From Candidatus Syntropharchaeum caldarium (GTDB taxonomy: Archaea > Halobacteriota > Syntropharchaeia > Syntropharchaeales > Syntropharchaeaceae), in the NCBI GenBank assembly GCA_001766815.1, contig LYOS01000002.1:90001-122000 (forward strand): a stretch of 32,000 nt of DNA, written 5' to 3'. Position 1 is the first letter of the stretch, and the number at the start of each line of letters is the position of its first letter. Shown one piece after another: positions 1 through 32,000 of this stretch. Made by a program: the position numbers and the translations under genes. The notes beneath the pieces are model-generated. The model searched no databases. It was not told the origin of the DNA and saw only the letters and a program-made list of their open reading frames with translations.

Positions 1-258
1 AACAATCCTGATACCGATGGTGACGGAATAATCGATGGTGAAGATCCGGATCCAGCGATTATGAACTTCACACAGAAGGTGAAGAAGACCTTCTCTGATA
101 TTTCAGATACCATCTTTAGATCGGGTTCAGAGAATGCGCCGGTACCATCTTCAGAGAGCGGTGCAGAAGAGAAGACGCCAGGGTTTGGAAGCTTTGCCTG
201 GATCGTAGCAGTTCTTGCTATGGGGTATCTGGTAAGAAGGGAAAAAGTTGAAAAATAG
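1..258 (+). CDS. Surface protein, C-terminal fragment (5' end outside window) with Asp-rich calcium-type repeat and PGF-CTERM sorting signal
   Basis: Frame 1 is open from base 1 (NNPDTDGDGIIDGEDPDPA, a thrombospondin-type-3-like D-x-D-x-D-G repeat) and runs into the tracked 61..258 ORF. The C-terminus is T-PGF-GSFAWIVAVLAMGYLV-RREK, i.e. PGF motif, hydrophobic helix and basic tail, which is the archaeosortase A target signature. Confidence 0.75.
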   Translation, partial: NNPDTDGDGIIDGEDPDPAIMNFTQKVKKTFSDISDTIFRSGSENAPVPSSESGAEEKTPGFGSFAWIVAVLAMGYLVRREKVEK

Positions 259-279
259 AAAAGGCTGGATTCACTTAAA

Positions 280-1590
280 TTAAAATATCTGCTGTGGAGG
301 AGTGTTAGCTCCTCCCGGTGTTGTATTCTCAAAGATTGCAAAGTCGTTGCTATCAACGTCTGTATCCATGCCATCGGGGTATCTGCCTGCAGACGCACCA
401 TCTTCTGGTGCCTCAGCATTGTCTGAAACGTCGCCATCATCGAAGTCACCGTATGTAACTCTATCGATCACATTCCCGCCATTTTTCAGGATGATGGTAT
501 CTCCGCCATTGTTGAGTCCGAACGAGAAATCAGTGGACTTGTTCAGCAGCAAGAACCCATTTGCAGGTATTGTTTTTCCGTTTAGACTTGCAGGTGAAGC
601 AGTGTTATCCTCGATCGTCCAGTCATCAAGCGAAATATCCTCGTCCATCAGGTTGTAGAGTTCGATCCATTCTGAATCACCTGGTAAAGGATCTGAAAGA
701 AACTCATTCACAACAACCTTCGGGACAGCATCACCCGCTTCGATCGTAAATGTCCCATCAACCACCCTATGTGTGATCTCATCCACACCGTCTGTGAGTG
801 ATATAACCGTAAGATCGAGTGGGCTTGTGTCACCAATAGCCCCAACTGCTTCAAAGGTAATCTGAGCAAAGACCACATCGCCTGTAAGGCTCGTTGGGAA
901 GTTGAGGGCTGTGTACTGGATAGATCCAGCGCTGTTGTTGATATCTCTATATAGCGGGAAGTTGAACTCGCCATCGGCAACATCAAGCACCTGCACGACA
1001 TCTGGGTCGAAGTTCAGGATGATGTTTGCTCCCAGTCCCTGGTAGAGGTTCTCGATCATGATCGGAACTGTGGTAGTCTCACCTGCTTCACAGCTTAGAT
1101 TCTCTATCGATACGATCGTATCAAGCACGGTAAATGTCCCGTCAACCACTGTATGCGTGATCTCATCCATGCCGTCTGTGAGTGATGTAACCGTAAGATC
1201 GAGCGGGCTTGTGTCACCACCCTCACCAACTGCCTCAAAAGTTACCTCTGCAAAGACCACATCGCCTGTAAGGCTCGTTGGGAAGTTGAATGCCGCGTAC
1301 TGCACATATCCTGCCTCATTATCGATCTGGCTATAAACCGGGAAGTTGAAATCACTTCCATCTATATCAAGCACCTGCACGACATCTGGGTCGAAGTTCA
1401 GGATGATATTTGCTCCCAGTCCGCCATCAAGATTCTTGATTATGATTGGAACGGTCACACTCTCGCCTTTGCCAGCAGCCACATCCTCGATCGAGATGAC
1501 CGTCTCTTCGTTTGCAGCTGCTGTAATTACAAGAGCTGATGCTACAATGAGTATGGCAACCACAGATGCAGCCAGTTTATGCCTCATCAT
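280..1590 (-). CDS. Secreted protein with two tandem cohesin-like modules and a C-terminal lamin-tail domain (LTD)
   Basis: N-terminal signal/TM segment (LAASVVAILIVASALVITAAA). Two ~128-aa repeats follow the cohesin pattern (VSIE..AG..VTVPI.I.NL..GLGANIILNFDPDVVQVLD...GDVVFA.(V/I)TFEAVG..GDTSPLDLTV.SLTDG.DEITH.VVDGTFT). The C-terminus VVVNEFLSDP..SEWIELYN...GDTIILKNGGNVIDRVTYG matches the LTD consensus. An SD (GAGGTGG) lies 6 nt before the ATG. Confidence 0.85.
   Translation of the reverse strand: MMRHKLAASVVAILIVASALVITAAANEETVISIEDVAAGKGESVTVPIIIKNLDGGLGANIILNFDPDVVQVLDIDGSDFNFPVYSQIDNEAGYVQYAAFNFPTSLTGDVVFAEVTFEAVGEGGDTSPLDLTVTSLTDGMDEITHTVVDGTFTVLDTIVSIENLSCEAGETTTVPIMIENLYQGLGANIILNFDPDVVQVLDVADGEFNFPLYRDINNSAGSIQYTALNFPTSLTGDVVFAQITFEAVGAIGDTSPLDLTVISLTDGVDEITHRVVDGTFTIEAGDAVPKVVVNEFLSDPLPGDSEWIELYNLMDEDISLDDWTIEDNTASPASLNGKTIPANGFLLLNKSTDFSFGLNNGGDTIILKNGGNVIDRVTYGDFDDGDVSDNAEAPEDGASAGRYPDGMDTDVDSNDFAIFENTTPGGANTPPQQIF
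742..1509 (-). repeat. Intragenic tandem duplication (period 384 bp) encoding the two cohesin modules
   Basis: Base 746 aligns with base 1130 (gtaaatgtccc...). A 42-nt run, atcaagcacctgcacgacatctgggtcgaagttcaggatgat, is identical at 982-1023 and 1366-1407. Similarity fades toward the N-terminal strand of each module. Confidence 0.85.
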
Positions 1591-1601
1591 GGTAAACCAC
1601 C

Positions 1602-2513
1602 TCAGCGAAGCAGTTCATAGCCAGCAATCCCGTTAATATGTGATGCCAGATAGACCGCATCGAGCAGGTTGACAACACCGCTGCCATCAACGTCTGCAAT
1701 TCTCTCGTTCAGGTCATATCCAGGGACCCCGAGTGCATAGCATCCAAGATACACAACGTCATCCTCATCCACATCACCATCATCATCGACATCGCCGTTC
1801 TTTTTCACAGTGAGCTCAACACTGACCGATGTCTCTGAGAGACCGGGTGCATTTGTTGCGTTGACTGGCAGGAGATACGTACCTGGTGTGGTTCCATCAC
1901 TTGCATTTGTTACAATTGTGTAAACACCTCCGCCAGTATCAGTCATCACTGCTTCACTATCTCCACCTATCTGAGATAGATCGATCGTAACCGAATCGAT
2001 AGCGCAGATATCGGTGACAGTAACAGATAGCTCTGCTTCTTCTCCCCAGAGAGGGGTATCATCCGTATCGTCAGGGATTATCGCAGGATTTGCAGATGGA
2101 TCTGTCACAAGTGGTGGTGCAACTCCGGTCAGATCAACTTTTCTCGGTGGCTGCATGCGCCCCCATTCTGCAGTCTCCTGTGCAGTCATCACCCTTCCAT
2201 CAGGTAGCGTTATCACGAATGTAATTATCTTTCCACGATCATATAGCGTGCCTGTAACCGCCAGATAATTGAGATTGTTTCCATATTCTCCTTCAATACC
2301 TACTGTTGTAGTTCCTCTGAGTTCACCATCGATATACGCCTCTATGATTGTATCTGTGGGCGCGTCAACACCGTTAACGCTCACATTTCCCCAGAATTTA
2401 TTTGGTAGTGCTGGAGGAGGGGAAACCGCTGTTGCTGCTATCACACCAAGCAATAAGAGCAGGCTAATAATAAGAATGCCTCCAGTTACCTTTTTCGTTA
2501 CTTCTTTTTGCAT
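1602..2513 (-). CDS. Secreted protein with Ig-like middle region and C-terminal type-I dockerin
   Basis: The C-terminus holds two Ca-loop/helix segments (NGDVDDDGDVDEDDVVYLGCYALG and ADVDGSGVVNLLDAVYLASHINGI). Signal/TM segment GGILIISLLLLLGVIAATAV. I prefer the start at ATG 2513 (MQKEV...) because GGAGG (2525-2521) lies 7 nt upstream; the tracked ORF extends to 2573. Confidence 0.85.
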   Translation of the reverse strand: MQKEVTKKVTGGILIISLLLLLGVIAATAVSPPPALPNKFWGNVSVNGVDAPTDTIIEAYIDGELRGTTTVGIEGEYGNNLNYLAVTGTLYDRGKIITFVITLPDGRVMTAQETAEWGRMQPPRKVDLTGVAPPLVTDPSANPAIIPDDTDDTPLWGEEAELSVTVTDICAIDSVTIDLSQIGGDSEAVMTDTGGGVYTIVTNASDGTTPGTYLLPVNATNAPGLSETSVSVELTVKKNGDVDDDGDVDEDDVVYLGCYALGVPGYDLNERIADVDGSGVVNLLDAVYLASHINGIAGYELLR

Positions 2514-2790
2514 ACACATGCCTCCATTCCTCGTGGTGGCCAACCTACATCTCTTCAAAAGCAGTCGCATCAAAATGACAAAATGCCATAATTATTTGAC
2601 ATTTCTTGTACTGTTGGACTGCTATATGACCACCAGAAGCGCATCATCGTTTATACTATTTAAAACTATCGATCTCAAATATCGTTGTTCTGATGTGAAT
2701 TTGACAGATGAATAAAAATACAAAAAGAACAAATAAGTCAATCATGGAAGTAATGATAAATTTAAATTGATAAGACCCTGAACTGGATTA

Positions 2791-3480
2791 TTACAATACG
2801 ATGAGTCCGTCGACCGCAAGCACACCCTTCTCATATCCGAGAAGTGGATTTATATCAAGCTCGGTTATCGCTTCGAATGTCTCCATAATCGTTGCAACCT
2901 TCAATATAACATCAATAATCGCCTCAATATCGAGTGGGGGCATCCCCCTGAAACCATCAAGCACAGGCGCACCCTTGATCTCACGCACCATTCTGCGGGC
3001 TTCTTCTCGATCGATGGGAGGTATGCGAATCGATACATCATCGAGAATCTCGGTAAATACACCTCCAAGACCGAAAATAAGTGCAGGACCAAATGTTGGA
3101 TCTCGTTTTGAGCCCACAAGAAGCTCCTGACCCGCTTCTGCCATCTCCTGCACGAGAAATGCGAACTCAATTCCTTCTGCCAGCGCTTGCTCTCTGATAT
3201 TGGAAGCTGCCAGCTCAAGTTCTGCCTCATCCCTGAGTCCCACGTACACACCACCAAAGTCTGATTTGTGACGCACGTCAGGAGAAGAGATCTTTAAAAC
3301 AAGTGGATAACCGATCTTTGCACCTGCTGCAATCGCATCTTCAATTGTTTCTGCAAGTATTTCTTCTGTTACGGGTATTCCAGCTGCCCTAAAGATCTTC
3401 TTTGATTCATACTCTGTCAAAACTCTACCATTACCTGTCCCTACCCCTTCCAGCAGATTTTTTGCAACTTTCGATTGCAT
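2791..3480 (-). CDS. ATP-grasp protein resembling the beta subunit of ADP-forming acetyl-CoA synthetase (acetate--CoA ligase family)
   Basis: 229 aa. N-terminal LTEYESKKIFRAAGIPV...GYPLVLKI.SPDV.HKSD.GGV resembles the ATP-grasp of ACD beta subunits, and the size matches. No alpha subunit is visible nearby. Confidence 0.75.
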   Translation of the reverse strand: MQSKVAKNLLEGVGTGNGRVLTEYESKKIFRAAGIPVTEEILAETIEDAIAAGAKIGYPLVLKISSPDVRHKSDFGGVYVGLRDEAELELAASNIREQALAEGIEFAFLVQEMAEAGQELLVGSKRDPTFGPALIFGLGGVFTEILDDVSIRIPPIDREEARRMVREIKGAPVLDGFRGMPPLDIEAIIDVILKVATIMETFEAITELDINPLLGYEKGVLAVDGLIVL

Positions 3481-3762
3481 TTAAACTTCAATACTTGCCA
3501 GGTCACGGGTGTCGTACCTGAGTTTATTCATATCGATGGTTACAACATCCTTTGCAGCTTTGACCGCCACAAATGGAATGCGTATAAAGTCACCCTCCAT
3601 ATCTAAACCACTTGTATCAAAACTTATATCTGGCTTTATAAGAATATTGATGAGTTCACCTGTTCGCATATCTGCTATAACACTCTCAAGTTTCCCCACT
3701 TCAGTTCCATCAGTTGCCACAACCTTCTTTCCAGTAAGACCTTTTGCATAGATGCTTGGCAT
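3481..3762 (-). CDS. PRC-barrel domain protein (CdpB-like small archaeal protein)
   Basis: 93 aa. GKKVVATDGTEVGKLESVIADMRTGELINILIKPD is the typical PRC-barrel core. Its stop abuts the start of the downstream ATP-grasp gene with 0 nt gap. Confidence 0.8.
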   Translation of the reverse strand: MPSIYAKGLTGKKVVATDGTEVGKLESVIADMRTGELINILIKPDISFDTSGLDMEGDFIRIPFVAVKAAKDVVTIDMNKLRYDTRDLASIEV

Positions 3763-3788
3763 CCAATCACCCCATAATATGATGAACT

Positions 3789-5990
3789 CTATCCTATATA
3801 AGCGTTGGCTTCCACTGATCTCCTGCTGCCCCTGAAAATGCGTTCCATTCGCTCATAGAAGTCACGAGCATTCTCATCCATCGTTGGCTTGACAATTGAC
3901 AGTGCCTCTATAAAATGCCTCATCTTCACGCTGGTGGCGTCAAAATCCTCTCTCAGCGCTATAAGTCCTGCTTCTGTGCATAACGCCTCAATATCAGACC
4001 CCAGATAATCTTCTGTTAGATCTACAAGCTCACTGAGATTGACATCATCTGAAAGCGGCATAGAAGCAGTATGTATCTGGAATATCTGCCTTCGATCCTC
4101 TTTTGATGGTGGCGATACAAAGATGATCCTGTCAAACCTACCAGGTCGCAAGATGGCAGGATCAATTGCATCATAGGATCGGTTCGTTGCAGCAAGCATA
4201 ACAACTCCTTCAAGCCCCCTGATTCCATCCATCTCCGTTAGAAGCTGGTTCACAACCCGTTCTGATGTCTGTGACCCATTCATGCCTCTGGCGGGTGCTA
4301 TTGCATCAATCTCATCGAAGAATATTATAGAGGGTGCAGCCTGCCTCGCCTTCCTGAATATCTCCCTTATTCCGCGTTCTGATTCTCCGAGCCACTTTGA
4401 CAAGATCTCAGGACCATTGACCGCGATGAAGTTTGCAGATGACTCATGTGCGATAGCTTTGGCAATGAGTGTCTTGCCGCAACCGGGCGGACCGATCAAG
4501 AAGATGCCACCTGAAGTTTTAATTCCCATCCGTTCAAGATGCTCGGGGTATTTGATTGGCCACTCAACCATCTCAATAAGCTTCTTCTTAACATCTTCAA
4601 GACCCCCAACATCCTTCCAACCAACCTTTGGCGTCTCGATAAGAACGTCTTTTATTATCGATGGTTCGAGATCGTTCAAAGCCATCTTGAAATCTTCGGA
4701 CGTTACAACCAGTTCTTCAAGCCTCTCTTCAGGTATTGAATCGTCTTCAAGCTCGATCCCTGAGAGGAATCTTCTCAAAGCACACATCGCAGCTTCTCTG
4801 CAGACTGCCTCAAGATCTGCCCCGACATACCCGTGCAGCTTTTCCGAGAGCTTCGCAAGATCAACATCCTTCCCAAGCGGCATATTGCGGGTATGGACCT
4901 GTATGATCTCAAGGCGATCCTCATAATCAGGTACCTTGAGTTCGATCTCCCTATCAAATCTGCCAGGACGCCTCAGTGCGGGATCGATCGCGTTCAACCT
5001 GTTTGTCGCTCCGATCACAACGATCTCACCACGATCCACCAGCCCATCCATGATCGTTAGAAGCTGCGCAACCACCCTCCGTTCGACTTCTCCCGAAACT
5101 TCCTCGCGTTTTGGGGCAATTGAATCTATTTCATCAATAAAAATGATAGAGGGAGCATTTTCACGCGCTTTTTCGAATACTTCTCGAAGGTGTTTCTCGG
5201 ATTCACCGTAATACTTTGATACGATCTCCGGTCCTGCGATATCGAAGAAACTTGCGCCTGCTTCGTTAGCCACAGCTTTTGCGATCAGGGTCTTGCCACA
5301 CCCGGGGGGACCATGCAGAATCACGCCTTTTGGGGGTTTCACGCCAAGTCGGTTGAATACCTCAGGGTGCTTGAACGGCAGCTCTATCATCTCTCGGACT
5401 CGCTGTATCTCAGTTTTCAATCCACCAATATCCTCATAGGTGATTCCAGATAGGTTAAAATCTGTTTCAGCCTCGATCGCGTCGGTGAGAAGTTCAACCT
5501 CTGTATCTGCTGTCACAACAACCGCGCCATCTGGTTCGAGATCGCGGACAACAAATGGCAGAAACTCACCAAGCGTTGTGTTACTCATTACAGGGATAAT
5601 GTCCCCCTTGCAGAGCGCACGTTTCATGATCTGAGCATGTACAAGTTCTGTAACGTTCTTTCCACCAAAGACAACGTGACTTCCTTCAATTGGGGCAAGT
5701 TTGACACGAATTGCATTATTGATTTCCACTCGCCTCAGAACAACCCGCTCTCCGATCGCGACATTTGCATTCTCACGAGTGTAACGATCGATCTTCACGA
5801 TTCCTTTCTCCCAATCCTGTTTACTGAGCCTTGAAAGTCGTGCAACCGTCTTTCGTTTCCCCTCAATCTCGATAACATCCCCATAAGAGACTTTTAGATT
5901 GATCACGACATCGGGAGATACAGCTGCTCGCCCTCGCTCAAGATCTCTCGGATACGCCTTTGATACAATAAGATCTACTTCTTCCTTCAT
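3789..5990 (-). CDS. cdc48: Cdc48/VCP-type AAA+ ATPase (N domain plus D1 and D2 AAA modules)
   Basis: Two Walker A motifs (GPPGCGKT twice), two Walker B motifs ([16 protein letters not shown]) and second-region-of-homology arginines (RPGRFDR twice). ATG 5990 is preceded by GAGGGGTGA. The tracked ORF starts at GTG 5996, which overlaps the upstream stop. Confidence 0.95.
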
Positions 5991-5992
5991 TT

Positions 5993-7042
5993 TCACCCCT
6001 CAAACAAACTCTTCTGATAGCTTTTTATTCGTTTAACTGCATCCTCTGCTATCGCCGGATTTATCTCGTACCCAGCACCATCCCGTTTCAAATCCCTTGC
6101 AGCAACCAGAGTCGTTCCTGAGCCCAGAAAAGGATCAAGCACCGTCTCTCCGATGAAACTGTATGCCTTTATTAGCCTGTAAGGCAGTTCATAAGGAAAT
6201 GGTGCAACATGATCCCGTCTATCTCCACTTCCCTCTGGATTTATCAACCACACATCACTCTTCTTAAGCGAGAGCCAGAACTCTTTATCGAGCTTTGATG
6301 CTTCCTTTGCTTCAGGAGTGAGGTGTGCGTACTTTCTATAACCTGCTGGAGATGGCTTCTCAAACTCAAGGATAAACTCATGGGCATGATTCAAAAGGAT
6401 ACCACCAGGATAGGGGTACGTCCCAAAATGCGCCCTTACCGAGTTTGTCTTATGCCAGATAATATCCCGTTTGAAGATGAATCCGATCCTCTCACAGAGG
6501 TCGATCGTTCTTCCCACAAGATTTAAAGTTTTAAAACTCCCCTCTGTCCTTATCGGCAGGTTCATGATATTGATAAATGCCTTTCTTCCGGGCTGTAAAA
6601 CCCTGAAGACCTCCTCCCAGACATTGCTGATCTCATCAAACCATTCATCCAGGTCATGAATATCGCCAAGATCGCTCTCTATAGGCTCTCTGGAGTACAT
6701 CTTTGCATTAAAATACGGTGGAGAGGTTACCATTAAGTGTATCGAGTTATCCTCTATCTCAGACATCACCTGTGCATTCCTGACATAGATACGTTGACTG
6801 GTCCCGTTGACCTCAATGACGCTGGTTTCGCCGAGCACACTGCCTGTTTCATTCCTGCTAAACCCCTCGACTTCAATTTTCTGTAACGCATCAAGTGTGA
6901 ATCGATATTGTCCACTGGCTGATCTGTACGTCTCTATGGCATTTCGCTTAACAAGCTCATGGAGGTTACTCACCGATATTCCAAGATATTTTGCAGCTTC
7001 TCCTGATGATAGGTAACTTCTATTCCTATAATCTGTTATCAT
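5993..7042 (-). CDS. DNA methyltransferase, beta-class N4/N6 family (SPPY motif, N4-cytosine type likely) with N-terminal helix-turn-helix
   Basis: Motif IV is MVTSPPYFN and motif I is DPFLGSGTT near the C-terminus, which is the beta-class order. The N-terminal YLSSGEAAKYLGISVSNLHELVKRNAI is a MerR/excisionase-type HTH. The likely start is ATG 7042, in an ATGA overlap with the upstream small ORF; the tracked ORF starts at GTG 7072. Confidence 0.9.
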   Translation of the reverse strand: MITDYRNRSYLSSGEAAKYLGISVSNLHELVKRNAIETYRSASGQYRFTLDALQKIEVEGFSRNETGSVLGETSVIEVNGTSQRIYVRNAQVMSEIEDNSIHLMVTSPPYFNAKMYSREPIESDLGDIHDLDEWFDEISNVWEEVFRVLQPGRKAFINIMNLPIRTEGSFKTLNLVGRTIDLCERIGFIFKRDIIWHKTNSVRAHFGTYPYPGGILLNHAHEFILEFEKPSPAGYRKYAHLTPEAKEASKLDKEFWLSLKKSDVWLINPEGSGDRRDHVAPFPYELPYRLIKAYSFIGETVLDPFLGSGTTLVAARDLKRDGAGYEINPAIAEDAVKRIKSYQKSLFEG

Positions 7043-7203
7043 CGCTTTATGACTATTTTTATCTCTTTCCACTCTTTATCAACGCCATTGAGTTCCCCCA
7101 CAAAGCCGCCAATAACGCCAAGTGTCAGTCTTCTAACAAATGGATTTGTATCAATCTCCTGTCCGTCAGCAACAATCGTAACCTCAATATCCTTCTCATC
7201 CAT
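7039..7203 (-). CDS. Putative small protein, 54 aa, unknown function (below the 60-aa ORF-track cut-off)
   Basis: My own translation is MDEKDIEVTIVADGQEIDTNPFVRRLTLGVIGGFVGELNGVDKEWKEIKIVIKR. GGGGGAG lies 5 nt upstream of the ATG. It begins 17 nt after the moaA stop, and its TGA overlaps an in-frame ATG of the methyltransferase (ATGA). Confidence 0.45.
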   Translation of the reverse strand: MDEKDIEVTIVADGQEIDTNPFVRRLTLGVIGGFVGELNGVDKEWKEIKIVIKR

Positions 7204-7220
7204 GATGACTCCCCCTCGTT

Positions 7221-8168
7221 TTATCCTTTAAAGAACGGTTCTCTCAGAGCCAGTGATCTCATAAATGCGTCCATGATGGCATCATTTCCCAGATCCTCGA
7301 TCGCAACGAGGTTATCATCCCTCAGGAGACATGGTTTAAACTTTCCGTCAGATGTCACCCTCAATCGGTTGCAGTTTGCGCAAAACTCCGAGTTATCCAT
7401 CGGACGCACCACTTCCACCTCTACTTCATCTATTAAATACTTTCGCCTGTGGTGCATCGTTCTACACCTGATTGAATCACATTTAAGAGCAAGTTCGCTT
7501 TCAATCGCCTTCATGTTACCCCTCAGTTCTTCAATTCCGTTAAAATCAAGCAGTTCAATGAGCTGAAGTATCACCGATCCCTTACCCCAGCGGGCATTGA
7601 GTTTGCGGATGTATTCCACCACATCCCAGATCTCATCATCGTTGATACCCTGTAGCAACACAAAATTGAGTTTAAGTGGAGAGAATCCAAGTTCACATGC
7701 CCTGTTAATCCCTGCAAGGGTGCGAGCAAGCATTTTTCCAGGTGCACCGGTAATCCGCGCATATCGCTCAGCCCTCAATGTATCAAGACTCACGTTTATA
7801 CGAAGTCCACAAGCTGGAAGCGATGGTGCGACATCTTCAAGGAGTGTGCCATTTGTTGTGAGTGAGATATCACTTAACGCTGGCAACGCTGCAAGAATCT
7901 CCGGGAGGTCATCTCTGAGGAGTGGTTCCCCTCCTGAAAACTTGACTCGATCAATACCAGCAGTAGTTTTCAGTACCTCAACGATCTTTACAACCATCTC
8001 TGCGCTGATCTCGTCATTCTGCTTCTTATTATTATGATTCTCACCTTCGTGGTGACAGTACAGGCAATTGAGGTTACATCGCTGGGTAAGTGATATCCTG
8101 AGGCTCCTTATCTGCCGACCATACAGGTCACAGAATATCCGAGGTTGTTTCATCGTATCAGCGCGCAT
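7221..8168 (-). CDS. moaA: GTP 3',8-cyclase MoaA (radical SAM, molybdenum cofactor biosynthesis)
   Basis: CNLNCLYCH radical-SAM cluster motif, GGEPLL, a C-terminal CxxC (FCANCNRLRVTSDGKFKPCL) and about 300 aa length. An alternative start is ATG 8153. Confidence 0.9.
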   Translation of the reverse strand: MRADTMKQPRIFCDLYGRQIRSLRISLTQRCNLNCLYCHHEGENHNNKKQNDEISAEMVVKIVEVLKTTAGIDRVKFSGGEPLLRDDLPEILAALPALSDISLTTNGTLLEDVAPSLPACGLRINVSLDTLRAERYARITGAPGKMLARTLAGINRACELGFSPLKLNFVLLQGINDDEIWDVVEYIRKLNARWGKGSVILQLIELLDFNGIEELRGNMKAIESELALKCDSIRCRTMHHRRKYLIDEVEVEVVRPMDNSEFCANCNRLRVTSDGKFKPCLLRDDNLVAIEDLGNDAIMDAFMRSLALREPFFKG

Positions 8169-8275
8169 GCTCTACATCAGCTGATTGGAAGACGTTACAT
8201 AAAAATATTATTAAAAATGACCTGTACGGATAACATTTATCAGCTATCTGCAGATTAAGTTAATAGGTGTCTTTG

Positions 8276-9901
8276 ATGAGCAAGAGAAGAAGCAGTCGTG
8301 TCCTATCCGGGATTGAACGAGCACCACATCGAGCGTTGTTCAGAGCGGTTGGGCTTGGTGAAGCAGATTTTAAGAAACCACTTGTTGCGATCGCAAACTC
8401 ATACAACGAGATAGTGCCAGGGCATATCCACCTCAACGAGCTTGCAAAGTTTGTAAAAGAAGGTGTGAGAGAAGCAGGGGGAGTTCCACTTGAGTTCAAC
8501 ACGATCGGTATATGTGATGGAATAGCGATGTCACACGAGGGCATGAAGTCATCACTCCCATCAAGAGAGATTATCGCAGACTCTGTTGAGCTTATGTTGA
8601 ATGCTCATGCCTTTGATGCCGTGGTTGCGATCGCATCATGTGATAAGATCGTGCCAGGGATGCTGATGGCACTTGCACGCTGCAACATTCCATCAATCAT
8701 GTTAACAGGTGGTGCGATGCTCCCGGGTGTTCTTGACGGGAAGAACTGCGACCTTGCCGATGTCTTTGAGGCCGTTGCACCCGTGAAGACTGGATCAGCA
8801 GATTCTGAGAAGATCGATAGACTTGAGCAAATTGCATGCCCTGGTGCTGGATCATGTGCAGGGATGTTCACGGCAAATACGATGCAGTGCCTCACCGAGG
8901 CGATGGGGATGTCACTTCCAGGCTCTGCGACCGTGCCTGCTGTATCTGGAGAGAAACGTGCGATCGCAAAGGCGACAGGAGTGAAGGTGATTGAACTTCT
9001 TGAGAAAGGTATAACACCTGAGAAGATCATAACACCCCAATCGATTGATAATGCCATCACCGTTGATCTGGCACTTGGCGGTTCAACAAACTCGGTACTT
9101 CACATAATGGCGATTGCCAATGAAGCAGGGGTTGAGCTTGAGATTGAGCGCTTCGATGAGTTATCGAGGCGTGTACCTCATCTGTGCAATATGTCACCTG
9201 CAGGCGATCACATGATTGTGGATCTGGATGAGGCTGGGGGAATTCCTGCGCTTATGAACGAACTGAGAGATCTTTTGAACCTTGATGTCATGACTGCATC
9301 TGGCATGGTACTGGAGGATGCAATAAAGGGTGCTGCTGTTACAAGGCGTGATGTAATCCGCACTGTATCGGATCCGTACCATCCAGAGGGGGGGCTTGCG
9401 ATCTTAAAAGGCAGTCTTGCACCTGATGGATCTGTCATCAAGCAGTCTGCGGTATCTGAAGCGATGCAGATACACAGCGGGCCTGCACGGGTCTTTGACT
9501 CGGAGGAGGAGGCAGCAGATGCGATATATGGTGGTAAGATCGAGAACGGTGACGTGATCGTGATACGATACGAAGGAGCGAAAGGAGGGCCTGGTATGCG
9601 TGAGATGCTTGGACCCACTGCCGCAATCACAGGGATGGGGCTTGATCGGGTTGTGCTCATCACGGATGGGAGGTTTTCAGGTGCAACCCGTGGTCCGTGT
9701 ATCGGTCATGTGATGCCCGAGGCAGCGGTGGGCGGTACGATCGCGCTTGTGAAGGATGGAGATACAATCAGTATCAATATACCCGAGAGAAGGGTTGATA
9801 TTGAGGTTGATGAGGAGGAACTTTCACGCCGCAGGGCGGAGTGGAGGGCGCCACCACCGAAAGTTAAGAAGGGAGCACTACTCAGGTTTGCAAAGGGATA
9901 A
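8276..9901 (+). CDS. ilvD: Dihydroxy-acid dehydratase
   Basis: N-terminal [12 protein letters not shown], then [13 protein letters not shown] and a GRFSG-type C-terminal motif. AGGTG lies 6 nt before ATG 8276; the tracked ORF starts at GTG 8267. Confidence 0.95.
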
Positions 9902-9981
9902 GTTTAATCCCATAGATTCTTATCAGTATTCGAGGATAATTATATTAAGATAACCGAAGTATATTGATGTAGAATCATTTA

Positions 9982-10743
9982 ATGAATGATGGAGGGGTTA
10001 GCATAACACTGGAACGGGTAGCTACCGGAATTATGGGACTGGACGAGTTGATTGGTGGCGGTTTTCCCGCAAAGACCGTAAATCTTATTTCAGCACCTTC
10101 AGGTAGTGGAAAGACACTCTTTGCCATGCAGTATATATACAATGGTGCGAAGGATCATGGAGATGTTGGAATCTTTATCACGACAGAGGAAGGCTATGGC
10201 AGCATACAGCGGGCAATGAGTGCATTTGGAATGGATATCACCAGATACGAAAACGAAGGTAAACTTTTCATCTTCGATATCGCAGAACTGAGGAAAGAGA
10301 TTGGTATCTCTAAATCCGAAAGACAGATAATGACGTTTGAGGCATTGCAGGATGCACTGGCGGGGATATTGAAGTACACCCGAGCAAAAAGACTCGCTCT
10401 TGACTCACTTGTGGGAATAGGACTTGCGTACCATTCTAACACCAGTCTGCGTGAAGATATCTTCAGGTTCAGCTGGTATCTTCGCGATATGAATCTAACA
10501 TCACTTTTGACGACCGAGTCTGTTGAAGGCGTAGCAGGACTTACAAGATATGGGGTCGAACAGTTCATCTCAGACTCACTCATTGTTCTCGGGCTTGAGG
10601 ATAACAACGGCGAACTCGTGCGAACGATCAGGGTGAGAAAGATGCGTTTTACAGCGCATGATCGTGGAAAACACCCGTTCCTCTTCACTTCAAAGGGTAT
10701 AGAGGTCTCACCCGGAGAGAAGATTTTTTTAGTTCATGGATGA
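9982..10743 (+). CDS. Single-domain KaiC-like (RecA-superfamily) ATPase, motifs intact
   Basis: GLDELIGGGFP, Walker A APSGSGKT (10093-10116), the catalytic Glu pair in FITTEE, and Walker-B-like RLALDSL. Its end overlaps the next gene by 8 nt (ATGGATGA). Confidence 0.85.
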   Translation: MNDGGVSITLERVATGIMGLDELIGGGFPAKTVNLISAPSGSGKTLFAMQYIYNGAKDHGDVGIFITTEEGYGSIQRAMSAFGMDITRYENEGKLFIFDIAELRKEIGISKSERQIMTFEALQDALAGILKYTRAKRLALDSLVGIGLAYHSNTSLREDIFRFSWYLRDMNLTSLLTTESVEGVAGLTRYGVEQFISDSLIVLGLEDNNGELVRTIRVRKMRFTAHDRGKHPFLFTSKGIEVSPGEKIFLVHG

Positions 10744-12277
10744 AGCCGTAGCAATATCGTCTCGATTGCTGGAAGGAGTGATAAGAGAGATTGGTCTGAT
10801 CATCGGTTCAGACCCGATCAGAATGTTGATCTCGCGCCTATCCAGGGATGAAGAGGTTCTGAAATCACTTGAAGTTGGAGATAATTTCAGTGTGTGTTTT
10901 GCTGGTCTCAATAACTCAGATATCGATTCCGGGCAAACATTGAATGCACTGAAAATACTCATGGATCACCTCGTAGATTTTTCAGCGAATATTTTTGGTG
11001 ATGAAGCTTCAGAAAGGATGATGGCTCGTGCACTGGAACCCTTTGATCAGGAGATTGCACGAATGTGCGAACTCAATCTTGCAGCGTTTCTCCCTCGCAT
11101 TGTTGATACTGAAATACACGAGAAGAAGCGGGGTGTGGCTGCAATAATTGACAAAAACAGGATTGAACAGGTTCTTGTGATATTTGAAGATATTTTATCT
11201 GCTTATCTGGAAGATGCGAGTGCCATCGGCTTGATTGAGCTCTACAGACGAAAGATAAGTTCACTACCACCCATCAACTCCATATCTTCACCAATAGTGA
11301 TTACAGATGATGGTAGTGTAAGCCTCTCCAGACTTAATAATGCTGATCTGGATGTGAGACTGCTGGTTGATGAACTCGCATCGATATCCGACTCATTTAT
11401 CGATACCGCATCTTTTCTAATCGGAAAAAAAGAGGCACTAAGTCGCGCAGAAAACAGTATAAACCCGGTCCTTGCAAGATTTCAGCCTTTAACCGATGAA
11501 CTCGGGATAACAGATAAAATTCTAAAAGGTAATCTTGCAAGACGAATCTCAACAGGTGTGAACGGTTTTGATGAGATTATTGAAGGAGGTTTCCCACGAT
11601 CAGGCTCGATTCTTCTGCAGGGACCACCGGGCATTGAGAAAGACGCTTTCATCAACGCATTCCTGAGATCAGGACTTTCAAAGGGTTATGCTGCGATGGC
11701 GGTTCTTTCAAAGTACACGCCAGCAGACCTCAGGATTCAGATGCGAGATACTGGAATTGATTTGATCAAGTACGAGGATGAAAATGTATTTGGCATGGTT
11801 GACTGGAACGCATGGCGCGGGGAAAACGTGAACGGGGTTGAGGAGGGAGATCGGAGTTCGGTTCTTCGATCATCAAGGGATCTTTCGTATCTGAGTATAG
11901 CTATAAACAAGGTACTTGCCAATCTTGATGAAGTTCCGACACGGCTCGCAGTCATTGATATACTCTCACCTGCCATAAATGACTTTGATTTTGAGACGGT
12001 TTACGATTTTACCCAATCACTCAGGATAAAATTCAAGAAAGAGGATGTTACAGCTTTATTTTTGATAGATAATGAGATGCATGATGGTAAATCACTATCT
12101 GCGATTCAGGAGATCTTCGATGGAGTGATCGAGATCGAGCGTCAACGGGTAGATGATCAGATCATAAGAAAGATCGGTGTGATACACATGGATAGAACAT
12201 ACTTTGATTCAAAATATAAGACGCTTAAACTCTCAAGGGAAGGTATTAAAGTTGTATCAGAGGAGGAATCGTTATGA
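10736..12277 (+). CDS. Two-part protein: ~270-aa helical N-terminal region of unknown family plus a KaiC-like domain with degenerate ATPase motifs
   Basis: The C-terminal half has GFDEIIEGGFPRSGSILLQGPPGIEKD (11621-11644), where the GK[ST] of Walker A reads EKD. The conserved EE position reads SKY. A Walker-B-like LAVIDIL is retained. Confidence 0.8.
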   Translation: MDEAVAISSRLLEGVIREIGLIIGSDPIRMLISRLSRDEEVLKSLEVGDNFSVCFAGLNNSDIDSGQTLNALKILMDHLVDFSANIFGDEASERMMARALEPFDQEIARMCELNLAAFLPRIVDTEIHEKKRGVAAIIDKNRIEQVLVIFEDILSAYLEDASAIGLIELYRRKISSLPPINSISSPIVITDDGSVSLSRLNNADLDVRLLVDELASISDSFIDTASFLIGKKEALSRAENSINPVLARFQPLTDELGITDKILKGNLARRISTGVNGFDEIIEGGFPRSGSILLQGPPGIEKDAFINAFLRSGLSKGYAAMAVLSKYTPADLRIQMRDTGIDLIKYEDENVFGMVDWNAWRGENVNGVEEGDRSSVLRSSRDLSYLSIAINKVLANLDEVPTRLAVIDILSPAINDFDFETVYDFTQSLRIKFKKEDVTALFLIDNEMHDGKSLSAIQEIFDGVIEIERQRVDDQIIRKIGVIHMDRTYFDSKYKTLKLSREGIKVVSEEESL

Positions 12278-12582
12278 ACGGAATTGAGATGTCTTTTGAC
12301 CTTTTAAAGACAGTGGCTGCGTTTGCCCTCTTTGTCTATACGATCAGGATGGCGGGTAGTGTCAGGCGTGGAACAACCGCATGGGTCTTCTTCGCAATGA
12401 TGGGTGCGTTCTTTGTATTTGCAAGGATATACGACTGGATAGGACTTATCGCACCGATCGTGGCAGGGACGGTCCCAGCATGGGAGATGATGTTCACTCT
12501 CTCAGAGGAACTGAGCAATCTATTTGCGATCTTCTGCGGGATGATGGGCGTGAAAGAGCTGTATGATGTTATGGTGAGGTGA
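12274..12582 (+). CDS. Small integral membrane protein (about 3 TM), paralog of the next gene
   Basis: ATGA overlap with the upstream gene and three hydrophobic segments. It shares GT(T/I)AW.. and ..G.KEL motifs with the following ORF. Confidence 0.7.
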   Translation: MNGIEMSFDLLKTVAAFALFVYTIRMAGSVRRGTTAWVFFAMMGAFFVFARIYDWIGLIAPIVAGTVPAWEMMFTLSEELSNLFAIFCGMMGVKELYDVMVR

Positions 12583-12587
12583 GCGTG

Positions 12588-12914
12588 ATGAACGAGATTG
12601 TGACATTTGTGGTGCTACAGGAAGTTATGAATGGTCTCACCTTTGTTACGGTGATGCTTGCAGGAAGTTTGGCTCTCATGGCTGCGATGCTTGCAACGAT
12701 CACATACAGCGTGCTCAAAGGTGGAACGATCGCATGGATGTATCTGATGCTTGGGTTCTGGATGTTTCTTGTATCATTCATTTTGAGGCTCTTTGGGGAT
12801 GCATGGGTAACTATGGGAATTGCAACCGATATCTCTTACCTCTTTGGGCTTGCAATGATGATCGCGGGCTTCAAAGAGCTATCAGGTATCTACGTTGATT
12901 ACCAGCAGACTTAA
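12588..12914 (+). CDS. Small integral membrane protein (about 3 TM), paralog of the previous gene
   Basis: GGTGAGGTGA ends 5 nt before ATG 12588; the tracked ORF starts at GTG 12579, which overlaps the upstream stop. Hydrophobic profile and motifs parallel the previous ORF. Confidence 0.7.
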   Translation: MNEIVTFVVLQEVMNGLTFVTVMLAGSLALMAAMLATITYSVLKGGTIAWMYLMLGFWMFLVSFILRLFGDAWVTMGIATDISYLFGLAMMIAGFKELSGIYVDYQQT

Positions 12915-12963
12915 ATATGGTTGGATGATTCTAAGGCATAAAGAGATAGGGTAAGGTGAAGGT

Positions 12964-13152
12964 ATGCCGACGTTTCAGGTAAAGGGTGTATTCAAGATGG
13001 GTAGCAGAAATAACCGATTTACAAAGGTAATCGAGAGTAACAACGAGAAAAATGCGATCGAGAAGGTTTACTCGCTTCTTGGTAGTGAGCAGCGATTGAA
13101 GCGAAGAAACATCAAAATAAAAGAGGTGATGGCGTATGGCAACGAATATTGA
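12964..13152 (+). CDS. rpl18a: Ribosomal protein LX (L18Ae/L20A family)
   Basis: MPTFQVKG.FKMG....FTK.IES.NEKNAIEKVYS.LGS is typical of archaeal LX. Size and position upstream of pfdA-ftsY match the conserved archaeal cluster. Confidence 0.85.
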   Translation: MPTFQVKGVFKMGSRNNRFTKVIESNNEKNAIEKVYSLLGSEQRLKRRNIKIKEVMAYGNEY

Positions 13153-13570
13153 TAAAGAAACTGTTCAGGGAATGATTATCAAGCACAGACAGCTCCAGCT
13201 TCAGGCTGAGAGCTACACGCAACAGATCGGTGTAATCCAGGCATCACTGGAAGAGCACGAAAAAGCCCTTACAACCATGAAAGCACTCGAGAATATAGAG
13301 GAGGGTGGAGAACTGCTTGTATCTATTGGTGCTGGTACTGCCATATATGCAACGCTTGATAGAAAGGATAAAGTTATCGTCTCGTTCGGGGGTGGGGTGA
13401 GCGCTGAAAAGGATCTTAAAAGCGCAATCGATATTGTTACAAAACGTCAGAAAGATCTTTTGGAGACCCAGAAACGGCTTGCAGAGGCGGTTTCAGGTGT
13501 TGAAGCAGAAATACAGAAACTTGAGCAGAATCTTCAGGTGGTTGCAGCACAGATGGAACACAAAGGATAA
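13136..13570 (+). CDS. pfdA: Prefoldin alpha subunit
   Basis: 144 aa with a coiled coil, beta-hairpin (LVSIGAGTAIYATL) and coiled coil architecture, in the conserved neighbourhood. Confidence 0.9.
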   Translation: MATNIDKETVQGMIIKHRQLQLQAESYTQQIGVIQASLEEHEKALTTMKALENIEEGGELLVSIGAGTAIYATLDRKDKVIVSFGGGVSAEKDLKSAIDIVTKRQKDLLETQKRLAEAVSGVEAEIQKLEQNLQVVAAQMEHKG

Positions 13571-13573
13571 TCA

Positions 13574-14608
13574 ATGTTTGGAAAGTTAAAAGAAAAGCTT
13601 ACAAATTTTAAAAAGAACGTAAGCTCAACGATAAAAGAGAAACTCACGAAAGAAGAGAAGATCACGAAAGAAGAGAAGATTATTGAGGCAGAGCCACCCA
13701 CACAGAAGGTAGAAGAGGAAAAGAAAAGTATTGGAGAGAAGATAAAGTCACTTGTCGTTGAGCGAGAGGTTACAATTACAGAACAGGATATTAAACGTCC
13801 ACTTGAGGAGCTTGAGTTCGCCCTGCTTGAGAGTGATGTTGCACTCGTTGTTGTCGATGAGATACTCAGATCAGTGAAGGAGGATCTAATTGGCAGGGAG
13901 CGGAAACTGTTTACAAGCACCGGAGATCTTGTGGAAGATGCACTGAAGAATGCGATGCGCAAGGTCCTGAGTGTGGATGGTCTTGATTTCGATGAGATCA
14001 TAAGGACATCTGATAAACCCGTGAAGGTACTCTTTGTTGGAGTTAATGGTACGGGAAAGACAACCTGCATCGCAAAAATAGGAAAACGGCTCAAGGATCT
14101 CGGATATTCAGTTGTGATCGCATCAGGAGATACATATCGTGCAGGCGCAATCGAGCAGATCGATGTCCATGCAAAGCGGCTTGGGATAAAGGTGATACAG
14201 CACGAGAAGTTCTCAGACCCTGCGGCTGTGATCTTTGATGCAGTGAAGTATGCCGAGGCAAGACATATTGATGTGGTTCTTGCAGATACAGCTGGCAGGT
14301 TTCATACAAATGTGAATCTCATGGATCAGCTTAAAAAGATTCGACGTGTCATCGATCCCGATCTTATTATTTTTGTCGATGAAGCGACCGCAGGCAATGA
14401 CGCAGTTGAACGGGCAAAGCAGTTTAACGAGGCGGTTAAAATCGACGGCTCGATCCTGACCAAGACCGATGCAGATTCAAAGGGTGGTGCAGCGCTTTCG
14501 ATTGCCCATTGCACATCAAAACCGATCATGTTTCTCGGAACAGGCCAGGAGTACACAGATCTTGTGAAGTTCGATCCTGAATGGCTTATAAAGCGTATAT
14601 TTGAGTGA
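13574..14608 (+). CDS. ftsY: Signal recognition particle receptor FtsY
   Basis: Charged Lys/Glu-rich A region followed by an NG domain with GVNGTGKTT, DTAGR and TKTD/GG motifs. Confidence 0.95.
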   Translation: MFGKLKEKLTNFKKNVSSTIKEKLTKEEKITKEEKIIEAEPPTQKVEEEKKSIGEKIKSLVVEREVTITEQDIKRPLEELEFALLESDVALVVVDEILRSVKEDLIGRERKLFTSTGDLVEDALKNAMRKVLSVDGLDFDEIIRTSDKPVKVLFVGVNGTGKTTCIAKIGKRLKDLGYSVVIASGDTYRAGAIEQIDVHAKRLGIKVIQHEKFSDPAAVIFDAVKYAEARHIDVVLADTAGRFHTNVNLMDQLKKIRRVIDPDLIIFVDEATAGNDAVERAKQFNEAVKIDGSILTKTDADSKGGAALSIAHCTSKPIMFLGTGQEYTDLVKFDPEWLIKRIFE

Positions 14609-14919
14609 CCATTATGATAGAGGATGCAGAAGTAGATAAACACAGGGAATATGTGGAAGGAATAATCAAGACCGCGGTGCCGCTTTTTGCTGGTGCACTT
14701 GCAGGTACCATCTCCTACCTCCTTGACCCTTCAAATCCAAAGAACAATCTCGGGTGGGTCGTCCTTTTTGGTGCGATCCTGTTACAGGTATTTATTTACC
14801 CTCGATTTTCGATCGATGTGAAGTCGTTCAGGATAAAAGAGTGGTTCTATCTTATATTTATGACATTCATCACATGGTTTGTTTTCTGGGGCATTCTGCT
14901 AATGACGTTCACTCCTTGA
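14605..14919 (+). CDS. Small membrane protein, EMC6/Rab5ip-like
   Basis: The start overlaps the ftsY stop (GTGA at 14605-14608); an alternative start is ATG 14614. KTAVPLFAGALAGTISYLL and FITWFVFWGILLM resemble the RTSVSALSGATAGILGL and FTYVLFWTFLYGM segments of human EMC6 as I recall them. Confidence 0.65.
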   Translation: MTIMIEDAEVDKHREYVEGIIKTAVPLFAGALAGTISYLLDPSNPKNNLGWVVLFGAILLQVFIYPRFSIDVKSFRIKEWFYLIFMTFITWFVFWGILLMTFTP

Positions 14920-15550
14920 ACCCATACTCACCGATCAACGGTACAAATACAACTCCGCCTTTGATCTTCCGTGAAATACCATCCGCTCGTTTCTCTATCA
15001 GGTGTAAGTCCTGAACGTATCTCCCGATCGGTATAACCATCTTGCCCCCGACTTTAAGCTGATCCAGAAGCGGTGGAGGTATATCGGGTGCAGCACACGT
15101 CACATTAATACGATCAAAAGGTGCAGCCTCTGGAAGACCCAGCGATCCATCCCCAACAAAGATCTCAACATTTGTGTATCCTGCCCGTCTGAGGTTTTCT
15201 CTTGCAGTTGCAGCAAGCCCCTCAAATCGCTCGATCGTGTAGATCTTACCCTCTTCTCCTACAAGCTCTGCCATCACGGCTGCGTGATACCCCGAACCCG
15301 CACCGACCTCAAGTATCCTGTTGCCAGGCTCGATATCAAGGAGGTCACACATGATGGCAACCATGTGAGGGGCACTTATCGTCTGGCCATCTCCGATCGG
15401 GAGTGGATGATCCACATACGCCTCATGTTTGCGGTTTTCAGGTACAAAGTAGTGGCGTGGAACCTTGTCCATCGCACGAAGCACTTCCTGCTTCACCCCG
15501 AGTCTTTTGAGACTTTCTATCATGCGTCTGTGTGCTGTATCAAGCTCCAT
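14909..15550 (-). CDS. pcm: Protein-L-isoaspartate O-methyltransferase
   Basis: GQTISAPHMVA and SAM motif ILEVGAGSGY over 213 aa. GGAGGTGGGAGG lies directly upstream of the ATG. Confidence 0.9.
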   Translation of the reverse strand: MELDTAHRRMIESLKRLGVKQEVLRAMDKVPRHYFVPENRKHEAYVDHPLPIGDGQTISAPHMVAIMCDLLDIEPGNRILEVGAGSGYHAAVMAELVGEEGKIYTIERFEGLAATARENLRRAGYTNVEIFVGDGSLGLPEAAPFDRINVTCAAPDIPPPLLDQLKVGGKMVIPIGRYVQDLHLIEKRADGISRKIKGGVVFVPLIGEYGFKE

Positions 15551-15583
15551 CCTCCCACCTCCAAAAGTTTAAATATACTTTGA

Positions 15584-15601
15584 TTTTATAGGTTTTATAG
15601 G
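15584..15601 (+). promoter_or_regulatory. Duplicated TATA-like box (TTTTATAGG twice) upstream of tRNA-Leu
   Basis: A perfect 9-bp tandem at 15584-15592 and 15593-15601. The second copy starts 26 nt before the mature tRNA 5' end, consistent with archaeal TATA-to-start spacing. Confidence 0.4.
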
Positions 15602-15618
15602 TATCTGAAGCGTATAAG

Positions 15619-15701
15619 GCGGGGGTAACCAAGTGGTCAACGGTGGCAGACTCAAGATCTGCTCGCGCAGGCGTTCGCGGGTTCGAATCCCTCCCCCCGC
15701 A
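15619..15701 (+). tRNA. tRNA-Leu (anticodon CAA)
   Basis: Hand-folded cloverleaf: acceptor GCGGGGG/CCCCCGC, anticodon stem GCAGA/TCTGC with loop CTCAAGA, long variable arm and T-loop TTCGAAT. There is one C-U mismatch in the T stem, and no CCA is encoded. Confidence 0.9.
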
Positions 15702-15761
15702 TATTTTTGATGGTTCACTCCATAAACAACATTTATAATCTATACCAGAGTAACTCAAATC

Positions 15762-16277
15762 ATGGCGAGAAAACCAGGACACATGTACCGTAATGTGACT
15801 GGCCCTGCTTACACAAGGCGTGAGTATATGGGCGGTGTTCCAGGGAGCAAAGTAGTCCATTTTGACATGGGGAACTTAAAAGATGAATTTTCAGTTTCAA
15901 TATCGATTGTTGCAAAAGAATCCTGTCAGATAAGGCACAGTGCAATTGAAGCAGCACGCATAACCGCAAACAAGTTTCTTGCAGATCTTGGACGTCTAAA
16001 CTACCACTTCAAGATACGCATATATCCACATCATGTCCTCAGGGAGAACAAGCAGGCAACAGGTGCAGGTGCAGACCGTGTCTCACAGGGGATGAGGTGT
16101 GCGTTTGGCAAGGCGGTCGGCACAGCAGCACGTGTTAAAGCTGGACAGAAACTAATGACCGTGGAGGTCGAGCCCGTCAACTTCCTGAAGGCAAAAGAAG
16201 CGCTGCGAAAGGCAGGACACAAGCTCCCGACACCGATCACCTATGTGATAGATCGGGGCAAGGAACTTATCAGTTAG
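15762..16277 (+). CDS. rpl10e: Ribosomal protein L10e (uL16)
   Basis: [10 protein letters not shown]......[14 protein letters not shown] is the canonical L10e N-terminus. A TATA-like TTTATAAT lies about 25-30 nt upstream of the ATG, suggesting a leaderless or very short leader mRNA. Confidence 0.95.
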
Positions 16278-16292
16278 TTTCCCCTTTCATCT

Positions 16293-16365
16293 GCCTCGGT
16301 GGCTCAGCTGGCAGAGCGAGTGACTTGTAATCACTAGGTCGGGGGTTCAAATCCCCCCCGGGGCT
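16293..16365 (+). tRNA. tRNA-Thr (anticodon UGU)
   Basis: Acceptor GCCTCGG/CCGGGGC with one G-U pair, D arm GCTC/GAGC, anticodon stem AGTGA/TCACT with loop CTTGTAA, and T arm GGGGG-TTCAAAT-CCCCC. It begins 15 nt after the rpl10e stop. Confidence 0.92.
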
Positions 16366-16390
16366 TGTTACTGATTTTAAACATGCGAAT

Positions 16391-17026
16391 ATGATCACTA
16401 TACTCCTCTTTCTGGCTGGTGTTGTTATTGTCTCGTTATCAGGTGTGCTGATGCCCGGACCTGTTCTTGCGGGATCGGTTGCCAAAGGATACGAAGAGCG
16501 GGATGCGGGTGTGTGGATCGCAGTGGGGCATGGACTCATCGAGGTCCCACTGATCCTTCTAATTTATGCTGGATTATCTTCTCTCTTTGAAGTTTCCCTG
16601 ATAAAGATCATTATTGGGTTAATTGGCGGTGGTTTGATGATCTATCTTGGTCTCGGTATGTTCAGGGCGGATATGAACCTTGAGGCAAGGACGATTGATC
16701 ATTCTGCGTTAATGATTGGGTTCATCACATCTGCTTCAAATCCAGCCTTCTATCTCTGGTGGGTTGCTATCGGAAGCCTCCTGATTATGACCGCGGTTGA
16801 GTTTGGTACCATCGGTTTCATCCTCTTTGTCATCGTACACTGGCTCGTGGATCTCATCTGGTACTGGTTTGTCACGGCGTCCGTTTTTATGAGCAGGCAG
16901 TTATTTGGTGATAAGATCTGGAGAGGTGTCTCCTTCCTCTGTGGATCTACGCTCATACTCTTTGGAGGCTGGTTCATCTGGGAAGGACTCATGGCGGTAA
17001 TTTCGTTTTTCCCTGAACATACTTGA
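16391..17026 (+). CDS. LysE/RhtB-family translocator (amino-acid exporter type)
   Basis: 211 aa with about 6 TM segments. N-terminal helix followed by a PGP motif (GVLMPGPVLAGS), and a size typical of the family. Confidence 0.7.
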   Translation: MITILLFLAGVVIVSLSGVLMPGPVLAGSVAKGYEERDAGVWIAVGHGLIEVPLILLIYAGLSSLFEVSLIKIIIGLIGGGLMIYLGLGMFRADMNLEARTIDHSALMIGFITSASNPAFYLWWVAIGSLLIMTAVEFGTIGFILFVIVHWLVDLIWYWFVTASVFMSRQLFGDKIWRGVSFLCGSTLILFGGWFIWEGLMAVISFFPEHT

Positions 17027-17027
17027 C

Positions 17028-17480
17028 CTATCGCAACAATCCTCTATCAATCGCCTGATCGATCAGCTCTGCAATTTCGTCAGCACACGCCCTGAAATCA
17101 TCGATACCACCACCATATGGATCGAATATGTCAAGTGGTTCATCGGTTCCAAGCGCAAACCCTTTGAGCGTATAGAGATTAGATGAGAGTTTAAGCTCAG
17201 ATTTAAGGACATTATAGACATATTTATCGAGCGCGAAGATATAGGATGCTTTTTTTGCCATCCATCGCTCAAATGGCTTTCTCCTATGGTTAGATATATC
17301 TATTCCACGCTCTTTCATCACCTGTATCGCATAAGGATCTGCTTTACCCCCAGATGCACCGATGCCAGCAGAGAGAACATCCAGATCACTCCCATCAAGG
17401 ATCGAACTCAAAATACCCTCTGCCATCGGGCTTCTGCACATATTTCCGTAACAGACAAAGACGATCGTCTTCTTCGCCAT
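17028..17480 (-). CDS. Low-molecular-weight protein-tyrosine phosphatase
   Basis: P-loop VCYGNMCRSP (C-x5-R-S) and an Asp loop (FDPYGG), 150 aa. Confidence 0.9.
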   Translation of the reverse strand: MAKKTIVFVCYGNMCRSPMAEGILSSILDGSDLDVLSAGIGASGGKADPYAIQVMKERGIDISNHRRKPFERWMAKKASYIFALDKYVYNVLKSELKLSSNLYTLKGFALGTDEPLDIFDPYGGGIDDFRACADEIAELIDQAIDRGLLR

Positions 17481-17752
17481 CCACTCACCCTGTTTACGGT
17501 TGTATGCTTATTCTTTCATCACATCTTTTATATATTTTGGAAGATGGCGAGATGATGAGCTGGGCATTATCGTGCGGGACTGGCTGGTTTTGATAGGGCT
17601 GATATGATCGATAAGATTATATACCATAAGAGGTGACTAAAATAAAGTTTACAATGTATAACGCATTCCCTTACAAAAACTCGCTAAAAACAACATCAAT
17701 TGCTTAAATAAATTGTCTTCATTTAATCCATAACTGGATGAGGTGGTATCAA

Positions 17753-18424
17753 ATGAGCATGGATGATCTGGATGAGCTAATGTCATATTTTGATGATTTT
17801 GAGATAGATTTAGATCTGGTCGAGCGTTACACCGATTTCAATTCAATTCCAAAGGTTGAACACCAGTATTTCTTTGAGACTGACGGGGATGAGCTTCCAA
17901 GAATTATCGGTGAGAATCCAGATTCTTTTTTTGTCGCGATACCCTATTGTGCAAAGCCAGAAAATTGCCCCGAAGAACGTGATTCAGATAGGTGCACGCC
18001 TGATTGTGAGGTTGATTGCCAATTAAAAGAGATTCATATATTAACAAAAAAACTCGGATCAGATTTTTTTATAATTAGATCTGATGATGAATATATTCAA
18101 TATATGATTCATAAGAAAGAAAAAATTAAAGAGGGAACATTATATCAACTCACCTGGGGGTGCCCGATGACCATAAAGGCGTTTCTTCCTGTAGTAGCAG
18201 GCATTGGTACAAGAGGAATTGGAATGGAACTAACAGGACCTGTCTGTGATAAGTCATCTGATTACACACATTCAATCAAGAACATTAAGAGAAAACGAAC
18301 ATTTCTTGGCGGGATTGATACTGCAAAATTATATCTTAAAAAAGCGATTGAGATAAAGGAACAAAGGCACATAGAATTAGATATACTCGTGGATACAGAA
18401 ATTTCATCAACAGCAAAAGTATAA
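17753..18424 (+). CDS. Cysteine-rich soluble protein, DUF116-like, function unknown
   Basis: GAGGTGG lies 6 nt before ATG 17753; the tracked ORF starts at 17738. The pattern IPYCAKPENCP...C..DC.VDC.L.EI......G...FII....WGCP.....G.ELTGPVC resembles my memory of the DUF116 Cys pattern, but the usual N-terminal TM region is replaced by an acidic segment. Confidence 0.55.
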   Translation: MSMDDLDELMSYFDDFEIDLDLVERYTDFNSIPKVEHQYFFETDGDELPRIIGENPDSFFVAIPYCAKPENCPEERDSDRCTPDCEVDCQLKEIHILTKKLGSDFFIIRSDDEYIQYMIHKKEKIKEGTLYQLTWGCPMTIKAFLPVVAGIGTRGIGMELTGPVCDKSSDYTHSIKNIKRKRTFLGGIDTAKLYLKKAIEIKEQRHIELDILVDTEISSTAKV

Positions 18425-18658
18425 CCGTTCCATATCTTCTCCTGCAACCAGGGCACATCATGAACAGATCGATTAATCCTGTAAAAATACTTAAATAACT
18501 TTAAAAGAAAAAAGATTACAGTATCGTCGATCAGGGGCTGGATCATGCTTGCTTAAAAGGGGGGGTAGCGCATAGCAGCGGAAAAAAAGAAGAATTCTTT
18601 AACGAGGGGCATTCTCAAAACAATAACTGATAGTAGTACATTTTTAATTCCAGATCTT

Positions 18659-21600
18659 GTGATGGGGCTGGGGGTATTTCTTGTAGCACTCTATGTTATA
18701 CTGGAGATTCTAATAAATGGTGTATCAGCACTGAGATCCTCAATTATTGCCGATCCAATCATCCCTTTCACTCTATTTCTGGTCACATCACTGTTCTTTG
18801 CTGTTGGTTACCTTCTGAGGCTACTGGTTCCGAATCAAGCAGTGGCACAGATGGTGACAGATTATTATGAACATGTACTGGGGGACACAAATCAGAGTGT
18901 TTCCATTATAGACCGAGAATACAGGATTAAGTTCCAGAACGGTGCGGCCACAAACATATTTGGGAATGCTGTTGGAGGTATATGTTATGCGGTATATTTT
19001 GGGAGGGACAGTCCATGCGAGGATTGTATGCTCCGGGATGTAATAGACCGATATAAACGCTTCACAAGCCTCAGAGAGCTTCAAGATGGCAGGAGATTCG
19101 AAGTCATCCTCACACCATTTGTGACCCGTGACGGGAGTATCGTTGCTGTTGAGATGATAAAGGATAAGATAGAGGAGGAAGTGGATGACAATGTCCTGAA
19201 GAAAGACCGCGATTATCTTGATGAGCTTGTCAGGGAGCGAACTGCTGAGCTGGCAATAGCCAATGAAGAGCTCAAAAAGGAGATCGCCGAGCGCAAGCAG
19301 ATTGAGGAGAAGGCCGCTGAGCGAGAAAAGGAGCTTCGGGTTATAGCTGAGTCATCGCTGGATGTCATCTTTGTCCTCTCAAAGACTGGAAAGATTCTGT
19401 ACATAAGCCCCTCTGCAAAAGAGCTTTTCGGGTATGAAGCAGATGAGATTATTGGCACTTCTTTTACTAAATATGTACCTAAAGGCGAGTTGCCCAGATA
19501 CTGGAAGACGTTGAAAAACGAAGTCCTTCGCGATAAGAAGGTTAGAAGCTTTAGAACGTACGTGAAACATCGTGACGGTCATCTAACGCCTGTTGAGATC
19601 ACTGGACAGCTGGTGAGAAGAGAAGGTAAGCTTGTTGCCCAGGGAACGGTTAGAGACATCACCGAGCGGATGCAGTATGAGGAAGAGTTGAAGAAGCATC
19701 GTGATCATCTCGATGAGCTTGTCAGGGAGCGAACCGCTGAGCTGGCAATAGCCAATGAACAGCTTAAAAATGAGATTGCTGAGCGCAAGCAGATTGAGAA
19801 AAAGATGATCGAGAAAGAAAAGGAGCTTCGGGTTATAGCCGAGTCATCGCTGGATGTCATCTTTGTTCTCTCAAAGACCGGAAAGTTTTTGTATATAAGT
19901 CCCTCTGCAAAAGAGCTTTTCGGGTATGAAGCAGATGAGATGATTGGCACTTCTTTTACTAAATATGTACCTAAAGGCGAGTTGCCCAGATACTGGAAGA
20001 CGTTGAAAAGCGAAGTCCTCCGTGATAAGAAGGTCAGAAGCTTTAGAACGTACGTGAAACATCGTGACGGTCATCTAACGCCTGTTGAGATCACTGGACA
20101 GCTGGTGAGGAGAGAGGGTAAAATTGTTGCTCAGGGGACGACGCGAGACATCACCGAGCGGATGCAGTATGAGGAAGAGTTGAAGAAGCACCGTGATCAT
20201 CTCGATGAGCTTGTCAGGGAGCGAACCGCCCAATTAACCGCGGCCAATGAACAACTTCAGGCGAGTGAGAGCGAAATAAAGGCGATAATCGAGAACGTTA
20301 ATGATATAATTTTCCAACTTTCTCCAACGGGTTACATTCAGTATGTTAGCCCAAATGTAGAAAAACTATATGGCTGGAAACTTGAAGATCTTATCGGGAA
20401 ATACCTGACCAAAACAACCCCCCTGAATGATGTGCCAAGAGTTCTTGGAGTATTAAAGCGTGTTTTATCAGGAGAAGTGGTCAAAAACTTCGAGCTACAT
20501 CAGAAGAATGCTCACGGAGAGCTTGTTCCAATGGAGGTCAATCTATCTCCCGTTAAAAAGGATGGCAGGATAACTGGAATGCAGGGGGTGATGCGGGATA
20601 TCACCGAGCGCAAAGAAGCAGAATTACTCTACCGCACAATCATCGATGCAGCATCACTGGCGAAGGAGGGTTTTGCACTGGTACAGGATGTTGACGGGAT
20701 CGAGGGGAGGCATGTCTTTGTTAACGACTACTACTGTGAGCTTACCGGATATACGAAAGAAGAGCTCTACCAGATGTCCTGCCATGCCATGATACACCCT
20801 TCAGTCAGGGATGAGGTTGTGGAACGATACAGGAGAAAGATGGCTGGTGAGAAACTTCCATCATATCATGAGTTTGAGTGGATAAAGAAGAACGGGGAGG
20901 TCATAACCGTAGGCTTGAGCAGTGCTGTTACAAATTTTAAGGGCAAACCAGCGTTTCTCTATTACTTCAGGGATATAACAGAAGAGAAAAAGCTAAAAGA
21001 AGAGATCAAACGTGGAAGAGCATTTCTTACCAGTGTTCTTTCAAGCATGAATGATATGGTTGCTATAATGGATGTACATGGGAACATTATGCGAATCAAT
21101 CATGCAGCAGAAGAAAAACTTGGGTTTATGAATGAAGACGTTACTGGTTTGAAGTTCAATGAGGTTGGCTGGTTTGATGGGCATCTCAGAGATGAGATTG
21201 AGCCTTACTTTGGCGAGGTTGCGGCGGGGAAGAATATTGAAGGACACGAAATCACACTAACAACAGCAGATGGCAGATCAATCCCATCTCTATTCTCAAT
21301 GTCACCGATCGTGGATAGATCGTCCAGCGAGGTTCTTGGACTTGTAGCTCAGGTAATAGATATATCAGAGCTTAAAAAGTTTAGCAACGAACTTCTTCAC
21401 CAGAAGGAGGAGCTTGTTAAGATGACCACTGAGCTCGAGTCCTCGAAGGCGTATCTTGAGACTCTGATCGATACAATTCCCTCGGCACTCTTCACCATAG
21501 ATACAGAGCAGAATATCACGCTCTGGAATCGTGCAGCAGAGGAGATAACAGGGTATAAAAAAGATGAGATGCTCGGTAAGAACTGTCGTATCATTGGAAG

Positions 21601-22960
21601 TGCTGACTGCTCTGAGATATGTACATTTCTGGATGTCACGGCCCCAAAACCTGTAACAGGAAAAGAATGCACGATTAGATCCAGGAATGGTAATATGATA
21701 ACCATCTCCACAAATGTCAATAATCTGAGGGATCTGTCTGGCAATATAATCGGAGTAATTGTGAGTTTCATCGATATAACCGAGAAAAAAGAGGCGGCAA
21801 GAATCATTGAGGCATCTGAAGCTAAGTTCAGGACGCTGGTTGAGAACCTGCATGCGGGCGTATTCAGGAGTACGGTCGAGGGTGAATACATCGAGGCAAA
21901 TCCTGCTATGACCAAGATACTCAAATCTCTGACGAAGTCAGAACTCACCAGATCGAACGTTCTGGATCTACTTTTTACAGGAGAGGCACGCGAAGAGATC
22001 TGTTCCAGGCTGAGGAAGGAGGGGGAAATTACGGGTTATGAGGTGCCGATAGAGACGATCGATGGAGGAGAGAAGCGATGGATCTCGGTTTCAATGAGGT
22101 GTGTGAACGGAAGGGATGCCCAGTACATCGATGGGGTCGTCGAGGATGTTACACGACAGAAGCATTACGCCGAAGAGCTTGAGCATGAGATCGAGATGGC
22201 GACATGTGAGCTCAAAAATGATAAGATGGAGCTTTCAAAAGCCTTCAATGAGCTGAAAGAGCTTGATGAATTGAAGACGCAGTTCTTCTCGAACATCTCA
22301 CACGAACTCAAAACCCCACTGACCGTGATAAAGGCGCATCTACACTTCCTGAAAACCGGGAAGCTTGGTAAATTGACCGAGAAAATGGCAAAATCGGTCG
22401 ATGTGGCAGCGAGGGAAGCGGTTGATCTTGAAGATCTTGTTGAAACGATCCTCGATCTTGCAAGACTTGATTCAGGAACTTTCAAGCTCAACCTTCTTGA
22501 GACTGCTATCAGTGATGTGGCAGCGGATCTTGTTGACAGGATGAGAAAGAAAGCGGAAGAAGAAGGGCAGAACCTGGTACTCGAGGTTGATGGTGAGATC
22601 CCGAAGCGATTGATTGATCCGAAACGGATGAAACAGGTGCTCATGAACCTTGTATCAAACTCGATAAAGTATAACCCTGAGGGTACCACAACAACGATTA
22701 AAATATATACTGACTCAAAGAACATTATCATAGACGTCACTGATGACGGTGTTGGTATCGAAAAGAAAGATCTTGAAAAGATATTTGATAGGTTCTACCA
22801 GGTTGATGGCAGCACCACTCGATCTGGTAGCGGGACCGGGATCGGACTCTCGATCGTAAAGGAGCTTGTTACGCTTCACGGTGGAGAGATCACAGTTGAA
22901 AGTGAGGTTGGTGCTGGTAGCACCTTCAGCGTCCTGCTCCCGATAGATTGGAAAGCTTAA
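18659..22960 (+). CDS. Membrane-anchored multi-PAS sensor histidine kinase (about 8 PAS-like modules, HisKA, HATPase_c)
   Basis: Two N-terminal TM helices, then repeated PAS modules separated by ERTAEL...NE.L..EI.ERK coiled-coil linkers. H-box FFSNISHELKTPL, N box LMNLVSNSIKY, G boxes DDGVGI and GTGIGLSIV. The start may be ATG 18662. Confidence 0.95.
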   Translation: MMGLGVFLVALYVILEILINGVSALRSSIIADPIIPFTLFLVTSLFFAVGYLLRLLVPNQAVAQMVTDYYEHVLGDTNQSVSIIDREYRIKFQNGAATNIFGNAVGGICYAVYFGRDSPCEDCMLRDVIDRYKRFTSLRELQDGRRFEVILTPFVTRDGSIVAVEMIKDKIEEEVDDNVLKKDRDYLDELVRERTAELAIANEELKKEIAERKQIEEKAAEREKELRVIAESSLDVIFVLSKTGKILYISPSAKELFGYEADEIIGTSFTKYVPKGELPRYWKTLKNEVLRDKKVRSFRTYVKHRDGHLTPVEITGQLVRREGKLVAQGTVRDITERMQYEEELKKHRDHLDELVRERTAELAIANEQLKNEIAERKQIEKKMIEKEKELRVIAESSLDVIFVLSKTGKFLYISPSAKELFGYEADEMIGTSFTKYVPKGELPRYWKTLKSEVLRDKKVRSFRTYVKHRDGHLTPVEITGQLVRREGKIVAQGTTRDITERMQYEEELKKHRDHLDELVRERTAQLTAANEQLQASESEIKAIIENVNDIIFQLSPTGYIQYVSPNVEKLYGWKLEDLIGKYLTKTTPLNDVPRVLGVLKRVLSGEVVKNFELHQKNAHGELVPMEVNLSPVKKDGRITGMQGVMRDITERKEAELLYRTIIDAASLAKEGFALVQDVDGIEGRHVFVNDYYCELTGYTKEELYQMSCHAMIHPSVRDEVVERYRRKMAGEKLPSYHEFEWIKKNGEVITVGLSSAVTNFKGKPAFLYYFRDITEEKKLKEEIKRGRAFLTSVLSSMNDMVAIMDVHGNIMRINHAAEEKLGFMNEDVTGLKFNEVGWFDGHLRDEIEPYFGEVAAGKNIEGHEITLTTADGRSIPSLFSMSPIVDRSSSEVLGLVAQVIDISELKKFSNELLHQKEELVKMTTELESSKAYLETLIDTIPSALFTIDTEQNITLWNRAAEEITGYKKDEMLGKNCRIIGSADCSEICTFLDVTAPKPVTGKECTIRSRNGNMITISTNVNNLRDLSGNIIGVIVSFIDITEKKEAARIIEASEAKFRTLVENLHAGVFRSTVEGEYIEANPAMTKILKSLTKSELTRSNVLDLLFTGEAREEICSRLRKEGEITGYEVPIETIDGGEKRWISVSMRCVNGRDAQYIDGVVEDVTRQKHYAEELEHEIEMATCELKNDKMELSKAFNELKELDELKTQFFSNISHELKTPLTVIKAHLHFLKTGKLGKLTEKMAKSVDVAAREAVDLEDLVETILDLARLDSGTFKLNLLETAISDVAADLVDRMRKKAEEEGQNLVLEVDGEIPKRLIDPKRMKQVLMNLVSNSIKYNPEGTTTTIKIYTDSKNIIIDVTDDGVGIEKKDLEKIFDRFYQVDGSTTRSGSGTGIGLSIVKELVTLHGGEITVESEVGAGSTFSVLLPIDWKA
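19211..20228 (+). repeat. In-frame tandem duplication, period 492 bp (about 2.07 copies), of a linker plus PAS module inside the kinase gene
   Basis: Units start at 19211, 19703 and 20195 (gat(t/c)atct(t/c)gatgagcttgtcagggagcgaac...). The two full 164-aa copies differ at 12 residues, counted from the supplied translation. Confidence 0.95.
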
Positions 22961-22985
22961 GGGGGGATAAAATCTGGCACGGGTA

Positions 22986-23360
22986 ATGGCAGTGGACGAT
23001 GATCCACGAATTAGAGAGGTACTTGAGATGCTCTTCACGATGGAGGGCATCGATGTGGCTGTGGCATCAGGTGGAGAAGAAGCGATCGAGATTCTTGAAA
23101 ATGAGGGTGAAAATATCGATCTACTTCTGCTTGACATAATGATGCCTAAGATGGACGGATGGGACGTTGTTAGAGAGTTACAGGCTCGTGGATGGACAAA
23201 CAGGCTACTGATAGCAATGCTCACCGCAAAAGGTGACCCAGGTGATAAAGCGGCAGGACTCGATGAGTACGTTTTTGACTACATTACAAAGCCTTTTGAT
23301 CCGGATGAACTTGTCAGGCGCGTAAAGGATTTTCTTGAAGTCATGGATGCGGCAAAATAA
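22986..23360 (+). CDS. Stand-alone response-regulator receiver (CheY-like)
   Basis: An acidic DDD run at the end of beta1, phospho-acceptor context LLLLDIMMPKMDG, and conserved T and K (MLTAKGD, ITKPF). Confidence 0.9.
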   Translation: MAVDDDPRIREVLEMLFTMEGIDVAVASGGEEAIEILENEGENIDLLLLDIMMPKMDGWDVVRELQARGWTNRLLIAMLTAKGDPGDKAAGLDEYVFDYITKPFDPDELVRRVKDFLEVMDAAK

Positions 23361-23375
23361 GCAGGAGAAGTTGAT

Positions 23376-23957
23376 ATGCCAGCAGAGAATGTGGTTGCTA
23401 TTGGCTCTTCCACGGGAGGTCTTGTTGCATTGAAGGAGATCTTAAGCCAGCTACCAGATAAGTTTGATGCTGCGATTGTGATCGTTCAGCACATGCCTGG
23501 CTTTATATCAAAGTCGATCGTAAACACACTGGGAGAGGTAACAAAACACACGGTTAAACTTGCGGAGGATGGCGAGGTACTCACCCCTGGCGTTATTTAT
23601 CTCGCACCTGGCGGCGATAAGCATCTTATCGTGGAGAATCGCAGTATCATGCTGGTTGATGGTGAGAAGGTCAACTTCTGCAGACCGTCTGTGGATGTGA
23701 TGATGAACTCGGTGGCCGAGGAGTTCGAGGAAAGGACGATCGGTGTGATTTTAACAGGTATGGGACATGATGGTGCAATGGGTATAGTCAAGATAAAAGA
23801 ACATGGGGGATACACGATTGCACAGGATAAGGTAACATCAGCCGTATTTGGAATGCCGGGGGCCGCCATTAATACAGGAAAGATCGATCGTGTATTACCA
23901 TCCTACATGATCGCACCAGAGTTTACCTCGATCATTGAACAGAGAACATTCACATGA
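23376..23957 (+). CDS. cheB: CheB-type protein-glutamate methylesterase/deamidase catalytic domain, no fused receiver
   Basis: Catalytic triad contexts are IGSSTGG (Ser), IVQHMP (His) and TGMGHDG (Asp), with a C-terminal FGMPGAAI. AGGAG lies 8 nt upstream of the ATG. Confidence 0.9.
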   Translation: MPAENVVAIGSSTGGLVALKEILSQLPDKFDAAIVIVQHMPGFISKSIVNTLGEVTKHTVKLAEDGEVLTPGVIYLAPGGDKHLIVENRSIMLVDGEKVNFCRPSVDVMMNSVAEEFEERTIGVILTGMGHDGAMGIVKIKEHGGYTIAQDKVTSAVFGMPGAAINTGKIDRVLPSYMIAPEFTSIIEQRTFT

Positions 23958-23971
23958 AGTGGTATATAGGA

Positions 23972-24043
23972 AGCCAAGGTCCGGATTCGAACCGGAGTAT
24001 AGTCGCTCTGCAGGCGACCGCGTAACCACTCTGCCACCTTGGC
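23972..24043 (-). tRNA. tRNA-Cys (anticodon GCA)
   Basis: Reverse complement folds with acceptor GCCAAGG/CCTTGGC, anticodon stem GTCGC/GCGAC with loop CTGCAGA, and T arm TCCGG-TTCGAAT-CCGGA. The D stem pairs poorly in my hand fold. Confidence 0.85.
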
Positions 24044-24073
24044 GCCTTGTATCGTTATGTCGTCCTTAATTTA

Positions 24074-25012
24074 TCAGGGAGATATATAAGATTGGCGATC
24101 TTTCGCACCTCCACTTAAAAAGCCTGCAGCATCTTCTGGGGGAACTGTGAGAATATAGATACCTGTATTAAGCTCAAAACCTGCCTTGATCGATAATCTT
24201 GGGAGAATTCTTATATTGAGATGATAATTCTCTCCTATTGTCTGCAAAAAATGGTAGTTATAGGGTGGATCATCAAGTACAGTCTTGAGGCGCTTCAAAA
24301 CGTCCCTGAGGATCATTGAGAGTGAGGTGGTCTGCTTTGAATCCATGTATGTGAGATTATTTATATGTGATTTCGGAACAATCCAGACCTCAAACGGTGT
24401 TTCTGAATAGAATGGTGCAAACGCGAGCCATTCACGATCCTCGATTATCACACGTGATGACCCCGATTCCTTCTCAACAATCGAACAGTATGGGCAGTGA
24501 TCAAGCTGTTTAATGACGTTGCGTTCGGTATCAAGCTCTGGTGGCATTATTGGAACCGCGATCAACTGCGTGTGTGAGTGATAAATGGATGCACCAGCCG
24601 CTTTCCCGTAATTCTTGAAGAGCGAGACGTACGCAATTGTATCTTTTCGAGCATAGGTATCAAACCTCTCTCGATAGACATCCACTAAAAGGTGCATCTC
24701 TTCATCAGTAAAATCTGCCGGTGATCTGTCGTGGCTTGCAGTATCAACGATCACCTCATGGTAGCCATCAGGTGGACTAAGAGCTGGATAAAGGTTTTCA
24801 AAACAACGCAGGTCCCACTCATGCTCTTTGTTGAGTCGATAAACCGCTGTTTCAGGTGGGGTCATATTCTCGTTACCCATGCAGAACGGACAGTCCTTTG
24901 ACGAAGTTCTTATTCGTTCTCTCTCACCTGCAAAGTCCTGGGGTCGCTTTGCCCGCATGGATGCAAGAATACAGTACCTCTTCAGGAAGTAGTGTCGACG
25001 TATCTCGACCAT
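24074..25012 (-). CDS. Galactose-1-phosphate uridylyltransferase-family (HIT superfamily) nucleotidyltransferase
   Basis: N-terminal zinc motif CPFCMGNE, active-site H-x-H-x-Q (YHSHTQLI), and a second half-domain of about 312 aa total. Confidence 0.85.
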   Translation of the reverse strand: MVEIRRHYFLKRYCILASMRAKRPQDFAGERERIRTSSKDCPFCMGNENMTPPETAVYRLNKEHEWDLRCFENLYPALSPPDGYHEVIVDTASHDRSPADFTDEEMHLLVDVYRERFDTYARKDTIAYVSLFKNYGKAAGASIYHSHTQLIAVPIMPPELDTERNVIKQLDHCPYCSIVEKESGSSRVIIEDREWLAFAPFYSETPFEVWIVPKSHINNLTYMDSKQTTSLSMILRDVLKRLKTVLDDPPYNYHFLQTIGENYHLNIRILPRLSIKAGFELNTGIYILTVPPEDAAGFLSGGAKDRQSYISP

Positions 25013-25560
25013 TATAGTGCTCGCTTGAGTTCCACCACCTTGAGACTCCTCTCATCCATGCAGCTGTCCTGAAGATCTCCCAGCACATTAAGGATGGTGT
25101 ATTTATCGCCGATGATTAACCCCGGTGGAAAACAGAATTCTCTAAACCTGCAATCTACGAACCTGCAATTCTTTGGATTGAATACGATCTTTGATCGATC
25201 AAAACAGTTCTTTGAATCTATTGCAGCCCTGATAGTAGGTTCTACAACCTCGACAGCGATCACACCACCATCATGGATCGGACAATCATGTCCTGTTCCG
25301 CTTCTAACCTTAACAATCCTGTATCGCCTGCCTTCATCGAGATTTGTGCAGCTGCTTCTCATACGGCAATTTACACATTCATCAGGAGTTGCATTGAATA
25401 CAAATTCAATCCCTTCTCGTGCAAGTTTCATCCCGATCAGGGTTACAATTATATCAGCCTCACTCACATCAGTCTCAGCTTCATCATCTTCTTTGAATCG
25501 TTCCCATATATCAAGATCTGATCTCTCAGATTCATCAATCTCTGTAGCCATTTTTATCAC
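25012..25560 (-). CDS. UPF0179-family cysteine-rich archaeal protein
   Basis: The core TLIGMKLAREGIEFVF....ECVNCR....C.NL..GRRY.IV.VR...H.C..H matches my memory of UPF0179. The tracked ORF adds a 31-aa acidic N-terminus that overlaps egsA. An in-frame GTG at 25467 would give a family-typical 151 aa. Confidence 0.7.
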   Translation of the reverse strand: MIKMATEIDESERSDLDIWERFKEDDEAETDVSEADIIVTLIGMKLAREGIEFVFNATPDECVNCRMRSSCTNLDEGRRYRIVKVRSGTGHDCPIHDGGVIAVEVVEPTIRAAIDSKNCFDRSKIVFNPKNCRFVDCRFREFCFPPGLIIGDKYTILNVLGDLQDSCMDERSLKVVELKRAL

Positions 25561-26632
25561 TCCCTTTTCTCTTTATAACTCTGGTGAAGGATGCCAGCCG
25601 CTCTGCCGCATCCGCTGTAATCCCTGTGCCAAGTATCGTGTACCGCTCAGGGTTTATTGTATGCGCTATAGTAAGTGCTTCTATGATGTATTTATCATCG
25701 ATCCCCAGTGCCTCGGCATCAACAGGCGCACCGATATTCTGGAGTGCCGTGCGTATCATCTTCCAGTCGCCACCATGCAGGTGCATCATCATGATCGTGC
25801 CAACACCACACTGTTCCCCATGCAGCGCTGGCTCTGGTGCGATTTTGTCAAGTGCGTGGCTGAATTTATGCTCAGAACCAGATGCAGGTGCAGAAGAGCC
25901 TGCGATACTCATCGCAACACCGCCTGAGATGAGTGCTTTCACAACAAGACGCACAGACTCTTCAAAATTTGGTTTTATCTGGTCTGAAGACTCAATGATC
26001 ATCTTTGCAGTCATTTCAGCAAGTGCAGCAGCATATGCACTGTAAGGTGCGTTTATAAGCTTTGATGCAAGTGCCCAGTCCTTAACCGCCGTGATATTCG
26101 AAATTACATCACCACACCCAGAACGCAGTAACCTCGGCGGAGCTTTTACGATGATTTCAGTATCTGCAACCACACCAAGCGGCGATTGTGCAGCCACCGA
26201 GATCGACCCACGCTCCTCCTTGACAGAGGCTCTTGGAGATGCGATCCCATCATGGGCTGCAGCGGTTGGAACACTCAAAAAAGGCTTATTGATCCGGGCA
26301 GATGAGATCTTGGCAAGATCTATCACCGTTCCACCACCAACTCCTATAACAAAAGATGCTTTAACTTCTGTTGCAAGCGCATTCACATCATCGATGCGTT
26401 CTCGCCTGACGGAGTCGGTGACAAAAGGCACAGGATCGTATCCAGAAGCAGCGAGTATCTCGCAGACATGATTACCTGCTATTGAAGCTGTAATATCATC
26501 CATGACAACAATCGCAGAACCATGCAATCCCAGTTTCTGGCAGACATTGCCGACCTCCTCTATCACCCCATGACCAACAACGATCTCACGTGGTAACTGC
26601 ATCCACTTTGGAGTACCGGACTCGTTCAACAA
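25535..26632 (-). CDS. egsA: sn-Glycerol-1-phosphate dehydrogenase (archaeal lipid backbone)
   Basis: MQLPREIVVGHGV N-terminus, GGGTVIDLAK dinucleotide-binding motif and His-rich metal ligands (SGSEHKFSHALD, LHGEQCG), about 350 aa. Confidence 0.9.
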   Translation of the reverse strand: MLNESGTPKWMQLPREIVVGHGVIEEVGNVCQKLGLHGSAIVVMDDITASIAGNHVCEILAASGYDPVPFVTDSVRRERIDDVNALATEVKASFVIGVGGGTVIDLAKISSARINKPFLSVPTAAAHDGIASPRASVKEERGSISVAAQSPLGVVADTEIIVKAPPRLLRSGCGDVISNITAVKDWALASKLINAPYSAYAAALAEMTAKMIIESSDQIKPNFEESVRLVVKALISGGVAMSIAGSSAPASGSEHKFSHALDKIAPEPALHGEQCGVGTIMMMHLHGGDWKMIRTALQNIGAPVDAEALGIDDKYIIEALTIAHTINPERYTILGTGITADAAERLASFTRVIKRKGSDKNGYRD

Positions 26633-26774
26633 GTTTTTATACCTCTCCTTTACATCTTTCCCTGGTGATCTTCTGACAGTAAGGGATTTTATATATCAAT
26701 ACTATATCGATCCAATCGTCTGGGATACAGGATACAACCCTGTTAACACGCTGACATGGGCAATCCTGCTTGGA

Positions 26775-27470
26775 TTGTGCCTTTTTGGGCTTTTACGACT
26801 GCTCAAATACTTTGAGATTCGGATAGATACACGTTTTATCTTTTCTCTCATTCCTTATATCTTTGTTGGATCAACACTCAGAGTGATCGAGGATGCGAAC
26901 CTGATCAATCCACCACTCTCATATCTGCTCGTAACGCCCCTCATCTACTTTCTCGTCTTTGTGGTGGTTCTCACCATCCTGCTCGTATCAATCCGATTGC
27001 GCCCCCAATTTCATACACTCTTTGGTTCGTTCGGTATTTTCTGGGCGTTTCTCAATCTACTGATTCTTGTCATAGCTGAAGATGTCGTGAACCTCTGGGT
27101 ACTGCCCGCTGTTATCCTGATAGCGCTTGGGACAATCACACCTTTTTATCTGCTTCTTCGCACAAACCGTGAAAACATGATAATCCTCACTTCGCACCTG
27201 CTCGATGCTGCAAGCACGTTCATTGGTGTGGATTACCTCTCATATCATCCAAAGCATGTCATTGAACGTCTTCTGATCGAGCATACAGGAACCGCCTTCT
27301 CAATGATCCCATTGAAACTTACGATACTCATACCGCTCCTCTATCTGCTCGATCGTGAACTGCATGATGCTGCTGATGCGGACATCAAAGGGATACTCAT
27401 CCTCACGCTGATTGTTGTCGGGCTTGCACCTGCTATCAGAAATACTACGAGGATGGTTTTTGGGATCTGA
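26775..27470 (+). CDS. DUF63-family polytopic membrane protein; the 5' end is uncertain
   Basis: IPYIFVGSTLRVIED and multiple TM helices fit DUF63. The tracked start is TTG 26775, but the frame stays open and protein-like upstream (see finding). Confidence 0.75.
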   Translation: MCLFGLLRLLKYFEIRIDTRFIFSLIPYIFVGSTLRVIEDANLINPPLSYLLVTPLIYFLVFVVVLTILLVSIRLRPQFHTLFGSFGIFWAFLNLLILVIAEDVVNLWVLPAVILIALGTITPFYLLLRTNRENMIILTSHLLDAASTFIGVDYLSYHPKHVIERLLIEHTGTAFSMIPLKLTILIPLLYLLDRELHDAADADIKGILILTLIVVGLAPAIRNTTRMVFGI

Positions 27471-28770
27471 TCTCACGCATTCGCTTTACTTTCTTTTTTA
27501 TAAGATCACGTGTCCCGATATCATGCCTGCAGTCAAACTCCCCCGATATACCAGAAAGTCCGCGCTCTGCAATTTGCTCTGCCTCAACGAGATCCTCTGC
27601 AATACCAACAACCGCAATTGATCGGGATGTGCCTGTGTAGATCTCGCCATCAACCTCATTCACGCTTGCATAGAAGAGTTTCGCAGAGCCGATATCCCCA
27701 ACCGTGAGTTTTGTACCTTTTTTGGGATTTGCTGGATAACCTTTAGGAACAACATACTTGCAGACGGTTGCCATCGCACTGTAAGTTGTGTCAGGGAGAT
27801 TCCCATCTACAACCCCTTCCATGACCTCAACAAAATCGGTTTCAAGAAGTGGCAGGATGTTCATCGCTTCAGGATCCCCAAAGCGCGCATTGAACTCAAT
27901 CAACTTAACACCAGAAGAAGTCAGGATGAACTGTCCGTAAAGAATACCCCTGTATCCGCGGTCAAATTCATCACGCATCGCACGCACAGTATCCCTCATG
28001 ATCGAGACCCCTTCCTCATAATCGGTCTCTGTAATAAATGGTAAAAGTCCATCAGGACAGGAGTATGATCCCATCCCACCAGTATTTGGACCAAGATCCC
28101 CCTCATACGCCCGTTTGTGATCCTGAACTGCAGGAGAAACCCTTATCTTCTTACCATCCACAAACGCCTGAATTGTAAACTCTTCTCCCTTCAGGTTCTC
28201 TTCTATCACAACAGGTCTTTTGTTATCTTCAAGCAGTTTGGCTGCATACCGCTTTGCATCATCGAGTGTCTCGAGCTGGTCACCCATCGTCCGAACGCCT
28301 TTGCCACCCGTGAGCCATGTGGGTTTCACCGCAACATCTCCCAGTTCATCAATAAAATTCAAAGCTGACTTTTTTTCATCAAACACTCCAAATTCAGGCA
28401 CCCCCCTGATTGAGTGGTTAACCATAAACTGACGCGCCCATGCTTTATCGGTCTCAATCTGTGAAGCGTCCCTGGATGGAGCGACACAACGCACCCCATT
28501 CTCTTCCAGAAGATCGACAATACCTTCGCCAAGCGGTGCTTCAGGACCGATAATCGCAATCTCTGCCCCTATCTTTGCTGCGTATGTGTTAACCTTCTCA
28601 AGGTCCGTCTCCTTCGCGATTAAAAATCCACTGCAAAGACGCACGATACCTGGATTTCGATTGCCCATCACTGCATACAGCTCAACATCTCGTGAACTTG
28701 CCTTAATACTTGTCGCGATCGCATGTTCCCTGCCGCCTGCACCTACCAGTAAAACCCTCATACGTTCCAA
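27445..28770 (-). CDS. purD: Phosphoribosylamine--glycine ligase
   Basis: MRVLLVGAGGREHA N-terminus, ATP-grasp core and C-terminal domain, about 430 aa. Confidence 0.95.
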   Translation of the reverse strand: MERMRVLLVGAGGREHAIATSIKASSRDVELYAVMGNRNPGIVRLCSGFLIAKETDLEKVNTYAAKIGAEIAIIGPEAPLGEGIVDLLEENGVRCVAPSRDASQIETDKAWARQFMVNHSIRGVPEFGVFDEKKSALNFIDELGDVAVKPTWLTGGKGVRTMGDQLETLDDAKRYAAKLLEDNKRPVVIEENLKGEEFTIQAFVDGKKIRVSPAVQDHKRAYEGDLGPNTGGMGSYSCPDGLLPFITETDYEEGVSIMRDTVRAMRDEFDRGYRGILYGQFILTSSGVKLIEFNARFGDPEAMNILPLLETDFVEVMEGVVDGNLPDTTYSAMATVCKYVVPKGYPANPKKGTKLTVGDIGSAKLFYASVNEVDGEIYTGTSRSIAVVGIAEDLVEAEQIAERGLSGISGEFDCRHDIGTRDLIKKKVKRMREIRSQKPSS

Positions 28771-28835
28771 TCGGATAGTTCTGTTTTATCTTTTTCGGTT
28801 TACATATTCTGGACATCGCTTTTTTTTTCCAAAAC

Positions 28836-28843
28836 CTTTAAAT
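28836..28843 (+). promoter_or_regulatory. TATA-like box (CTTTAAAT) for hisB
   Basis: It lies about 23-30 nt upstream of ATG 28866, so the mRNA would be leaderless or nearly so. The alternative ATG 28842 sits inside this box. Confidence 0.4.
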
Positions 28844-28865
28844 GTCCTGCGGTAGGAATTGGTGT

Positions 28866-29462
28866 ATGGGGGAGAGAAAAGCAGACGTTAGGCGAAAGAC
28901 AGGTGAGACTGAAGTAAAAGTTCGGCTTGCGATCGATGGGGCTGGAAAGTCTGTGGTTAATACAGGGATACCGTTCTTTGATCATATGCTAAGTTCATTT
29001 GCACAGCACGGACTTTTCGATCTCGAGATAACAGCAGAAGGCGATCTTGAAGTTGATGACCACCACACGGTTGAAGATGTTGCGATTGTGCTCGCTGATG
29101 CGTTCAGGGAGGCACTTTCTGATTGCAGGGGAATTGTCAGATTTTCAGATGTTGTAATCCCGATGGATGAATCATATGCAACCTGCGCGGTCGATATTGG
29201 CGGAAGGGGGTATGTTGTTCTCAAGGGCACATTTCCAACTGAAAAGATCGGTAATAGCTTCTCAACCGAGAACATTCCTCATTTCATCACGACGTTTGGA
29301 ACAAAAGCCGGGATTAATATTCATGCTTCGGTTGGCGGATCGAATAGCCATCACATGGCAGAAGCACTCTTCAAGGCGATGGGGGTTGCGCTCGATAAAG
29401 CAACACTGATCGACCCACGAAAGCAAGCTATCATCCCCAGCAGCAAGGGCAGGATTGATTGA
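28866..29462 (+). CDS. hisB: Imidazoleglycerol-phosphate dehydratase
   Basis: RKTGETEV.V.L.IDG.G, FFDHML, DDHHTVED and SNSHH motifs. ATG 28866 gives the family-typical N-terminus; the tracked ORF starts at 28842. Confidence 0.95.
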   Translation: MGERKADVRRKTGETEVKVRLAIDGAGKSVVNTGIPFFDHMLSSFAQHGLFDLEITAEGDLEVDDHHTVEDVAIVLADAFREALSDCRGIVRFSDVVIPMDESYATCAVDIGGRGYVVLKGTFPTEKIGNSFSTENIPHFITTFGTKAGINIHASVGGSNSHHMAEALFKAMGVALDKATLIDPRKQAIIPSSKGRID

Positions 29463-29537
29463 ACCTGAGGTGGAGGGGGATTTTACCTCGAAAGTAGTAA
29501 ATGAATATTTTAAAAAAAGCTCTTTCCATAGAAAAAT

Positions 29538-29630
29538 TTTATATATAACATAGACACCTACTAATCTTGAGGTAATGGGTGATAAGATAAATTCTTGCTT
29601 TTCTCGGTGCATCCGAGAAAGGTTTTTATA
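29538..29630 (+). promoter_or_regulatory. Candidate tandem rRNA-operon promoters (TATA-like boxes at 29538-29545 and 29623-29630) flanking a short palindrome
   Basis: TTTATATA is preceded by purine-rich GAAAAA, and TTTTTATA is preceded by GAGAAAGG. An 8-bp stem tttctcgg/ccgagaaa (29600-29620) lies between them. Confidence 0.4.
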
Positions 29631-29753
29631 GGTGGCTAACTTAACCTCGATTACCCAATTATTCATGGAGACGGGAGAGGATATCTTCTGTCTGACACTG
29701 GCTCTAATAATTCGGCAAAATCCGATTGGTGGTGCAGAGTAGTGTGTCAATCA

Positions 29754-31231
<1,478 letters not shown>

Positions 31232-31309
31232 ATAATAAAAAAATAAAATAAAGATCAAACTGCTGATCGGATCGTCGATAAATTATTAGAGCCATTAAGG
31301 CTGGGACGG

Positions 31310-31381
31310 GGCTCGTAGATCAGTGGAAGATCGTCGCCTTTGCGAGGCGAAGGCCCTGGGTTCAAATCCCAGCGAGTCCAT
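31310..31381 (+). tRNA. tRNA-Ala (anticodon UGC) in the 16S-23S spacer
   Basis: Acceptor GGGCTCG/CGAGTCC carries the G3-U70 identity pair. D arm GATC/GATC, anticodon stem TCGCC/GGCGA with loop TTTGCGA, and T arm CTGGG-TTCAAAT-CCCAG. Confidence 0.95.
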
Positions 31382-31494
31382 AGATGCACTCTTGCGCGTA
31401 AGCGTTTGAGGAAGTGTTGATAGCACGCGTGATGCGATGCTAAATGAAACGATCATAAGTTCCAAGATCTGGACGCTAACTGGATATAGTGAGG

Positions 31495-32000
31495 CTAATG
31501 CTGGTAACTATACCATCTGGTGGATGGCTCGGCTCAAGCGCTGATGAAGGACGTGCTAAGCTGCGATAAGCCCCGGCGAGGTGCATGGAACCTTAGACCC
31601 GGGGATCTCCGAATGGGACATCCTGATGCGAAAGCATCAATCCGTAAGGATTGGGAACGCCCTGGATTGAAACATCTTAGTAAGGGCAGGAAGAGAAACC
31701 AAGAGGGATACCGTGAGTAACGGCGAGTGAAAGCGGCAGAGTCCAAACCGAATCCTTCTGTGAAAGCAGGAGGAGATGTGGGGTTGTAAGATATGCCATC
31801 TGCATCCCTCCCTGATGAAGTTGAAGTCCTCTGGAAAGGGGCGCCATAGAGTGTGATAGCCACGTAAACATAAATCAGCGGGATGTGGCATATACTTGAG
31901 TACCGTGGGTTGGAATTCCCGCGGGAAGCTGGGAGACACCAACTTCCAAGACTAAACACAGCTTGAGACCGATAGCGCAATAGTAGGGTGACCAAAAGCT
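31495..32000 (+). rRNA. 23S ribosomal RNA, 5' portion (continues beyond the window); the 5' end is approximate
   Basis: GGTGGATGGCTCGGCTCAAGCGCTGATGAAGGACGTGCTAAGCTGCGATAAG (from 31519) is the conserved domain-I start. That block sits about 20 nt into bacterial and archaeal 23S. Confidence 0.9.

Follow-up and report, generated by a model that had tools for sequence, protein, structure and literature searches.

A 32-kb window of Ca. Syntrophoarchaeum caldarius DNA, by which we mean the whole stretch that was analysed, carries a cassette of four tightly spaced genes, g1 to g4, at positions 9982-12914 of the plus strand. They encode a KaiC-like ATPase that is predicted to be active, a KaiC-like pseudo-ATPase with a duplicated N-terminal unit, and two small putative membrane proteins. 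We put at roughly even odds (probability about 0.5) the reading that this cassette is a lineage-specific, membrane-linked version of an archaeal KaiC-like signalling module. To our knowledge, KaiC-like ATPases are among the most abundant and least understood archaeal regulators, and inputs or partners are known for almost none of them. The cassette provides a compact, testable case in the form of a conserved active/inactive KaiC pair. It also comprises a new repeated N-terminal unit and a rare family of pseudo-ATPases that can be recognised by E-[KR] in the P-loop, and, in one clade of syntrophic butane oxidisers, g3 and g4, which might provide a KaiC module with its first membrane input or anchor. 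The g2 N-terminal unit and the g3/g4 family also give the databases two uncatalogued domain families. The impact is limited by the fact that the general concept is published and that the full cassette occurs in one uncultured lineage only.

Organization of the cassette

The genes, domains and putative expression signals are collected in Table 1. A preliminary description, made from the sequence of the window, had listed four plus-strand genes with overlapping or abutting ends; reading of the ORFs and the sequence recovered all of them with their junctions, and, as that description had it, an active KaiC-like ATPase and a KaiC-like pseudo-ATPase are combined with two small membrane proteins in an operon-like arrangement. 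The longest ORF for g4 opens at a GTG, and the ATG at 12588 is most likely the true start because orthologues open with M(S/N)EIVT and the public annotation gives 108 aa.

Table 1. Positions of genes, domains and sequence elements of the cassette within the window.
Feature	Positions	Strand	Description or basis
TATA-box-like element TAATTATATTAA	9937-9948	+	about 35 nt 5' of g1 ATG
g1	9982-10743	+	253 aa; single-domain KaiC/CI-like ATPase, predicted active
g2	10736-12277	+	513 aa; N-terminal duplicated unit and KaiC-like pseudo-ATPase
g2 residues 1-128	10736-11119	+	first copy of ~120-aa unit (hhalign, AF2 secondary structure)
g2 residues 129-268	11120-11539	+	second copy and linker helix to KaiC-like domain (hhalign)
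g2 residues 269-513	11540-12277	+	iKaiC domain (Pfam KaiC, AF2, Foldseek)
Degenerate P-loop GPPGIEKD of g2	11621-11644	+	E-K-D in place of G-K-[ST]
GAGGAGG	12260-12266	+	Shine-Dalgarno-like; 7 nt 5' of g3 ATG, inside g2 coding end
g3	12274-12582	+	102-aa putative membrane protein; 3-4 hydrophobic segments (hydropathy)
GGTGAGGTGA	12573-12582	+	Shine-Dalgarno-like element for g4; includes g3 stop codon
g4, ORF	12579-12914	+	111-aa ORF, opens at GTG 12579
g4, likely coding part	12588-12914	+	108 aa; putative membrane protein, 3 hydrophobic segments (hydropathy)

The neighbours of g1-g4 are genes for MoaA, IlvD, ribosomal LX, prefoldin alpha, FtsY, EMC6-arch and PCMT. As the preliminary description had noted, no archaellum, pilus, transporter, KaiA or KaiB genes flank the cluster, and none of the ORFs in the 32-kb window was identified as KaiA or KaiB. 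These surroundings bear on the idea of a mobile defence or addiction module with a KaiC-like NTPase, to which we give almost no credence. The cassette does occupy two different genomic contexts, and g1 has a weak PADLOC match to mad8 (E 3e-7), but that match is confined to the generic P-loop region, the neighbourhood contains no integrase, transposase, nuclease or other defence genes, the flanks are housekeeping genes, and the GC content of the cassette is that of its surroundings.

The KaiC-like proteins predicted to be active and inactive

g1 matched the Pfam KaiC profile (PF06745) over 229 of 231 positions, with an E-value of 1.1e-62 and 211.9 bits against a cut-off of 26.6. Its best PDB matches were KaiC CI domains (E 4e-63), with which it aligned end to end, an alignment that takes in both the Walker B Asp and the R..K.R.T.H segment. 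Pyrococcus PH0284 and PH0186 and Sulfolobus SSO2452, all single-domain KaiC-like ATPases, were close to it in sequence as well (E 2.9e-49 for PH0186). The Walker A (APSGSGKT), catalytic (TTEE) and Walker B (LALDS) motifs are all present, bearing out the earlier observation that GSGKT and the EE pair are kept. A catalytic motif test that combined Walker A GK[ST], the Glu pair and the Walker B Asp was passed by g1 and failed by g2. As judged from its motifs and profile coverage, g1 is a complete single-domain KaiC/CI-like ATPase that is predicted to be active. Its dN/dS values are 0.09-0.14.

The C-terminal domain of g2 has the same fold. Residues 271-510 matched PF06745 over about 229 of 231 positions (E 3.2e-29; 102.4 bits, cut-off 26.6). 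AF2 models of g2 reached a pLDDT of 46 with 4 close sequences and 85 with a 14-sequence alignment, the C-terminal domain being modelled at about 90. Foldseek aligned this domain with PH0284, PH0186 and KaiC CI at target-normalised TM scores of 0.80-0.87, and the 50 PDB matches listed for g2 all fall on the KaiC domain.

The motifs of this domain are degenerate. GPPGIEKD stands where the P-loop is expected and LSKY where the catalytic EE is expected, and both are unvarying in the 4 g2 orthologues, so the reported absence of GK[ST] and EE holds beyond the window. In the P-loop the Lys is retained, while the preceding Gly and the following Ser/Thr are gone. The 14-sequence family alignment has the P-loop consensus x-P-x-G-x-E-[KR]-x with a nearly invariant Glu, no EE pair, and D, E, H or N at the Walker B position; all 16 aligned family members have a degenerate P-loop, with E before K/R in 15. 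g2 thus keeps the KaiC fold and carries a motif disruption that is conserved, which are the criteria for an inactivated KaiC domain (iKaiC). The C-terminal domain is predicted to be a catalytically dead KaiC-type domain with no canonical ATP hydrolysis; because the P-loop Lys is kept, it may bind nucleotide without hydrolysing it.

Beyond the KaiC profile, g2 residues 355-467 matched DUF7504 with partial coverage (36.4 bits, cut-off 27; profile positions 62-179 of 179), and sub-threshold matches were seen to DUF7090 (22.0 bits) and MEDS (PF14417; 14.5 bits, cut-off 29.8). Most scanned g2 relatives match DUF7504 or DUF7090. These three families are KaiC-derived and of undefined function; g2 corresponds to the C-terminal two thirds of the DUF7504 profile, and its N-terminal unit is part of none of them.

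The public label on g2 relatives, 'KaiC/GvpD/RAD55 family RecA-like ATPase', raises a different reading that we consider rather improbable, namely that the pair acts in recombination or DNA repair as a mediator of the RadA-paralogue type (Rad55/aRadC-like), with an inactive paralogue aiding an active RecA-superfamily ATPase on DNA. In its favour, besides the 'RAD55 family ATPase' annotation, are the helix-hairpin-helix (HhH) and zinc-ribbon domains that follow the KaiC-like domain in the relatives P0020 and P0021, a Hef-type helicase-nuclease gene that adjoins one relative, and a weak whole-length structural likeness to the DnaB layout. The annotation is, however, a superfamily-level label: g1 matches KaiC at E 1e-62 as against 1e-3 to 1e-6 for RadA, RadB and RecA, and the best score in the RadA/RadB comparison was 26.3 bits, for RadB, with an NCBIfam cut-off of 172. 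The BFVD alignments to the DnaB layout have an rmsd of 15-22 angstroms and a TM score of about 0.35, and a DnaB-type helicase profile (DnaB_C) scored 19.5 bits, with g1 only, against a cut-off of 27. The window's g1 and g2 have no DNA-binding domain, the cassette is coupled to membrane proteins, and the neighbours of the pair elsewhere are signalling parts.

A duplicated N-terminal unit in g2

The preliminary description could assign the N-terminal region of g2 to no family. That much stands: no match was found in Pfam, NCBIfam or PADLOC, and a profile of the unit retrieved nothing credible from PDB and Pfam, the best PDB hits being de novo designed proteins at E 0.0087. The region resolves into a tandem repeat of a unit of about 120 aa. 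hhalign aligned residues 7-107 with 149-250 at a probability of 96.4% (E 1.2e-9), and the AF2 secondary structure repeats between the halves, the first unit consisting of helices, a small beta-hairpin and two long helices. The second copy is better conserved than the first, and five relatives (P0020, P0021, P0027, P0028 and P0030) have only the second copy at their N-terminus. The domain is rare, with 25 matches among 1.84 billion representatives, and in every full-length match scanned it is followed by a KaiC-like domain. At locus L007, small ORFs upstream showed no relation to the unit. On this profile and model evidence, the N-terminus of g2 is a tandem duplication peculiar to this pseudo-KaiC family.

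The small membrane proteins

g3 and g4 are the best conserved proteins of the cassette, with orthologue identities of 84-94% and 79-92%, respectively. Their dN/dS values (0.04-0.12 for g3, 0.09-0.12 for g4; dS about 0.8-1.1) reflect strong purifying selection and indicate that both are real genes. Neither matched anything in Pfam or NCBIfam (at E up to 1) or in PADLOC. Each has a characteristic loop and C-terminal tail, RRGTTAW and GVKELYDVMVR in g3, LKGGTIAW and GFKEL in g4. The first reading had taken them for paralogous proteins with three transmembrane segments. By hydropathy, three clear hydrophobic segments are seen in g4 and three or four in g3, so the count holds for g4 and is less certain for g3, and the topology of both is tentative. 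A BLASTP E-value of 0.01, an hhalign probability of 37% (E 3.6e-4) and reciprocal best non-self HMM matches hint that the two may be paralogues.

An invariant acidic residue lies in the last hydrophobic segment of each protein: E78 of g3 (12505-12507) and D84 of g4 in ORF numbering (12828-12830). This feature would suit an energy-coupling machine in which g3 and g4 conduct ions or a substrate through their buried acidic residues and are driven or gated by the g1 ring, and a pair of small paralogous membrane genes in one operon with an ATPase does resemble paired small transporters. We nevertheless regard such a machine as a long shot. g3 and g4 resemble no known transporter, SMR, Mot/Exb or secretion family, at other loci g1 and g2 are paired with no membrane partner, and we know of no KaiC-family protein that drives transport. 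A paired SMR transporter was considered separately and set aside: there was no Pfam Multi_Drug_Res match, and the conserved acids are in the last segment rather than the first.

Distribution and gene neighbourhoods

Outside the window, all four genes occur together in 2 further contigs, and g2-g3-g4 occur in 4 further contigs that end upstream; one has other flanking genes. In every one of six or seven distinct contigs, g3/g4 follow directly behind g2 at a spacing of -4 to +4 nt. Searched with HMMs of g3/g4, the g2-like loci that were retrieved contained none beyond Syntrophoarchaeum-type contigs, word-indexed protein searches with g2 and g3/g4 profiles returned relatives solely of the Syntrophoarchaeum type, and a metagenome scan with g4 added 1 more contig of that type. 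A genome-collection scan with a narrower family alignment found only three tar-biofilm Halobacteriota loci. Gene linkage, which the preliminary description had proposed as a check, was thus observed for the four genes within the Syntrophoarchaeum clade; the full set is restricted to that clade, and only the g1-g2 pair is more widespread.

That pairing recurs in distant Halobacteriota and Thermoplasmatota (L007, L011, L012 and L013), where a KaiC gene 54-60% identical to g1 adjoins or lies near a g2 relative of only 28-38% identity to g2. Accessory genes at these loci encode a wHTH protein (L013) and a response regulator (L011), and some members of the g2 family are fused to TPR, Zn-ribbon or HhH domains. 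No KaiC gene lies near the g2 relatives P0019, P0015, P0029 and P0014 (L004).

The distribution bears on an alternative that we judge unlikely: only g1 and g2 cooperate, and g3/g4 are small membrane proteins with an unrelated function that happen to be transcribed with them, such as housekeeping membrane factors tied to the LX-prefoldin-FtsY-EMC6 cluster downstream. g3/g4 are missing at every g2-like locus beyond Syntrophoarchaeum, and in 5 of 6 contexts they lie directly 5' of the ribosomal LX, prefoldin alpha and FtsY genes. L002 speaks against this, because there the cassette sits between the genes for NucS and lysyl-tRNA synthetase and g3/g4 have been kept with g1-g2, not with the LX-FtsY cluster. 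The conserved overlap of 1-4 nt between g2 and g3, with a Shine-Dalgarno element inside g2, also counts against this alternative.

Relation to known systems

Cyanobacterial KaiC is a clock ATPase with two domains, CI and CII. g1 matches CI over its whole length, and g1 together with the C-terminal domain of g2 resembles a split two-domain KaiC, but here each of the two has a polypeptide of its own and the second domain is catalytically degenerate. A true clock KaiC was rejected, as g1 has a single domain and scores 148 bits (TIGR02655) and 185 bits (NF006799) against cut-offs of 546 and 408; the corresponding scores of g2 (25.6 and 53.1 bits) are also below the cut-offs. In the archaellum motor, ArlH sits docked to the ArlI ATPase at the membrane. 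According to 10.1101/2021.03.19.436134, ArlH/FlaH is a KaiC-fold protein that partners and regulates a hexameric ATPase within a membrane-associated complex, and in this respect it is a parallel to g2. Here, g2 is paired with a second protein of the KaiC-like class and not with a type IV secretion-type ATPase, and ArlH identity is not indicated by NCBIfam scores (36.8 bits for g1, 18.4 for g2, cut-off 215) or by any arl gene in the window. Among the matches listed, the nearest solved folds to the g2 C-terminal domain are PH0284, PH0186 and SSO2452 (PDB 2dr3, 2zts, 2w0m; TM 0.80-0.87), which differ in being stand-alone proteins of about 240 aa that lack the N-terminal duplicated domain. In the Pfam, NCBIfam and PADLOC searches, none of the four proteins could be placed in a characterised family of transporters or of accessory proteins of the archaellum or the clock.

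The closest conceptual precedent is the proposal by Makarova, Galperin and Koonin (2017), as cited in PMC5847659, that KaiC-like ATPases act as archaeal signalling hubs and that some KaiC domains are inactivated (iKaiC). The likeness lies in the pairing of a single-domain, active KaiC-like ATPase with a divergent KaiC-like domain that is probably inactive, and in input and output parts that vary from locus to locus (response regulator, wHTH, TPR). The g2 subfamily differs by its duplicated N-terminal unit, which neither Pfam nor PDB contains, and the Syntrophoarchaeum cassette by two added small membrane proteins. The suggestion that this is an undescribed system therefore has to be narrowed, since the hub/iKaiC design is already proposed there, to the uncatalogued N-terminal unit and g3/g4. 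A literature search found no paper that ties Syntrophoarchaeum to KaiC and none that mentions DUF7504.

Proposed mechanism

In our preferred reading as a membrane-linked KaiC-like module, g1 would be the enzymatic core, a CI-like and presumably ATP-hydrolysing hexamer. g2 would be its dedicated non-catalytic partner, most likely binding g1 and stacked on or inserted into the g1 ring, by analogy with CII on CI in true KaiC, with the duplicated N-terminal domain as a likely adaptor or input surface. g3 and g4 would probably form a small heterodimeric membrane unit in Syntrophoarchaeum. The sole predicted cytoplasmic features of the two, a (R/K)GGT.AW loop and a G.KEL tail common to both, could bring the g1-g2 complex to the membrane or relay a membrane-derived signal. 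The domain identities, the motif loss, the N-terminal duplication, the gene linkage and the purifying selection come directly from the data described above; we infer the hexamer, the g1-g2 contact, the g3-g4 heterodimer, the membrane topology and the direction of signalling.

Several observations favour this reading: g1 is a complete CI-like protein, g2 combines the KaiC fold with motif loss across its family, g1 orthologues accompany far more divergent g2 relatives, and g3/g4 track g2 even in L002 and are strongly conserved under purifying selection. The accessory genes at other loci are typical signalling elements, which fits the hub idea cited in PMC5847659. Against it, g3/g4 have no detectable relatives beyond one clade, so that their link to KaiC is drawn from a single lineage, KaiC genes are missing from the surroundings of several g2 relatives, the paralogy and topology of g3/g4 are tentative, and g2 has kept its P-loop Lys.

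A more elaborate version of the module, which we think improbable, is a KaiC-like ring split into two tiers, of which g1 supplies the active, CI-like one and g2 a dead one. The N-terminal collar of g2 would be docked on a g3/g4 heterodimer whose buried carboxylates sense or conduct ions, yielding a slow ATPase switch gated by membrane potential or ions. If true, it would represent a new input class for KaiC-type timers or switches, in a syntrophic alkane-oxidising archaeon, and the N-terminal unit and the g3/g4 family would stand as two new protein domains.

Junctions and promoter-like elements

Coupling by overlapping stop and start signals, as originally described, proved to be conserved in spacing, which lies between -4 and +4 nt at all junctions of orthologous cassettes, but not in every detail. 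The 8-nt g1/g2 overlap (ATGGATGA, 10736-10743) is found in this window alone, where an extra T within a T-run makes g1 4 codons longer; orthologous g1 genes end earlier, with a TAG stop followed by 3 nt and the g2 ATG. g2 and g3 overlap by 4 nt in the window (ATGA, 12274-12277). The Shine-Dalgarno-like element of g3 reads GGAGG, or nearly so, in the window, L001 and L002, and is a weaker GAGGGGG in L003 and L019. At the g3-g4 junction, GGTGAGGT is kept in 5 of 5 orthologous junctions inspected. Stoichiometric co-expression and an 'energising module', both put forward in the preliminary description, would be interpretations of this arrangement.

The TATA-box-like element TAATTATATTAA is a probable archaeal promoter of the cassette, as judged by its sequence and position. 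Its core, TAA.TATATTAA, is kept 5' of g1 in the window, L001 and L002, and in L002 it has been retained despite the different genomic context.

Gene layout and start sites

Proteins encoded in the window have exact matches labelled Candidatus Syntrophoarchaeum caldarius, and an archaeal 16S-tRNA-23S operon is present. The four plus-strand ORFs of the preliminary description, g1 to g4, were recovered with unchanged boundaries. Downstream of the cassette lie genes for ribosomal protein LX, prefoldin alpha, FtsY, EMC6-arch and PCMT, all housekeeping, and its GC content (0.44-0.45) is the same as that of the surrounding DNA.

Genes of the cassette and its upstream neighbours
Gene	Position in window	Strand	Product
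MoaA	7221-8168	-	housekeeping; upstream of cassette
IlvD	8267-9901		housekeeping; upstream of cassette
g1	9982-10743	+	253 aa; full-length KaiC domain, Pfam E 1.1e-62
g2	10736-12277	+	513 aa; KaiC-like domain at residues 271-510, Pfam E 3.2e-29
g3	12274-12582	+	102 aa; small membrane protein, no family match
g4	12579-12914 (ORF)	+	111 aa (ORF); small membrane protein, no family match

At all junctions of all orthologous loci the spacing is -4 to +4 nt. Shine-Dalgarno-like elements lie 5′ of g3 and of g4, and a TATA-like box 5′ of g1 is kept even where the flanking genes differ. These features make co-transcription and coupled translation of the cassette plausible. The overlapping junctions previously noted are present in the sequence, but the 8-nt g1/g2 overlap, ATGGATGA (window 10725-10743 region), is peculiar to this genome. 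A single additional T in a run of Ts creates it: seven Ts stand where ortholog L001 has TCTTTT, the frame passes the ancestral TAG stop, and g1 ends four codons beyond the end of its orthologues, in which TAG is followed by 3 nt and then the g2 ATG. The g4 ORF opens at 12579, but comparison with orthologues makes ATG 12588 by far the most likely start. Public annotation gives g2 503 aa, implying a start about 10 codons downstream (window 10736-10768). The first ten residues of the longer form, MDEAVAISSR, are kept in orthologues, which favours ATG 10736.

A predicted active KaiC and a predicted inactive KaiC-like protein

g1 and the CI half of cyanobacterial KaiC align residue for residue, with GSGKT as Walker A, both catalytic glutamates (EE), the Asp of Walker B and the R..K.R.T.H segment all in place; the proposal that g1 retains its catalytic motifs was thus confirmed. 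The companion proposal, that g2 has a KaiC fold lacking the P-loop signature and EE pair, was also upheld. g2 passed the Pfam threshold for DUF7504, and in its AF2 model (pLDDT 85, from a 14-sequence alignment) the C-terminal domain superposed on PH0284, PH0186 and KaiC CI with target-normalised TM scores of 0.80-0.87. GPPGIEKD takes the place of the P-loop and LSKY that of T-x-E-E, and both are invariant in orthologues. Across 16 aligned members of the g2 family, no P-loop has G-K-[ST], a Glu precedes K/R in all but one (consensus x-P-x-G-x-E-[KR]-x), and there is no catalytic EE pair. This family-wide degeneration of the P-loop and loss of EE indicate that inactivation of the domain is ancient and maintained.

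When the g2 model was compared with viral predicted structures, the best matches were DnaB-type helicases, which aligned over nearly the whole length at an rmsd of 15-22 angstroms. Because of this high rmsd, the likeness (a helical N-domain followed by a RecA-like C-domain) is best taken as a resemblance of predicted layout only.

A duplicated unit at the N-terminus of g2

The N-terminus of g2, which the preliminary description could not assign to a family, has no sequence match in Pfam, NCBIfam or the PDB. A profile of residues 1-268 matched only 25 of 1.84 billion representative proteins. In every full-length match scanned a KaiC-like domain follows directly, and some add C-terminal TPR repeats, zinc ribbons or helix-hairpin-helix domains. 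The region resolves internally: residues 7-107 align with 149-250 (profile alignment probability 96.4%, E 1.2e-9), and the AF2 secondary structure runs twice through a long helix, a short helix, a beta-hairpin and two long helices. Five g2 relatives carry a single copy, and a profile of the unit found no credible match in the PDB or Pfam. The N-terminal region is therefore a tandem duplication of an uncatalogued unit of ~120 aa, specific to the pseudo-KaiC family.

Two small membrane proteins

Identity among orthologues is 84-94% for g3 and 79-92% for g4, as against 66-82% for g2, and dN/dS of the two small genes is 0.04-0.12 at dS near 1; g3 and g4 are real genes. They had been described as three-segment paralogs. 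Hydropathy gave three hydrophobic segments for g4 and three or four for g3, and paralogy is plausible but weak: the pair scored E 0.01 in BLASTP and 37% probability (E 3.6e-4) in hhalign, and when every ORF from the fetched loci was searched, each profile had the other protein as its best non-self match. Two motifs are shared, a G.KEL tail and, behind the first segment, a (R/K)GGT.AW loop; by the positive-inside rule both would face the cytoplasm. The last hydrophobic segment of each holds an invariant acidic residue, E78 in g3 (12505-12507) and D84 in g4 (12828-12830, ORF numbering); the two are offset by one position when the paralogues are aligned. Such buried carboxylates would suit an ion- or substrate-coupled machine formed with the ATPase, which we consider quite unlikely, no family match lending it support.

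Conservation of the cassette

Co-occurrence of all four genes holds within the Syntrophoarchaeum clade; farther out, only the g1-g2 pair persists. The order g1-g2-g3-g4, or g2-g3-g4 on contigs ending upstream, was found at loci L001, L002, L003, L017/L018 and L019, where g2 is 66-82% identical to that of the window. At L002 the flanking genes encode NucS and lysyl-tRNA synthetase instead of IlvD and LX, so the four genes moved, or stayed, as a unit. The same locus speaks against the unlikely reading of g3 and g4 as passengers that belong with the LX-prefoldin-FtsY cluster behind them. On L017 (1-1008), a Syntrophoarchaeum-type metagenome contig, g2 is spread over three frames with ~165 nt extra, while g3 and g4 are intact; the split could be an assembly error or g2 decay.

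Protein, metagenome and HMM searches, including the fetched g2-like loci, detected no g3 or g4 outside the Syntrophoarchaeum clade, whereas the g1-g2 pairing extends beyond it. In Thermoplasmatota, a 242-aa KaiC with 54% identity to g1 lies directly 5′ of a g2 relative at L007, and L013 carries a tight operon for a wHTH protein, a 101-aa protein, a 240-aa KaiC and a 726-aa g2 relative. In Halobacteriota from a tar biofilm (L011, L012), a response-regulator gene separates the g2 relative from a KaiC gene ~1 kb upstream (60% identity to g1 at L011). Other relatives lack a nearby KaiC gene, among them P0015 (TPR-fused), P0019, P0029 and P0014 (L004).

At L013 (3484-4268) two genes precede the KaiC/g2-like pair with 4-nt overlaps, one for a MarR-like winged-helix protein of 160 aa and one for the Cys-rich protein of 101 aa; the arrangement suggests a transcriptional output for the same core in Thermoplasmatota. 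At L007 a minus-strand gene for a V4R and DUF835 protein (430-1395) is divergent from the small-ORF/KaiC/g2-like operon, and may be a further part of the same regulatory neighbourhood.

The g2 family is limited to metagenome-assembled genomes of Halobacteriota and Thermoplasmatota, and its only public labels are 'RAD55 family' or 'KaiC/GvpD/RAD55 family RecA-like ATPase'. These names, the helix-hairpin-helix fusions and the poorly aligned DnaB-like layout would fit a Rad55-like recombination mediator; the much stronger affinity to KaiC and the signalling genes nearby make this unlikely. A defence module, for which the sole pointer is a weak P-loop match, is highly improbable given the lack of island context.

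A proposed signalling core with lineage-specific parts

The active KaiC, g1, evolves slowly and its dead partner, g2, fast; together they behave like a conserved core, and the parts around it, which differ by lineage, are typical signalling parts. This matches the pattern proposed by Makarova, Galperin and Koonin (2017), who, as summarised in PMC5847659, present KaiC-like ATPases as archaeal signalling hubs, including inactivated KaiC (iKaiC) domains. In our favoured model, g1 would build an ATP-hydrolysing ring, and the g2 iKaiC domain would bind it, much as CII stacks on CI in true KaiC and as ArlH docks on ArlI in the archaellum (for the latter, 10.1101/2021.03.19.436134). The duplicated g2 N-domain would serve as an adaptor, and in Syntrophoarchaeum a g3/g4 heterodimer may anchor or gate the complex through the common cytoplasmic loop and tail. 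Anatomy and gene linkage were observed; all interactions we infer.

The earlier observation is confirmed, and its reading as an undescribed system holds in part. The cassette is a lineage-restricted version of a module type already proposed for archaea, not a categorically new one. It adds two uncatalogued protein families, the g2 N-terminal unit and the g3/g4 pair, and offers a compact, testable system.

Other features of the window

On the minus strand at 3789-7072, a Cdc48-type double AAA ATPase gene lies directly 3′ of an HTH_17 and N6/N4 DNA methylase gene, with a 4-nt overlap; no restriction enzyme gene is evident. The segment 18659-23957 encodes, in this order, a multi-PAS histidine kinase of 1433 aa, a stand-alone receiver and a 193-aa protein consisting only of a CheB-methylesterase domain, with no other chemotaxis genes in the window. 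A 323-aa ORF without a Pfam match adjoins a minus-strand gene (280-1590) whose 436-aa product has a lamin-tail domain and two matches to cohesin domains.
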